A program made the position numbers and the translations under genes. A stretch of 64,000 bases of DNA from an uncultured Pseudomonadota bacterium (lineage in GTDB: Bacteria > Oederibacteriota > Muellerivitia > Muellerivitales > Muellerivitaceae), in assembly GCA_963770835.1 (NCBI GenBank), contig CAVYRH010000004.1:448001-512000 (forward strand), written 5' to 3'. The notes below the pieces were generated by a model. That model saw only the letters and a program-made list of their open reading frames with translations, ran no database searches and was not told the DNA's origin. Numbering within the stretch: the first letter of the stretch is position 1; each line of letters begins with the position of its first letter. Shown here piece by piece: positions 1 through 64,000 of this stretch.

Positions 1-3
1 GTT

Positions 4-2157
4 TTATGGCGGCGTTCCTGGGGCCATTCCCTCCAGTTTCGAGGACCGTAAAAGTTGGTCGATCATTCCAATGTTTTGCAAAGCGGAAGTGTGGTTCCAC
101 GGGCATTGCGTGGCTTTTTTATAAAGCTGTCTCGAGTCCTGGAGCCGGCCCTGCAGAAAACGCATGTACCCCAATTCGTTGTAAACGGCCGCGGTCGGAT
201 AACCCGACCGCTGGGCTTGGAGAAGGGCCAAGAGGGAGGAAGCGAAGTCATGGTCGGCGGACCCATGCAGATAAACAGCTTCCCAAAACAAGGATTCCAA
301 TAGCGGGTCACCCTTGAAGAGAGGACGCATTCCCATCAAGGCCCGCGCGATTTTTTGATGGCTTTCCTCGAAAGTGAGGTGCATGGTTTCGACCGTAACT
401 TCCCGCATGGCCCGGTTGGCGCTCAAAAGCCTGGAAAAGAGTGGCTCAACCGCCGGATCCAAAGGCAGGACCATGAGCATGAGGGAACCGTCCGAATCTT
501 CGGCCCTGGGCGGAAGAACGGCAAACCGGGCTTGAGGAAACCGGGTCTTTAAGAAGGGATAACAGTTTTCATTGACCAACAAGGCCCCCCATTTGGGATG
601 GCTTTGGGAGTACTTAGGATTTTCGGCGGCGTTAAAGGGGAAAGTGGACACAATCAGGGAAGGATCGGGCGGGGAAACGAGATTGGTCAGGATCCAACCC
701 GGCCCCCATTGGTCGGCGGTCGATTTCAGAAGCTTGAAGGCCTCGCCAAAGGGATAAAACCGGAGACCCTGCTCCGGATAATGCTTTTGCCCCCCTGGGG
801 CCCAAGCCTTGGGACAAATATCAAAAAGTTGGTATCCGTCCAACCCCATGGAAGCGGCAAAAACGAGGGAAAGGATCCAAGGCCTGATCGGTTTTTTCAT
901 CCAACCTAAAAACATTTCCAAACCCATGACAACCGTGACGAGAAGCAAGGGAAAGACCTGGATAACGCGGAAACATTCGATATTGGCGGTTAAAGCGCCG
1001 GGCAGCATCATCAGGAGAAAGGAAACCACTCCCCACCGAATCCAGGGGGAGCGCCACCTTCGTGTGAGGCCGATCAAACCCAGGAAAAAAAACGCATCCA
1101 GCAAAGGGTTCAAGAAACCGCCCCAGTTGGGCATGTAACATCCCTCTTGAAGCCCTCCCCACCAGAGGACAGAAAAATAAGTCAAAGAAGTCAGCAACTG
1201 GTTCCACCCTATTTGGGCCGAGCTGGGTGGAATGAGGATCGAAGCGATGTAATGGCCCATGGGCCCATCGGTGAAAAGAAAATAGAAATAAGGAGCGGCC
1301 AGGAGAAGCAGCGGGGCCCCATAAAGCCGTCCAACCTCCCTCCAAGTAATTTGGCGGGCCTTGCACATTACCCAAGCCAAATAAGCCATGGAAAGCGCTA
1401 TGGCTGGCCAGGAAGTAAACGCATAGAAGCCCAAGCCGGTGGCCGCCCCGAATAAAACCAGACCCTTCCTTTGGCCGATGGGGGTATCCGCTTTCCAAAA
1501 ATAGCCCGCCGCGGTGAAAGCCAGGCATTCCCAAAGAAGAACCAGCACGCCGGCGTGGGAAAAACGGCCCTCCACCAGCGGCCAAAAGCTGAAGGCCAAC
1601 AAAAGAAAGGCTAAAAATGAAAAACGGGCCGGAAAGAAAAAACGCGTAGCCGCGTAACCGAAGGCGACGGTCAGGATGGAGATCAAAGCCGGAAATAACC
1701 AAAGGGAAAAGAGGGAAGGCTCAAAAAATTTAAAAAGGAGGCCCAATCCCCAGATGTAAAAGGGTGGAAATTGGGAGCAAGTATAAAAGAATTGAGGTTT
1801 TTGGCCCTGCACCAGTTCCAGGCCCAGGTAGCTGTGCATGGCTTCGTCCTGAAGCGGCCAAGCCGCAAGGGTCGTCAGGCGGTAAAGCCGCAGGAGAATC
1901 GCGCCGGCCAGGAGAACCATCCAAAACCAGGTTGGGATATGGAAAGAAACAGTGTCGAACAAAGGCTCCGGTTTTGATTTTAAAGTCATTGGAATACCGA
2001 CGAGAGGGAGAAGGATTCCAAAGAAGAATATCCAAAGTTTCCAAGATGCCGGGAGGGAAACGAAAGAGAGAAGCCCGTTGGAAACCACGCTGGCTAAAAG
2101 AAAAATCCAAAGAGGCATAGAGGTTAAAAACAAATCAGGCAGTGGTGTTTTTTTCAT
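4..2157 (-). CDS. GT-C fold (ArnT/PMT-like, GT39/GT83-type) membrane glycosyltransferase with C-terminal TPR-like region
   Basis: 717 aa, many TM helices, 'LRLYRL...QDEA' loop-1 acidic motif, C-terminal 'AVYNELGY...LYKKA' TPR-like helices. Confidence 0.75.
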   Translation of the reverse strand: MKKTPLPDLFLTSMPLWIFLLASVVSNGLLSFVSLPASWKLWIFFFGILLPLVGIPMTLKSKPEPLFDTVSFHIPTWFWMVLLAGAILLRLYRLTTLAAWPLQDEAMHSYLGLELVQGQKPQFFYTCSQFPPFYIWGLGLLFKFFEPSLFSLWLFPALISILTVAFGYAATRFFFPARFSFLAFLLLAFSFWPLVEGRFSHAGVLVLLWECLAFTAAGYFWKADTPIGQRKGLVLFGAATGLGFYAFTSWPAIALSMAYLAWVMCKARQITWREVGRLYGAPLLLLAAPYFYFLFTDGPMGHYIASILIPPSSAQIGWNQLLTSLTYFSVLWWGGLQEGCYMPNWGGFLNPLLDAFFFLGLIGLTRRWRSPWIRWGVVSFLLMMLPGALTANIECFRVIQVFPLLLVTVVMGLEMFLGWMKKPIRPWILSLVFAASMGLDGYQLFDICPKAWAPGGQKHYPEQGLRFYPFGEAFKLLKSTADQWGPGWILTNLVSPPDPSLIVSTFPFNAAENPKYSQSHPKWGALLVNENCYPFLKTRFPQARFAVLPPRAEDSDGSLMLMVLPLDPAVEPLFSRLLSANRAMREVTVETMHLTFEESHQKIARALMGMRPLFKGDPLLESLFWEAVYLHGSADHDFASSLLALLQAQRSGYPTAAVYNELGYMRFLQGRLQDSRQLYKKATQCPWNHTSALQNIGMIDQLLRSSKLEGMAPGTPP

Positions 2158-2239
2158 GAAAGGAAAACCAGTAGGAGTTTGGACAAGGTGAATTTATTTT
2201 ATCCGCTCCGGCAGGATGTCTAAAGAGCAAACCTCTTTG

Positions 2240-3430
2240 TTAAAGAGTGGTGGGGCGGGTGGTCGAAACGCCGTCCGAGTGTGGTGGAAGGGGGGGCGTC
2301 TCCTCGAGCGGTTTTACAATGAGGCTTTTTCCCTTCAAGAGAGGGAAGAAGAGGCGGCTCGAGAGGCGGGGGGTGTAAAGGTAGTTGGACATGCCGGAAC
2401 CCGATAAGTCCTTCCCCTCATGGGTCCAACGCACTTGGTCTTGAAAGATGAGATGGACCGGTCCGTCGGAAAGGATATTTTGGTGTTCGATGGTTGAATG
2501 GAATCTTCCGTGAGCGTCGGGCTCCAAAAGCATGATGACGCGCTCATAGGGGACAAGAAAAAAGTTATGTTTGCGACCCGAAAAGTGAAAAAGACCCTCT
2601 CCGGCGGCAATTTCGGGTTTTTCCTTCTCAAAAACAAAAAAGGCTCCTCGGGTGGATTCTGATTCTTGAACCGGAGCCTGAGCCGAATAAACAATCGTTC
2701 TGTCGCCAAGGAATGCCCTCCCCCAATGCCAGGCTTTCACGAAGCGGTCAATGGGAACGGTTCCAAAATGATGATCGTGATAGCCTTTTCCAATAAAAGA
2801 CACCGCCTTGCGGGATTCGCCCTCATGGTTCACCCATTCGAAGGTTCCTTCTACATGGCACAAGGGGGCGGCCAAGATCCAGGTATGGGTGGAAGGAATA
2901 TCCAGCTGGGGAAGGGTGGGTTGGTATTTAAGAAGGGGTGTGAAAAAAAGCCGGGCCCGGACAGCGGTCCTGCCGCCGTGGAGAGGAGCCTGGGCTGTCA
3001 GGACGTAGGAAGGGGGATCCCCCCGTTGGTCCCAGTTGAAGCGGTTCGGCCCCAAAAGGACCGCACCATGCTTATCGGAAGCCTTTAGGGATTTTTGAGG
3101 GAATTCCTGGAAGCTTTCCACCACCATGCTTCCTTTATGGAAAAGACGGAAGGAAAACCCACAATAATCCAACGGGTTCGGCGGGCTCACCGCAGGCGGG
3201 TTAGGGACTTCCGGCGAGCGGGAGGAGTCCATTAACGGGGATTTCGTTTTTTCCCAATAGGTTTTTAAGCTATCTTGATAATAAGCGGAAAAAAGGTTCC
3301 CCGCGTGGAATTGGATGGAGAAGGAATAGCCGGATTTTTCGTCCGTCCCATCGAAATGCCACCATTCGTAGGCCCCCGGCGATTTTTGGGGCCGGTGGAA
3401 ATCCTGCTCAACTCCCGCTAAGAGGTTCAT
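2240..3430 (-). CDS. crtC: Carotenoid 1,2-hydratase (CrtC-like) / lipocalin-like protein
   Basis: 'PGAYEWWHFDG' and 'GYHDHHFG...WHWGR' motifs; adjacent to a carotenoid-type GT2. Confidence 0.6.
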   Translation of the reverse strand: MNLLAGVEQDFHRPQKSPGAYEWWHFDGTDEKSGYSFSIQFHAGNLFSAYYQDSLKTYWEKTKSPLMDSSRSPEVPNPPAVSPPNPLDYCGFSFRLFHKGSMVVESFQEFPQKSLKASDKHGAVLLGPNRFNWDQRGDPPSYVLTAQAPLHGGRTAVRARLFFTPLLKYQPTLPQLDIPSTHTWILAAPLCHVEGTFEWVNHEGESRKAVSFIGKGYHDHHFGTVPIDRFVKAWHWGRAFLGDRTIVYSAQAPVQESESTRGAFFVFEKEKPEIAAGEGLFHFSGRKHNFFLVPYERVIMLLEPDAHGRFHSTIEHQNILSDGPVHLIFQDQVRWTHEGKDLSGSGMSNYLYTPRLSSRLFFPLLKGKSLIVKPLEETPPLPPHSDGVSTTRPTTL

Positions 3431-3432
3431 GC

Positions 3433-4560
3433 GTGTTCCTAGTGGCTGCCTATTGGTGGTTCCTGGCGGTTTACCTGATTTATTGCGCCTGGGATAACAC
3501 CCGGCTTTTCGTGAAGCCTTCCCTGCCCGATCCTAAACGAAAAAAATGGCCCTTTGTTTCCGTCTTAATTCCCGCGCGGAACGAGGAATTCCGCGTCCGG
3601 CCGTGCTTGGAGAGCTTGCTGAAGCAGGATTATCCCGCCTTCGAGATACTGGTGCTGGACGACCGGTCCACCGACCGCACGTTTAATCTAGTGAAGGAAT
3701 TAGCCAAACACAACCTCCGCTTGAAAATTCTCAGGGGCCGGGAACTTCCACCCGGGTGGGTTGGCAAACCCTGGGCCTGTTTCCAGCTTTCCAAAAAAGC
3801 CAAGGGCGAATGGTTTTTCTTCACGGACGCGGATACCTGGCACCAGCCGGAAATGTTGAAACGCACGGTCCAAATGGCGGAGGAAAAGAAAGCGGATGTC
3901 CTGACCCTTTTCACACGGCAAGTGACCAAGACCTGGATGGAAGCCCTCGTCATTCCCGTGATGGCTTACACCCTTTTAGCTTTCCTGCCGGCCCGGTGGT
4001 CCTTAAAAAAGGGAAGCTTCTTTAACCGGTTTGCCGGGGTCAGTGGACAGTTTGTTTTTATCAAAAGGGTTGTTTACCGGGCCTTTGGAGGGCATGAGAC
4101 GGTGAAAAACGAAATCGTCGAGGACCTGAATTTAGGAAAGCAAATTGTCCGAAACGGTTACCGACTGGCCTATGGGGATGGGTCAGATTTTTCTTTTTGC
4201 CGCATGTACACCAATGCCGGGGAAGTTTGGCAAGGGTTCTCCAAGAACTTCTTCCCCGCCGTGGCCTTTTCACCCCTTTACTTCTTGAACGCTTTCATTG
4301 TTTTGATCCTGGATGGGGTGCTGCCCTTCGCGGCCGTCGCCATGGGTTCCAGTTTTTCCTTGTTCTGGCCGGGTTTAGCCATGGCCTTGGTGTCCTTGGG
4401 AGTTCGCGGACTTCAGGCCCTGAAATACGGCTACCATAAAGGATCGGTCTTGTTTCATCCCCTGGGATGCTTGTTGTTCGCGTTGATCGGCTTAAACTCG
4501 ATTCGTTGGTTTTGGTTTGGGGGCGGTCATTGGAAGGGAAGAACCTTAAAAGAGGGCTGA
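3433..4560 (+). CDS. Family 2 glycosyltransferase (CrtQ/CruC-like carotenoid glycosyltransferase)
   Basis: 'VSVLIPARNEE', 'DDRSTD', 'GWVGKPWAC', 'FTDAD', 'EIVED', 'CRMY', C-terminal 'WKGR'. Confidence 0.85.
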   Translation: MFLVAAYWWFLAVYLIYCAWDNTRLFVKPSLPDPKRKKWPFVSVLIPARNEEFRVRPCLESLLKQDYPAFEILVLDDRSTDRTFNLVKELAKHNLRLKILRGRELPPGWVGKPWACFQLSKKAKGEWFFFTDADTWHQPEMLKRTVQMAEEKKADVLTLFTRQVTKTWMEALVIPVMAYTLLAFLPARWSLKKGSFFNRFAGVSGQFVFIKRVVYRAFGGHETVKNEIVEDLNLGKQIVRNGYRLAYGDGSDFSFCRMYTNAGEVWQGFSKNFFPAVAFSPLYFLNAFIVLILDGVLPFAAVAMGSSFSLFWPGLAMALVSLGVRGLQALKYGYHKGSVLFHPLGCLLFALIGLNSIRWFWFGGGHWKGRTLKEG

Positions 4561-4584
4561 GTGTTTTATAAATTTTACCCGGCT

Positions 4585-5451
4585 CTATATCGGGAAATGA
4601 AAGGACCTTCCAAGGGTGGCGACCTCGAATTTTAATTTTTGAACCTTGTCGTAACCTTCCACTAAATGTTTTGTTTCAAAAGTGGTTTCTTTTTGAACCA
4701 AGTAAAAATAAAAACGATCCTCATAAGGGATAACAGGTTCCAAGACGGGATTTTCCCTTGAACCAAAAAGGGATTGGATCGCGTCCTCCGGGAAAGACGA
4801 AGGAAGCTGAAAACTCGAATAAGAATCCCTGTCAAGAACCGCGATCGAAACCGCTTGGTTTGTGCCAAGGTCGACCGACCAAATTGTAAATAAGTCGTTT
4901 TTATCGTGGGTGGCCGCATATAAGGCGCCGCCGTCTTTGGGCGGCGCATCGGATAAAACCCCTCCCAATTGATCTTCAGGAAAATCCACAAGGACGCTCG
5001 TGCGCTGCAGATCGTAGTCATAGCACACCAAATGATTGTTATTTAAAAAATAGATCTTTTTCCCGTCCGAGGACCACAGCGGACTAAAGGCTTTTCCGAA
5101 TTCTCCTGTGGCGCGCGAGATATCGGAATTGCAAATGGATTTGGGTTTGCCCTCGAGTTCGAATTGCGGGGTTAAATTGAAGACGGTGATAGCAAAGTCA
5201 CTCGGCTTGACACAGGCGATTTTAGTTTTATCGGGTGATAAGGCCGCTTGACTATAACCACCGCCAATTATTTCCTTCGCGCCGCTTCCATCGCCATTGA
5301 CCAGGTAAATGCTACCGTTATACACAAAAGCAAATTGGAGGTCGGGTGGCGCTATCGATGAAGAAGGGCCGTCGCAACCAATGGCGGAAATAAGCAACAA
5401 AAGGGAGAAAAGGAGTTGAAAGGCAAATTTAACTGACGGTTGTCTTAACAC
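4585..5451 (-). CDS. Lipoprotein with TolB-like/PD40 beta-propeller
   Basis: Lipobox-like 'AIGC', 'ALSPDKTKIA', 'PLWSSDGKKIYF' repeats. Confidence 0.65.
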   Translation of the reverse strand: MLRQPSVKFAFQLLFSLLLLISAIGCDGPSSSIAPPDLQFAFVYNGSIYLVNGDGSGAKEIIGGGYSQAALSPDKTKIACVKPSDFAITVFNLTPQFELEGKPKSICNSDISRATGEFGKAFSPLWSSDGKKIYFLNNNHLVCYDYDLQRTSVLVDFPEDQLGGVLSDAPPKDGGALYAATHDKNDLFTIWSVDLGTNQAVSIAVLDRDSYSSFQLPSSFPEDAIQSLFGSRENPVLEPVIPYEDRFYFYLVQKETTFETKHLVEGYDKVQKLKFEVATLGRSFHFPI

Positions 5452-5452
5452 A

Positions 5453-5908
5453 TTAGCTCTTGGGAGGATTTGTTGGATTCTGCTTTTTTTTTGCGATTTC
5501 CTGTTGGACCAGGGAAATCCATTCTTTGATTTCTTTTTTGGGCTGGGGCGGGGTAGGAACCAGGGGACGGGGGGGCATGTTGTTCGGGCTTAAAAGGCTG
5601 GGGCCACCCGCCTTGACCTTTTCCTTGGTTTTATCCACATAGGTCTTTTGAAGATCGTCTAAAACTTCCCTTAAAACTTTTTTTTCCTCCACATTCAGGT
5701 TGCCTGATGTTTTTTTGATCAAGGAGCTGATCATGTTGATGGTAATCCTCGCCCGGGGAAGGTTGAGGTCCTTATCCCGGTAATAAGGGTGCACCAACTC
5801 GCCCAGGTCGATCTTGGCCGAGGAAGCCAGCATCAGGACCAGATCGATGAAGTAATAGTCCGTGGTGCCCCAGTCCCGGTTGTCCTTATAATTTTGAGGT
5901 TCAGCCAT
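5453..5908 (-). CDS. DUF1844-like protein
   Basis: 'ARITINMISSLIKKTSGNLNVEEKKVL' pattern; ATG at 5908 with GGGGA RBS. Confidence 0.65.
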   Translation of the reverse strand: MAEPQNYKDNRDWGTTDYYFIDLVLMLASSAKIDLGELVHPYYRDKDLNLPRARITINMISSLIKKTSGNLNVEEKKVLREVLDDLQKTYVDKTKEKVKAGGPSLLSPNNMPPRPLVPTPPQPKKEIKEWISLVQQEIAKKKQNPTNPPKS

Positions 5909-5961
5909 GGTTTCCCCTAACAGGGTTCTGAAAAGATGCCTTTTCATCCTACCGCTAAAAT

Positions 5962-6597
5962 TCAGTCCTTCTCGCCGCTGACCATTCGAACGGCGCGGAT
6001 CCAGGCATCCCATTCCTTGCCGACGGACTCCTGAGAACGATGATAGTCCTGCTTTTCGAGAAATTCATTTAAATCTTTCAGCAGGCGTTTCAAGGCTTTT
6101 TCACCTGTTTCCCGAAGTCTCTTTTCCTCGGAAGAAACCATTTTTTGGCCAAGCGTTTTTTCCAAATGGGGAAGACAGAGGATGCCTTTTTCAGCAAAGG
6201 CATCACGGAGTTTTTCCGACTCTACCCAGCAATGGGCGAATTCTTTGATGACGGAATGTTCCCGAGCTTTTTCAGACTCGCAAAGGAGGCAGGAGCCGGC
6301 TTCGTCGGACTTCCAGAAACGTGGCTTTAACAAAAGTTCCTTCAGCCCTTTTTCCAGCAGGCTGCCGTAAATGACAGCCATCCCCAAGGATTGGCGCTGG
6401 TGGACTCCCTGCCAGGCGTGGCGGCGGCAGAATCCCTTGGACTGGAAAAGTTTTTCACGGGTGGAGGGGTCGGTAACACATTCGTCGAGAAGGGATTTCA
6501 AATGCTCATAAGCATAAGCCCGTACCACAAAGCAAAGGGGACAACGGTCGGGTTGTAAAATTTCGAGGAAACGGTCCGGGTCTGCGAAGGAGGGCAT
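5962..6597 (-). CDS. DUF6062-like Cys/His-rich protein
   Basis: Duplicated CxxC ... 'GFCRRH' / 'LCLPHL' motifs. Confidence 0.7.
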   Translation of the reverse strand: MPSFADPDRFLEILQPDRCPLCFVVRAYAYEHLKSLLDECVTDPSTREKLFQSKGFCRRHAWQGVHQRQSLGMAVIYGSLLEKGLKELLLKPRFWKSDEAGSCLLCESEKAREHSVIKEFAHCWVESEKLRDAFAEKGILCLPHLEKTLGQKMVSSEEKRLRETGEKALKRLLKDLNEFLEKQDYHRSQESVGKEWDAWIRAVRMVSGEKD

Positions 6598-6618
6598 AAG
6601 CGGCTTTCGGCCCCGGGG

Positions 6619-7170
6619 TCAGAAAATTTTCTTGGACCAGATGCTGGGCTTCGGCTCGACATCGTCCTCGATCCGGTCCTTTACGGCGGTGAACCCGCTG
6701 ACCGGAGAGAGTCCTCCCGTGGGCGGCATTGGTTGGGTAGGCGGATGGTTTTCCTGGTTTTTGGTCCAGAAATACCAGCCGATACCGGCCAGGACCAGCA
6801 CCACGAGAACCCACAAAAGCCAATGGGAACCCCCGCTCTTTTTAACAGGAACCGGGGTCTCGACCGAAGGCGTTTGATTCGGAGTTACGGGTGGGATGGC
6901 CGGGGTAGTAACGCCCTCAGCATTGATAGGTGTAGTGGTAATGGTTGTGGTCGATTTTGGACCTTTTGTCCGATGGATCTTTTCGACATAGGTATGGACG
7001 GGAGTATTCTCGCCCGGCATGGGGGTTTGTTCAGCATTCAAGACGGTTTCTGGGGCTTTTTCACTATTGACGTTGGTTTTACTTGCGCAGGCGGGTAGGA
7101 GGAGAACGGCACTGCCCAGCAAAAGAAGGAAAAGCCAGCTTCGTGTATAGGTGTTCAAAGGTGTCTCCAC
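6619..7170 (-). CDS. Hypothetical lipoprotein with Thr/Pro linker and C-terminal TM helix
   Basis: Lipobox 'LPAC', Thr/Pro-rich middle, hydrophobic 'WLLWVLVVLVLAGIGWYFW'; start uncertain (GTG 7170). Confidence 0.55.
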   Translation of the reverse strand: METPLNTYTRSWLFLLLLGSAVLLLPACASKTNVNSEKAPETVLNAEQTPMPGENTPVHTYVEKIHRTKGPKSTTTITTTPINAEGVTTPAIPPVTPNQTPSVETPVPVKKSGGSHWLLWVLVVLVLAGIGWYFWTKNQENHPPTQPMPPTGGLSPVSGFTAVKDRIEDDVEPKPSIWSKKIF

Positions 7171-7344
7171 GTTGAGTGTGCTTTCTTCGTTTATTTTACC
7201 TGAGCCAGGGAAGTCTTGGAAGGAAAAGAGGAAGAAAAAGGGCGAAAACAACAAGAAAAAAGAGAAGGTGAAAAATAGTCACTATCGGTAGAGGGGTCCA
7301 GGAGGAGCGCCTACCAAATACATGGTTGAGACTAAAAGCACTTT

Positions 7345-7438
<94 letters not shown>

Positions 7439-7658
7439 ACGGGCTTAAAAGAAAAAGTTAGATTGATTGAAACCAAGGCAAACCAACATCTAATAAAAGT
7501 AAGACTCAACGAAGGCGTAGATCCGGAAGAAAGGAACCTTTAACTCCAATTCTCTATGGTTGTTTTCTTCCCGCCGCTTAATCGGCGCTGAACCTACGGT
7601 TCTCGTCTTTCAACATCGTTCGCCATATCCCGGGGCACCCCAAAGGTGCCTTGGGATA

Positions 7659-7745
7659 TGGCGGAGGGTGCAGGACTCGAACCTGCAAGGGGTTTCCCCC
7701 GGTGGATTTCAAGTCCACTGCCTTACCAATTAGGACTAACCCTCC
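7659..7745 (-). tRNA. tRNA-Ser (anticodon TGA)
   Basis: GGAGGG...CCCTCCGCCA, GTGGA-CTTGAAA-TCCAC anticodon arm, long variable arm, GGTTCGAGTCC. Confidence 0.95.
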
Positions 7746-7919
7746 ACTTGCCCAATTGTAGCCCGTTTCCACGGGCCAAGTCAGGGGGCATATTGTACCC
7801 AAATCCATGGGGGGGACAACCTCTATCTATTCGGGTTTTCCAGGGGTTTAAAAGGATTTAAACGGCTTGAAGGCCCGATAGGCGTTGGGGGGGGTTCCGA
7901 TAAAAAATAAAAAACACTC

Positions 7920-7954
7920 TTGCTATTTCAAATTTAGTTAACTATATAGTTTAC
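7920..7954 (+). promoter_or_regulatory. Putative sigma70 promoter overlapped by an ArsR-type palindromic operator
   Basis: TTGCTA-17-TATATA; palindrome GTTAACTATATAGTTTAC (7937-7954) directly upstream of the ArsR gene. Confidence 0.55.
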
Positions 7955-7975
7955 AAGTTTTGAAAGGATTTTTGG

Positions 7976-8341
7976 ATGCGATCCAAAAACGCCACGGCAC
8001 CGCTGGACCATATTTTTTACGCCCTCTCGGATCCGACCCGGCGGCAGATCTTGTCGGAGCTTTCCAAGGGGGAGACGCAAGTGAGCGAACTGGCGGAACG
8101 GTTTGACCTGTCCCTGCAGGCGGTTTCCAAGCATTTAAAGGTCCTGGAACGGGGGAACCTGATTGAGCGCCGCGCCCACGAGACGGACGGCCGGGCCCAG
8201 GTCCTGGCCTTGAAAAGCAAACAGTTGGACAAAGCCACCGATTGGCTGGAGAAGCACCGGCAGTACTGGAACGCCCGGTTCGACGAACTGGAGCGCTTTT
8301 TGGAGCAACATCCGGAACCGAAAAAAGGAGAGGGGAAATGA
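7976..8341 (+). CDS. ArsR/SmtB family transcriptional regulator
   Basis: 'IFYALSDPTRRQIL...VSELAERFDLSLQAVSKHLKVLERGNLI' wHTH. Confidence 0.92.
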   Translation: MRSKNATAPLDHIFYALSDPTRRQILSELSKGETQVSELAERFDLSLQAVSKHLKVLERGNLIERRAHETDGRAQVLALKSKQLDKATDWLEKHRQYWNARFDELERFLEQHPEPKKGEGK

Positions 8342-8778
8342 CCCAAACGAACCTGGCCTTGGTGGTGCAGCGCAAACTAAAGACCTCCCCGGAGCGGCTT
8401 TTCGACGCCTGGACCAAGCCGGAGCTGTTGATGCAGTGGTTTCATGCGGAAGAAAAGATGACGACCCCGAAAGCCGATACGGACCTGAAGGTTGGCGGAG
8501 CTTGGAGTTTGACAATGCACCATACCGACATCGACGAGTATAGAACCACTAACGGAAAATATCTGATCATAGACCGCCCGAATAAGCTGGTTTTTACCTG
8601 GCATCCCTGCCTGAAGGATTACGAGACTAAAGTCACGCTTCTGTTCAAAAAAGTTTCCGATGGATACACCGAAATGACCCTAACTCACGAAGGGTTGAGG
8701 AACGAGGAAGACTTCAAGGGCCACAATATGGGTTGGGAAGAGATTTTCAATACGCTTTCGAACTGGCTGATGAAATAA
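8338..8778 (+). CDS. SRPBCC/AHA1-like domain protein
   Basis: 'PERLFDAWTKPELLMQWF...DLKVGG...DRPNKLVFTW'; ATGA overlap with arsR. Confidence 0.88.
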   Translation: MTQTNLALVVQRKLKTSPERLFDAWTKPELLMQWFHAEEKMTTPKADTDLKVGGAWSLTMHHTDIDEYRTTNGKYLIIDRPNKLVFTWHPCLKDYETKVTLLFKKVSDGYTEMTLTHEGLRNEEDFKGHNMGWEEIFNTLSNWLMK

Positions 8779-8796
8779 AACGAAAGGAGAAAACCA

Positions 8797-9252
8797 ATGA
8801 CCCCAACGAACCTGGTCTTGGTGGTGCGGCGAAAACTAAAGGCTTCCCCGGAGCGGCTCTTTGACGCATGGACCAAGCCCGAACTCATGAAACAATGGTT
8901 CCACGCCGTGGAAAACTGGACCACGCCCATGGCCGAGGTGGATTTGAAACCGGGCGGTGCCTGGAAGGTGGACATGAAAAGGGAAGACGGCTTTATCCAC
9001 CATGCCCTCGGGGAATACCGAGAGATCGACCGGCCTAACAAGCTAGTCTTCACCTGGCATCCTTACGGGGACACCAGCGTGGAAACGGTTGTGACGCTAC
9101 GCTTCAAGAAGGTTGCGGACAACGAAACCGAGCTGACCCTGACCCACGAGGGCTTGCGAAATGAAAAGGAAAAGTCGGATCATACGGCTGGTTGGACGGG
9201 CTGTTTGGACAGTTTGGCAACATTCACGGATTCAAATGGAGAAAAGAAATGA
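8797..9252 (+). CDS. SRPBCC/AHA1-like domain protein (paralog of the preceding gene)
   Basis: Same motifs; AAGGAG RBS. Confidence 0.88.
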   Translation: MTPTNLVLVVRRKLKASPERLFDAWTKPELMKQWFHAVENWTTPMAEVDLKPGGAWKVDMKREDGFIHHALGEYREIDRPNKLVFTWHPYGDTSVETVVTLRFKKVADNETELTLTHEGLRNEKEKSDHTAGWTGCLDSLATFTDSNGEKK

Positions 9253-9641
9253 AGACCATCACTCAGAAGGTCCAGTTCAAGGCTTCGCCGAAGGAGCTCT
9301 ACGGCATCTTCCTGGATTCCAAGAAGCACAGCCTGGCCACCGGCGCCAAGGCGGCCGTCAGTGCTAAAGTGGGAGGGCCCTTCAAGGCTTGGGACGGGCA
9401 TCTTTGGGGCAAGAACCTGGTCCTGGTCCCGGGGCGGATGATCGTGCAATCCTGGCGGAGCACCAGTTTCAAGAAGGAAGACTCCGACTCGGTGCTCATC
9501 CTCACCTTCGATAAAAAAGGGAGCGGAACCCTACTCACCATGGTCCACGCGGTGGTTCCCGACCACGACGCCGAAGGAATCACCAAGGGTTGGCACCAGT
9601 TCTATTGGGTGCCAATGAAAAAGTACCTCGGGGAAAAGTAA
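9249..9641 (+). CDS. SRPBCC/AHA1-like domain protein
   Basis: 'ITQKVQFKASPKELY...VPGRMIVQSWR...GWHQFYW'; ATGA overlap. Confidence 0.85.
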   Translation: MKTITQKVQFKASPKELYGIFLDSKKHSLATGAKAAVSAKVGGPFKAWDGHLWGKNLVLVPGRMIVQSWRSTSFKKEDSDSVLILTFDKKGSGTLLTMVHAVVPDHDAEGITKGWHQFYWVPMKKYLGEK

Positions 9642-9690
9642 ACGTAGTTCCCCGCCGAAGGGCGGGACATTAATTCGAAGGAGGTGGGTT

Positions 9691-10236
9691 ATGCAAAAGT
9701 TTTGGAAGCAAGGAATCGCGGCCTTGGGGCTGGTGGCCGTTTTGGGAGCGGCCCAATTTTTGAGGGCGGACGAGGAAGCCGGCATGAAGCCCCCGGCCAT
9801 GCCCGCCGAGTTCGACAAGGTGAAGTCGCTGGTGGGTACCTGGAAGGGCACCGCGGACATGGGCGGGGACAAACCCGTCGACGTGACGAACACCTTCGAA
9901 CTGACGTCGGGCGGTTCGGCCGTCATGGAAAAAATCATGGCCGGGTCACCGAAGGAAATGGTCTCGATGTACTGCTCCGAGGGCGGAAAGCTGGTGATGA
10001 CCCACTATTGCTCCATCGGGAACCAGCCCAAGATGAGCCTGCTCAAGACCTCGGACAACGAACTGGATTTCGCGGTCAAGGGCCATGCGGGCCTGGGATC
10101 GGCCAAGGAGATGCACATGCACGGCATGAACATCGTCTGGAAGGACGCCGACCACATCACTGAGCAATGGATGATGTACAACGACGGAAAGGCCCTCGGG
10201 GCCAAGCCTTTCGTGCTGGCGCGGGTGAAAGAGTAA
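9691..10236 (+). CDS. Secreted hypothetical protein (THYC..GNQP motif)
   Basis: Signal peptide, strong AAGGAGG RBS, coding-like codon usage. Confidence 0.7.
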   Translation: MQKFWKQGIAALGLVAVLGAAQFLRADEEAGMKPPAMPAEFDKVKSLVGTWKGTADMGGDKPVDVTNTFELTSGGSAVMEKIMAGSPKEMVSMYCSEGGKLVMTHYCSIGNQPKMSLLKTSDNELDFAVKGHAGLGSAKEMHMHGMNIVWKDADHITEQWMMYNDGKALGAKPFVLARVKE

Positions 10237-10261
10237 CCGCCTCAGGAAATCTCAAACCTTA

Positions 10262-10287
10262 GGGGGCGGGAAACCGTCCCCTTTTTT
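10262..10287 (+). terminator. Rho-independent terminator
   Basis: GGGGCGG-GAAA-CCGTCCC followed by a T run. Confidence 0.6.
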
Positions 10288-10305
10288 GTTCCAAGGAGGA
10301 TAAAG

Positions 10306-11037
10306 ATAGCCAAGCTTAAAACCATCCACGGCACGAAGGAACACAAGGTGGTCCCGCCCGGGCAATGGCTGGCGGCCCGCAAAAAGTTCCTGGTGAAGGA
10401 AAAAAAGTTCACGAAACTCCGCGACCAGTTGAGCCTAGAAAGGCGCGCCCTGCCCTGGGTGAAAGTGGAGAAGGAATATGTCTTCGACGGGCCGAATGGC
10501 CCGGAAAACCTCCCCGGCCTATTCGGCAAGAAAAGCCAGCTCGTCGTCTGGCACTTCATGTTCGGCACGGACTGGAAGGAAGGCTGTCCCGGCTGTTCCT
10601 TTTGGGCGGACAGTTTCAACGGCAACATCCCCCACCTGGCGGCCCGGGACATCACCATGATGGCTATCTCCCGGGTACCCTTAAAGAAAATCGAAGCCTT
10701 CAAGAAGCGAATGGGCTGGGCCTTCAAGTGGGTCTCGTCCCAAAAGAACGACTTCAACCTCGACTTCCACGTTTCCTCCACCCCCGGGGAATTCAAGCGG
10801 GGGAAGGGCTACTACAACTATAAAACGGTCAACTACGCCTTCGATGAAATGCCGGGGGCCAGCGCCTTCTACAAGGACGACAAGGGGGATGTCTACCACA
10901 CCTATTCCACCTTCGAGCGCGGCATGGACCCCCTCAACGCCGCCTACCAGTACATCGACCTGACGGCGAAGGGGCGCAACGAGCCCGCAAAAAACCCGTC
11001 TAGCTGGTTCCGGCACCACGACAAATACCCCAAATGA
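10306..11037 (+). CDS. DUF899 family thioredoxin-like protein
   Basis: 'WLAARKKFLVKEK...RRALPW...HFMFG...GCPGCSFWAD'; in-frame ATA at 10306 follows AGGAGG (first standard start is GTG 10348). Confidence 0.88.
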   Translation: MAKLKTIHGTKEHKVVPPGQWLAARKKFLVKEKKFTKLRDQLSLERRALPWVKVEKEYVFDGPNGPENLPGLFGKKSQLVVWHFMFGTDWKEGCPGCSFWADSFNGNIPHLAARDITMMAISRVPLKKIEAFKKRMGWAFKWVSSQKNDFNLDFHVSSTPGEFKRGKGYYNYKTVNYAFDEMPGASAFYKDDKGDVYHTYSTFERGMDPLNAAYQYIDLTAKGRNEPAKNPSSWFRHHDKYPK

Positions 11038-11876
11038 CCTGGCGGGCCAGCTGCTGCCCCCCGCCCGGCGGGTCCTATGGTTCGGCGCGGTTTTACGCGG
11101 CCACGGCGGTTGTTTTCTCCCTAAGCCTGGGCGCCACCCTCACCCTGGCCCTTTCCATGTCCGGGGGAATGGATATGCCGGGCGGTTGGCGCATGTCCAT
11201 GATGTGGATGCGCATGCCCGGACAAAGCTGGGCGGGGTCGGCCGGGGTTTTTCTTTATATGTGGCTGGCGATGATGGTCGCCATGATGACGCCCTCCGTC
11301 ATGCCCAAGCTCCACCAGTTCCACCGGTCCATAGTTTGGCGAAGGGCCGACCATCCCGGGCTTTCCACGGCCCTGGTGGCCTTGGGCTATTTCGCCGTAT
11401 GGACCTTAATCGGGGCCGGGGTCTATTCCCTGGGCATTCCCTGGGCCCTGGCGGACATGCACCGGCCGGCCTTGAGCCGCGCCGTTCCTTTCCTCACGGG
11501 TTTTGTGTTGATCCTGGCCGGGGCCTTCCAATTCAGCCCCTGGAAAAGCCGGGGCTTAAGCCACTGCCGCGACCTTTTGGTTTATGCCCCCTATCGCAGG
11601 CAACGTAAAGGCCTGCCCGTGAAAATCCTAAAAACCGACGATGCCCTTGCCTCTTTTTCGGAGGGACTCCGCCAAGGCTTATCCTGCGCGCTTTGCTGCG
11701 CGGGTTCCATGGCGGCCTTGGTGGCCTTGGGGGCCATGAATCTGTTCGTCATGCTGGCGGTGGCCGCCGTCATTGCCCTGGAAAAGCTCCTGCCCCAACC
11801 CAAGCCGGTGGTTTATGGGGTGGGGGGGCTGGCAATGATGGCTGGCGTGTTTCTGATGATACGGCCATTGTTTTGA
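11034..11876 (+). CDS. DUF2182 predicted metal-binding membrane protein
   Basis: 'MWLAMMVAMMTPS', 'FQFSPWK...LSHCR', 'CALCC', 'GAMNL...LEK'; typical partner of DUF899. Confidence 0.85.
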   Translation: MTWRASCCPPPGGSYGSARFYAATAVVFSLSLGATLTLALSMSGGMDMPGGWRMSMMWMRMPGQSWAGSAGVFLYMWLAMMVAMMTPSVMPKLHQFHRSIVWRRADHPGLSTALVALGYFAVWTLIGAGVYSLGIPWALADMHRPALSRAVPFLTGFVLILAGAFQFSPWKSRGLSHCRDLLVYAPYRRQRKGLPVKILKTDDALASFSEGLRQGLSCALCCAGSMAALVALGAMNLFVMLAVAAVIALEKLLPQPKPVVYGVGGLAMMAGVFLMIRPLF

Positions 11877-12055
11877 GAACGCCTTTTTGAAAAAAACGAT
11901 CCCCCATTGTGGATTGATACAAATTCGTCTGTTTCGGGCCGGTTACTAACTTCTTCCAAACGTGGGATTCACCCTTTTTCCCCGAAAAACGACATGGCAC
12001 GGCGATTGCTTTTTAAGGGAATGACCCCAAAAAGGTTAAAAGGAAAATACCGCCC

Positions 12056-13302
12056 ATGGAAAAATTGGAAAGCCCCTCAATCGCCGCCCTCGACATCCTG
12101 ACCCAAAAAAGCGTGGACTCCCTTTTCCAACCCATCATCTCCATCAAAAAGATGGGGATCGTGGGCTTGGAGGCCCTGGGCCACGGGGTCGATTGGCAAA
12201 CCCAGAAAATGATCGAACCCCGGAACCTTTACCGGGAATTGGGGGAGAACCAGTCCAAGCTGGCCCTCGACCGGTTGTTCCGGGACAAGGGCCTGGAGGG
12301 TTTCGCCCAAATCCATTCCAAGATTCCGGGCCTCCTCCTTTTTTTAAATATCGAGTCCTCCATCCTGATCCCGGAGGTGGTGGGATCGGGCCATCTCCAT
12401 AAAAGGGTCCAGGATCTCCAGTTGAACCCGAGTACGATCGTCATCGAAATTTCCCCCTCCGAGAACATGAACGCGGACGTCGTCCAAAAATTCGTCGAGG
12501 CGCAAAGGGCGAACAATTATTTAATTGCCCTGGAGGAGGCCAATAACACGAGGTCCTGCCTCAGCCTGATTCGCCGTTTGAACCCCGACATCGTCAAGCT
12601 GGAGGACGCCCTCGTCCAGGATATGAGCCAGGATTCCTTCAAGCGCGAGGGGGTGAAAACCCTCGTCCAGACCGCCCACCAATTGGGGGCCTGGTGATCG
12701 CCAACGGCGTCGAGAACGAGGAAGACGCGCTTTCGGCGCTGGAACTGGGGGCCGACATGCTGCAGGGAAGCTATTTTTCCAAGCCCCAAAAAAGCGACAC
12801 CCCCACCCTGGGCTTGAAGGCCCGCATCGTCTTCATGGGCTCCCGCTACCGCCGGCTGATGGCCGAGCGCATGAGCCGGGACAAGGAACGGAAAAACAAG
12901 TGTCAGGAAATCGCCCTCGCCCTTTTCGAGTCCCTCGAGGACACCACCTCCAACGACTACTATGAGGAGGCATTCGCGAAATTCTTCCCCAAATACCCGC
13001 AGCTGGAATGCCTCTACCTCCTGAACCAGGACGGGGTCCAGGTCACCGAAACCGTCTGCAACCTGAGCAAGGTCCCGGAAAGGCGCCAGTTCCTGTTCCA
13101 GCCGGCCCCCCGGGGGACGGACCATTCCTTGAAGGAATACTATTACGCCCTGACCTACAACAAGCTCAGCCGCTACCTGACGGAGCCCTACATTTCGCTG
13201 GCCTCGGGAAACCCCTGCGTCACTTTTTCCGGGGTCCTCGCGGACAAGGCCGCCGGTAAGACCTATATCTTTTGCGCGGACATCGACGTTTCACAGGTTT
13301 AG
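12056..13302 (+). pseudogene. EAL domain + YkuI_C-like sensor protein, split by a 1-nt frameshift (possibly a sequencing error)
   Basis: 'FQPI...GLEAL' in 12056-12697 continues as 'VIANGVE...QGSYFSKP...TEPYISLASG' in 12694-13302; one base missing at about 12690. Confidence 0.8.
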
Positions 13303-13396
13303 TTTTGGGTGTGGCGGCCCCTGGATGAAAACATTCGTCGCCAAGCCCCTTGGGTTTGCGGGTACTTTGAGGTTAACCTAACCCCCGGGGTGCCGA

Positions 13397-14779
13397 ATGC
13401 GGATCATGTTTTCCTGGCCTTTTGGCCATTTCCTTTCGATCGCCAGTTTCCTTTTGGCCGTCCTCTTCGTGTCCTTCATCCTGCGCTCCAAAAGGCCTCC
13501 CGGAAACACCCTGGCATGGCTTATTTTCGTCCTGGTGGCCCCCTACCTGGGGATTCCGTTCTACATTTTCCTGAGCGGCCGGAAGTTCCAGACCCGGCTC
13601 CAAAAAAAGAAAGCCCTTTACGAACCCAATCCCTCCGAAGCCGCCCAGTGGGAAGGGGCCGTCGAAAAACTCCTGGCCGGTTTCGGGGTCCCGCCGACCA
13701 GGCCCTCCCAAAGGGCCCGGCTGATCACCACCGGCGAGGAGGCCTACGCCAAAATCGCGGAACTGATCACTTCGGCCCAACGCCGCATCCATTTGACCAC
13801 CTTCATCTTCGCCCGGGACCCGGTGGGGGATAGCCTTATCCGGCTCCTGGAAAAAAAGGCGGAAGAGGGCGTTTCGGTTTGCCTTCTGCTGGATTCCTTC
13901 GGCTCCCTTTGGGCCCCGCGCCCTTTCTTCAAGGGCTTGAGGGAGAAGGGGGGCCAGGTCGTCTACTTCAACCCGGTCATTCATCTTCCTTTCCGGGGCA
14001 GCGCCAACCTCCGCAACCACCGGAAGTTCCTCGTCGTCGATTCCCGGCGGGCGATCCTGGGGGGGATGAATTTCGCGCAAGAATACATGGGCCCGGATCC
14101 CGACCCCCGCCGCTGGACCGATCTTTCCCTGGAGATGGAGGGTTCGGGCGTGGGGGATTTGGAAGCGGTCTTCAGCGAGGATTGGAAGTTCGCGACGGGA
14201 AAAGACCCGGGCTTGGACGGCGCCGTAGGGGCCGAGCCCCCGGGGGATTGCCAGCTCCAGGTCGTCGCCAGCGGGCCGGACGTGCGATGGGACCCCCTCT
14301 ACGACTGCCTGCTTTCGATGATCTTCCAGGCCTCGCGGAGGATATGGATCGCCACCCCCTATTTCATTCCTGACGAGGCCTTAAGCAAGGCGCTGGAACT
14401 GGCCGCCCGCAGGGGCATTGAGGTCCGGATCCTGGTCCCCCGGAAATCCAACCATTGGCTGGCCGACCTGGCCCGGGGCACTTACCTGCGGCAAATCCTG
14501 AAATCCGGGGGACAGGTGTCGCTGGCGGAAAAAATGCTTCATGCCAAGGCTTTTTTGGTGGATGGGAAATACGCCATTTTGGGGTCGGCCAATTTCGACA
14601 TGCGGAGCCTTCTATATAACTATGAGGTGGGTCTCTTGATCCGGCCCGGGGAACCCTTTTCCGCGCTGGAACAGTGGTTTGAGGGCCAATTCCGATCGGC
14701 GGGGAAATCCGACGTCCGGGTGAACTACCTACGGGACTTGGCTGAAGGCGTGGGGCGGGTTTTGGGGCCCCTGATTTAA
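13397..14779 (+). CDS. cls: Cardiolipin synthase (PLD family)
   Basis: Two HKD motifs 'NHRKFLVVD' and 'LHAKAFLVD', 'TPYFIP', 'GSANFDMRS', N-terminal TMs. Confidence 0.9.
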   Translation: MRIMFSWPFGHFLSIASFLLAVLFVSFILRSKRPPGNTLAWLIFVLVAPYLGIPFYIFLSGRKFQTRLQKKKALYEPNPSEAAQWEGAVEKLLAGFGVPPTRPSQRARLITTGEEAYAKIAELITSAQRRIHLTTFIFARDPVGDSLIRLLEKKAEEGVSVCLLLDSFGSLWAPRPFFKGLREKGGQVVYFNPVIHLPFRGSANLRNHRKFLVVDSRRAILGGMNFAQEYMGPDPDPRRWTDLSLEMEGSGVGDLEAVFSEDWKFATGKDPGLDGAVGAEPPGDCQLQVVASGPDVRWDPLYDCLLSMIFQASRRIWIATPYFIPDEALSKALELAARRGIEVRILVPRKSNHWLADLARGTYLRQILKSGGQVSLAEKMLHAKAFLVDGKYAILGSANFDMRSLLYNYEVGLLIRPGEPFSALEQWFEGQFRSAGKSDVRVNYLRDLAEGVGRVLGPLI

Positions 14780-14961
14780 GGAACCCCCTTGAACCAAGGT
14801 ACTTCCATTGGGTCCGGCCTCTTTAACCCCGCTCTCACCCAGGCTTGTTATTCAAAGATCCATCTTTTTTTACTTCTTTATCCCTTTTACCGGTTTTTTT
14901 TTCTTCATCTTTTGGAACCTCCTTGTTTCATTTTATGGATTCCCGCTGGCGAAGCCGGTAT

Positions 14962-15393
14962 TCACAAAAGAATCTCGTCCCCCTGCAGGACGTTCACTTG
15001 GTCCTCATCGGATGAGGTGTTATCGGTGATCTCGGCGGAGGGGCCGGTCAAAAGCAATGTCACATTCACGACATCGTCATCATGGGCCGAATCCACAACG
15101 GGTTTGGAAATAGTCTCCAAGTAGGAAGCCAGGTCCCGGTTATCCGCCTGGCTTTGCTGGTAATGGACCCCGGTTAAAGTCACGCAAAGGCAGGCGGCCA
15201 ATAGGATCCAACCGCCCGGATGGGCCCAGGGCCTCCAAGTAATCGAACTCCGGGTATGTTTTTTGCTATCCGACAGGCGGTCTTCCACCTTAAGCCAAGC
15301 CCGCGTGAAGGCCTCGTCTTCGGGCGAAACCCCGCGCATCGCCCCCAGTTCTTTCTTAATTTGTTGAGCTTTCCAATTGTTCCGGGTCGTCAT
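14962..15393 (-). CDS. Hypothetical single-TM protein (anti-sigma-like layout)
   Basis: Central TM helix, acidic C-terminus; start uncertain. Confidence 0.5.
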   Translation of the reverse strand: MTTRNNWKAQQIKKELGAMRGVSPEDEAFTRAWLKVEDRLSDSKKHTRSSITWRPWAHPGGWILLAACLCVTLTGVHYQQSQADNRDLASYLETISKPVVDSAHDDDVVNVTLLLTGPSAEITDNTSSDEDQVNVLQGDEILL

Positions 15394-15718
15394 CCTCAAA
15401 ATCCTTATCAACTTCCGAAATACGTATGGTTCCCTTATTAAACGGACTAACAACTTCTAAATGCAACTGCCGTACCAATTTTTTTAGAGTTCGGACGCCC
15501 AAAGACCGGCATTTATTCTGGAAAAAGAGGGGTAGGGTTGGAAAAAGAACAGCTATGGCTAAAAATCCGGTATACGGATTTGTAAGAACAACTTAAATAT
15601 TCCCCGGAAAAAGGAGCGCGCTCCGGTTCAAAATATTTCCTGTTCCCGATATTCTTAAAAACGGCCTGGAGCACATCCAGGCGGCAAGGGCATTACTTAA
15701 ACAAAGGGAGGAAAACAC

Positions 15719-16300
15719 ATGGGCAAGATCACGGTTGTCAACAGCGTGACCCTCGACGGGGTCATGCAGGGGCCGGCCCGGCCGGACGAGGACACGCGCG
15801 GGGGTTTCACGAAGGGCGGCTGGGGGATCCCCTTCCAGGACGCGGTATCGGGAAAAAAGATGGGCGAGATGATGGCGAAGGGGGACGGGGCGCTCCTCCT
15901 GGGGCGGCGGACCTACGAGAACTTTTATTCCGTCTGGCCCAAAAGGAAGGACAACCCCTACACGGACCACCTCAACAAAACCCAGAAATACGTGGCCTCC
16001 CGGACCCTGAAGGAGCCGCTTCCATGGGAAAACTCGGTGCTGCTTAAGGGCGACGCGGCGGACGCGGTGGCCGACCTCAAGAAGAAAAGCGGCATGAACC
16101 TGGGCATCCTGGGCAGCGGGGAACTGATCCACTCGCTTCTTCAAAGGAACCTTATCGACGAATTCGTGCTCGTGATCACCCCGATCGTACTGGGAGAGGG
16201 CCGCAAGCTATTCACGGAAGGGGACTCCGCCCAATTCCGGCTGGTGGAGAGCCTCCCGACGACAACCGGGGTGATCATCGCGACTTACCAGCGCGCATAG
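15719..16300 (+). CDS. Dihydrofolate reductase / RibD C-terminal domain family protein
   Basis: 'VTLDGVMQGP', 'LLLGRRTYE', 'GSGEL', 'PIVLGEGRKLF'. Confidence 0.9.
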   Translation: MGKITVVNSVTLDGVMQGPARPDEDTRGGFTKGGWGIPFQDAVSGKKMGEMMAKGDGALLLGRRTYENFYSVWPKRKDNPYTDHLNKTQKYVASRTLKEPLPWENSVLLKGDAADAVADLKKKSGMNLGILGSGELIHSLLQRNLIDEFVLVITPIVLGEGRKLFTEGDSAQFRLVESLPTTTGVIIATYQRA

Positions 16301-16354
16301 CCCGTTAAGGAGTTCCGGGCGGGGCCAAGCGCCCGGCCCGGCCTCTTTGTCCCC

Positions 16355-17305
16355 TTAAAGGTAAAGCTTCAGCGCGATGTTTCCGTTGAAGCCCGTGTAG
16401 TCCATGTCTGTGTCCTTGACGCCGGACGGCAGGGCGGTACTCGTCGAAACGGGATACTCGATGTGGAAATTACTGCCGATGGGGGTATAGCTCACCAGGG
16501 CGAAGGGTCCGCCCGACTGGGAAGTCCCGTTGATAGTGTAGGAATTGGCCGTGAGCTTGTTGAAGTCGACGGCCCGGAAGCGGCCCGTAATCTCCAGGGC
16601 CAGGTTGCCCCCCAGGGACAGCTCCTCGTCCACACCCAGGGTCCCCCCGATGCCGTCCTGCCCGAAATCCCCCACAATGGTGGTGCCCCCCTCCCCGTAA
16701 TCCGTTTGGTAATGGACGGAACCGTGGTAATAGCCGCCTCCCACCACGATCGAGGTCTTGTTTCCATTGCCCTTGAGGAGCGTCAGCTCGTAGTTCAAGG
16801 CGATCCCCAAAAGAGTGGGGTCGTATTTAAAGAAAAAGCCCGTATCCGGGCCGGAGGTTACATTGAGCCCCGATTCGGAGGTCCATGTGTATTCGCCGCT
16901 GACGTCGAAGGAACTAGTGGAATCCAGGGCGTAGCCGAATTTGACGCCGGCCAAAATTCCGCTGTCGGCGACCCCCAGGTTGCTACTGTCGCCAAAGCCC
17001 TTGGCGGCGTTCACCAAGCCGTTAATGTCGCTTCCTAGGGCACCCAGGTTGGCGAAGTCGTAGCCCCCGTAAACACTGGCCCAAAAGCCTGATCCGACTG
17101 ATAGCTTGTCATCCGCTGGGGTGTCCTCGTTGTTCACGTTCTTCTTCGTAGCCTTGGCGAATAGGAGGGGCGCCGGCTGGTCCTGGGGTTCGGGTTGGAA
17201 ACCCACCGTTCCCCAAGAAAGGTCTTCCGCTTGAACGGCGGTTGCGCCGGTCACACCCAGAATAAATGCTGCGGCTAAAACCCAATTCATGAAACGCTTT
17301 TGCAT
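16355..17305 (-). CDS. Outer-membrane beta-barrel protein
   Basis: Signal peptide, amphipathic strands, C-terminal 'GNIALKLYL'. Confidence 0.7.
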   Translation of the reverse strand: MQKRFMNWVLAAAFILGVTGATAVQAEDLSWGTVGFQPEPQDQPAPLLFAKATKKNVNNEDTPADDKLSVGSGFWASVYGGYDFANLGALGSDINGLVNAAKGFGDSSNLGVADSGILAGVKFGYALDSTSSFDVSGEYTWTSESGLNVTSGPDTGFFFKYDPTLLGIALNYELTLLKGNGNKTSIVVGGGYYHGSVHYQTDYGEGGTTIVGDFGQDGIGGTLGVDEELSLGGNLALEITGRFRAVDFNKLTANSYTINGTSQSGGPFALVSYTPIGSNFHIEYPVSTSTALPSGVKDTDMDYTGFNGNIALKLYL

Positions 17306-17452
17306 GGAATCCTCCCTTTGAAAAGTCGCCCTTGGAAGCGGGACTATTTAACCAAAGCTTTTTCGTTCGAACACCGAAGATTTCTGTCTATTTACCGTTA
17401 TGAAACTGGGGGTTAGTAGGGATTCCCCTATGAGCGCTATGCGCCGAGGGGG

Positions 17453-17890
17453 TTACCGGTACCTCTTCGAACCCAGCGAAAAGGGAGCGGTCGTTTTGCG
17501 GGTCCTGGATCGTAAAGGGTCGGAAAGAATATTGTGGAACTTATATGAAGCCATCAGCAGCACGAGGAAGATGAAGGGAAAGGGGGCGTGGGCGTAATCC
17601 CCGGCCAACAAATGGGAAGCGGTGGCGCCCAGGAACAGGAAGGTAAAACCGGCATAGGCCCATTCCTTCATCAAGGGAATCCTGCCCGTTAAGATCGCCA
17701 ATGCCCCCAGGATTTTCGCGAACCCCAAAATCCTCATCAGGTAGAGCGGATATCCCAGCGTATGAAAAATCTGGACAACGGCCTCCGAGCCGTTCGCGAA
17801 GAACTCTGGGATCCCGGAACCGGCGGTAGGCGCCAGGACCAAGACCGTCAATACCCAGTAGATCACCTTATTTTGTTTGTCCGCATTCAT
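17453..17890 (-). CDS. DoxX family membrane protein
   Basis: 'LGYPLYL..ILGFAKILG', 'KEWAYAGFTF...GATASH'. Confidence 0.85.
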   Translation of the reverse strand: MNADKQNKVIYWVLTVLVLAPTAGSGIPEFFANGSEAVVQIFHTLGYPLYLMRILGFAKILGALAILTGRIPLMKEWAYAGFTFLFLGATASHLLAGDYAHAPFPFIFLVLLMASYKFHNILSDPLRSRTRKTTAPFSLGSKRYR

Positions 17891-18089
17891 GGGACCTTCT
17901 CCTTTACTTCAAAATGGGTTCTTTTAATCATGGCATAGGCTTGAAAGGTTTTGGGCAATTTGCTGGGTAAAGAGCCTCGCCTTTTTGCCCATCGTGGGCA
18001 GGAAGTGGGGCTTTATCAAGCCCCATGCCCGCTTTTACCAAGCCCTGGTATAGTACGTCTTGATAAAAACAAGTTACGAACGGCATGAC

Positions 18090-19121
18090 ATGAACCCCAA
18101 TGCTTCAAGCAGGGAAGCCCATCCCCGGAGTTTTTATACATGGGCGGCTTTGACATGGATCGGCCTCCCCGCCTTCCTGGTTTTCCTGCCCTCCGCCCTC
18201 ATGGCCCAAAGCGCCCCAACCCAAAAGGCGTCCTCGGTTTTCGCCCCTGTTTCGGCTCCGGCCGCCCATTACGCGACGCTGCAAGAAGCCATGAATGCGG
18301 GCAAAGAGGCCATCCAGGACCAACGATGGGCGGACGCCCTCACGGCCTTTCTCGCCGCCGAAACCATGACGTCGAACCCCCAAGACCAGGCGGTATTGGA
18401 AAAATGGGTGGAGTATGTGGAGGCGAAGCGGGGAACGGCCGGGCCGGCCACCGAAACCAGCGGACCCGGGTCCTCCAATTCCGCCCCCCCGCCGGTTTAC
18501 TCCCGGAACGCGGTGGATATCTCGAAAGTCAAAGCCACGCCGGTTCCGGCCGGGGCCTACCGCCCCGGAAATTTCGGCGGCAGGGGGGTATGGCTCCTCC
18601 ACGGCGATGCCGTGGAGAATCTCATTGATCCGATTACGACGCTGGAAAGCTTCAACCCGGGCTTTGGCGCGGGCGCGGGTTATTTCGCGCCGATCGGTTC
18701 CCATTTCAAGCTGGGCCCGGACCTGGATTATTTAACTTATTCCAATACGAAAACCATCACGTATTTCCCCCCCGGTTCCCTGCCCGTCCCGGTCGCCCAA
18801 AACCTGGCGGAGACCGAATGGGAAATTTCCCTGGATGGACAGATCGACTTGTCGGCGCCCCATAACGATTATTCCTACTTCTTAGTGGGGCTTGGGGCAG
18901 CCTTCCAAAAATTTTCTGGAAACGGCGCGACGGTTTCGGCCACGAGCCCCATGGTCCGGCTCGGGGCCGGCGGCAACTTGATCGAACAAAAGGGCTTTTG
19001 CGCTTTCGTGGAACTGCGGTTCAACCTGATTTACCTGGGCCAATCCACCGCCGACAGTCTGGGTAGTCCCTCGGGGTTGATTCTTGAAGTGCCGCTCAAT
19101 ATCGGTATTGGGCTGGATTGA
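18090..19121 (+). CDS. Outer-membrane beta-barrel protein with N-terminal helical (TPR-like) domain
   Basis: Signal/TM segment, helical region, C-terminal strands 'VPLNIGIGLD'; start may be 18060. Confidence 0.6.
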   Translation: MNPNASSREAHPRSFYTWAALTWIGLPAFLVFLPSALMAQSAPTQKASSVFAPVSAPAAHYATLQEAMNAGKEAIQDQRWADALTAFLAAETMTSNPQDQAVLEKWVEYVEAKRGTAGPATETSGPGSSNSAPPPVYSRNAVDISKVKATPVPAGAYRPGNFGGRGVWLLHGDAVENLIDPITTLESFNPGFGAGAGYFAPIGSHFKLGPDLDYLTYSNTKTITYFPPGSLPVPVAQNLAETEWEISLDGQIDLSAPHNDYSYFLVGLGAAFQKFSGNGATVSATSPMVRLGAGGNLIEQKGFCAFVELRFNLIYLGQSTADSLGSPSGLILEVPLNIGIGLD

Positions 19122-19239
19122 AAAGGATTAGAATCGGAGTGGTTTAAAGGTGGGCTCGGCTTCCAAGTAGGGAAGGGTTTGTCTCCCGCGGTCTCGGCGG
19201 AAGAGCGGAGACGGGGCTTTAGGTTTCTATGGGGGGCCT

Positions 19240-21372
19240 ATGACCGACGAAATGAATCCAACTCCCGTTCCGCCCGCCCCTCCTTCCGGGCCACCTCCCG
19301 CTCGTTCCCCCATCCGCAGGGCGGTGATCCTAATCCTCCTGGCCGTCGGCTCGCTGCTCACCCTTGTGTTGTTGGGCGGCGGCGGTTATGCCCTTTACCT
19401 GTACTGGCAATATATGGCCCAACAGAAGGCCCAAACCCAAAAGGTCCAGGAACGGGAATTAAGGCAACTGCAGCTTCAGAAGGCCCTCCAGGCGAGGGTG
19501 GAGGATATCCGGCAGAACGGAACGGCTCTCCCGCCCTGCCCGCTCCTCTACCCCCTCCTCAACGAAAAGGGGAAGGCCACCCCTCTTGGTTCCTTCTTGA
19601 GTTTTTACGCCATGCGGCAGGCCACCTACCTGCCCCAATCGGTTTTCCAACTTCCCGATTCGCCCGTGATCTTCGACAACTTCGACCTTTTCCAGGAGAA
19701 AGAGATAGACCCTTCGGCTTACCGGGACCAATTGCCCTATTACTTCGGTTCCAAGGAATTCGGGGAGGGGACCCTCCGGAAAACCAGCAAAGGCTACCGG
19801 ATCAAGCTGCGCTTCTGGGGCGACCGCCCCGGCAAGAAATACCAAAAGAATTTCAAAAAGAAGGACCTGAACAAGGCCCCGGGCTGGATGGCCGCCTGCA
19901 TCCAAAACTACGCCGGCTTCCAACCTGCCCTGGAACAGGCCGCTTACCGGGACCAACCCGTCTTCGGCGACGGCGACGACTTTCTCCTCGCGGCCGCGGA
20001 GGAAAAATTGTTCCGCAGCAGCGGCACCAAACTGGTCCTACATTGGGACCGCATCCTGGCGAAGAACCCCGAAAACCCCTATTTGGTGGCCCGCAAGGTT
20101 TACCTCCTCACGGCGCTGGACTACAACAATTACCTGGATTATTTGGAGCCCCTGGCCCGGAAGCAACCCGACAGCACTTATTTCCACTACGTGCTCGCGA
20201 ACGAATACAACACCAAGAAAAAATACGACCAGGCCCTGGATATTTGCTTCGCTGAGCTCAAGCGTGACGACAACAATCCCATGTGGTACGACGTTGCCGA
20301 GACAAGCCTCGAGTGGAAAGGGGATTGGATCAATGCCTACCAGTTGTTGAAAAACTGGGCCGCGAAATACCCCGGTAATCCCAAAGCCTGGGTGATGTTG
20401 GGGTATTTTTTAAAGGGTTGGGCATGGGATGCCCGCGGGTCTGATTTGGCCGTCAATGTGCCGAAGGCCGCCTGGCCCATTTTCAAAAAGAGGATCAACG
20501 AGGGTTACGGCTATGCCCAAAAGGCCACCCAAGTGGCGCCCGGCTTCTGGCTTACCTGGGACACGGCGCTGGGCTATGGGAACGGGGCCGAGCTGGAAGA
20601 TACCATCGTGCGGAATTACTTCGAGCATGCGCGCAAGCTCAATCCCATCAGTTACCACCCTTACAGTATTCTCCTGGATCACCTCAAGCCCAAATGGAGC
20701 GGGAGCGAGGAAGACATGATGGATTTCGCTCAAAAATATTCGGATCTGTTCCCTTATCTCATGGTCGAAGCCGCGGCGGAGAACATGGAGTGGGATGACC
20801 AGCTTAAAACCAAAAAAATATTAAGCCCGGAAACCCAAACGGCCTACAGGAAATCCCTCGATTGGCCCCTTTACCAAAAATACACCGAGTTGTACCTGAG
20901 GAAGTGGCCCTATGACCTGGACACCTGGTATTCCTACGCCATTTATGCCGAACAGGCCGGAGCCTTGGATAAAGTAATCCAATACGCCCGTCAAATGGCG
21001 GGGGAAAACCCGGAATTGGAGGCGCTGCCCGCCATGGTGGCCGCATCCGAAAGCGACGCCCACTATTGGAACCTGGACTCCAACTTCGAGAAGTCGGCCT
21101 ACTGGATGGGTCAGGACCGCTTCAAGGTGATCGCGGCCGAATCCCTCCAAATGCGGAAACTTGATCCCGAGAACTGGTATTGGCCCAACCGGGCCATCTG
21201 TTTCCTCATGCACACCAGCCAGGTGGACGCGGCGGTGAAGGAATACAAATACGTCGGGGAAGCCCACTGGGACCCGACGGTTTGCGAGAAATCGGACTGG
21301 GAGACCGTCAAAGGGTGGGCCATCGCCACGCCCACCGCCGTGCCGGCGGTTTCCATGCCGCATCAGGAATAA
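19240..21372 (+). CDS. Membrane-anchored TPR protein with DUF4034-like domain
   Basis: N-terminal TM, TPR helices, 'AWDARG' and 'LKPKWSGS' motifs. Confidence 0.7.
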   Translation: MTDEMNPTPVPPAPPSGPPPARSPIRRAVILILLAVGSLLTLVLLGGGGYALYLYWQYMAQQKAQTQKVQERELRQLQLQKALQARVEDIRQNGTALPPCPLLYPLLNEKGKATPLGSFLSFYAMRQATYLPQSVFQLPDSPVIFDNFDLFQEKEIDPSAYRDQLPYYFGSKEFGEGTLRKTSKGYRIKLRFWGDRPGKKYQKNFKKKDLNKAPGWMAACIQNYAGFQPALEQAAYRDQPVFGDGDDFLLAAAEEKLFRSSGTKLVLHWDRILAKNPENPYLVARKVYLLTALDYNNYLDYLEPLARKQPDSTYFHYVLANEYNTKKKYDQALDICFAELKRDDNNPMWYDVAETSLEWKGDWINAYQLLKNWAAKYPGNPKAWVMLGYFLKGWAWDARGSDLAVNVPKAAWPIFKKRINEGYGYAQKATQVAPGFWLTWDTALGYGNGAELEDTIVRNYFEHARKLNPISYHPYSILLDHLKPKWSGSEEDMMDFAQKYSDLFPYLMVEAAAENMEWDDQLKTKKILSPETQTAYRKSLDWPLYQKYTELYLRKWPYDLDTWYSYAIYAEQAGALDKVIQYARQMAGENPELEALPAMVAASESDAHYWNLDSNFEKSAYWMGQDRFKVIAAESLQMRKLDPENWYWPNRAICFLMHTSQVDAAVKEYKYVGEAHWDPTVCEKSDWETVKGWAIATPTAVPAVSMPHQE

Positions 21373-21395
21373 CACATCTAGGAAAGGATCTATTC

Positions 21396-22027
21396 ATGAA
21401 AAAAATTATGGGAGTTTTCGTTTTGGCCATCAGCCTATCCTGCGCGGCCTTCGCCGGGCCCATCGGTTTGGGCCTCAAGGCTGGAGTGGCTTTGGACAAT
21501 GTCAACACCGCCCCGCCGCTCCCGGGTATCACCATTGCCCAGCAAACCCTGGTGGGGTAACCGGAGGGGCCTTCGCGGATGTCCAAGTGGCCGATTTCTT
21601 TTGCGTCCAACCGGAAGTCGACTTCATCCAAAAAGGCTCCCAGTTCAACGTGTCCGCCTCCGGCCTCGCTAACACCAATTCCCAGGTTTATAACTACCTG
21701 GAAATCCCACTTTTGCTCAAGGCACAAACGGGATTGGTCCCCGGCCTCAAGGGCTACCTTTTGGCGGGCCCGGCCCTGTCCTTTTTGTTGAACGAAACCA
21801 CATCGCTCACCGGCGGGCCAAGCCCGAACGTTTCCGTGGACGATACCAAATTTTTTCCCAACAGCTCATGGTCCCTGGCTTTCGGGGGAGGGGTGGAGTT
21901 CCAGGGCATTCTTTTGGATATCCGCTATGACCTGGGGTTGGACAGCGCCCTCTCGACCGGGTTTCCCAACCGCACCTACGGCCAGCTCAACGCTTTGACC
22001 TTTGATCTGGGCTACCGGCTGTTTTGA
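21396..22027 (+). pseudogene. Porin-family OMP beta-barrel protein, frameshifted in a G run (possibly a sequencing error)
   Basis: 'MKKIMG...GLKAG' frame stops at 21560; adding one G at 21554-21557 joins 'VTGGAFAD...QPEV...NYLEIPLLLK...DIRYDLGL...LGYRLF'. Confidence 0.8.
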
Positions 22028-22127
22028 GGAATGGAGGGATCAGGGGTTCGAGGGGCGGGGCCAAGTGCCCGCCGGAAAACACCCTTTCCAGACCTGGGGC
22101 GTCCAAATAGATGAAGGGGATAGGAAA

Positions 22128-22562
22128 ATGGCCCATAAAGGGATTTTTATTTTTGTTTTGGCGCTCCTGGGAGTCTTGGCGGGATGCGCTCCCCCCAGCC
22201 TTATCCGCTTGGGCAATCAAAATTACCCCCCAAAACCGGCGGATTACGACATGAAGGTTTTTGTCGGTGAACAGACGGTCCCCAGGACCTATATGGAAGT
22301 TTGCCTTTTTTCCTTCAATGGAACCACCCATCTTCCGGGCCGCTCGGCGGTGATATCCGCAGATTCATGCAAGGCTGAGGCCCGCAAGGCGGGCTGTGAC
22401 GCGATCGTCGTTGAGGATGCGGATACGGAAGGCGTTGACCTGAACCCGGCGGGCCGCCACCAGGAAAGGGAGGCGGTCGTCAAAGGGATCAAATTCGTCG
22501 ACCCATCGGACCAATCGCAAACCAACAATACGGACGAATTCCTTTATCTCCATGTGAAATAG
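22128..22562 (+). CDS. Hypothetical lipoprotein
   Basis: Lipobox 'LAGC', 'KAEARKAGCDAIVV' (YbjQ-like pattern). Confidence 0.6.
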   Translation: MAHKGIFIFVLALLGVLAGCAPPSLIRLGNQNYPPKPADYDMKVFVGEQTVPRTYMEVCLFSFNGTTHLPGRSAVISADSCKAEARKAGCDAIVVEDADTEGVDLNPAGRHQEREAVVKGIKFVDPSDQSQTNNTDEFLYLHVK

Positions 22563-22709
22563 CAAAGGGACCGGGATCTGGGCGCCCCTGACCCGCCCTT
22601 GGTCAGAAATTGGAAGAATAGGGAATCAGCCGGGGGCTGGTTTTAAGAATCTTAAAAAAATTGGAAGAATTCCGGGTTGAATTGTTCCGAATCGGAACAA
22701 TTCAAATAA

Positions 22710-24001
22710 GGGCACCTCTAAAAATTCTGTTTGAAGGCTTTACGGTCACCTCAAACCAGTTTGCAACCCTCAACCAAAGGAGTTCGTGGAAATTTTTGGC
22801 CCGGAATCTCCCTTCGGCTACTCCCAGAACCTTTCCTTAGCCCCCAAAGTCTTTAAAATCTATGCGTTCACTGCCTCCGGACGCATTCGTCCCATTAAGT
22901 ACGTAAATCGCTGCATGTTGTAAGCCAGGTTCCGCATTCCTATCTTCATCCGGGCCCTCACCTTGCCCACCACCCTCAACCAGTTTCCACCCATCGCCGT
23001 TTCCATGTGCCCGAACACATGCTCGACTCTCGCCCGAACCTTGGACCGCATCTTGTTCAACTTTTCCTGGAACTCCGTCATGGGATGATTCCGATTCGAC
23101 TTGTAATGAATCTGGTTGTTATATCGCCTGCGCTTCAAGGTCTTGTTCTTCTTCTGTGACCGGTATGCGCTGTCTGCCCACACCTTCTTGCGGTTCTCCA
23201 CGTCCAACAACTCCTCGAAAACCTCCCGGTCGGGTACCGAAGCCGCCGTCACCTCAAACTTCCGGACCAGCTTGTGTTTCTTATCCACGTTGATATGGTT
23301 CTTGTACCCGTAGTGATTCACGCCGTTTTTTTGCACCCATCTCGCATCCACGTCTTTTTGCCTCATCTTATCGGTATCCCCCTTCCACTCCTGAGGTGTT
23401 TCCCCCTTCTTGATCTGGCCGTTTTCGTCTTTGGTGTTCCTCTGCCGGGGCACTTCCACTATCGAAGCATCGATGATCTGCCCTTCCTGGGCCTTCAGCC
23501 CGACCCGATCCAGGTGCCGGTTGAATTTCCCGAACAACTGGTCAATCCAGCCGCCTTGGGCCAGCTTGTTGCGGTATAACCAGATGGTCTTGGCATCCGG
23601 CACATCCTTATCCATACCCAGCCCCAAAAACCTCATGAAACTCAGCCGGTCCTGGATATGGAATTGTGTCCTTTCGTCCGCCAGGTTGTATAGGGCCTGT
23701 AAAACTAGCACCTTGAACATTAGTACTTCATCGTACGGGGTACGCCCCGCCTCGCTTTTGCGTTCCTTATCGCGTAATGCCTTGCGCAACATACTGCGGA
23801 AATCCTCCCAGGGCACTACTCGGTTCAAGGCTTCCAGCGGGTCCCCCATTTCATCCAGGGATTTCAAGCGGTCTTGAAGGTCGAAGAATCCGGTTTGGCC
23901 CATTGCGGCACCTCGTTCAAGGATTTTTCAGCGTTTTCACGCGCTGTTTTCTCCTTGTACCTCCTTCACTTCGTCTCTACAACCAATTTTTAGACGTGCC
24001 C
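22710..24001 (-). mobile_element. IS5-family insertion sequence
   Basis: 17-bp terminal IRs GGGCACCTCTAAAAATT / AATTTTTAGACGTGCCC (1 mismatch); 4-bp ATAA target duplication at 22706-22709 and 24002-24005. Confidence 0.92.
22860..23903 (-). CDS. IS5-family DDE transposase
   Basis: 'PDAKTIW', 'IIDAS', 'YGYKNHINVD', 'WADSAY', 'RARVEHVFG'. Confidence 0.95.
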   Translation of the reverse strand: MGQTGFFDLQDRLKSLDEMGDPLEALNRVVPWEDFRSMLRKALRDKERKSEAGRTPYDEVLMFKVLVLQALYNLADERTQFHIQDRLSFMRFLGLGMDKDVPDAKTIWLYRNKLAQGGWIDQLFGKFNRHLDRVGLKAQEGQIIDASIVEVPRQRNTKDENGQIKKGETPQEWKGDTDKMRQKDVDARWVQKNGVNHYGYKNHINVDKKHKLVRKFEVTAASVPDREVFEELLDVENRKKVWADSAYRSQKKNKTLKRRRYNNQIHYKSNRNHPMTEFQEKLNKMRSKVRARVEHVFGHMETAMGGNWLRVVGKVRARMKIGMRNLAYNMQRFTYLMGRMRPEAVNA

Positions 24002-24342
24002 ATAAGGGAATTTGGCCCTTTTGGAGATAGCCCCTCCCTAGATAGGCCGGTGTGGGTTCCCCCCTGTCTAAGTGCCCGGACTCCGGGCACCTTCCCCCTT
24101 TGGATGTGGTTTTGAGGGGTAGCATAGGGGTAAGTTCCCCTATGAGCGCCTTGCGCTAGGGGGGTATCCGGTCCAAGTGGTCAGAGACTGACCACCCCTA
24201 ACCCCATCTGGGCCGCTTTTACCAACGGTTGGTAAAAACCCCCCGCCAATGGTGGGAGGGATGGCCAGCGGCTGGCCATCTTGCCTCCCAGCTCTGGTTT
24301 TGGGGTCTATGGGTATGCTTCCCTAACGAGCGCTTCCTTTTA

Positions 24343-24391
24343 TTATTGTAAAATCAGCCCATGACAATCCCCCAGGGTTACCAACTTACCG
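24343..24391 (+). repeat. 49-bp direct repeat, copy 1 (duplicate of the GNAT gene 5' end)
   Basis: Matches 35452-35500 at 48/49 positions. Confidence 0.9.
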
Positions 24392-24510
24392 GTTTTTTCA
24401 AAAAAACTTTGGATTAAATCCGCTTTTTCCCGTCTAAAGGCTGTGCTATATGACCATTATCCTATTCCAATTATCGCCTAGTGGAGATGATGGCCCCTCG
24501 GGGATTGAAT

Positions 24511-26250
24511 ATGAAAAAAACGCAATTTTATTGGGCGGCCGCTCTTGGGTTGGGTTTAACCGGGGTGATTTTAACCGGCTGTCCCGGCCGCATTAATCCT
24601 CCCACCACCCCCGAACCACCCGGGACGGCGACTTCCACCTTTACGGCGGAGAATAGCCCCTCCATGACCCCTACGGTTACCCTGCCCCCCACCACGCCGA
24701 CAGCGACCCACACGAACGGAACTACGCCTACCGTGACCGAAACAATCACAAGCAGCCCCACTTTATCGGCGACAGTCACATCCCCCAATTCTCCCACCAA
24801 TACCCCGATCCCCACCCCCAGCTTTACGCCGACACCCAGCGAGTCCCCTACTTCAACTCCGACTTCCCCAGCCACGACCACGGCGACCAACACCGTTATT
24901 TCCACGGCTACGAACACAGGGACCAATACGGTCACTTCCACGTGCACGTCCACGGCGACCAACACGGACACTTCCACGGACACGGATACGCCTTCCTATA
25001 CCCCGACGAATACCCCGACTTTAACGCCCACGAATACGGTAACCTCCACGATCACTGACACCGCGGCCTTCACACCTTCCTCTACCCAAACCTATACCCC
25101 CACCATTACCTCCACCCCGACCAATACGGGAACCCCCACTGGAACCCCCACCTGGACCCCGACCCCCACCGGGACTTGGTTTACCTCCACCCCGACCAAC
25201 ACCCCGACCATCACTTATACTTCCACACCCTCCTGGGTGAACGTGGGGAGCGCGGGCTTTTCCGCCGGTGAGGCATCAAGCACCTCCCTGGCCATCAACA
25301 ACGGAACGCCCTACATGGCTTTTGAGGACGGAGGAAACGGCAACCGAGCGACGGTGATGATGTTCAACGGCACTTCCTGGGTAGATGTGGGAAGCCCGGG
25401 GTTTTCCGCCGGTGCGGTTTCCTCTACCTCCCTGGTCATCGACAACGGAACGCCTTACGTGGCCTATGAGGATGCGGCAAACGGCAACAAGGCCACGGTG
25501 ATGATGTTCAACGGCGCTTCTTGGGTGAACGTGGGGAACGCGGGTTTTTCAGCCGGGGGAGCCGCCTACACTTCTTTGGCCCTTTACAACGGGACGCCTT
25601 ACGTGGCTTTTGAGGACCTGGCAAATGGCTATCTGGCGACGGTGATGATGTTCAACGGCACTTCCTGGGTGAACGAGGGGACCGCCGGCTTCTCGGCCAA
25701 CGAAGCCCCCTATACCTCATTGGCCATTTACAACGGCACGCCCTACGTGGCTTTTAACGCGATTTTCGCATTTAGCGACAACGCCACGGTCATGACCTAT
25801 AACGGCACCTCTTGGGCGGATGAGGGGACGGCAGGGTTCTCCGCCGGCAGCGCCTATTTCACCTCATTGGCATTTTCCAACAGTACGCCTTATCTGGCAT
25901 TCGCGGGCGGGTTTGGTGTCGCCAGCCCGGGCAACGCGACGGTGATGATGTTCAACGGCGCTTCCTGGGTGAACGTAGGGAACGCGGGTTTTTCAGCGGG
26001 AGGGGCCGTGTACACCTCCCTGGCCCTTTACAACGGTACGCCCTATGTGGCGTATGGGGATTCCGCGAACGGCAGCAAGGCAACGGTGATGTCTTACAAC
26101 GGCACTTCCTGGGCGAACGTTGGGAATGCGGGATTCTCCGCCGGCGTAGCCTATTACACCTCGCTGGCTTTTTCCGGAAGCACGCCCTACGTGGCTTACT
26201 TGGATGAGGCGAACGGGAACAAGGCGACGGTGATGATGTATCAACAATAG
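24511..26250 (+). CDS. Lipoprotein with long Thr/Pro stalk and 7-repeat beta-propeller
   Basis: Lipobox 'LTGC', about 200 aa Thr/Pro-rich, seven ~49-aa repeats 'W.NVG.AGFSAG....TSLA..NGTPYVA......N.ATVM.FNG.S'. Confidence 0.85.
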   Translation: MKKTQFYWAAALGLGLTGVILTGCPGRINPPTTPEPPGTATSTFTAENSPSMTPTVTLPPTTPTATHTNGTTPTVTETITSSPTLSATVTSPNSPTNTPIPTPSFTPTPSESPTSTPTSPATTTATNTVISTATNTGTNTVTSTCTSTATNTDTSTDTDTPSYTPTNTPTLTPTNTVTSTITDTAAFTPSSTQTYTPTITSTPTNTGTPTGTPTWTPTPTGTWFTSTPTNTPTITYTSTPSWVNVGSAGFSAGEASSTSLAINNGTPYMAFEDGGNGNRATVMMFNGTSWVDVGSPGFSAGAVSSTSLVIDNGTPYVAYEDAANGNKATVMMFNGASWVNVGNAGFSAGGAAYTSLALYNGTPYVAFEDLANGYLATVMMFNGTSWVNEGTAGFSANEAPYTSLAIYNGTPYVAFNAIFAFSDNATVMTYNGTSWADEGTAGFSAGSAYFTSLAFSNSTPYLAFAGGFGVASPGNATVMMFNGASWVNVGNAGFSAGGAVYTSLALYNGTPYVAYGDSANGSKATVMSYNGTSWANVGNAGFSAGVAYYTSLAFSGSTPYVAYLDEANGNKATVMMYQQ

Positions 26251-26362
26251 ATGGAAATTCCATACTCCATTTAAGATTAAATATTTAGGGTCGGCTTCAC
26301 CCCTTTTTTCCACCCCTTTCCGAAATTTATCCTTTGGGCTGAGTTATCCAAACTTTGATACT

Positions 26363-26388
26363 GGCGCGGATTATTCCGCGCCTTTTTT
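26363..26388 (+). terminator. Rho-independent terminator (homologous to 35426-35453)
   Basis: GGCGCGGA-TTAT-TCCGCGCC-TTTTTT. Confidence 0.7.
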
Positions 26389-26895
26389 ATTGTAGAATCA
26401 GCCCGTGAACATTCCGATTTTTTCCGGCGCAACCCGCCCAGGATTTTTTTGTAGTGGGGAATTATCAAGTTGAGAGACTTCGGAATTTTTCCACCCACGG
26501 GGCAGAGGCCTTTCTGCTCGGTTTTGCGCGATTGTTAAAGTTCCTCAACTTCTCCGTGATCGTTATCCGTCCCTAAAAAGCATAAATATTTCTTGTAACT
26601 TTTTGAAATTTTTTTGTAGTTTCATTTCGTCCATCTTTTGTCCGGTCTCGCGTTTACCTTCACTTGGGAAAGAATTTCCATGAAATTTTCTTTCATTCGC
26701 CGTTCCGCAATCTTATCCTGAGCGCGTTCAATTCATTTTTTCTTTTCCACCACCCACAAATTTCTATTCAAAAAAAATTATTCACCCGAAAAAGAAAAAA
26801 GGAGTCGCGCAATAAAAGCGCTTTCCGGTTTTGTTTTTCATTCACGTACCCCATCAGCACCGTTCCGCGCTGTCCATTTTTCAGGAGGCATCTCA

Positions 26896-29800
26896 ATGAA
26901 ATATTCGATCCGGATTTTGGGATTCATCGTTTCTTTATCCTTGCTGGCCCCTTCGATCTCCCCGGCCCAATCCGCTGGAAGGCAACAACTGCATGGCCAT
27001 GTGCCCGACCTGGTTTTGAAAAAAGCCCCATTGTTGGGGCACGTGCCTTCCTCGAAAGTTTTCCACCTGTCCTTCGGGCTTCCCCTGCGTAACACGCAGG
27101 AGCTCCAGGTCCTTGTCCAGCAACTCTACGACCCCAAAAGCCCCCAGTATCGCCATTGGCTTTCGGTGGAGGATTTCACCTCCCGCTTCGGCCCCTCGGC
27201 CTCGGATTACCAGGCGGTCCAGGAATTCGCGAAAGCCCACAACCTCACCGTGGACCGTACCTTCGCCAACCGCATGGTGGTGAGCGTATCTGGCGCGGCG
27301 GGGGACGTGGAGAATGCCTTGAACGTCCAACTCAACCGTTACCAGCGGCCCGACGGGACCGAGTTTTTCTCGCCCGACCGGGAGCCCTCCCTGGACCTGG
27401 CCGCGGCGCTTTCGCACGTCGGCGGGCTGGACAACGCCCACCCGCCCCGCCCCGCCGGCCTTCACCGCGCGGCGGCAAATAAAACCAAGCCGGTAGCGGC
27501 CACTGGTTCGGCGCCGGACGGGAACTATTGGGGGAATGATTTCCGAAACGCCTATTGCCCGGGTGTCACCCTGACCGGCGCGGGGCAGGTGAATGCCATC
27601 ATGAGCTTTGACACCTATTACCCCAGCGACATCCCCGCCTATATCAGCCAGGCGGGAATCGCGGCCAACGCGGCCGCCGTCACCAATCTCTTTTTCGATG
27701 GTTTAAGTCCCAGCGCCACCCCCGTCGTGGAGGAAACCGTCTTGGATATCGAGGACACCCTGGCCGTAGCGCCCGGGCTTGCCCAACTGAGGATGTACAT
27801 GGCGCCTGATACGGTCAGCGGCGACGACCTGCTCAACGCGATCGTCTCGGATAACCTGGCCAAGGTCACCAGCGCCTCCTGGATTTTTGGCGTGGACACG
27901 ACGGAAAGCCAGGATTTGACGGAGATGGAGGCCCAGGGACAGTCCTTTTTCATCGCTTCGGGCGACGATGGCGCCTGGTCCCCCACCTGCAATAACGGTT
28001 TGGCTTGTTCGGAGGACTTGATGAATGAACAACCCAACCTCACCGTGGTGGGTGGCACCGAACTGACGGACAACGGCACGGGCGGAAGCTGGGCCGGCGA
28101 GGTGGCTTGGCCGGGAAGCGCGGGCGGGATTAGCCCCGACCTCCCCATCCCCAGCTACCAGGCGGGCGTGAACATGGGCACCAACGGGGGTTCCACCACC
28201 AACCGGAACATTCCTGATGTGGCCCTAGTGGCAACCAACGTCGAAATTGTCTTCAACGGCAGCCAAGATCCAGTCGGCGGCACGAGCTGCGCCGCGCCCC
28301 TTTGGAACGGCTTCACCGCGCTCGTCAACCAGCAGGCCGCGCTCCAGGGGAACCCCCCGGTGGGCTTCGTCAACCCCGCCTTGTACCAGATCGGAGAGGG
28401 ATCCCATTACGGTTTTGATCTCCACGATATCCAGTCCGGGAACAACCCCGGCATCAACAACGCGACCGGTAACAACGCCGTGCCGGGTTACGACCTGGTC
28501 ACGGGCTGGGGATCTCCCGCCGGGCAATTCCTGATCGACGACCTGGCCAGGGTGGCCTTTCCCACGCCGACCATGACCCCCACCCCCACTCCCACGCCCC
28601 CCTGCACCACCCAGATTTCCCTTCAACTGCTGGAATTCACTTCCTGCTCTTCCTCCACGCCGTCGGAAACCTTCGAGGTCATCAACAACGGCGCCGCCGT
28701 CATCAACCTTTCCGACGTCGTGATCAAGTACTGGGCGGACGACACCACGGGACAAGCCCTAGTGGGCTCGGTGAATTACGGCGGCTGTTACGGCTTCGAC
28801 TGCGCGTCGGCCATGACCGGAGTGGTGGTTACGGCCACCAATTTCTCGCCTGCCTGCGGACCCGATCCCACGAACCAGGCCAACTGGGAAATGGCCATCT
28901 CCAACACCAGCACCGGCCAGCTGGGCCAAGGCCAGACCTGGGGCAACCTGCAGATCCAAACCCACTTGTCCAATTACGGCGCTTTGTCACCGGGCACGGC
29001 CGATTGGTACAGCCCCTGCAACGTGGGAGGCGGGACCACCTACACCGACGACATCCATTACGCGCTCTATTACCAGGGAAACCTGGTGACGACCTCGGGC
29101 GGCGCACCGCCTTCCTGCAGGCCCTATTGCACCCCGGGCACCCTCACGCCGGGCCTGACGCCCTCGCCCACCAACACCCCGACCCGTTCGATGACGCCGA
29201 CTGCTACGTCGTCACCTACGCTCACGGTGACCCGGACGCCCACGGCTAGCGCGACAGCCTCCCGGACCCCTACCGCCTCATTTACGACGACCGAGACGCC
29301 GAGCCTGACCGCGACGGCTTCCCCCGCGCACACGGCGACCTTTACGCCCACCGGCGTGCTTGGCACGGCCACTTCCACACCCACGGGGACGCGTACTTCG
29401 ACAGCCACGGCCACGCCCAGCTTGACCGTTACGGCCTCGCCCACGGCGACCGTCAGTACGACGGCTACTTTCACCCCCACTCGTCCAGCCGGAACCGCTA
29501 CTTCCACGCCCACGAGGACCGCCTCCTCCACGGCCACGGCGAGCCCCACCGGCACCCGTGCCACGACGGCGACGCCGTCTAATACTCCTTCGGGGACTGC
29601 GTCTTCCACGCCTACGAGGACCGTTACCTTAACGGCCACGGCGACGATCACCCCGACCACCACTCCCTCGCCCACCTCCACTCCGGCGGTGACAGCAACT
29701 CCCACCGCCACGGGCGGGACCGCCTGCGGCACCAGTTCCCTGGACCTCCAATTGGAGGAATTCGGTGCCTGCGGCTCCAACCAGAACCAAGAGACCTTCG

Positions 29801-30621
29801 AGGTCATCAACAAGGGGACCTCGGCGGTGACCTTGTCCGATATCACCATCAAGTTCTGGGCAGACGACACGACCGGTACGGCCATGGTCGGAGCCGTCAA
29901 TTACGGCGGCTGTTTCGGCCAAACCTGCACGGCCGTGACCGGAACGGCTATCAACACGTTGAATTTCTCACCCGCTTGCGGGCCCAGCAACACCCAGCAA
30001 GCCAATTGGGAAATCACCCTCTCCAACACCGATACGGCCACCCTGGGGGCGGGAATCACATGGGCCAACCTCCAGACGGCGGTCCATCTCTCGAGTTTTG
30101 CCAACTTCTCACCTGGGACCGGCTTCTGGTATAGCCCCTGTAACGTGGGGAGCGGCTCGACCTACACCAACAACCTCAATTACGCGTTGTACGTGAGGGG
30201 CGACCTGGTGACGGCCTCGGGCGGCGTGCCGCCTTCCTGCCGGCCCCTGCCTACCTGCACGCCTTCCGGCGCGGTAGTCCGATCCCTCGACCTTGCCCTT
30301 CACGGGGAAACCCCCACGCCTTCGGCGGTCGCGAAACGCGGAACGGGATTATCGGTGGTGGCGGCGCCCAATATCTCACGGGACGGCCAACCTATCCGGT
30401 TCCAGGTCACCTTGGGACAATTCTCACCCCTTGAGTTGGATCTTTTCAGCTTGACCGGAGAAAAGGTTTTTGAGGCCCAGGCCCAGGGGGAAGCCGGGTC
30501 CAACACCATCACTTGGGAATTGACGAACAGCTTGGGAGAGAACATGGCCAGCGGTCTTTACATCTATATCGTGCGGGCCGGCGATTCGATCCAGACCGGG
30601 AAAGTCGTCGTGATTCATTAA
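26896..30621 (+). CDS. Secreted S53 (sedolisin/kumamolisin) peptidase with prodomain, two CBM3-like domains, Thr/Pro linker and FlgD-Ig/T9SS-like CTD
   Basis: 'ETVLD', 'SGDDG', 'GGTSCAAP', 'GYDLVTGWGSP'; 'FEVIN.G...LSD..IK.W' domains; C-terminal 'ASGLYIY...KVVVIH'. Confidence 0.88.
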   Translation: MKYSIRILGFIVSLSLLAPSISPAQSAGRQQLHGHVPDLVLKKAPLLGHVPSSKVFHLSFGLPLRNTQELQVLVQQLYDPKSPQYRHWLSVEDFTSRFGPSASDYQAVQEFAKAHNLTVDRTFANRMVVSVSGAAGDVENALNVQLNRYQRPDGTEFFSPDREPSLDLAAALSHVGGLDNAHPPRPAGLHRAAANKTKPVAATGSAPDGNYWGNDFRNAYCPGVTLTGAGQVNAIMSFDTYYPSDIPAYISQAGIAANAAAVTNLFFDGLSPSATPVVEETVLDIEDTLAVAPGLAQLRMYMAPDTVSGDDLLNAIVSDNLAKVTSASWIFGVDTTESQDLTEMEAQGQSFFIASGDDGAWSPTCNNGLACSEDLMNEQPNLTVVGGTELTDNGTGGSWAGEVAWPGSAGGISPDLPIPSYQAGVNMGTNGGSTTNRNIPDVALVATNVEIVFNGSQDPVGGTSCAAPLWNGFTALVNQQAALQGNPPVGFVNPALYQIGEGSHYGFDLHDIQSGNNPGINNATGNNAVPGYDLVTGWGSPAGQFLIDDLARVAFPTPTMTPTPTPTPPCTTQISLQLLEFTSCSSSTPSETFEVINNGAAVINLSDVVIKYWADDTTGQALVGSVNYGGCYGFDCASAMTGVVVTATNFSPACGPDPTNQANWEMAISNTSTGQLGQGQTWGNLQIQTHLSNYGALSPGTADWYSPCNVGGGTTYTDDIHYALYYQGNLVTTSGGAPPSCRPYCTPGTLTPGLTPSPTNTPTRSMTPTATSSPTLTVTRTPTASATASRTPTASFTTTETPSLTATASPAHTATFTPTGVLGTATSTPTGTRTSTATATPSLTVTASPTATVSTTATFTPTRPAGTATSTPTRTASSTATASPTGTRATTATPSNTPSGTASSTPTRTVTLTATATITPTTTPSPTSTPAVTATPTATGGTACGTSSLDLQLEEFGACGSNQNQETFEVINKGTSAVTLSDITIKFWADDTTGTAMVGAVNYGGCFGQTCTAVTGTAINTLNFSPACGPSNTQQANWEITLSNTDTATLGAGITWANLQTAVHLSSFANFSPGTGFWYSPCNVGSGSTYTNNLNYALYVRGDLVTASGGVPPSCRPLPTCTPSGAVVRSLDLALHGETPTPSAVAKRGTGLSVVAAPNISRDGQPIRFQVTLGQFSPLELDLFSLTGEKVFEAQAQGEAGSNTITWELTNSLGENMASGLYIYIVRAGDSIQTGKVVVIH
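29701..30333 (+). repeat. About 630-bp near-identical intragenic repeat, copy 1 (CBM3-like domain)
   Basis: Matches 34464-35096 (offset 4763); identical antisense ORFs at 29901 and 34664. Confidence 0.9.
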
Positions 30622-30683
30622 GGGCTGACGAAGAGGTTAACAAAGCCGTATCCAGTCATTTCATTTGCGACTAAGGAGGGTTT

Positions 30684-33600
30684 ATGTTCCGCAAGAAAAC
30701 TTTTCCGTGGGTTACGTTCCTTTTCGTTTCGATCATCATTTATGGCCTAGGCCTTTTCCCTTCCGCGGCCCAAAACGCTCCGGCCGGGATGAAGGTATTA
30801 CGCGGCCACGTGCCGGAAGCTGTGACGACGGCACCAATGGTGGGAAGCCTTCCCGCCGCTCAATCCTTAAGGCTTGCCATCGGCCTTCCCCTTCGCGACC
30901 CCCAAGGACTCCAGGATTTCCTCAAGCAGGCCTATGACCCCCATAGCCCCCTCTACCGGCGCTTCCTCACGCCCGATGAGTTCACCGCCCGCTTCGCGCC
31001 AACCCAGGCCGATTACCAGGCCGTGCTGGATTTCGCCAAGGCCCACAACCTGAGGGTTGCTCAAACCCATTCCAACCGACTGCTTGTGGACGTGGTCGGC
31101 GCGGTTTCGGACATCCAGGGGGCTTTTCAGGTGAACCTCCATAACTATCAAAGGCCGGACGGCAGCCTCTTTCATGCCCCCGACAGTGAACCCTCGGTCG
31201 ATTCGTCCCTTCCCATTGCCCACATCGCCGGGTTGGAAAATTTCCGCCGGGCCCGCAACCACGCGGTGCCCGTTTCCAAGGGGGCCAGGGCCAACGTCGG
31301 CACGGGCCAGGGCGGCCTTTACCAGGGACAGGACCTACGGGACGCCTATTGCAACGGTGTATCCCCCTCCCTCAACGGATCCGGCCAATCCGTGGGGCTT
31401 TTCGAGTTCGACGGCTATTTCCCCTCTGACATCACCCAATACCAAAGCACCTCCACGCCCCCCTTTACCGCCCCCACCCCCACCAAGGTGCTGGTAGGCG
31501 GCTTCAACGGGATTCCGGTCAACGCCAACGGCAACCTGGAAGTGACGCTGGATATCGACATGGTGAACGCCCTGGCCCCGGGGGCCAACGTGGTGGTTTA
31601 CGAGGGCGACCCCAATGGGGATTCGGAAGTGGTGGCCGACGACCTCTTCGAAGCCATGGCCACGCCCCCCCTCTGCAACCAGATTTCCTGTTCCTGGTTC
31701 GAGTTCGGCGACGGAACGGCCGCGAACCTGCTGGCCCAGTTCGCCGCCCAGGGCCAGTCCTTCTTCCTGGCATCGGGTGATTCCGGGGCATTCGGCACGG
31801 GCGACATCTTCTCGGCCGTGCCCCCTCCCGGCTTCATCAGCCCCTTCATCACCGACGTGGGCGGCACCCTTTTGACCACCACCTCGCCCACCGGAACCCC
31901 CACCCCGCCCGCCATCGCCTATACCTCGGAAACGACTTGGAACACGGACTTCGGTGCCAGTGGCGGCGGTGTCTGCACGAACCAGCTTCAGATTCCTCCC
32001 TACCAGAACTCCGTCGTCATGGCGCCCTTCCCATCGGGCAACAGCGGCTCCTCCGCCTGGCGCAACGTGCCGGATGTTTCCATGGTGGCCGATTTCCTTT
32101 TCATCATTTCGGGTGATTTCCCCAACGGCAGCGCGGCCTTTGAGGGCCGTGTCGCCGGCACCAGCGCCGCTGCTCCCCTTTGGGCCGCCTTCACGGCCCT
32201 GGCCAACCAGCAGGGCGCCTCCAATGGACTGCCGCCCATCGGCTTCGCCAACAACGCGGTTTACTCCATCGGCCAAAGCACCCGCTACGCCTCCGATTTC
32301 CACGACATCAACGACAACAGCAACAACAGCGATAACAACCAGGACCCGGTTTCCTTCCACGCGGTCACGGGCTACGACCTGGCCACCGGCTGGGGCTCGC
32401 CCAACGGGCAAAACCTGATCAACGACCTGGCCGGTACGGCGTTCCGCGTCACCCCCTCGCCCACTCCCGTCGGAAGCAGCTGCGGCACTACCAGCTCGGC
32501 CCAGTTGAAGCTTGAGGAATTCACCTCCCTCAACGGCAACCAGGCCTCGGAAACCTTTGAAGTCATCAATACCGGCACCACCCCCGTCAACCTGTCGGAC
32601 ATTTCCATAAAGTTTTGGGTGGACGACACCACGGGCTTTTCTGTGTTGGGCGCCGTCAATTTCGGCGGCGGTTTCGGTCCCACCAACCAATCCGTGAACG
32701 GTGTGGCCATTACGCCTTCCGCCTTCGCGCCCGCCTGCGGTCCCGATGGAACCCACCAGGCTAACTGGGAACTGACCGTCACCAACAATGACACCCGCAC
32801 CCTGGCTGCGGGACAGACCTGGGTTAACGCCCAGACCGCCCTTCACTTGGCGGACTTCACGGCTTTCTCCAGCACCGCCGACTGGTACAGCCCCGCTTCG
32901 GTGGGCGCCGGTGCCTTCATCAATGACCCCCATTTCGAGGTCTATTTCCAGGGAAGCCCGGTGGCGGCCTCGGGCGGCTCCGCGCCTTCCTGCCGGGCCA
33001 CCTGCACGCCCACCTTCACCCTTACCGACACCCATACGCCGACGCCGACCGCCACCGTTACTCCCACCCCGACGGCCACCATTTGCGCCTGCAACATCAG
33101 CCAGTCCGTGGGCGGCCTCAACAGTATCGGCGAGGTCGAGGCCGTGGATCAGGCGAACGGGGTGCTTTATGTCTCCAATTCGGGAACCAGCCAGGTGCTG
33201 GAGTTCAACCTGAACGGCGGCACCAACATCACCCCGGCTTCGGGCTCCGTGACCGGCCTCTTCGCCCCGAATGGGCTGGCCTTCGCAGGAGGGTTCCTCT
33301 ACGTGGGCGAGGGTGGCCAGTGGGAAAAGATCAATCCCGCCACCAATACCCACATCAATACCATAGCCGTTCCCGCGAACATCGTTCCTTCGCTTTCGGT
33401 GGCGTCAAACGGGGATGTTTACGTGGCCGAATCAGGTTCCACAACCTCCAATGCCGTGGCGGTCTACCAGCCCAGCGGAAGCGGCTATGCGCTGGCTACT
33501 GCTAATCTGAACACCGTTCACGGCTTTGGGTCGGTCCTGGTGTCGGGGAACACGTTGTATGTCGGAAGCGTGGAGACCACTGTCAACGGCGGCTTCGAAC

Positions 33601-35396
33601 AAATCGTCCAATACACTAAATTATCCGAGTCCACGGGGAGTCTTATCTTCTCCAACCCCACCACGGTAGCAGGCCCCCCCTTGTTGAACGGCGGTGTGGC
33701 TCCGGCCCAAATGGCGATTGACGCCGGCGGAACCCACTTGTTCGTCGGGAATGGCATTGGGGCAAGCTTGAGCGTCTTGAACATCGGCCCCTACACCCTC
33801 GACCACCAGTGCTCCAACCTGGGATGGCCCTTTGGAGTGGCCTTTGACGCTTCGGGGAACGTCTACGTCGGTGATGAACTCCACGGGCAGGTCGACCGGC
33901 TGGTGAACTGCGGCACGGTCGGCCTCACGGCCACTCCCACTTCAACCCCGGCGGTGACTTCCACGGCGACGGCTACTCTTTCGAGAACGCCCACTTCGAG
34001 CCCCACGCCGACCCCGACATCCTCCCCCTCTTCCACGGCGACCGCGACCCTGACCCGAACCGCCACGTCCACTGTTTCTTCGACCCCGACACCGACCCCA
34101 GCCGTGACCTCAATGGCCACGTCCACTCCCACGAGGACCTCTACGGCTTCCCCCTCGGCCACACCGACCTTGAGCCCCACTTCGACGGCCACGCCGCGGG
34201 TGACCTCGACGGCCACGTCCACGCTTACTCGGACGTCAACGCCGGTGGCCACTTCCACCGCCACCTCGACGCCTACCCGAACACCTACCTCTAGCGCCAC
34301 GGTTTCGCCTACGGCCAGTTTCACCTCCACCCGCACGCCGTCCCCAGCCGTGACGTCGACGGCTACTTTCACGCCCACGAGGACGATCACCTCCACGGCC
34401 ACGTCCACGATAACGCGGACCGCCACACCCAGCTTCACCCCTGCGGTCACGGCCACCCCAACGCCCACCGCCACGGGCGGGATCGCCTGCGGCACCAGTT
34501 CCCTGGACCTCCAATTGGAGGAGTTCGGGACCTGCGGCTCCAACCAGAACCAGGAGACTTTCGAGGTCATCAACAAGGGGACCTCCGCGGTGACCTTGTC
34601 CGATATCACCATCAAGTTCTGGGCGGACGACACGACCGGTACGGCCATGGTCGGAGCCGTCAATTACGGCGGCTGTTTCGGCCAAACCTGCACGGCCGTG
34701 ACCGGAACGGCTATCAACACGTTGAATTTCTCACCCGCTTGCGGGCCCAGCAACACCCAGCAAGCCAATTGGGAAATCACCCTCTCCAACACCGATACGG
34801 CCACCCTGGGGGCGGGAATCACATGGGCCAACCTCCAGACGGCGGTCCATCTCTCGAGTTTTGCCAACTTCTCACCTGGGACCGGCTTCTGGTATAGCCC
34901 CTGTAACGTGGGGAGCGGCTCGACCTACACCAACAACCTCAATTACGCGTTGTACGTGAGGGGCGACCTGGTGACGGCCTCGGGCGGCGTGCCGCCTTCC
35001 TGCCGGCCCCTGCCTACCTGCACGCCTTCCGGCGCGGTAGTCCGATCCCTCGACCTTGCCCTTCACGGGGAAACCCCCACGCCTTCGGCGGTCGCGGAAC
35101 ACGGAACGGTATTGTCGGTCGTGGCGGTCCCGAATGTTTCCACGAACAGCCAGCCCATCGGGTTCAGGGTGACGCTGGGCCAGGCGGCCCTGGCGAAGGT
35201 TTCGCTTTTCTCGGTGGCGGGTGAAACGGTCTATCAGGCGCAAAGCCAGGGGAACGCGGGCCTGAACGTGATCCCGTGGGATTTGGTGAACCGTGCGGGT
35301 TCCAGTGTGGCGAGCGGGCTTTATATTTACGTGGTCGAGATCGACGGCCCCGCCGGGGCCACGTTCCATACCGGCAAGGTGGTGGTACTGCGATAG
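30684..35396 (+). CDS. Secreted S53 peptidase paralog with CBM3-like domains, NHL-like propeller, Thr/Pro linker and FlgD-Ig/T9SS-like CTD
   Basis: 'EVTLD', 'SGDSG', 'AGTSAAAP', '[11 protein letters not shown]', '[15 protein letters not shown]', C-terminal 'ASGLYIY...KVVVLR'. Confidence 0.88.
34464..35096 (+). repeat. About 630-bp near-identical intragenic repeat, copy 2
   Basis: Matches 29701-30333. Confidence 0.9.
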
Positions 35397-35425
35397 CCCC
35401 TTAGCCAGATCATCCAAGGCACGAA

Positions 35426-35453
35426 GGGCGCGGATTTTTCCGCGCCCTTTTTT
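35426..35453 (+). terminator. Rho-independent terminator
   Basis: GGGCGCGGA-TTTT-TCCGCGCCC-TTTTTT. Confidence 0.75.
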
Positions 35454-35500
35454 ATTGTAAAATCAGCCCATGACAATCCCCCGGGGTTACCAACTTACCG
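35452..35500 (+). repeat. 49-bp direct repeat, copy 2 (promoter and first codons of the GNAT gene)
   Basis: Matches 24343-24391. Confidence 0.9.
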
Positions 35501-35919
35501 ACGAACTGGAACAGATGGACTTCGCGAAGGTCCAGGGCTGGCTCGCGGGCACCTATTGGGTCCCGGGTATTTCCCGGGAGGAGACCGAACGGGGGGCGAG
35601 GAACTCCGCTTTGGTGGTAGGGGCTTTCGACCCCCAAGGGGCCCAGGTGGGTTTCCTCAGGGTCATCTCGGATAAGACCCGCTTCGCTTATTTTATTGAC
35701 GTGTTCGTGGACCCGGCCCACCGGAAAAAGGGGCTGGCCAAGGCCATGGTCCAATACGTTTTCGACCATCCGGATTTCAAGACCGTGAAACAATGGGCCC
35801 TGCGGACCCGGGACGCCCAGGAAGTTTACCGGCCCTTAGGGTTCGAGCCACTGGAATATCCTGAGCGTTGGATGGCTCGTATCCTTCCGTGGCAAGTACC
35901 TCCAAAACCAAAGAATTAA
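35470..35919 (+). CDS. GNAT family N-acetyltransferase
   Basis: 'QVGFLRVISD..RFAYFIDVFVDPAHRKKGLAK...TRDAQEVYRPLGF'. Confidence 0.9.
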   Translation: MTIPRGYQLTDELEQMDFAKVQGWLAGTYWVPGISREETERGARNSALVVGAFDPQGAQVGFLRVISDKTRFAYFIDVFVDPAHRKKGLAKAMVQYVFDHPDFKTVKQWALRTRDAQEVYRPLGFEPLEYPERWMARILPWQVPPKPKN

Positions 35920-36005
35920 AGCTTGGGCGTCCCCGCTATTGGTTTTTCAAAATGAAGCGTCCAAAATGGGAACCATCGTTGAGGAGGAAAAGGAGGTAAC
36001 TTCAG

Positions 36006-36359
36006 ATGAAATTAACGGTCTTTCTTCTAGTGTTGGGATTTTTAGGGAATGCTTATGGCGATCCAACGCCCGTCACGCCTACCGTCACCAAAACACCCGA
36101 TCAGCGCATCCTTGTTTATCACACCGCTGAAATTTACCACGGAGAGGTTCAAAATCCGGCTAAAGCCCAGGTGGAACCGTTCGTCATCAGCCAAATAAGA
36201 GTCTGGGCCGAAGACAACCAAATCGAACTGCGGGAAGACCCCACGGGGAACGACGTGGGCTTTACCTTATTCTATGGGCATCGTTCCAAAGACCTTCCGG
36301 GAGACTTATCCTTGCCCGATCTAAAAGAGGAATGCGAAAAATTCTTTCAAATAAAATGA
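36006..36359 (+). CDS. Secreted hypothetical protein
   Basis: Strong AAGGAGG RBS, signal peptide, TP-rich start. Confidence 0.6.
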   Translation: MKLTVFLLVLGFLGNAYGDPTPVTPTVTKTPDQRILVYHTAEIYHGEVQNPAKAQVEPFVISQIRVWAEDNQIELREDPTGNDVGFTLFYGHRSKDLPGDLSLPDLKEECEKFFQIK

Positions 36360-36407
36360 ATTCTTCGATCAAAATGGGCGGGCTATCCAAAACCAAAGGA
36401 TTAAAAC

Positions 36408-36863
36408 TTGCCCCACCTCCATGAAAAGATCGACTTCACGGTTTCCATCTTCATTGTGAAGGACCGCAAGGTCCTATTCATCTTTCACAAACAGCTGAAC
36501 CGCTGGCTGCCCATCGGGGGGCATATCGAGCTGGACGAGAACCCCGAACAAGCGGCGCTCCGGGAAGCCAAGGAAGAAAGCGGCTTGGATGTGGAGCTGG
36601 TGGGGGATATGCCGCCTTTAAAAGCGGAGGTGGGTTTTGTCCCCCTTCTTTGCCCCGCTTATATGGATATTCATCTCATCAAGGAACCCCATTGGCATAT
36701 CGGGATGGTTTATTTCGCCCGGGTGAAGTCCGGCGAAGTCACCTTGAACGCCCAGGAACACACGGACATCCGGTGGATGACTGAAGAGGATCTGGACGAT
36801 CCGAACTGGGAGTTGTACGCCAACCTGAAGTTTTACGCGCGAGAAGCCTTAAAAAAGTTGTGA
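36408..36863 (+). CDS. NUDIX hydrolase
   Basis: 'GGHIELDENPEQAALREAKEESGL' Nudix box. Confidence 0.9.
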   Translation: MPHLHEKIDFTVSIFIVKDRKVLFIFHKQLNRWLPIGGHIELDENPEQAALREAKEESGLDVELVGDMPPLKAEVGFVPLLCPAYMDIHLIKEPHWHIGMVYFARVKSGEVTLNAQEHTDIRWMTEEDLDDPNWELYANLKFYAREALKKL

Positions 36864-37038
36864 GTTCTTAGTGTTGAGTTTTGTCCCACATCTTTTTTTG
36901 AAAAGAACAGATGGTGTGTGGGACTATACCGATCTCTTTAGAATTTTTATTGAAAGATCGGCATGAGTTGATGAAAGTTTTCAATCTTCGATTGAAAACC
37001 ACCTTCATTTAAAATTAAGAATTCAAAACTAAAAATTC
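36856..37038. repeat. Inverted heptamer-array element (AGTTTTG-type ... AACTCAA-type) with internal hairpins
   Basis: Left AGTTGTG AGTTCTT AGTGTTG AGTTTTG; right ATTTAAA ATTAAGA ATTCAAA ACTAAAA. Confidence 0.65.
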
Positions 37039-37042
37039 CGCC

Positions 37043-37564
37043 TTATTTTGGCGGTCTGATCTGGCTGATGCGCATGCCCAATTGCTTGGCCGCGTCGAAG
37101 ATGCGGTCGTCCCGGTAGAATTCCCCATAGTAGATATTCTTGATGCCTGCGTTGGCCACGATCTTGAAGCAGTTCCAGCAGGGGGAAGCCGTGATATAAA
37201 TCTCGGCCCCATCCACCCTCACGCCGTTCTTGGCGGCCTGGATGATGGCGTTGGCCTCGGCGTGGATGGTGGCCACGCAATGGCCGTCCTCCATCATGTG
37301 GCCCGCGTCGTCGCAATGGGGCAGGCCCCGCACGCTACCGTTGTAGCCGGTGGAAAGGATGGTCTTGTCGCGCACGATGACCGCGCCCACGTGTTTGCGG
37401 TCGCAAGTGGAGCGGGTGGCCACCTCGGTGGCGATGTTCATGAAATACTCGTGCCAGTCCACCCGGCGTCGCGGGGAAGCGGATTTTTTCGGGGCGGCGG
37501 GCGTTTTATGCATTTGCAGGCGGTCCATATGGCCCTGCTTGAATTTAATTTTCATTCGGCTCAT
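37043..37564 (-). CDS. dCMP deaminase (ComEB-like)
   Basis: 'RSTC.RKHVGAVIV', 'TGYNG', 'HAEANA', 'SPCWNC'. Confidence 0.92.
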   Translation of the reverse strand: MSRMKIKFKQGHMDRLQMHKTPAAPKKSASPRRRVDWHEYFMNIATEVATRSTCDRKHVGAVIVRDKTILSTGYNGSVRGLPHCDDAGHMMEDGHCVATIHAEANAIIQAAKNGVRVDGAEIYITASPCWNCFKIVANAGIKNIYYGEFYRDDRIFDAAKQLGMRISQIRPPK

Positions 37565-37578
37565 AGGTTCCTCATTGC

Positions 37579-37666
37579 AATTTTTAACTCTAAATTTTGA
37601 ATTGTGGTGATTTCCGCGGAGCGGAAATTTCAATTATTTAAAATTAAAAACTTAAAATTCACAACT
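37579..37666. repeat. Inverted heptamer-array element with central hairpin
   Basis: ATTTTTA ACTCTAA ATTTTGA ATTGTGG ... ATTTCCGC-GGA-GCGGAAAT ... ATTTAAA ATTAAAA ACTTAAA ATTCACA. Confidence 0.65.
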
Positions 37667-37680
37667 CCGCCGCTTGAAAA

Positions 37681-38607
37681 TCATTCTTTCGGATCAATGG
37701 CATAGATTTTCAAGCGGCGGCTAGGGTGCCAGTGTTCCTTCGACTCCGCGAGGTGGGGGAGGCCTTCGGCGTCCCCGGCGTTGACCAGGGTGAAGGATTC
37801 CAGCTGGCGGCAGGCATTGGCGAATATATAAGCGGACAACCCTTTGACCGTCAAGTCCGTAACCTCCAGGTAGACCCCGTAGGTATCGGGGCTTAAGGGG
37901 GCGCCCACCAGATAGGCCGCCAGGCGGTTTTCCAAAACCACCACCCAGGCGTCCAGGCCCCAGTCCCCACCCTGCGCCAGGGCGCGGAAATGGGCCTTTT
38001 GGGAGGAAAGGATCATCCGTTCGCCCATCTGCCCTTTCAGGGCCGGAAGCCTTTGACCCTTCCAAAGCTCGTAAAGCTCGCCGCAGGCCTTGAGGTCCGC
38101 GGCGCGATAAGGGCGCAGGACCAATGAATGTTCCTTTACCAAATGGTTGATCTCGGCCCGCTTGGCCCGGTAAGGGTCGCCATGGAGACCTGCGATCTGG
38201 GCCCGGTTATAGAGATATTCGATGAGGGTGGGCCGGGTGGGGAAGCCCCAGGCTTCGGCTTGGCTTTGCTGGCTTTCGGTGAGGCCCTCGACACGGGAAA
38301 CCCCCGGCCCGGGGCCGTTGACTTCCCTCATATAGGTGAAGGCGGTCCGGAGGTTTTCAGCGCTGAAAGGCTGGGGCGGAAGGGGGAGGTAAATATAACG
38401 GCCGTAAAACGCCACGATAAAGGAGGCGCTCCCCTTGGAGGCTAGGGCGCAGGCAAACTCGTCCTGCCACATAAGGAGCGAGGGGATGGAAGCGGAGAGC
38501 CCCGGCGCCGGCCCCCACAGGGCGGCCGCCCGATCCCAACTGGAATCAAGGGGCTCCACCGAGTCGAAAAAATCCGCGGGGGGAAGCTGGATCAACGGCA
38601 ACGACAA
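37681..38607 (-). CDS. DUF2156 / aminoacyl-PG synthase C-terminal-like (GNAT-fold) protein
   Basis: 'EYLY...LHGDPYRAKRAEINH', 'VNAGDAEGLPHLAESKEHWHP'. Confidence 0.75.
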   Translation of the reverse strand: MSLPLIQLPPADFFDSVEPLDSSWDRAAALWGPAPGLSASIPSLLMWQDEFACALASKGSASFIVAFYGRYIYLPLPPQPFSAENLRTAFTYMREVNGPGPGVSRVEGLTESQQSQAEAWGFPTRPTLIEYLYNRAQIAGLHGDPYRAKRAEINHLVKEHSLVLRPYRAADLKACGELYELWKGQRLPALKGQMGERMILSSQKAHFRALAQGGDWGLDAWVVVLENRLAAYLVGAPLSPDTYGVYLEVTDLTVKGLSAYIFANACRQLESFTLVNAGDAEGLPHLAESKEHWHPSRRLKIYAIDPKE

Positions 38608-38615
38608 AACCTTGG

Positions 38616-38688
38616 AGCCGCAGATTGGCGCTGATGAACGCAGATTTTTGAATCTTTAATCAGCGAAAATTTGCGCATATCTGCGGCT
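38616..38688. repeat. Inverted decamer-array element (CGCAGAT ... ATCTGCG)
   Basis: AGCCGCAGAT TGGCGCTGAT GAACGCAGAT ... ATCAGCG AAAATTTGCG CATATCTGCG GCT. Confidence 0.75.
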
Positions 38689-38695
38689 GCCTTTG

Positions 38696-39451
38696 TTATT
38701 GGCCGGTTAATACCCGAGCGATTTCACGCCGCAAACCGTAGCTCAGCCGGTGGGCCCGGGAGGGCGGCCGGTAGTTGAGCAGGTATTGCGGCAAATTGGC
38801 TAGGTCCACCACGCCGTGCTCATGGCTGACCACGGCCGAGGCGTCGCCCTGGGGGTGGGAAAAAACCACGACGCCCTGGATCCAAATCTGGGAGCATTCC
38901 TGCGCCCAGCGTTCGCCCAGGTTGGCCTCCAAATGGCTCCTCAAGTGGTAGATCTGGGTGGCCACCTGCTTCAAGGGGTTATAAAAGCCCCGCTTGTAAC
39001 GGGAGCGGGTCTTGCGGGCCCGCTTGTGGAGGGTCCATTCGCGGTCCAAGACCTCGCCCGCGATGCGGCCACGCAAGTACTTGGTCTCGATGACGAAGAG
39101 GACGTTGTGGGTGATCAACAAGTGGTCGATCTCCCGGGGCTTTTCGCCCGCGAAAAACTGCACCGAGTGAAGCACCCGGGCGTTCTCCATCGTCATGTTG
39201 TCCAGGGCCCTGGCGGTCAGGGCCTCGCCCTCGGAGCCCTCGCCCACGATGCGTCCCCGGTGGCGGAAAACCGTGAAAGCCCAGTATCCAAACCCCAGGA
39301 TGATCGGCGCCAAGACAAACCGCAAAGCCCAGTGCTCGAAACGAAAGGCGATGCCCAAGGCCACCGCCACCAAAACTATCGTAATCCACTTCCAACGCGT
39401 CACCCACCGCATCGCGCGCGGGGGCTGCAACTTCTGCAAAGTTGCGACCAT
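38696..39451 (-). CDS. NERD (nuclease-related) domain membrane protein
   Basis: Two N-terminal TMs, 'GSEGE', 'EIDHLLI...FVIETK', 'NPLKQV'. Confidence 0.85.
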   Translation of the reverse strand: MVATLQKLQPPRAMRWVTRWKWITIVLVAVALGIAFRFEHWALRFVLAPIILGFGYWAFTVFRHRGRIVGEGSEGEALTARALDNMTMENARVLHSVQFFAGEKPREIDHLLITHNVLFVIETKYLRGRIAGEVLDREWTLHKRARKTRSRYKRGFYNPLKQVATQIYHLRSHLEANLGERWAQECSQIWIQGVVVFSHPQGDASAVVSHEHGVVDLANLPQYLLNYRPPSRAHRLSYGLRREIARVLTGQ

Positions 39452-39454
39452 TTC

Positions 39455-39978
39455 TTAAGCCTTTCCCAGCGACAGCTCGCGCACCTCCACAACCTCTTCC
39501 TGGAATTCGCTAATAAATTGAGGATATTTTCGAATGAGGGACGACAGGGTTGTGCTTTCCAAGTATCGCTGAATCGAATCTAAATAACTGCTCAGCTTGG
39601 CGGCCACGGCCGGCCGCTTCAGGGCCGGACATTTCGTGTCCGCCCCCACCAGCACTTTCTCATGATCCCTGCTGTGCATGACCACTGCGGGGTACATCGA
39701 ACAATCCAGGGGACGGGCCTCATAAACCTGGCACGTATGGTCCTCCGGATTGAAAAACGAACAGGCGAACCCATGTCCGCACGCCACGAGTTGGGCCTTG
39801 GAAGGCCGGGCGGAGCCCGCCTCCCGGAAGGAGCCTTTCGGCTTGAGAAGCTCGGTTTGGGTCCTTTCCTCGGGAAAGAAGAAAGGGGAGAGGGCCGCCT
39901 GCTTTTCAGGAAAGCGGCAGCAAACAGGGCATTCGAGGCAGACTTCACTGGGGATGAGTTGGGAAGCTGGGGCTGCAT
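39455..39978 (-). CDS. YkgJ-family Cys-cluster (CxxCxxCC) protein; probable 1-nt frameshift near the start
   Basis: 'CLECPVCCRF', 'CSFF...CQVYEARPLDCSMYP'; ATG 39978 with GGGAG RBS is out of frame by one base. Confidence 0.75.
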
Positions 39979-40118
39979 GAGGCTCCCGGGTTATTGAACT
40001 GTTGAAAAAGCCCATCTTCGCCGGGCTTTTTCGGAAACATTCAGAGTAACCCCACGATTCCTGCGGAATCTTTGGGGTCAGGGGCTGCTTTGTGGCTGCC
40101 TTAATTTCTTATCAGCCC

Positions 40119-40310
40119 CTATAAGTTGTAGATGCCCACGCCGATGGTGATCAGGCCGCCGATGATCAAAACCGGCGCCAAAGTCATGGATCCCATAGCC
40201 AAGAACATATAACCCGCCACCAGGACGCCGACTCCGGCGCCCAGGGTGATTTTACCTTCCTTGCTCATTTTGGGTTCGATGGTTTGGGGTTTCGCGGTTT
40301 TGTCCGCCAT
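40119..40310 (-). CDS. Small two-TM membrane protein
   Basis: AAGGAG RBS, 'SMTLAPVLIIGG' (resembles small DUF3098-like proteins). Confidence 0.65.
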   Translation of the reverse strand: MADKTAKPQTIEPKMSKEGKITLGAGVGVLVAGYMFLAMGSMTLAPVLIIGGLITIGVGIYNL

Positions 40311-40412
40311 GACGGCTCCTTGAAAGATGTGGGTTTCAGAAAGTAATTGTACCAGAGGGGGTGGAAAATACGGATAGGGAAAGGCTTGGGGGAGCCAATG
40401 ACGCAGGCCCGA

Positions 40413-41694
<1,282 letters not shown>

Positions 41695-41719
41695 GGAATT
41701 CCTTAATGAAGTTGTTGGA

Positions 41720-41765
41720 TTTTAGCCTTTGGCCATTAGCTAAAAGCTAACAGCTAAGGGCTGAC
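41720..41765. repeat. Collapsed inverted heptamer-array element (TTAGC ... GCTAA)
   Basis: TTTTAGC CTTTGGC CATTA / GCTAAAA GCTAACA GCTAAGG GCTGAC. Confidence 0.65.
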
Positions 41766-41766
41766 T

Positions 41767-42066
41767 TTAAAGCTTCTTTAATACCGAGTCGACCTTGTCG
41801 ATGGGGCGCTGGTCCTTGTCCTTGCGGTCGTCCAGCTTGATGACGGTATAGACCCTTTTGGCGCCCTTGGAAAAGGGGAGTTTGTGCATGGCGGCCGCCA
41901 GCTTGAGCAAGGTTTCGGTTTTGCCGGTCACGATGGTCCCCATCCCGTTCAATTCATATTGGATGCCCTTTTGTTTTTGGAGGTATCTGAAAATGTCGGC
42001 GACGTAAGCGCTGATTGAGGTCTTTCCCGTCCCCAAGGGGATTACGCTGATTTCCATCATGGCCAT
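41767..42066 (-). CDS. MTH1187/YkoF-like thiamine-binding protein
   Basis: 'EISVIPLGTG.TSISAYVA...YELNGMGT...RVYTVIKLDDR'. Confidence 0.88.
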   Translation of the reverse strand: MAMMEISVIPLGTGKTSISAYVADIFRYLQKQKGIQYELNGMGTIVTGKTETLLKLAAAMHKLPFSKGAKRVYTVIKLDDRKDKDQRPIDKVDSVLKKL

Positions 42067-42216
42067 GGGTTCGCTCCTTCTCATGAAATATCGTGAAAGT
42101 ATATCCAAAGGAAAAAGGATTTGATAGAAGGGGACCGGCTTAAAAAGCTGTCCGAGGAACCCCGGAAGGAATATACTTTTCGGACATCTTAATTCCACCA
42201 ATTAGGGGAGGGCATC

Positions 42217-42957
42217 ATGCGCGTCATTCATTCCCGGCGGATTCTTTCGGCGGCAATTTTGTTTTTGACCCTGCCGCTTTGGGCCGCCGACCGGACCGGC
42301 GCCTTGCTGGACGACTACGGCGACGTCAAGACCACCAAGGAAGACAAAGCCGTCAAAAAGGAACAGGATGACATCCTGAAGATGCTGAACGCGGGCAACA
42401 AGCGCCATGTGAAACACATGGTCCACGGGAAGGACCCCCGGGTGATGGTGGTCAGTTGCGCGGATTCCCACGTGACGCCCGAAACGGTCTTCGGCGTCCA
42501 GCCCGGTGACCTTTTCGTCAACCGCACCTTCGGCACCGTGGTGGATAAGGTGATCCTGGCCAGCCTGGAATACGGGGCCACGAACCTGCACTGCCGGGTC
42601 CTGGTGGTGATGGGTCATACCGATTGCACCGCCGTCAAGGGGGCCATCGACGAACACGCGAACCCCCGGACCGAGGACCAATGGGATTCCTTGAATCAAA
42701 AGGCGCTTTACGAAAAGATCGAGCCGGCGGTGGCCGAAGTGGAGGAGGTCCAAGAGAGGTCCGAAGCCCAAACCGGGACGAAGTTGGAAGGAACGGCCTT
42801 GCTTGATGCGGTCATGAGAACCAATGTTTTGAACACCATGCACGAGATCCGCCAGCAAAGCCCGATCTTGTGGGGCTTGGAGAAAAAGGAATATCTGAGA
42901 ATCGTGGGTTGCGTTTATCACAAGGACAGCGGCAAGGTGGAGTGGATCAAGGAATAA
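42217..42957 (+). CDS. Secreted beta-class carbonic anhydrase-like protein
   Basis: 'SCADSHV.PE..F...PGDLFV.R', 'SLEYG', 'GHTDC'; signal peptide. Confidence 0.85.
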   Translation: MRVIHSRRILSAAILFLTLPLWAADRTGALLDDYGDVKTTKEDKAVKKEQDDILKMLNAGNKRHVKHMVHGKDPRVMVVSCADSHVTPETVFGVQPGDLFVNRTFGTVVDKVILASLEYGATNLHCRVLVVMGHTDCTAVKGAIDEHANPRTEDQWDSLNQKALYEKIEPAVAEVEEVQERSEAQTGTKLEGTALLDAVMRTNVLNTMHEIRQQSPILWGLEKKEYLRIVGCVYHKDSGKVEWIKE

Positions 42958-42965
42958 AAAAATTA

Positions 42966-43037
42966 TCACCACCAAGACACCAAGGGCACCAAGAACGACT
43001 CAATCCTTTTCTTGGGGAACCGGAGTCTCGGTGGTGA
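42966..43037. repeat. Inverted ~9-mer-array element (CACCAAG ... CTTGG)
   Basis: TCACCACCAAGACACCAAGGGCACCAAGA ... TCTTGGGGAACCGGAGTCTCGGTGGTGA. Confidence 0.65.
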
Positions 43038-43055
43038 ACTTTTTTGAGGTGTTTT

Positions 43056-44144
43056 GTGATCATTGGGGTGCCGAAAGAAATCAAAGACAACGAATACCGC
43101 GTCGGGGTGGTGCCGGGCGGCGTGGAGGAGCTGAGGGCCGCCGGCCACCGGGTGCTCATTGAAAAAGGCGCGGGCCTGGGCAGCGGCATTTCGGACGCGG
43201 AATTCAAGGAAGCGGGCGCCGACATCGTCCTGAAGGCCGAAGTTTTCCGCCGTTCTGAAATGATCCTCAAGGTCAAGGAACCCCAAGTTTCCGAGCACCG
43301 GTTGATCCGCCCCGGCCAAATCCTTTTCTGTTATTTCCATTTCGCGGCCTCGCAAGAATTAACCCGGGCGGTCCTCAAGACCAAGACGGTGGCGATCGCT
43401 TATGAGACTATTCGTCTTTCCTCCGGCGAGCATCCCCTCCTGACGCCCATGAGCGAGGTGGCGGGGAAGATGGCCATCCAGGAGGGCGCCAAATACCTGG
43501 AGCGCTCCATGGGCGGCAAGGGGATTTTGCTGGGGGGCGTAGCGGGGGTGAAACCCGCCAAGGTGGTGGTCTTGGGCGGCGGGGTGGTGGGCAGCAACGC
43601 CGCCAAGACCGCCGCCGGGCTCGGCGCCCGGGTGACCATCCTGGACATCAATCCCGGCCGCTTGCGTTATTTGGAGGACATCCTGCCCAAGAATGTCGTC
43701 ACCTTGGTTTCCAACCGCCGCGTGGTGCGCGAGGAAGTCCGGGAGGCGGACCTCCTGGTCGGCGCCGTTTACATCGAGGGGGCCAAGGCGCCCCGCCTGG
43801 TGACCGGGGCCATGGTCCAGCAGATGAAGGCGGGTTCGGTGATCGTTGACGTGGCCATCGACCAGGGAGGCTGCGTGGAAACAGCCCGCCCCACCACGCA
43901 TAGCCGCCCCGTTTACACCCAATACGGCGTGGTGCATTATTGCGTGACGAACATCCCGGGAGCGGTGGGGATGACCTCCACCTACGCCCTCACGAACTCC
44001 ACCCTGCCTTTTGTCCTGGAGATCGCCCGGCATGGATACCAGGAAGCGGTCCGCCGGAATCCCGCCATCCAGCACGGGTTGAATATCGACCGTGGGGTTT
44101 TGATCCATCCAGCCTTGAAAGCCGCCTTCAACAAGATCCGTTGA
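43056..44144 (+). CDS. ald: Alanine dehydrogenase
   Basis: 'IIGVPKEIKDNEYRV', 'KVKEP', 'PMSEVAG', 'GGGVVG', 'DVAIDQGGCVET'. Confidence 0.95.
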   Translation: MIIGVPKEIKDNEYRVGVVPGGVEELRAAGHRVLIEKGAGLGSGISDAEFKEAGADIVLKAEVFRRSEMILKVKEPQVSEHRLIRPGQILFCYFHFAASQELTRAVLKTKTVAIAYETIRLSSGEHPLLTPMSEVAGKMAIQEGAKYLERSMGGKGILLGGVAGVKPAKVVVLGGGVVGSNAAKTAAGLGARVTILDINPGRLRYLEDILPKNVVTLVSNRRVVREEVREADLLVGAVYIEGAKAPRLVTGAMVQQMKAGSVIVDVAIDQGGCVETARPTTHSRPVYTQYGVVHYCVTNIPGAVGMTSTYALTNSTLPFVLEIARHGYQEAVRRNPAIQHGLNIDRGVLIHPALKAAFNKIR

Positions 44145-44151
44145 AGGCGGA

Positions 44152-44256
44152 GGTTTAAATTCTAAGTTTTGAATTTTGAGTCTTTGAAAAAATCCCATTG
44201 ATTAAATCAATGGGATTTTTCCTTAACTCAACACTAAAAACTCATAACTCATAACT
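44152..44256. repeat. Inverted heptamer-array element enclosing a palindrome
   Basis: GGTTTAA ATTCTAA GTTTTGA ATTTTGA ... AAAAATCCCATTGATT-A-AATCAATGGGATTTTT ... AACTCAA CACTAAA AACTCAT AACTCAT. Confidence 0.75.
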
Positions 44257-44269
44257 GGAGGTTTTAAAA

Positions 44270-44983
44270 TTGCCGACCGTCTTCGCCAGCGTGAGCATTA
44301 CCCTGATTCTTTTTTTTGCCGCCACCCTCGGTATGGCCTATGCCCACTTCCTGCCCCCCGGACTTCACATGCTTTGGGGATTTTTTGTGGCGCTTCTCAT
44401 CGTCCTTCTCCAGTGCCTGATTTTCGGGTTTTTCATCGGAAGCGGGAAATCCATCAAACGGGTCGTTCAGGAAAACGGGCTTAATCCGGAATGGATCCAA
44501 AAAACGAAGGATTATAAAAACAAGTCTTATCCTATGTTGATGTTGGCCATCGTGGTGTCGGTGGCGGCGGCGGTTGTGGGCGGCGGCGTTTCCGCGGGTT
44601 CGGTGCCCCTGTGGGTCCACCAAGTCCTGGTTTGGTGCGCTCTGGGGACCAACGTCTACTCCCTATGGACCTCCTATCGAGTGGTGGTGGAAAACGTGGA
44701 AGCGATTCATCGCATCAACCGGGAAGTCCAAATTTTGAAAGCGGGAGGGCCTTCTCCGGCGACGGCCCTGACAAGGGAAGAAAAACGGGAAGCGACTCCT
44801 CTCCCGGCAAAACCACTTCTGGCCTCTCATTTTTATTTCCTGGCCGCGGCGGTTTGGGTCCCCTACCTCTACATGAAGTTTTCCCTCGGAAGCCGGACTT
44901 TTCCTTATTGGCCTTTTGCCGTCCTCAGCTTTTTTTTTCTCCTGGCTGGACGGTTGAGAGCCCCCAAAACCCCGAAGAACTAG
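44270..44983 (+). CDS. Hypothetical multi-pass membrane protein
   Basis: GGAGG RBS, about six hydrophobic segments. Confidence 0.7.
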   Translation: MPTVFASVSITLILFFAATLGMAYAHFLPPGLHMLWGFFVALLIVLLQCLIFGFFIGSGKSIKRVVQENGLNPEWIQKTKDYKNKSYPMLMLAIVVSVAAAVVGGGVSAGSVPLWVHQVLVWCALGTNVYSLWTSYRVVVENVEAIHRINREVQILKAGGPSPATALTREEKREATPLPAKPLLASHFYFLAAAVWVPYLYMKFSLGSRTFPYWPFAVLSFFFLLAGRLRAPKTPKN

Positions 44984-45134
44984 CTGAATTACCGAAGAAA
45001 AAGCTTTTTCCCAGGGGCAAATCGGCTAAAATGTCGCCCTTGTCATCCTAGGCCGGATTTACCGCATCAAATCACCGGATTGGCTCGTCCAAAGGTGACG
45101 CGGGTTTTCAACTCCAAAAGGTCAGAATTTATTA

Positions 45135-45893
45135 ATGAAGCCTGTTCAAAAAATTAACCTGGTTATGGCACTGACCCTTCTTTTCGGCGGTATTTGCGCC
45201 ACGGGATGGGGCGATGCGGAAAATCCGGGGGATTATCTTCATTCCCGTACCTACCTTGGCGTGGTTGGGACCTCGGTCAGCGTCGACACGGGCGGGATGT
45301 TCAGCGGGCTTAATTATTCCAGGATCGACAATCCCACCTACGAAGTCGACTTGATACCAGCCTTGGACCAAAATTTCGGCTTCGGTGTCCTCTTAGGACA
45401 CCGGGAAGAAGCCTGGGCCGTGGAAGTCAGCTACTGGCAGTCGAACCATAACGCCACTTTCGGGCCGGGAGTGGTGGGTTCGGTCTCGGGGAGCTCGGTC
45501 ACCTTGACCCAACAATTCCAGGACACCGCCGTTTATAGTTCGGTGAACGTCGACTTCAAACGGTACTTTTTTACCGAAGCCCAAACCCAGCCTTTTATCA
45601 GCCTGGGCGTCAGCTTTCCCTGGATCACGGTCAACAATGCCGCTGCCGACGCCAATGGCAATATCGGGCCCCTGACCCTGGCGGGTCTTGGATTGAACCT
45701 GGGTGTCGGCGTGGAGTATTACCTTTCCCCCAACCTTTCCTTCTTCGGGGGCGCCTACAAGCGTTGGGCCAGTTTCGACGAGTTCAAGGGTTTGGCCCTC
45801 GAATACAACCAAATTGCCCAATACGGCAGCTCACCGACCTACGAGGGAGGCGGCTTTAATTTCGCCGTCGGAACCTCCATTGGAATTGAGTGA
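45135..45893 (+). CDS. Outer-membrane beta-barrel protein (OmpW/OmpA-TM-like)
   Basis: Signal peptide, 'QPFISLGVSFP', 'GLNLGVGVEYYLSPN'. Confidence 0.75.
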   Translation: MKPVQKINLVMALTLLFGGICATGWGDAENPGDYLHSRTYLGVVGTSVSVDTGGMFSGLNYSRIDNPTYEVDLIPALDQNFGFGVLLGHREEAWAVEVSYWQSNHNATFGPGVVGSVSGSSVTLTQQFQDTAVYSSVNVDFKRYFFTEAQTQPFISLGVSFPWITVNNAAADANGNIGPLTLAGLGLNLGVGVEYYLSPNLSFFGGAYKRWASFDEFKGLALEYNQIAQYGSSPTYEGGGFNFAVGTSIGIE

Positions 45894-45902
45894 GGCCGGC
45901 GG

Positions 45903-47000
45903 ATGAGGAATTTTCAAGGAAGGCTTAAAGTGAAAAAGACGCTGATCGTATTACTGCTGGCCATGCCCGGGTTCGGCGCCCTGATCCTCAACTTATCTTG
46001 TTCCGCCAAAACGCCGACGGCCGCCGATAATTTCCAAAATCCCGTCCAAACCATCGTCGGGATTAATCCAACCCTCACCTTCACGCCAACCTTCACTTTT
46101 ACGCCTACTTTTACCCCTACCTCCACTGGCACGCCGACAAACACCCCTACCCCCTATGTCACTGCCACGCCTTGGACGGGCTTCAGCGGGCCCTCTGGTA
46201 TAGCTGTGGACCACAGCGGGAATGTTTACGTGGCGGACACGGGCAACAACCGTGTCGGGAAATATAACCCCAATGGTTCCTTGGTGATCGGCTGGGGAAC
46301 CGCCGGAATCAAAGGCAAAATTCCGTACCCTACCCCGGTGGGCGTGGCGGTGGACGCGGTCTCAAACCTTTACGTGGTGGGAAGCGGGAACCAGGTGAGT
46401 AAATACGGCCTGGCGGGGAATTTAGTCACTTCCACGTTCTCAGCCTCCCTGACTTTTTCAAACCCTCAAGGTGTGGCGGTGGACGGTAGCGGCAATGTTT
46501 ACGTTAGCGATTCCGGAAATAACCGGATCGTCCAGTTGAATTCCAGCGGTAACGCCACCGGTTTTGGCGGAAGCGGCATCCTCAGCTTAGCCTCCCCGGT
46601 CGTGATCGGTTCCATCACCATCTCTTCGCCGGTGACCCTGGCCGGTATCGCCGTTAACGGCGGGATTGTTTATGTCGCCACCCAGGGCACGGGGGTCAAC
46701 GGCAGCAGTTACAGTTCGATTTTGGGTTTTGATGCCGCCACGGGTAATACCACGACTTTTGTCCTCCCGGGTTTTGTCAATCCCACGGGAATCGCGTTTG
46801 ACTCCCTCGGCAATCTTTATGTGGCGGACACGGGTAACAAACAAGTCGAGGAATTCGCGACAGGATCCTTCAGCCAAGTGCCGCTGGCTTTCAACAATTC
46901 CAGCATGCTGGTGAGTCCGAAGGGGATCGCGGTGGACCCAAGTTTCAATATTTACGTGACGGATTCAGTGGCTAACGATGTCGTTAAATTCACGCCTTAA
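45903..47000 (+). CDS. NHL-repeat lipoprotein with Thr/Pro linker
   Basis: Lipobox 'LSC', 'PSGIAVDHSGNVYVADTGNNR' repeats. Confidence 0.85.
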   Translation: MRNFQGRLKVKKTLIVLLLAMPGFGALILNLSCSAKTPTAADNFQNPVQTIVGINPTLTFTPTFTFTPTFTPTSTGTPTNTPTPYVTATPWTGFSGPSGIAVDHSGNVYVADTGNNRVGKYNPNGSLVIGWGTAGIKGKIPYPTPVGVAVDAVSNLYVVGSGNQVSKYGLAGNLVTSTFSASLTFSNPQGVAVDGSGNVYVSDSGNNRIVQLNSSGNATGFGGSGILSLASPVVIGSITISSPVTLAGIAVNGGIVYVATQGTGVNGSSYSSILGFDAATGNTTTFVLPGFVNPTGIAFDSLGNLYVADTGNKQVEEFATGSFSQVPLAFNNSSMLVSPKGIAVDPSFNIYVTDSVANDVVKFTP

Positions 47001-47015
47001 AGAGGAAGTTTTAGG

Positions 47016-48203
47016 ATGAAAAAAAGTTTTCTGTTCTTAATCCTGGCGGTGGGACTGGCCATTCCTTTCGCTTGTTCTAAAAATAGTAATCCCATCAGCC
47101 CGGCCCCGACAGCCACTTTCACCCCGGTGCCTACCAACTGGGCGGGTTACACCAACACCTTTACGACGACATCGACGCCGACCGCCACGCCGACGGTCAC
47201 CGGCGTAACTGCCACGGCTACGTCAACGCCGACCTCTACTGCTACATCGACCTCGACGGCCACCGCCACGGCGACTCCTCCGGGTCCCACGGGTACCCCC
47301 ACTAATACCATTACTTATACTCCCACAATTACGGGTACCCCCACCTCGACCCCCTATACCCTGACCCAGCCCTCCGCAATACAAAATGGGCCCTCTGTCG
47401 AAGATCCCAACGGGGTGGCCTATAATTCCACGACAAGCCTTCTTTACGTTGCCGAGGGGGAAGAGGGGGCTTCCGGAAACGAAGTCCAGGTTTTTAACTC
47501 CGGCCTTGGCGCGGTGACGACTTTAACGTCTTATAGTTCGACGCCTTTTGGGAACCCTTGGGGTATAGCCGTGAACTCGGCTGGTACGACCATTTACGTA
47601 TTGGATGCGGTAAAAAACGCCGTTTATGCGTTTAATGCTTCCTATGCCCCGGTGACTTCTTGGTCGGGTTACGGCGGGGGTTCCTTCAATGCCCCCGAGG
47701 GAATAGCCGTCGATTCAAGCGGAAATGTTTACGTGGCGGATACACAGAATAATATGGTCGATGAATTCACTTCCGCCGGGGCTACGATTGCACAGTGGAA
47801 TGGGGCGGATAGCGGATATTTATCCTTTGTTGAACCTAGCGCCGTAGCGATCGCGGGAACCACCATTTTTGTGGCGGATGCCGACAATGAAGTGATTCGT
47901 CAATACAGTCCCCTCGGAACCGTTGCTACCGCGCCCATTACCACTGCCGCCGGCTCGGATATTTTCGGCGTCGCAGCGGATGGGAATGGAAACGTCTACG
48001 CAGCCGACGCCTTCAACAGCCAGGTCCAGATGTACACCACTGCGGGCGCTTTGGAGACCGCCTGGACCGGCCCCTCAGGTGGTTCCACCTTCGTCAGCCC
48101 CGATGGCCTGGCCCTGGTGGGGACGGGCGATATCTGGGTCACCGACTTTGCAAACGGGCCTTCCAGTACGGGAACTTTAACCGAATTCGGGCCTTTACCC
48201 TGA
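47016..48203 (+). CDS. NHL-repeat lipoprotein with Thr/Pro linker
   Basis: Lipobox 'FAC', 'PEGIAVDSSGNVYVADTQNN'. Confidence 0.85.
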   Translation: MKKSFLFLILAVGLAIPFACSKNSNPISPAPTATFTPVPTNWAGYTNTFTTTSTPTATPTVTGVTATATSTPTSTATSTSTATATATPPGPTGTPTNTITYTPTITGTPTSTPYTLTQPSAIQNGPSVEDPNGVAYNSTTSLLYVAEGEEGASGNEVQVFNSGLGAVTTLTSYSSTPFGNPWGIAVNSAGTTIYVLDAVKNAVYAFNASYAPVTSWSGYGGGSFNAPEGIAVDSSGNVYVADTQNNMVDEFTSAGATIAQWNGADSGYLSFVEPSAVAIAGTTIFVADADNEVIRQYSPLGTVATAPITTAAGSDIFGVAADGNGNVYAADAFNSQVQMYTTAGALETAWTGPSGGSTFVSPDGLALVGTGDIWVTDFANGPSSTGTLTEFGPLP

Positions 48204-48392
48204 TATAAAAGCCTTTCCTAACCCTAATCAAACCAAAAAAAGTCCGGTAAAGACAACGTTCCTTCAGCGCAGACTTTGGCCGCCCCCGCCGCTGTACCCA
48301 AAGTTTTCTTTCTTATTCCCAAAACCTCAAGTAAAATAAGGGTTCGTGGGAGCCGTTTCGGTCAATTTTAGAACGGGGGTATGGGGCGACGA

Positions 48393-49178
48393 ATGAAATT
48401 CCATAAAGCCGGTCTGCTTTTGATGATTTTGGTTCTCGTGGCGGGTTGGGTGACGACGGTTTGGGCCGATGAAGACTTAGACTCGATGATTTCCGGCACC
48501 CATAAAAACGACTTCATCCAGGAACGCAGTTACATCGGCGTTGTGGCGACCTCAGCCGATATCGACCAATATGGTGATTTCACGGGCACTGGTACATTTT
48601 CCTATTCCGGATCAGCAACCGTTAGTAATGCTGTTACGGAAGTGGATTTGATTCCATCCATCACCCGGCAATTTGGTTTTGGGGTTTTGGTAGGCCACCG
48701 GGAAGGGCCCTGGGCCTGCGAAATCAGTTTCTGGAAGAGCAGTCATACCGCTACCTTTATCCAAGCCGGTCCCGTTACCATCACCAATCCCGCCAGCCTC
48801 CAAGCCCTCAACATCGATTTAAAGCGTTATTTCTTTACTACGCTCCCAACCCAACCGTTCATCAACCTCGGCCTTTCATTTCCCTGGCTTTACGTGCAAG
48901 ACGGGTCCTACCTCGTCAGCTCATCCGGCACCTCAAACAACAACGAAACAATATCCGGAATAGGGTTCAACATCGGGGCGGGCATGGAACTTTACCTGGA
49001 TAATAATTTTTCGCTCATCGGGGGGCTTTACGAGCGATTCACCGAGTTCGATCAAATCAATGGCGCCTCTAAAATACCATTGGACCAAATGTACTTTGAC
49101 GGCAACCCCTCCGATATTGGAGCTCTCGCGGGCAACGGCCTTAATATCTATGTCGGCACAACCTTCGGCGTTGAGTGA
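48393..49178 (+). CDS. Outer-membrane beta-barrel protein, paralog of 45135-45893
   Basis: Shared 'EVDLIP....FGFGVL.GHRE..WA.E.S.W.S.H.ATF', 'KRYFFT...TQPF', terminal 'G.E'. Confidence 0.75.
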   Translation: MKFHKAGLLLMILVLVAGWVTTVWADEDLDSMISGTHKNDFIQERSYIGVVATSADIDQYGDFTGTGTFSYSGSATVSNAVTEVDLIPSITRQFGFGVLVGHREGPWACEISFWKSSHTATFIQAGPVTITNPASLQALNIDLKRYFFTTLPTQPFINLGLSFPWLYVQDGSYLVSSSGTSNNNETISGIGFNIGAGMELYLDNNFSLIGGLYERFTEFDQINGASKIPLDQMYFDGNPSDIGALAGNGLNIYVGTTFGVE

Positions 49179-49374
49179 GGCCTTTTTAAGAGAATCGATT
49201 TTGAAGAATCCTTTCTTTCCCATAGTGCACAAACGGGGATAATACCCTAGGCGTTTAAAAAGCCCAAAATTTCCGTATTTTCGCCTAATTCGGGGCATTT
49301 TTCCTTTAGTACCAAATCCAGCAAAATTAGGTAAAATTAAACCAGTCGATCATAAAATTCTTTCGAGGCGGCCT

Positions 49375-50694
49375 ATGAAAAGACTACTGATACTTCTTAT
49401 CCTCTTGATGGGTTTGGTTTTCCCATGGGCTTGCAGCGACAACCACACGCCTTCAACGCCATCGGCCCCAGCACTTGGAGGCGGTAATACCGCGACTCCG
49501 ACGGGTACCGTCACCGTTATTAACGCGACTGCTACTGGTACGATTCCCACTTTCACGCCCACAGGCACTCCTACCCCCACGGGGGCGGTCGCTTTCACCC
49601 CCACCATCACATGGACCTTCAGGCCCACACCCGCGTACGACAACAATTATGGAACTTCGGCTGCGCCTAATGGCATGTACTACAACGGGACGCTTTATAT
49701 CGCGGAGGCAGAAAACAGGGCAGGCACGGTCGTGAGCGCGTTCGAACAATATGCAAACAGCGGCGGAGGAGTCTTGGCTTACAACGGTATGGAAAATGGA
49801 ATTGTGATCGGCCAAGCGACGCCTTGTGCCGCATTTTTGCCTACCCCCTATGCCTATACTATCACCGCCTATAATTTCCCAGTGGGGGTGGCTGTCTCCT
49901 CGCCGGGGGGTTCTGGAGTACAAGGTCCTCCAGGGATGATAGAAACGTTGGATGCCCAGCCCGGTAGCGGTAGCGCAACTTTGTATGCCGAAAATAATTA
50001 TGTATTCTGTGATCCCACGGGCTCCGCTGGTGTTGGAGGGCCATTTATGAATCCAACCAACGGGTTCGGCGGGGCCCCCTTTAACAATCCCAAATGCTTG
50101 ACCGCGGATTTACTTGGCCATTTTTACGTCGCGGACACGGGGAATGGCTATGTTGACGAGTTTGACGGTGGAGGAGCCCTCGGCTCGCCTCTTTATTCTC
50201 CCAGTTGGCTTCACCGTTGGAACGGTCCCGGGAGCGGTTATCCCAGCCCGTCGTTTAAAAAACCCGTCGCGGTCGCCTGCGATTCCGGCAACAACGTTTA
50301 CGTCGCCGACGCCGGTCCCTTTGTTTCCGGCGGGGTCAACACGTCCGTCGTTCAAATCTACTCGTCCGGTGGAACCAGCATCATCGGTTCTTTTTACCTC
50401 ATTCCCGGCTGCGTCGTTAACGGCTTGGCGACGGACAGCGCCGGGGATTTCTTCATCTCGGACACGAATAATGGCGAAGTCGAGGAATACAATGTCATCG
50501 GTTGGACTTGTTGTTCCACCGCTCCTCCCACCGTCTTTAGCCAAGTCGGTTTGGTCAGGGCCTGGGGGGACCCCCATGGTTATCATGAACTCCAACCCTA
50601 TACTCCCTCCTGTATCGGATTTCTGGGAGGGGGCTATGTCGTTTCGGGGGACAGCGGCAATGACTTCCTCAACGTTTTTGGACCCCTTTTATAA
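49375..50694 (+). CDS. NHL-repeat lipoprotein with Thr/Pro linker
   Basis: Lipobox 'WAC', 'HFYVADTGN', 'PVAVACDSGNNVYVAD'. Confidence 0.8.
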   Translation: MKRLLILLILLMGLVFPWACSDNHTPSTPSAPALGGGNTATPTGTVTVINATATGTIPTFTPTGTPTPTGAVAFTPTITWTFRPTPAYDNNYGTSAAPNGMYYNGTLYIAEAENRAGTVVSAFEQYANSGGGVLAYNGMENGIVIGQATPCAAFLPTPYAYTITAYNFPVGVAVSSPGGSGVQGPPGMIETLDAQPGSGSATLYAENNYVFCDPTGSAGVGGPFMNPTNGFGGAPFNNPKCLTADLLGHFYVADTGNGYVDEFDGGGALGSPLYSPSWLHRWNGPGSGYPSPSFKKPVAVACDSGNNVYVADAGPFVSGGVNTSVVQIYSSGGTSIIGSFYLIPGCVVNGLATDSAGDFFISDTNNGEVEEYNVIGWTCCSTAPPTVFSQVGLVRAWGDPHGYHELQPYTPSCIGFLGGGYVVSGDSGNDFLNVFGPLL

Positions 50695-50739
50695 GGACAA
50701 ACAAAACGGCAGAAAATTTTCCGATCAAAAAAAATTAGA

Positions 50740-50770
50740 AAAGCCCGGGATTATCAATCCAGGGCTTTTT
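50740..50770. terminator. Probable bidirectional terminator
   Basis: AAAAGCCCGGGAT...ATCCAGGGCTTTTT. Confidence 0.6.
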
Positions 50771-51040
50771 TGTTATCCGGTATTTTTGCCGCGATCCATC
50801 CCCCGGTTGAACGGATCAACCCCCGCGATTTCGGCCAACAAGACCTCCGCCCCATGGGGTTTAATTTTTTTCGAAGGGTGGATAAGCATTTTACAAGTGG
50901 ACAGCGACGCCACCCGTGGAGTAAAAATGATGGATTGGTAAGGAGTTTTGCGATGGGTTGGAACTGTTCCAATAAGGGCTGGATTCCCGCTTGGCTTAAA
51001 TCCGGCGGTTGATACTCAAAAGCCATCAGAAAGGATTGAA

Positions 51041-51787
51041 ATGAAAACGTTCCTCAGGGGCCTCTTTCTCCTTATCTTGTTCTGCGCCGGCTTGAAGGGG
51101 GTCGCCCGGGCCGGGCAGGAGGTCTATCTTTCCACTTCCCCCAATGAACGATACCGGGTTTTCGTGGAACAGGACATCGACCACCGCGTGGGGGACAGGA
51201 TATTCTTCCGCTATCCCCTGATGCTGGTGAACGTGAGGAGGCCCGACCACCATTTCTGGATCCTGGACGCGGGGAGCCCCCTCATCCATGAAACCGAAAA
51301 GGGGACCTTCAAGGTGCATTGGGACGATACCGACCCAACCGAACCTTCCTCCATCCATTTCCACTGGTCCCCGGACAGCCTCAAGGTTTTCATCGATCTG
51401 GAAGCCATCGAGGGGATTTGGAAGACTTATTACGTGGATGTGAACACCGGCAAAACCACGGACATTACCGCCGACCTGCAAAAATATCTGGTGGCCAAAA
51501 CCGAGAGTTGGGCCTGCGAGCAACCCAAAGTGGAGCTGGTGAAATGGACCAAACCCAACCTGGCCTTTTTCCGCCTCACCGCCACCTGCGGAAAAAACAA
51601 GGAAAAGCTCAACGAAAGCCTCTTCTACCAAATGGATTCGGTCCTTTTCGACACGGAAAAGGCCGCGGTGGTGGACGATTGCATGGGCTGCAAGGATGAA
51701 AAATCGGTCAAGGACTTCGATAAGTATTATTTGAAATCCATCCCCACTCCCACGCCGACGCCCGAGGAAACCCCGGTCGCCCAGTGA
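51041..51787 (+). CDS. Secreted hypothetical protein with TPTP tail
   Basis: AAGGA RBS, signal peptide, 'WSPDS'. Confidence 0.7.
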   Translation: MKTFLRGLFLLILFCAGLKGVARAGQEVYLSTSPNERYRVFVEQDIDHRVGDRIFFRYPLMLVNVRRPDHHFWILDAGSPLIHETEKGTFKVHWDDTDPTEPSSIHFHWSPDSLKVFIDLEAIEGIWKTYYVDVNTGKTTDITADLQKYLVAKTESWACEQPKVELVKWTKPNLAFFRLTATCGKNKEKLNESLFYQMDSVLFDTEKAAVVDDCMGCKDEKSVKDFDKYYLKSIPTPTPTPEETPVAQ

Positions 51788-51864
51788 CAACCCGCCCGCC
51801 CCAAGGGCCGGGCTCTTTTATTTCCCGCGCTCTCTTTCCCTCTTGAGATACTATTTTTTCCCTT

Positions 51865-54267
51865 ATGGAATCCATCCCGCAAAACCCCGCAAAAACCGTT
51901 CCGGCGATCCAAAGCCGGATGGCGTTTTTCTTGCGGGCATTACCCATGGTTTTTCTTTTCGGCCTTTGGGGAGGCCCGGCTTGGCCGGGGGATTTCAACC
52001 TTTCCGGAAAGGTGCTGGAAAAGGCAACTAAGGCTCCTCTGGGAGGAGCCGCCCTTCATTTGGAGGCTTTGGGCAATATGACCACGGCGTCAGAAACGGC
52101 GCCAGCGGTCAACACTCCCAGCGAGACCCCCGTGAAAAGCGGAAAACCCGCTGCGACGATCCCTTCCACCCCCGTTTCCACTTCCTTTTCCACGGAAACC
52201 GACTTGAAAGGGAATTACCGAATTTCCGTGCCGGAAGGGGATTACCGGGTGGCCGTGGAAAACCCCGGTTATACCAAGGCCAGCTTTCCCGTTTTACACA
52301 TCCACCGGGACACCACCAAGGACTTCTATCTGCAGGCGGATGAATTCTCCATGCCGGAAATGGTGGTTTACGCCCCCAAGGAAGCCCAGGCCCAAGTCAG
52401 CCACGAAACACTCTCCAAGGACGAACTGGCCTCGGTTGCCGGCAGCGTAGGCGACGTGATGCGGGCCGTCCAGTCCCTCCCCGGCGTGATCAACGCGGGC
52501 ACCGAGTACGGGGGGCTTTTGGTGCGCGGAAGCGGGCCCTTCGACAATCTTTACCTGGTGGACCGGGTTCCCATCGCCTTCCCCTTCCATTTCGGCGGGG
52601 CCATTTCCACGCTGGATTCGGCCCTGATCCAGGATTTGGACTTCATCACCGGAGGCCTGGACCCCGAGTACACCAACGCCCTGGGCGGGGTGGTAGACGT
52701 CAACGAAAGGAACCCCCGGACGGACAGGTGGGGTTTCCGGGCGGACGTGAACCTGCTGATGTCGGAGGCGGAAGTCGAGGGTCCCCTCACCTCCGACAGC
52801 TCCCTGGTTTTGGCGGGGCGGCGAAGCTACCTGGACCTCCTCATCGGCAACCTCAGCAACAACAGCTTCACGGCCGTTCCGGTTTTCTCCGATTACCAGG
52901 TGAAGTACAGCTACGCCCCTTCCCCCGGCCAGCGTTGGGATTTCGAGGCTTTCGGCAGCGACGACAGGGTGGGGGTCAATATCAACGGCAGTACCGCCGA
53001 ACAGGACCCCATTTTGGGCGGGAACTTTAATTTTGAGAACGGCTACAACAGCCAAGGCATCAATTACCGGGACAGATCGGACAGCGAAAACACCTTCCGA
53101 AACACCCTTTACCACTCCGATTCCTTCCTCAACGAAAGCTTCGGCGGTGGCCTTTACCTGGACAGCAGCCTGGAGGATTTCGGGGATTGGTTCAGTTGGG
53201 AGCACAATTTCGATAAGGATGACCGCCTGGAGGCGGGGCTCCAATATGACTACCTCCTCAACGGCACCAACGCCTATTTCGTGGTTTTCCCGACCGAGTA
53301 CGACAATCCCGGTTTTACCGCCACCCAGGCGTCCAAGGTCAACGCCAACGACACCCTTTCTTCCAGCGACTTCGGCGCCTATTTCGACCAAAAATTCAAA
53401 TGGCTCGACCGCAAGCTTGAACTCTCGGTGGGCGCCCGGGCGGATTACCTGACCTACAATTCCCAAACCACCTGGGGCCCCCGTTTTTCGGCGGCCTATC
53501 CCTTATCCGGCCAGACCACCCTCGAGGCCTCCTACGGCTATTACCATGAGGCACCCAGCCGCATCGAGGGAAATACCTACCTGGACCCTTCCCTGGGGAA
53601 CCCCCGCCTGGGTTCGGAACAATCCACCGCAACCGTGGTGGGGGTGGAACAAAGCCTGGAGCGGGGGCTGTCGGTACGGTTGGAAGGTTATGAGAAAGAC
53701 TTTTCCCAATTGATCGTATCCGACCCCGTGCTGAACTATTCCAACGCGGGTACGGGAACGGCCCGGGGCGTGGAGGTTTTCCTGAGGCGCGAACCCATCG
53801 ACCAGTTCTTCGGGTGGATTTCCTACTCCTTGAGCGACTCCCAACGGCAGGATAGCCCCGGTTCTCCAGCCTACCCCTACGACTTCAGCGAGCCCAGCAA
53901 CCTGCAGGTGGTGGCTCATTACAAAATCAACCCGGGCTGGGACGCGGGTTTCAAGTTCCTTTATTCCTCCGGGCTGCCTTACACACCGGTCGTTTTGGGC
54001 GCCGCCCAGGCGGTGACCGGCAGCTTTTATGCCCCCCAAACGGGATCCGTGAATTCCCAGCGCCTGCCCGACTATGTCCGGTTGGATGTTTCCACGTCCT
54101 TCCAGACGACCTACGACACCTGGGAATGGCGTTTTTACCTGGAGATCCTGAACGCCTTGAATAACCGCGATGTCCTGGGCTACCAATACAACGCCACTTA
54201 TACCCAACAGAACGCCGTACTGGACCTGCCCTTTTTACCCTATATCGGGTTCGAGGCGAAATATTAG
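51865..54267 (+). CDS. TonB-dependent receptor
   Basis: CarboxypepD-like N-domain, plug 'SLPGV...LLVRG', 'RLPDYVRLD', 'NALN', terminal 'GFEAKY'. Confidence 0.9.
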   Translation: MESIPQNPAKTVPAIQSRMAFFLRALPMVFLFGLWGGPAWPGDFNLSGKVLEKATKAPLGGAALHLEALGNMTTASETAPAVNTPSETPVKSGKPAATIPSTPVSTSFSTETDLKGNYRISVPEGDYRVAVENPGYTKASFPVLHIHRDTTKDFYLQADEFSMPEMVVYAPKEAQAQVSHETLSKDELASVAGSVGDVMRAVQSLPGVINAGTEYGGLLVRGSGPFDNLYLVDRVPIAFPFHFGGAISTLDSALIQDLDFITGGLDPEYTNALGGVVDVNERNPRTDRWGFRADVNLLMSEAEVEGPLTSDSSLVLAGRRSYLDLLIGNLSNNSFTAVPVFSDYQVKYSYAPSPGQRWDFEAFGSDDRVGVNINGSTAEQDPILGGNFNFENGYNSQGINYRDRSDSENTFRNTLYHSDSFLNESFGGGLYLDSSLEDFGDWFSWEHNFDKDDRLEAGLQYDYLLNGTNAYFVVFPTEYDNPGFTATQASKVNANDTLSSSDFGAYFDQKFKWLDRKLELSVGARADYLTYNSQTTWGPRFSAAYPLSGQTTLEASYGYYHEAPSRIEGNTYLDPSLGNPRLGSEQSTATVVGVEQSLERGLSVRLEGYEKDFSQLIVSDPVLNYSNAGTGTARGVEVFLRREPIDQFFGWISYSLSDSQRQDSPGSPAYPYDFSEPSNLQVVAHYKINPGWDAGFKFLYSSGLPYTPVVLGAAQAVTGSFYAPQTGSVNSQRLPDYVRLDVSTSFQTTYDTWEWRFYLEILNALNNRDVLGYQYNATYTQQNAVLDLPFLPYIGFEAKY

Positions 54268-54296
54268 CCTTTCGGTAGTGTTTTAGTTTGAATAAT

Positions 54297-54432
54297 TCCC
54301 CACTTTGAAAAAGGGGCCTCTCGGTTTTGAGGGTACACAGGGGGTTTTCCCTGTGAGAGCCTTTGGGGAGGGGGGTATTAGTCTTTAACAACAAGGCTAA
54401 CTCCCCCTTAATCCCCCTCTTTCAGAGGGGGA
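54297..54432. repeat. REP-like palindromic element (CCCC.CTTT..AAAGGGG type) with nested hairpins
   Basis: TCCCCACTTTGAAAAAGGGG ... TCCCCCTTAATCCCCCTCTTTCAGAGGGGGA. Confidence 0.6.
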
Positions 54433-54517
54433 AAAAGAAAACACACCATCAAACTGATACACCACCAGCCTTTCCTTTCGGTGGAAAAACCCCGCTTAAG
54501 GCATCAAAATAGGGCCA

Positions 54518-56044
54518 ATGGCTCCTCCCAACCCGCGCGGCGTTCCGGCCTCGGATGAAAAGCCCCACTATTTCTTTTCCCGCTGGCTGTTCCTGAAGAT
54601 TTTGGCCCTGGCCTACCTGGCAGCCTTTGGCTCCCTTTGGCTCCAAGTGGACGGCCTGATCGGCGAAAAGGGAATCCTGCCCGCAGCCTCCTTCCTCAAC
54701 GCCGCCCGGGAACAATGGGGGCCGGCCGCCTTTTGGGGTGTTCCCACAATTTGCTGGGCGGGTGCCGGAAACGGTTTTCTCCATTTTCTTTGCGGCGGAG
54801 GGGTGGTACTCTCCGTCCTTCTCTTTTTCGATTTCGTTCCGGTGGCCTGCCTGGCCTTGCTTTGGGTTTTTTACCTGTCGTTAGTTTCGGTGGGGCAGGA
54901 TTTCCTGGCCTTCCAATGGGACAACCTGCTTTTGGAAGCCGGGCTTTTGACGGTTTTCGCCACGCCCCTCCAATGGCGCCTGGGGCGGGACAGCCGCCTG
55001 CCGTCCTCCGGCCTTATTCTTTTCCTCTTCCAGTGGCTCTTGTTCCGGCTGGTGTTCGGGTCGGGCATGGTGAAACTCACCAGCGGCGACCCCACTTGGA
55101 GGAACTTGACCGCCCTGGAATACCACTATTGGACACAGCCCATCCCCCCCCTATCCGCCTGGTTCATAAGCCAACTGCCGGCCTGGTTCCAAAAACTTTC
55201 CTGCCTTTTCATGTTCGGAGCGGAACTGCTCGCGCCTTTTTTGATCTTCGGACCCCGCAAACTGCGGCCTTGGGCCTTCCTGCTAATGGCTTCCCTCCAA
55301 GCCTTTATCCTGCTCACGGGCAACTATTGCTTTTTCAACTACCTCACGCTGGGGCTTTGCCTTTTCGCGCTCGAGGACGCGGCCTGGCCCGGTTGGTTCG
55401 AGCGGTGGTGGGAATCCAAACCGGAACCCGAAAAGGGGCCCGCCTTCCGGTGGCCCTCCTGGATCGTCATCCCCTTCGCGGCTGTGGCGATCTATATGAC
55501 GGCCCTTCAAATGTCCTACTCGATTGGGTTGCGTTTCCAGTGGCCTTCCTGGACTATGGGCATTTACCGGGCCCTGGACCCCTTGCGGTCGTTCAATTCC
55601 TACGGCCTGTTCGCGGTGATGACCACCTCGCGGCCCGAGATAACCGTAGAGGGAAGCGACGACGGAATCCTATGGAAGCCCTACGGTTTCAAATGGAAGG
55701 CCGGGGATTTAAACCAGTCGCCGCATTATGTCGCCCCCTACCAGCCGCGGTTGGACTGGCAGATGTGGTTCGCCGCCCTGGAAAGCCCACAGGAAAATCC
55801 CTGGTTCCTGAATTTCCTGGTCGCGCTCCTGCAAGGCAGTCCGGACGTTTTAGGCCTTTTGAAAGAGAACCCCTTTCCGGACCGGCCGCCCAAGTTCATC
55901 CGGGCGGAAGTTTATGATTATCATTTCACGGATTTCGCGGAAAAAGCCAAAACGGGGAATTGGTGGAAGTCCGAATACGTGGGCCCCTATCAGAGGCCTT
56001 TTTCCCTCGACCAAGTCCGGCTTGAGGGGGGAAGCCCCCATTAG
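54518..56044 (+). CDS. Lipase maturation factor family protein
   Basis: 'FQWDNLLLEAG', 'LEYHYWTQP', 'TGNYCFFN', 'PYQPRLDWQMWFA'. Confidence 0.92.
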   Translation: MAPPNPRGVPASDEKPHYFFSRWLFLKILALAYLAAFGSLWLQVDGLIGEKGILPAASFLNAAREQWGPAAFWGVPTICWAGAGNGFLHFLCGGGVVLSVLLFFDFVPVACLALLWVFYLSLVSVGQDFLAFQWDNLLLEAGLLTVFATPLQWRLGRDSRLPSSGLILFLFQWLLFRLVFGSGMVKLTSGDPTWRNLTALEYHYWTQPIPPLSAWFISQLPAWFQKLSCLFMFGAELLAPFLIFGPRKLRPWAFLLMASLQAFILLTGNYCFFNYLTLGLCLFALEDAAWPGWFERWWESKPEPEKGPAFRWPSWIVIPFAAVAIYMTALQMSYSIGLRFQWPSWTMGIYRALDPLRSFNSYGLFAVMTTSRPEITVEGSDDGILWKPYGFKWKAGDLNQSPHYVAPYQPRLDWQMWFAALESPQENPWFLNFLVALLQGSPDVLGLLKENPFPDRPPKFIRAEVYDYHFTDFAEKAKTGNWWKSEYVGPYQRPFSLDQVRLEGGSPH

Positions 56045-56084
56045 GGTTGAGCGCCGCTCAATACTTCCGCGTTTAGGAGTCACT

Positions 56085-56729
56085 TTGTTTCAAAAAGACT
56101 ATTGGGAAAGAAAGTCGCTGGAAGACCGGCGGCCGCCGGAACACCCGGTGGTGCGGCAATATGCCCTCTCCAAGATCGAACAAATCCGCCGGTATGTGCC
56201 GCTGGATAAAAACACCCGGCTCTTGGATGTGGGATGTGGAAACGGCTTTTTCTCCCACCCTTTCAGCCAAATCTGCGACACGGTAGGCGTGGACTATTCG
56301 GAAAAAATGCTGGCCAAGAACCCCATCCCCCAGAAGCTGCTGATGGAAGCGGGCCATCTCTCTTTCCAGGATTTTGCCTTCGACGTGGTCTTCTGCCACG
56401 CTTTACTGCACCATGTGGAGGATATGGACAAGGTGCTCCTGGAAATGAGGAGGGTCACCCGAAAATGCGTCGTCGTCATGGAACCCAACCGCAACAATCC
56501 CCTGATGTTCCTTTTTTCCGCCCTTGTCCCCGAGGAACGGCGGGCCTTGAAGTTTTCGATGGAATTTTTAAAAGGGAAAATGGCCCAAAATGGGTTGAGG
56601 GTGACCGCGGCTTTTTCGCACGGAACCACCGTTCCGAACAAAACGCCGGCCTTCTTGCTGCCGCTGATGAGGTTACTGGACTTCAATTACCCGCTGGGGA
56701 TGACGAACATTCTTATCGCTGAACGGTAG
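56085..56729 (+). CDS. Class I SAM-dependent methyltransferase
   Basis: 'LLDVGCGNG', 'FDVVFCHALLHH', 'EPN'; TTG start after AGGAG. Confidence 0.88.
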   Translation: MFQKDYWERKSLEDRRPPEHPVVRQYALSKIEQIRRYVPLDKNTRLLDVGCGNGFFSHPFSQICDTVGVDYSEKMLAKNPIPQKLLMEAGHLSFQDFAFDVVFCHALLHHVEDMDKVLLEMRRVTRKCVVVMEPNRNNPLMFLFSALVPEERRALKFSMEFLKGKMAQNGLRVTAAFSHGTTVPNKTPAFLLPLMRLLDFNYPLGMTNILIAER

Positions 56730-56820
56730 TCGACGGTCGACAGTTCACGGTCCACAGGAACGGCCAAGAGTCCCGCGACTTAATCGTGCTGCCGACCGTG
56801 GACTGTCGACTGTGGACTGT
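56728..56820. repeat. Inverted heptamer-array element (GTCGAC/GTCCAC type)
   Basis: AGTCGAC GGTCGAC AGTTCAC GGTCCAC ... GCCGACC GTGGACT GTCGACT GTGGACT. Confidence 0.75.
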
Positions 56821-57481
56821 TTTTGGCGGTTTCGATCCGGTGCAAAAGCTCCCGCAGGCTCAAGTCGGCCATGGACTCGATGCGGTAGTCGGCGTGATCC
56901 AGGTTCAATTGGGCCGTCACCGGGTTAGGTACGGCCACGCAATAAATGCCGGCCGCCCGGGCAGCCTTGATGCCATTGGGGGAATCCTCGAAGGCGACAG
57001 CCCGGTCGGGCGAGACTCCCATGAAGGTCAGGGTGAGGTCGTAAAGTTCGGGATGGGGTTTCACCTTCTCCACGTCGTTGGAAGTCCGGATGGAATGGAA
57101 TAACTCGGCCAGTCCCAGGCGGGAGAGGAGGCCCACGACCCAGTCCTGGTCGGAGCTGGAAGCCACCGCCAGGGCGATTCTCAGTTTCCGGGCCTCCTCC
57201 AAGTAATCCAGGACGCCGGGGCGGGGTTCGAGCCCTGAAATAAGTTCTTGTTCCCTTTTGCGGAAGACCCGCTTTAATTCCGCCCGGTCCAACGGGCGGC
57301 CCAATTGATTTTCCAGGTAGTCATAAACATCGAAAGCGTGGTGGGAGGTGCCGATACATTGGCCCCAAACGGAGATGGGCAATTCCACCCCGAAAGAGCG
57401 GTAAATTTCCGTCCAATTTTGGAAGGCTGCGCTTTCCGTATCCAAGATAAGGCCGTCGAAATCGAAAATAAGGAGGTCCAT
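56780..57481 (-). CDS. HAD-superfamily phosphatase (IA variant 3)
   Basis: 'FDFDGLILDTE', 'VASSS', 'KPHP', 'FEDSPNG'. Confidence 0.92.
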   Translation of the reverse strand: MDLLIFDFDGLILDTESAAFQNWTEIYRSFGVELPISVWGQCIGTSHHAFDVYDYLENQLGRPLDRAELKRVFRKREQELISGLEPRPGVLDYLEEARKLRIALAVASSSDQDWVVGLLSRLGLAELFHSIRTSNDVEKVKPHPELYDLTLTFMGVSPDRAVAFEDSPNGIKAARAAGIYCVAVPNPVTAQLNLDHADYRIESMADLSLRELLHRIETAKNSPQSTVHGRQHD

Positions 57482-57491
57482 TGAAAAGCCT

Positions 57492-57671
57492 AGTTTTGCG
57501 TTATGAGTTTTGAGTTCTAAGTTTATGAAATTTTCAATCCTTGAATTGAAAATGGTTCATAGATTACACGGTTTTTCTTTGTTGCAATGAAAAATAATCT
57601 CAAGAAGTTGTTTATTCTAAAGATTAAACAACTTTCCATAACTCAACACTTAGAACTCAAAACTCAGAACT
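57492..57671. repeat. Inverted heptamer-array element enclosing several hairpins
   Basis: AGTTTTG CGTTATG AGTTTTG AGTTCTA ... AACTCAA CACTTAG AACTCAA AACTCAG. Confidence 0.8.
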
Positions 57672-57723
57672 ATTTGCTAAACTATTTCGCTGCCAATTTG
57701 GATAGTTTTCTGGATAGAACCTC

Positions 57724-58515
57724 ATGACCATCGAAACCAGGAAGAAGCCCGTCGTGTTGGACGTTGAAAATGTCACCTTGTCCTTCGGAGGACTGGTAGC
57801 GGTCGATAATTTTTCCATGGTGCTCCACGAGGGCGAGTTGTCGGGTTTGATCGGCCCCAACGGGGCCGGCAAAACCACGGTTTTCAACATCCTTTCCGGC
57901 ATCTACCGGCCCCAACAGGGGGATGTGCGGGTGTTTGGAAAACCGATCCTGGGCTTGAAACCCCACCAAATCACCCAGCGGGGCTTGGTGCGGACCTTCC
58001 AGAATATCCGCCTCTTTAAGGAACTCACAGTCGAGACCAATATCAAGGTGGCCTTCCACCATGCCCATCCCTACGGCATCGGCGCGGCACTGGCCCAAAC
58101 CCAGCGCTTCGAGGACGTGGAAAAAGCCTTCGACGAGGAAACCGGCCGCCTCATGGAAGTGCTGGAATTGACCCACCGCAAGGGGTCCCTGGCGGGCGCC
58201 CTGCCCTATGGGGACCAGAAGAAAGTGGAGATCGCCCGGGCCCTGGCCACGGGCGCCCAAATCCTTCTTTTGGACGAGCCGGCCGCCGGCATGAATCCCC
58301 AGGAATCCCAATGGCTCATGCAGGTCATCCAGCGCATCCGAAAGGAATTCAACCTTTCGGTGCTTTTAATCGAGCACGATATGAGGGTGGTCATGGGCAT
58401 CTGCGAGAAGATTTACGTGATGGACCACGGCATCAAGATCGCGGAAGGGTCTCCCAAAGAAATCCAGGAAGATCCGAAAGTCATCGAGGCCTACCTTGGA
58501 ATCAAGAAAAAATAG
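57724..58515 (+). CDS. livG: Branched-chain amino acid ABC transporter ATP-binding protein
   Basis: 'FGGLVAV', 'GPNGAGKTT', 'RTFQNIRLF', 'LLLDEPAAG', 'IEHDM'. Confidence 0.92.
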   Translation: MTIETRKKPVVLDVENVTLSFGGLVAVDNFSMVLHEGELSGLIGPNGAGKTTVFNILSGIYRPQQGDVRVFGKPILGLKPHQITQRGLVRTFQNIRLFKELTVETNIKVAFHHAHPYGIGAALAQTQRFEDVEKAFDEETGRLMEVLELTHRKGSLAGALPYGDQKKVEIARALATGAQILLLDEPAAGMNPQESQWLMQVIQRIRKEFNLSVLLIEHDMRVVMGICEKIYVMDHGIKIAEGSPKEIQEDPKVIEAYLGIKKK

Positions 58516-58989
58516 TTATGAGTTTTGGGTTTTTAGTTTTGAGTTGTGGTGAAAAGCCTGACGGTTTTTCCTTTTTTTAAAACTTAGGAAAAGTCACTAA
58601 TGAAAAGCATTGTTAAAGAAAAAAGTTTTAGTTTTGCCCTGGCGATAATTCAGCTATATCAAAGACTAAAACGCAAGAATGAGATTGTTTTATCCAAACA
58701 ACTTCTCCGAAGCGCGACCAGTATTGGGGCCAATGTTGAAGAAGCTTTAGCAGGGCAAAGCCGAAAGGATTTTCTTTCCAAGATGTCCATCGCCTCTAAA
58801 GAAGCCAGAGAAACTTGTTATTGGCTGCAGTTAATGAATGCCTCGAAGTTTGAAGGAGAAAATTATGCGCCATTGTTAGAAAAGGCCCAGGAATTGAAGA
58901 GGATGTTGACTTCTATTGTTAAGACAACAAGGGAAAAATCGGATGATTTTTGACCCTAACTCAAAACTTAGAACTCAAAACTCAAAACT
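58514..58989. other. Four-helix-bundle gene cassette bounded by inverted heptamer arrays
   Basis: Left arm 58514-58548 (AGTTATG AGTTTTG GGTTTTT AGTTTTG AGTTGTG); right arm 58958-58989 (AACTCAA AACTTAG AACTCAA AACTCAA). Confidence 0.8.
58600..58953 (+). CDS. Four helix bundle protein (23S rRNA IVP-like family)
   Basis: 'LSKQLLRSATSIGANVEEA...SRKDFLSKMSIASKEARETCYWL'. Confidence 0.92.
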   Translation: MKSIVKEKSFSFALAIIQLYQRLKRKNEIVLSKQLLRSATSIGANVEEALAGQSRKDFLSKMSIASKEARETCYWLQLMNASKFEGENYAPLLEKAQELKRMLTSIVKTTREKSDDF

Positions 58990-59012
58990 GATGCCGCGTT
59001 GAGGACAACCAA

Positions 59013-59735
59013 GTGAACTCAAGCTTATTAGAAATCAAGGACTTAACCGTATTCTACGATGCCATCCAGGCGTTGCGGGGAATCAGTCTGAGTGTCCCGA
59101 AGGGCTCCATTGTCTGCCTCATCGGCGCCAACGGGGCGGGGAAATCCACCGTTTTAAAGACCATTTCGGGAATCAAACGGTCCAGCGGCGGTGAAATCTT
59201 GTTCAACGGACAGGCTATTACCAGTTTTGCTCCCCACACCTTGGTCAAGATGGGCATTGTCCAATGCCCTGAAGGACGGGGGGTGTTTCCCAACTTGACG
59301 GTTGAGGAAAACTTGGACTTAGGGGCTTACGTGCGCCATGACCAGCCGGAAATCAAGAAGGATCTAGATCACGTTTATTCACTTTTCCCACGGTTGAAGG
59401 AGCGGTACAAGCAGGCTGCGGGGACCCTCTCCGGCGGGGAACAGCAAATGCTGGCCATCGGCCGGGCGCTCATGGCCCGTCCCCAACTCTTGCTTTTGGA
59501 TGAGCCTTCCTTGGGGCTCGCCCCGCAGGTCATCGAACTGATTTTTGACACGATTCAAAAAATCAATCATGAGGGAACCACGGTCCTCTTGGTGGAGCAA
59601 AATGCCCAACTCGCCTTAGAATCTTCCTCCTACGCTTATGTCCTTGAAACGGGTGAAATCATTTTAGAAGGGGAGGCCGCTAAGGTTTTGGAGAATCCCA
59701 AGGTTAAACAAGCTTATCTGGGACAGACGGTTTAG
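59013..59735 (+). CDS. livF: Branched-chain amino acid ABC transporter ATP-binding protein
   Basis: 'GANGAGKST', 'PEGRGVF', 'LSGGEQQML', 'DEPSLGLAP', 'VEQNA'. Confidence 0.92.
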   Translation: MNSSLLEIKDLTVFYDAIQALRGISLSVPKGSIVCLIGANGAGKSTVLKTISGIKRSSGGEILFNGQAITSFAPHTLVKMGIVQCPEGRGVFPNLTVEENLDLGAYVRHDQPEIKKDLDHVYSLFPRLKERYKQAAGTLSGGEQQMLAIGRALMARPQLLLLDEPSLGLAPQVIELIFDTIQKINHEGTTVLLVEQNAQLALESSSYAYVLETGEIILEGEAAKVLENPKVKQAYLGQTV

Positions 59736-59845
59736 GAGCGTTCCTTATCATTTGATTTTGAACAACAACATGTTTTAAGTTCAATCCATTTAATAAGACA
59801 TTGTCAGTTTGGTATAATCAGGAGCATCCGAAACAAATCGATATC

Positions 59846-60280
59846 ATGATCCGAAAAACACTACTTTCAATTTTCCTTTTCTTTTTGGCCGGGGCATCGA
59901 GCTTGCTCCATGCCCAGAATGACCATTATCCCCAGTACATGGAAAGCGGGAACCAGGCCTACAACGACCAAAAATACGACTTGGCCATTGAGTATTATAA
60001 TTCGGCCATCGATGACAAGTCGGATTGCTGGCAGGCCTACGTGGGCTTGGGCAACTGTTATTACTACCAAAAGAAATTCAAGGACTCCCTCAAGAACTAT
60101 GAGATAGCCCTGAAGATGGACCCCACCAACGATGAACTGGTGAAATTCGTCCAATTTCTGCGGGTGAAGGTAGGCGCCTCCGTCACCCCCACACCAACTC
60201 CCAAATCCATTCCCCAATCCCTGCCCACAGGGCTTCCTCCGCTCCCACCCCCCGGGGCAGTCCTTTCACCACCGAGGTAA
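59846..60280 (+). CDS. Secreted TPR protein with Pro-rich tail
   Basis: Signal peptide, 'YDLAIEYY', 'AYVGLGNCYY' TPR motifs. Confidence 0.8.
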   Translation: MIRKTLLSIFLFFLAGASSLLHAQNDHYPQYMESGNQAYNDQKYDLAIEYYNSAIDDKSDCWQAYVGLGNCYYYQKKFKDSLKNYEIALKMDPTNDELVKFVQFLRVKVGASVTPTPTPKSIPQSLPTGLPPLPPPGAVLSPPR

Positions 60281-60468
60281 TAACGGCCTTAATTTTCGGT
60301 GGAATCGAAAAATTTGTTGTTATAATTGTCCTACTTTCCTTTCAAAGCCTTGTTTGCCGACAAGGACCAACCAATTTTAAAAATAACTTCTTGGAACTCA
60401 CCGGTTGAAACCGATATTTTTCAAGGCATCTGTTGAAGACTTTTAATATTTAAATAAGGATAAGAACC

Positions 60469-61452
60469 ATGAAACACGCGCGTTTAGCCGTTGCTGTATT
60501 GTTCCTTCTCCTCGGCTTGGCAGGATCTTCATCGGCCCAGGACCAAGCCACGCCGTACTACACAGCCGGAAACCAGTTTTACTCCCAGCAGAATTACGAC
60601 AAGGCCATTAGTTATTACCAATACGCGGCAAAGCTGAACCCCAATTTGTGGCAGGCCTACCAGGGATTGGGGAACTCCTATTACGCCAAGGGGGACAAAG
60701 CCAATGCCCTCACCAACTACCAGAAGGCCCTCGCCATCAATCCCAATAATCCCCAGCTGTCCTCTTTCACCCAAAGCCTGCAGGCCCAAGTGGGTTCGGC
60801 ACCTCCGGCCCTGCCCAACAACAGCTCAGCGGCTTCCAGCGGAGCCAACCCCGTGGTTTATTCCCCAACGGCCCAAAACAAGTTCTAAGTGGATGTCAAC
60901 GCGGGTTTGGCGTTGTACAGCTCGCAGATCGGCTTCGGGGGGGGCTTGAGCGGTTATCTCCCGTTGGATAAGCACTTTTTCTTGGGAGCCAGCGCGGGTT
61001 TTTATACGATTAGTGAGGGCGAATCCGGGACGGTTTCCGGCGAGGGCTCTACCGTAACCGCCAGCGCCAGTTCAACCGTCGATTTCATCGAGGTCTTGGC
61101 GCGGGCCAAATATGTCCTCGACGGAGAAGGTATGAAACCTTACTTTTTTGGCGGAGCCGGTATCGTAGTTGCTTCCACTTCCTACTCATATTCCGCCAGC
61201 GAAGGAAACCAATCGCAGGGGGGAGGCGGTTCCGGAGGGTCCACAACCGATCCTGTGGTGGCCCTTGGCGGGGGCTTGGCTTTTTCCGGCGGCAAAGATA
61301 TGGACTTCACTGTCCAGTTAAAGGAAGACATCATTTTCATTCCGAGTCAAACCGTTTCAGAAACCGTGGATGGAGTAACGGAGTCGGTATCCGCCGGCGG
61401 CGGGACGGACAGCTTTACGGCGCTAGAAGGTGGAATCGACTTTAATCTCTAA
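60469..61452 (+). pseudogene. TPR + outer-membrane beta-barrel fusion interrupted by an in-frame TAA at 60886-60888
   Basis: Signal peptide + TPR, then the same frame continues after the stop as a barrel ending 'GGIDFNL' with no separate RBS or signal peptide. Confidence 0.7.
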
Positions 61453-61476
61453 CAAGGGTAGTTTTTCCAACTTCCA

Positions 61477-61509
61477 AAGCCCCGTCGCCTCGAGCAGACG
61501 GGGCTTTTT
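61477..61509 (+). terminator. Rho-independent terminator
   Basis: AAAGCCCCGTC...GACGGGGCTTTTT. Confidence 0.7.
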
Positions 61510-61711
61510 GTTGATTGGTTTAGATCACTTGTCTTGCCACGCGACCGCCCGTAAGATACTCCCTCATTTCACGAGCCCCTTACTCGAAAAGTTTTTACAA
61601 ATAACGAAAACTTTCCGGGCTAAGGGACCGGGTGTTATTGCCGTTATTTAAGCCATGAAACTTGAGAATGAGCCCTCTTTTGTTCCGGCTCATCCGGGTT
61701 AGGGAGCAAGG

Positions 61712-63142
61712 TTGAACCCTTTCAAAGAAAACAAAATCCTAAAATTCCTGGGCTCGGTCAAGCTGGCCCTGCCCATGATCCTCATCCTGGCGGCGCTCCT
61801 GGCCACCGGCACCATCGTCGAATCCCGGTTCTCCACGGCCGTGGCCAAACGTTTCGTTTACGGCACCTGGTGGTTCGGGGGCTTCCTAATGCTCCTGGCC
61901 GTCAACCTTTTCTGTTCGGCCTTTTCCCGTTTCCCCTGGAAAAAATACCAGACGGGCTTCGTGATCACCCACCTGGGCATCATCACCATCCTGGCGGGTT
62001 CCCTCGTCACCCAGCAGTGGGGGGATGACGGCCAGATCGCCCTGAAGGAGGGAGAGGAAGGCCATGTCTTCCAGGAGGAAAAGCCGACCCTTTATTACCA
62101 AATGAATGACGGCCCCATCAGCTCCCTGAACGCCTCCTTCCCGTTCCGCGTCCCCTCACCCGACCACCCCCTACTGGTCCACCTGGAAGGGGACGGCCTC
62201 CTGATGCTGGACCAGTTCTACCTGAACGCCCAAAGGACCGTCCGGGGGCGCAACGTGGAAAAGGGCGAGAAGGGGTTCCCGGCGGTCCACCTGCAGCTCG
62301 ACAGTTCCTTTGTGCACGAGGACCAATGGCTTTTCTTGGGAAGCCCGGATAATGGCCGCCTGGACTTGGGCCCCGCCTCGGTTTTCTTCGAGAGGGAAGG
62401 AGATTGGAAAAAGCGCCTGTCCAAGGTAGCCAGTGACATCCCCGAAAACGCCCTGGCGATCCTCTTGGCCCCCGACGGGAGCCTGAAATACCAGACGCGA
62501 TACCACGGACAATTCACCGGTTCCTCCCAGTCCCTTGCGCTGGGCCAGGACTATGCCACCGGATGGATGGACATGCAATTCAAGGCCCCGGAGCGGCTTT
62601 CGGAAGGCCTGCCGGAAGAAACTTTTGAGCCCCAGCCTCTCCCGTACCAGAAAGACCTCCAGCCCGCCCTTCATTACGAAGTGCTCCAGAATACGGTTAA
62701 AAAGGATGGCTGGCTGGGCTATCAATCCTCACCCGTTTCTTTTACCTTATCCCAGGGGCAGACTTTTGCCCTGGCTTACGGTCCCCGGCAGATCGATCTT
62801 CCCTTCATGGTCCACTTGGTCAAGTTCAAGGTCGGGTTCGACCCCGGCACGAATAAAGCCGCCTCCTACGCCAGCGACGTTTTTTACCTGGACCCCGCCA
62901 AGGGAATCCAGGCCCCGGCCCATATTTCCATGAACGAGCCGTTGCACTTTATGGGTTACACGGTCTACCAGGCCAGCTACGAGGCCGAACCGGACGGCAA
63001 ATATATCTCCGTCTTTTCCGTGGGGCGGGACCCGGGCATCTGGATAAAATACGGAGGGGCCATCGTGCTGGTCTTGGGGATTATTTTTATGTTTTGGTTC
63101 AAGAATCCGGCATGGAACAAGAGGGAAACAGATGGAACTTAA
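61712..63142 (+). CDS. resB: Cytochrome c biogenesis protein ResB/Ccs1
   Basis: 'FLGSVKLA', 'GFVITHLG', 'YASDV', 'ISMNEPL...GYTVYQASY', 'RDPG'. Confidence 0.85.
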   Translation: MNPFKENKILKFLGSVKLALPMILILAALLATGTIVESRFSTAVAKRFVYGTWWFGGFLMLLAVNLFCSAFSRFPWKKYQTGFVITHLGIITILAGSLVTQQWGDDGQIALKEGEEGHVFQEEKPTLYYQMNDGPISSLNASFPFRVPSPDHPLLVHLEGDGLLMLDQFYLNAQRTVRGRNVEKGEKGFPAVHLQLDSSFVHEDQWLFLGSPDNGRLDLGPASVFFEREGDWKKRLSKVASDIPENALAILLAPDGSLKYQTRYHGQFTGSSQSLALGQDYATGWMDMQFKAPERLSEGLPEETFEPQPLPYQKDLQPALHYEVLQNTVKKDGWLGYQSSPVSFTLSQGQTFALAYGPRQIDLPFMVHLVKFKVGFDPGTNKAASYASDVFYLDPAKGIQAPAHISMNEPLHFMGYTVYQASYEAEPDGKYISVFSVGRDPGIWIKYGGAIVLVLGIIFMFWFKNPAWNKRETDGT

Positions 63143-64000
63143 AAAACAAGAGACAATGGGCCACGGATACACACGGATGGACACGGATTTGAAAAAAACA
63201 TTTCAGAATCTGTTTATCCGTGTTTATCCGTGTTCATCCGTGGCAAAATTTTTCGTGTCGTTGGTTTTGTTTCTTTTTGCCTTTTGTGGTTCCGCCTTTG
63301 CCGGGGAGCTGGACTTCAAGACCCTTTCCCTCATCCCCATCCAAGAAGGGGGGCGCGTCAAGCCCCTGGACACTTTCGCCCGCGAAAGCGTGCGCTTCGT
63401 CACCGGACGCGAGAAGTATGATGGGAAGAACTCCCTTGATACGGTCCTTGACTGGGCCGCCCATCCCCAGGCCTGGGAAAACAAGGATTTCATCCTCATT
63501 GAAAACCTGGACCTTCGGTCGCTCCTGGGGGTTCCCGTGACCCAAACCAAGGTTTCAGCCCAATTTTTGGTGAACCACGAGGGCTTCATCGCCTATGCCA
63601 AGAGCAGTTACGCCAAACAGGATAAAAAAATCACCCTCGACCCCAAGGAAAAGGAAGCCTTGGCGGTTTTCGGCAGGCTCCAACGCTATGAGGACATCAA
63701 ATCGGGGGAAGCCCTGGCCCTGATCCCTGTGACCAATACCGCGACCCAAAAATGGGGGACCATCGGTGATTTGAACCGGGCCTACCACTTGACTAAAACC
63801 ACCATGCCCGATGCCGCCTTGGCGGTTTTGGAGTCCTTCGCCGGAATGCTGAGCGCCTACGACAAAGGGGATGCCGCCAAGTTCGACACCGAATCCCAGA
63901 ACCTTTCCCAAATCCTCGCCCAAATCGGCGGCAAGGATTATCCGGACCCCGGCAAGATGAAGATCGAGGCCCAGTTCAACGCCTTGAAACCCTTCCGCTC
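63132..64000 (+). CDS. ccsA: Cytochrome c biogenesis CcsA/ResC-type protein, N-terminal part (runs off the window)
   Basis: Open frame from ATG 63132: '...FAGELDFKTLSLIPIQEGGRVKPLDTFARE'; follows resB. Confidence 0.7.
   Translation, partial: MELKKQETMGHGYTRMDTDLKKTFQNLFIRVYPCSSVAKFFVSLVLFLFAFCGSAFAGELDFKTLSLIPIQEGGRVKPLDTFARESVRFVTGREKYDGKNSLDTVLDWAAHPQAWENKDFILIENLDLRSLLGVPVTQTKVSAQFLVNHEGFIAYAKSSYAKQDKKITLDPKEKEALAVFGRLQRYEDIKSGEALALIPVTNTATQKWGTIGDLNRAYHLTKTTMPDAALAVLESFAGMLSAYDKGDAAKFDTESQNLSQILAQIGGKDYPDPGKMKIEAQFNALKPFR
63160..63244. repeat. Inverted decamer-array element (CACGGAT ... ATCCGTG)
   Basis: GCCACGGAT ACACACGGAT GGACACGGAT ... ATCCGTG TTTATCCGTG TTCATCCGTG GC. Confidence 0.85.

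Follow-up and report, generated by a model that had tools for sequence, protein, structure and literature searches.

In the window, i.e., the whole analyzed stretch of 64,000 nt, the genes livG and livF are separated by an insert of 500 nt (58513-59012), the extent of which was judged against the empty junctions of relatives. LivG and LivF are both ABC ATPases bearing the branched-chain C-terminal motif. The G + C content of the insert (38.2%) is lower than that of livG (56.8%) and livF (52.4%). The following features are located at the locus:

57724-58515, + strand, livG (ABC ATPase), whose TAG stop codon (58513-58515) falls in the first repeat unit
58514-58548, + strand, left array of five AGTTTTG-like heptamers
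58549-58577, + strand, inner, non-repeat portion of the left arm
58586-58593, + strand, AGGAAAAG, candidate ribosome-binding site of the cargo gene, 7-14 nt before the ATG
58600-58953, + strand, cargo gene for a 117-aa protein of the family PF05635 / TIGR02436 (predicted four-helix bundle)
58926-58954, + strand, inner portion of the right arm, pairing with 58549-58577 and overlapping the final codons of the cargo gene
58955-58989, + strand, right array of five CAAAACT-like heptamers, reverse complement of the left units
58990-59012, + strand, spacer of 23 nt outside the arms, not present in the empty junctions of relatives
59013-59735, + strand, livF (ABC ATPase), intact, with a GTG start codon

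The left array reads AGTTATG AGTTTTG GGTTTTT AGTTTTG AGTTGTG, its first unit overlapping the livG TAG, and the right array reads CCTAACT CAAAACT TAGAACT CAAAACT CAAAACT. The inverted repeat exceeds the arrays, as the arms (58514-58577 and 58926-58989) comprise 64 nt each and are 77% complementary; the right arm therefore overlaps with the final 28 nt of the cargo ORF. The inner left arm contains a terminator-like hairpin (58551-58570) with a T run behind it; standing between livG and the cargo gene, this structure could limit read-through. The spacer contains a Shine-Dalgarno-like GAGGA (59001-59005) 8 nt before the GTG of livF. A preliminary description had claimed an AT-rich gene for 117 aa between inverted tandem arrays that start inside the livG TAG, and arrays and ORF were found as described; the "four-plus" AACTCAA-like units given there for the right side correspond to the five units in the CAAAACT frame. 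Its statement that the cassette contains neither a transposase nor a reverse transcriptase was borne out by ORF and profile searches, in which the cargo matched PF05635 only. Between 57400 and 59100, the + strand yielded no sigma-70-like promoter. The search against Rfam with E-values up to 1 resulted in nothing but a chance snoRNA match in or near the cassette, and at the gathering score the window and the loci L013 and L150 yielded two tRNAs only and no rRNA.

The cargo protein matches PF05635 with an E-value of 2.6e-25 (89.1 bits, cut-off 33.8) over profile positions 3-106 of 106, and TIGR02436 with an E-value of 2e-30 (105.2 bits, NCBIfam cut-off 24). The AlphaFold2 model consists of four helices (pLDDT 94.4) and matches the chains of 2RLD, a solved relative listed with five chains, with TM-scores of 0.81-0.90; 2GSC was matched as well. 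By phmmer, 2rld_A was reached with an E-value of 1.7e-26. The cargo is thus a member of PF05635/TIGR02436 with, according to the model, a four-helix-bundle fold. PADLOC gave no match for it. The family is very large and, to our knowledge, has no known function outside diversity-generating retroelements.

For the comparison of the livG-livF junction, the window's own genome (G000) was set against three genomes of the same genus (G001, G002, G003) and against other genera, with six more distant LivF loci (L021, L023, L025-L028) left out. In G001 and G003, livG and livF overlap (ATGA/GTGA) without any insert, the TGA stop codon of livG overlapping the start of livF. The junction reads ...AAAAATGA... 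in G003 and ...AAAAAGTGA... in G001; in G000, these flanks lie 500 nt apart. The assumption that relatives always carry the gene at this site does therefore not apply. In G002, the junction contains an insert of 32 nt that begins with TAGTT like the one in G000. Different inserts occupy the junction in other genera: G008 has a gene-less hairpin of 74 nt with AGTTTTA/AGTTCTA units, which begins at a TAG, and G006 has a cassette of 518 nt with CACCAAG/CTTGGTG arms and a PF13366/TIGR04256 (GxxExxY nuclease) gene.

Contigs of four soil runs (X1, X2, X3, and X6, from three studies) carry the insert wherever they cover the site, and no reliable empty-site joint was found among the four runs. A joint skipping 58545-58959 was discounted as an empty site due to its shorter side of only 24 letters, which lies within repeats, and a joint that goes back turned out to be the sister hairpin at 57637-57671. 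As all covering contigs are filled and a reliable empty joint is missing, the runs give no hint that the cassette is currently being excised.

A second cassette is located in G000 at C3:121508-121996. It has AGTTCGA-type arms, begins with TAA, and lies directly 5′ of an ATGA overlap; in both G001 and G003, this overlap is intact. The cargo genes of the two cassettes are 61% identical, and no near-identical second full copy exists in G000. In G002, the second cassette is present with an internally deleted ORF, which shows the decay of a full cassette towards a gene-less form. The second cassette is bordered by the dinucleotide TA at either end, and its empty site contains TA once, but no such TA was seen at the liv site or at 56727; no target-site duplication is consistent across these three sites.

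Furthermore, about thirty gene-less hairpins with the AGTTTTG-type unit were found in G000, compared with one full copy. This agrees with the earlier suggestion of gene-less relatives elsewhere in the window, where this unit type occurs at four of the following five positions (all except 56727-56822):

36856-37037, gene-less element with AGTTTTG-type arms and small inner hairpins
37593-37666 (C4:485593-485666), gene-less hairpin with AATTTTG-type arms and a central TTTCCGC/GCGGAAA hairpin
44158-44256, gene-less hairpin with AGTTTTG/AATTTTG-type arms; G002 and G003 align unbroken across the site
56727-56822, gene-less hairpin with CAGTCGA-type arms, which begins at the TAG of the ORF 55914-56729; present in G002 and G003, missing in G001
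57492-57671, gene-less hairpin with AGTTTTG-type arms between a HAD-like gene and livG; absent from G001, G002, and G003

Since the hairpin at 44158 also occurs in G002 and G003, such elements can be old and stable. The small central hairpins of the gene-less copies show no relation to the cargo.

With up to two mismatches, AGTTTTGAGTTTTG matches the window 20 times, compared with 0.44 expected matches and a maximum of 3 in any of 100 shuffles, so that chance can be excluded. When the 496-nt stretch was folded with paired arms, z-scores of -3.70 (+ strand RNA), -3.81 (- strand RNA), and -3.55 (DNA) were obtained, and in none of the three folds did any of the 100 shuffles equal the real one. 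Pairing of the arms thus beats shuffled controls in the RNA of both strands and in DNA, the - strand RNA and the single-stranded DNA folding no worse than the sense RNA. For the livGF cassette alone, the sense arms are the better ones (-72.3 vs. -55.8 kcal/mol). Among the arm mismatches, sense-strand G-U pairs are not in excess over A-C, with 41 vs. 66 at 24 loci and 139 vs. 155 at 58 loci. Judged from these counts, selection of the arms at the RNA level is not supported, and because the mismatches lack a sense G-U excess, the complementarity seems to belong to the DNA level and not to result from selection on the sense RNA. The same numbers lend no support to the proposal that the arms pair in RNA or single-stranded DNA and loop out the cargo.

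The combination of gene and arms is not restricted to this locus. PF05635 is present in 65 of the 99 genomes of the phylum, and the arms, scored by local alignment, outscore all 114 mock windows in the flanks of 24 of the 31 evaluable loci. In the cross-phylum sample, whose 10-sequence alignment represents one family subgroup and not that of the window's own protein, 70 of 79 loci exceed the 95th percentile of the mocks and 58 exceed all 146 mocks. The expected enrichment of inverted short-period arrays around homologs was hence found in both samples. In 61 of the 79 real loci, the upstream flank shows a period of 7, 8, 9, or 10 nt, compared with 18 of the 146 mocks showing a period at any lag. 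The term "heptamer" used previously for the arms is correct for the 7-nt period observed here and too narrow for the related cassettes. RNAduplex energies of the 200-nt flanks did not separate real and mock windows. At 36 of 58 loci, the stop codon of an ORF with the same orientation and 80 or more codons falls between -25 and +10 nt relative to the left arm; the gene-plus-arms design usually sits directly behind the stop codon of a co-oriented gene. No description of this design outside 23S rRNA intervening sequences was found in the literature.

Taken together, the segment 58513-59012 is, with moderate probability, an insertion cassette with an intact PF05635/TIGR02436 gene within inverted AGTTTTG-like arrays, likely a selfish, insertable unit and the same type of element as the intervening sequences with ORFs in 23S rRNA. 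The earlier view of a mobile or intervening cassette is upheld as far as presence and absence in relatives, arm enrichment, and pairing are concerned; the looping-out that was part of it finds no support in the arm mismatches. Such a cassette would enter as DNA at gene ends, notably before overlapping stop/start junctions. The insert supplies the stop codon of livG and leaves livF intact behind a spacer with the Shine-Dalgarno-like GAGGA. Since the search inside the cassette yielded no promoter-like site, the cargo gene is likely transcribed via read-through from the host operon. The arms would form a long hairpin in the transcript, which, by analogy to rRNA intervening sequences, may be cut by RNase III. 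They probably act at the DNA level, as end structures or binding-site arrays, rather than as a selected RNA stem.

Three other explanations have to be weighed against the selfish insertion cassette. According to one of these, which is rather unlikely, the arms are binding-site arrays, on DNA or RNA, for the four-helix-bundle protein of the cassette itself; this protein would join the ends or regulate the cassette, and the arm pairing would be secondary. Subterminal repeat motifs work comparably in some transposons. In the loci read, unit and period track the protein subgroup: CAGTCGA-like units accompany the group with ...SVPSNIAEGK, 9-nt GTTTATAA-like units accompany the group with ...SVMSNIAEGF (L042, L050, L051), and GTTCAA and GTTTCA cores accompany the subgroup of the cross-phylum sample. 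The GxxExxY cassettes carry units of their own. A core that is conserved while the period varies between 7 and 10 nt suits sites better than a stem, the missing G-U excess points in the same direction, and the two arms mirror each other only weakly in how their unit variants are ordered (mean z 0.43, with 3 of 47 loci individually significant). However, joint inheritance of gene and arms would give the same correlation without any binding; kin were not separated, and some loci are duplicates (L041 equals L071 and L045 equals L079). Moreover, CAGTCGA-type hairpins occur in G000, where the search for a gene of the corresponding subgroup yielded none.

It is improbable that the hairpins are the primary element, i.e., a REP- or MITE-like repeat family, and that the four-helix-bundle gene landed later in a loop as a passenger. 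The excess of gene-less hairpins over the one full copy in G000, the gene-less hairpin of like type at the G008 junction, and the central hairpins without relation to the cargo would be expected in this case. On the other hand, gene and arms occur together at 58-70 of the 79 cross-phylum loci, and the units vary between loci, so that repeated landing in unrelated hairpins is hard to credit. In addition, the complementarity does not stop with the arrays but reaches into the last codons of the ORF, the second cassette of G002 represents the opposite direction, a full copy losing its gene, and the two divergent Y1-transposase genes of G000 are not flanked by such arrays. Still less probable is an immobile regulatory device of the host inside the operon, which would set the ratio of livG to livF by attenuation, termination, or mRNA stability, with the small gene as a normal resident. 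The internal terminator-like hairpin with its T run, the new Shine-Dalgarno-like site before livF, and the presence of the insert in the contigs of all four soil runs would fit such a device, but the insert is missing in two of the three genomes of the same genus, unrelated inserts are found there in other genera, its G + C content is 38%, and the same design occurs beside unrelated genes in many phyla.

The locus links the PF05635/TIGR02436 family with short tandem-repeat palindromes, whose presence in many bacterial genomes still lacks an explanation. Clean comparative evidence for this link comes from empty and filled junctions within one genus, different cassette types at one junction in different genera, and a full copy losing its gene. 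The insert is tolerated between translationally coupled genes, bringing its own stop codon and a new candidate ribosome-binding site. We tentatively suggest that the cassettes with PF05635 genes and those with GxxExxY genes belong together in a single, so far undescribed class of minimal mobile elements. These would have end sites with a period of 7-10 nt read by their own protein, insert at gene ends, bring their own stop codon, use host transcription, and decay to the gene-less heptamer hairpins scattered over many bacterial genomes, the 23S rRNA intervening sequences being a special case. If this class is mobile, its members would be among the smallest gene-carrying elements known, and the origin of the rRNA intervening sequences would be explained.

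Several known systems resemble the cassette. REP and REPIN sequences are short intergenic palindromes with tens of copies, and the associated RAYT gene is flanked by inverted repeats. The elements described here are likewise short intergenic palindromes with tens of copies, and here, too, a gene stands between inverted copies of the repeats, but this gene does not encode a Y1 transposase. A link to RAYT was rejected because the two divergent Y1-like genes of G000 lack such flanking arrays, the transposase search having been directed at Y1 genes.

MITEs and transposons carry several protein-binding repeats in each end. They share with the cassette the terminal inverted structure, the many gene-less copies, the presence or absence between relatives, and the decay from full to gene-less copies. 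The cassette differs from them in that it has no transposase domain, no consistent target duplication was seen, and the full copies in one genome are not near-identical.

The preliminary description had also pointed to a structural kinship with Avd, and one publication likewise states that PF05635 resembles Avd (PMC10053308). The resemblance extends to the fold only: Foldseek matched the four-helix bundles of Avd (4DWL, 8UB7) with TM-scores of 0.65-0.69, whereas Avd was not reached from the cargo by sequence search. The neighbors of the cargo gene are livG and livF, and no reverse transcriptase is located beside it; the 18 RVT_1 matches of the genome lie elsewhere, the nearest on contig C4 at 580639 (the window ends at 512000 of this contig). 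Due to the absence of a nearby reverse transcriptase, a link to diversity-generating retroelements was rejected.

Closer in design are the GxxExxY / PDDEXK_3 cassettes (TIGR04256, PF13366), three of which were found in G000 in addition to the one at the livG-livF junction of G006. They also consist of one small gene between inverted arrays of short units, but differ in their nuclease-like cargo fold and in their units (CACCAAG; some with a 9-nt period). No description of them as gene-plus-arms cassettes was found in the literature.

For the intervening sequence of Coxiella, a publication that cites Ralph and McClelland (1993) describes an S23p ORF preceded by tandem heptamers and enclosed in a stem that RNase III cleaves (PMC4990558). 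The ORF-bearing 23S rRNA intervening sequences of Coxiella burnetii (helix 45) and Leptospira share with the livGF cassette the PF05635 "S23p" protein, a size of about 430-500 nt, complementary ends in a long stem around the ORF, the tandem heptamers before it, and a presence that varies between relatives. RNase III cleavage has been demonstrated for the intervening sequences and is a prediction for the livGF cassette. Unlike these sequences, the livGF insert lies between protein-coding genes rather than in rRNA and provides the upstream gene with its stop codon.

LivF was searched in 30 relatives, LivG and LivF were located on the loci, and the junction between the two genes was compared in 19; six more distant loci were omitted. 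The same-genus genomes G003 and G001 have no insert, and their livG stop codon TGA and the livF start overlap (AAAAATGA and AAAAAGTGA), whereas the same flanks in G000, the source genome of the window, hold 500 nt (TAGTTATGAG...GAGGACAACCAA) at 58513-59012. The livG stop codon is thus supplied by the insert. The right end of the insert is a 23-nt spacer, in which GAGGA precedes the livF GTG by 8 nt. The G + C content of the insert is 38.2%, compared to 56.8% for livG and 52.4% for livF. The junction of the third congener, G002, contains a 32-nt insert that opens with the same TAGTT and includes a 6-bp mini-hairpin. Contigs from four soil runs (three studies) show the G000 insert wherever they cover the site, and no trustworthy empty-site joint was found. 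A small mobile or intervening cassette had been proposed for this site in the preliminary description, and the empty and filled junctions of the relatives support a small insertable cassette of the kind of the 23S rRNA intervening sequences (IVS) well. The liv cassette and its neighbours comprise the following features:

57724-58515, LivG gene, left neighbour of the cassette
58514-58548, left array of five AGTTTTG-like units, unit 1 overlapping the livG TAG
58551-58570, terminator-like hairpin with T run, inside the cassette
58600-58953, + strand, cargo ORF of 117 residues (PF05635, E 2.6e-25; TIGR02436 'four helix bundle protein', E 2e-30)
58955-58989, right array of five CAAAACT-like units
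59013-59735, LivF gene, right neighbour of the cassette

Besides these profile matches, the motif counts and the folds with paired arms confirm that the previously noted gene within inverted arrays is real. The repeat motif has 20 matches against 0.44 expected, far above chance. Complementarity continues inward past the arrays, resulting in two arms of 64 nt each (58514-58577 and 58926-58989) that are 77% complementary, the right one covering the last 28 nt of the cargo ORF. The arms-paired fold of the cassette stretch reached z = -3.70 for + strand RNA, -3.81 for - strand RNA and -3.55 for DNA, and none of 100 shuffles equalled the real value in any of the three folds.

The nearest solved relative of the cargo protein is 2RLD (E 1.7e-26). 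The AlphaFold2 model consists of four helices (pLDDT 94.4) and superposes on 2RLD chains (TM 0.81-0.90) as well as on 2GSC; its match to the Avd chains of 4DWL and 8UB7 is weaker (TM 0.65-0.69). The likeness of PF05635 to Avd is stated in PMC10053308. All five invariant columns of an alignment of 22 relatives are present in the cargo protein. AGGAAAAG is located 7-14 nt 5' of the cargo ATG, and a search for a sigma-70-like promoter on the + strand of the cassette found none. None of the 18 RVT_1 and 11 Y1-transposase matches of G000 adjoins the liv cassette, and both divergent Y1 genes lack flanking arrays of the cassette kind. G000 is a genome rich in mobile elements; 11 of the 18 RVT_1 matches score identically, in 458-aa frames, and nine Y1 transposase genes are near-identical and of IS200 type.

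Other occupants of the junction were found in relatives of other genera. The G006 junction holds a 518-nt cassette with the arms CACCAAG x3 / CTTGGTG x3 and a GxxExxY/PDDEXK_3 protein as cargo (PF13366, E 9.1e-43; TIGR04256, E 1.7e-43), that of G008 a gene-less 74-nt hairpin of AGTTTTA/AGTTCTA units beginning at a TAG, and that of G005 a degenerate AATTAGG-type element. A 433-nt insert without arms in G017 contains a 136-aa ORF (L014:1094-1504) with no match in Pfam, NCBIfam or PADLOC. Most of the 206-nt insert of G007 (locus L013) belongs to a structured element from a different family, and a 212-nt stretch of this junction folded with z = -4.95. This strongly structured element of ~190 nt (ends GTCATTGCGAGGAG ... 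CCTCGCAACGAC), which has no Rfam match, also occurs in G002 (locus L150, C69:55480-56140), as an extra stretch of ~460 nt in the gap separating the counterparts of the genes 54518-56044 and 55914-56729. In G021 (locus L028), a relative at greater distance, the LivG and LivF matches lie ~1.1 kb apart.

One more strong PF05635 gene was found in G000 (C3:121575-121880), 61% identical to the liv cargo and flanked by AGTTCGA-type arrays. An ATGA overlap is intact at the corresponding site of G001 and G003, and the G000 borders (...GCTT/TAAAGTTCG...CTTCAAACT/ATGA...) place this second cassette exactly 5' of it. Like the liv cassette, it opens with a stop codon. Its copy in G002 directly documents the passage of a full cassette towards the gene-less form: ~230 nt of the ORF are deleted, while the arms and untranslated parts are kept. 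TA flanks the second cassette on both sides and occurs a single time at the empty site; since no such duplication exists at the liv site or at 56727, no target-site rule was drawn. On the same contig, C3:97304-98338 is ~1 kb of nothing but T with an A run behind it, probably an assembly artefact.

A scan of G000 for 7-nt periodicity revealed 94 arrays, compared to 16 in a shuffled copy. For 42 of them an inverted partner scored above all 94 random controls, and these merge into 36 elements with the unit types AGTTTTG/AATTTTG, CAGTCGA, AATTAGG, AGTTCGA and TTAGCTG. A separate pattern search for the AGTTTTG/AATTTTG type resulted in 36 candidates, a few of them doubtful, among which only the liv cassette contains a gene; the gene-less ones are 60-180 nt long with a small central hairpin, often TTTCCGC-N4-GCGGAAA. 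Gene-less elements in the window include:

44158-44256, gene-less element, crossed without break by the G002 and G003 matches
56727-56822, CAGTCGA-type hairpin, beginning at the upstream ORF's TAG, also in G002 and G003, absent from G001
57492-57671, gene-less element, absent from all three sister genomes

The unbroken matches across 44158-44256 indicate that some gene-less elements are old. At the site of the CAGTCGA-type hairpin, G001 has two convergent stop codons 4 nt apart. The reading frame of a HAD-like gene (56780-57481, - strand) extends into this hairpin's right arm, so that within 56780-56822 the protein tail NSPQSTVHGRQHD is encoded by repeat units and loop of the hairpin; in G001 the protein ends with ...IETSKTEA. 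Another repeat family, with G/C-rich palindromes and dozens of scattered G001/G002 matches (76-100% identity), is located at 54270-54470, just 5' of the ORF 54518-56044.

Within the phylum, PF05635 was found in 65 of 99 genomes. For arm scoring, the 160 nt upstream of each gene were aligned with the reverse-complemented stretch from -30 to +190 nt around the end of the gene match; 114 mock windows, shifted within those loci, served as controls. In 24 of the 31 scorable loci (out of 32: 30 of relatives, one per genome, and two of G000), the score was above every mock. A cross-phylum sample of 80 loci, obtained by a pattern search with a 10-sequence alignment, covers by record title Acidobacteriota, Nitrospirota, Planctomycetota, Verrucomicrobiota, Bacteroidota, Chloroflexota, Omnitrophota, several proteobacterial groups and others. 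Among its 79 evaluable loci, which represent one PF05635 subgroup, include non-independent kin and share at least two loci with the phylum sample, 70 scored above the 95th percentile of the mocks and 58 exceeded every one of the 146. Of the upstream flanks, 28 repeat with a period of 7 nt, 16 with 8 nt, 15 with 9 nt and two with 10 nt, and 18 are aperiodic; 128 of the 146 mock windows are without periodicity. For 36 of the 58 loci with strong arms, the stop of a co-oriented ORF (80 codons or more) lies -25 to +10 nt from the outer end of the left arm. Inverted arrays also surround all three GxxExxY/PDDEXK_3 genes of G000, two with a 9-nt period:

C10:46909-47259, CACAGAG-like units
C19:396972-397313, GGATGAA-like units
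C26:870675-871013, GACGCCGA-like units

The preliminary description had the arms pair in RNA or single-stranded DNA and loop out the cargo. Retention of the stem for the sense transcript would be expected to leave more G-U than A-C among the arm mismatches. For the liv cassette taken by itself, the sense arms do pair better (-72.3 vs -55.8 kcal/mol, 9 G-U pairs), but arm pairing likewise occurs in the folds of its antisense RNA and single-stranded DNA. No G-U excess was found in 24 loci (41 G-U vs 66 A-C) or in 58 loci (139 vs 155), so that these wobble tests reveal no sign of the sense RNA being under selection and lend no support to looping-out in vivo. Shuffling the unit order in one arm lowers the match slightly (mean z 0.43; 28 loci above and 16 below zero), individually significant in 3 of 47 loci. 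Together with the lacking G-U excess, this slight effect argues for arms that are mostly a single unit arrayed twice, once in each orientation; the hairpin will form in any single strand of the cassette.

A full-text literature search, with most subscription journals outside its reach, found no description of PF05635 or GxxExxY genes within inverted short-repeat arrays outside rRNA. For the 23S rRNA IVS of Coxiella, former mobility is a hypothesis only and the origin is given as unknown in PMC4990558; there, the IVS is described as a 428-nt element whose terminal stem is cleaved by RNase III and whose S23p ORF is preceded by two to three tandem heptamers.
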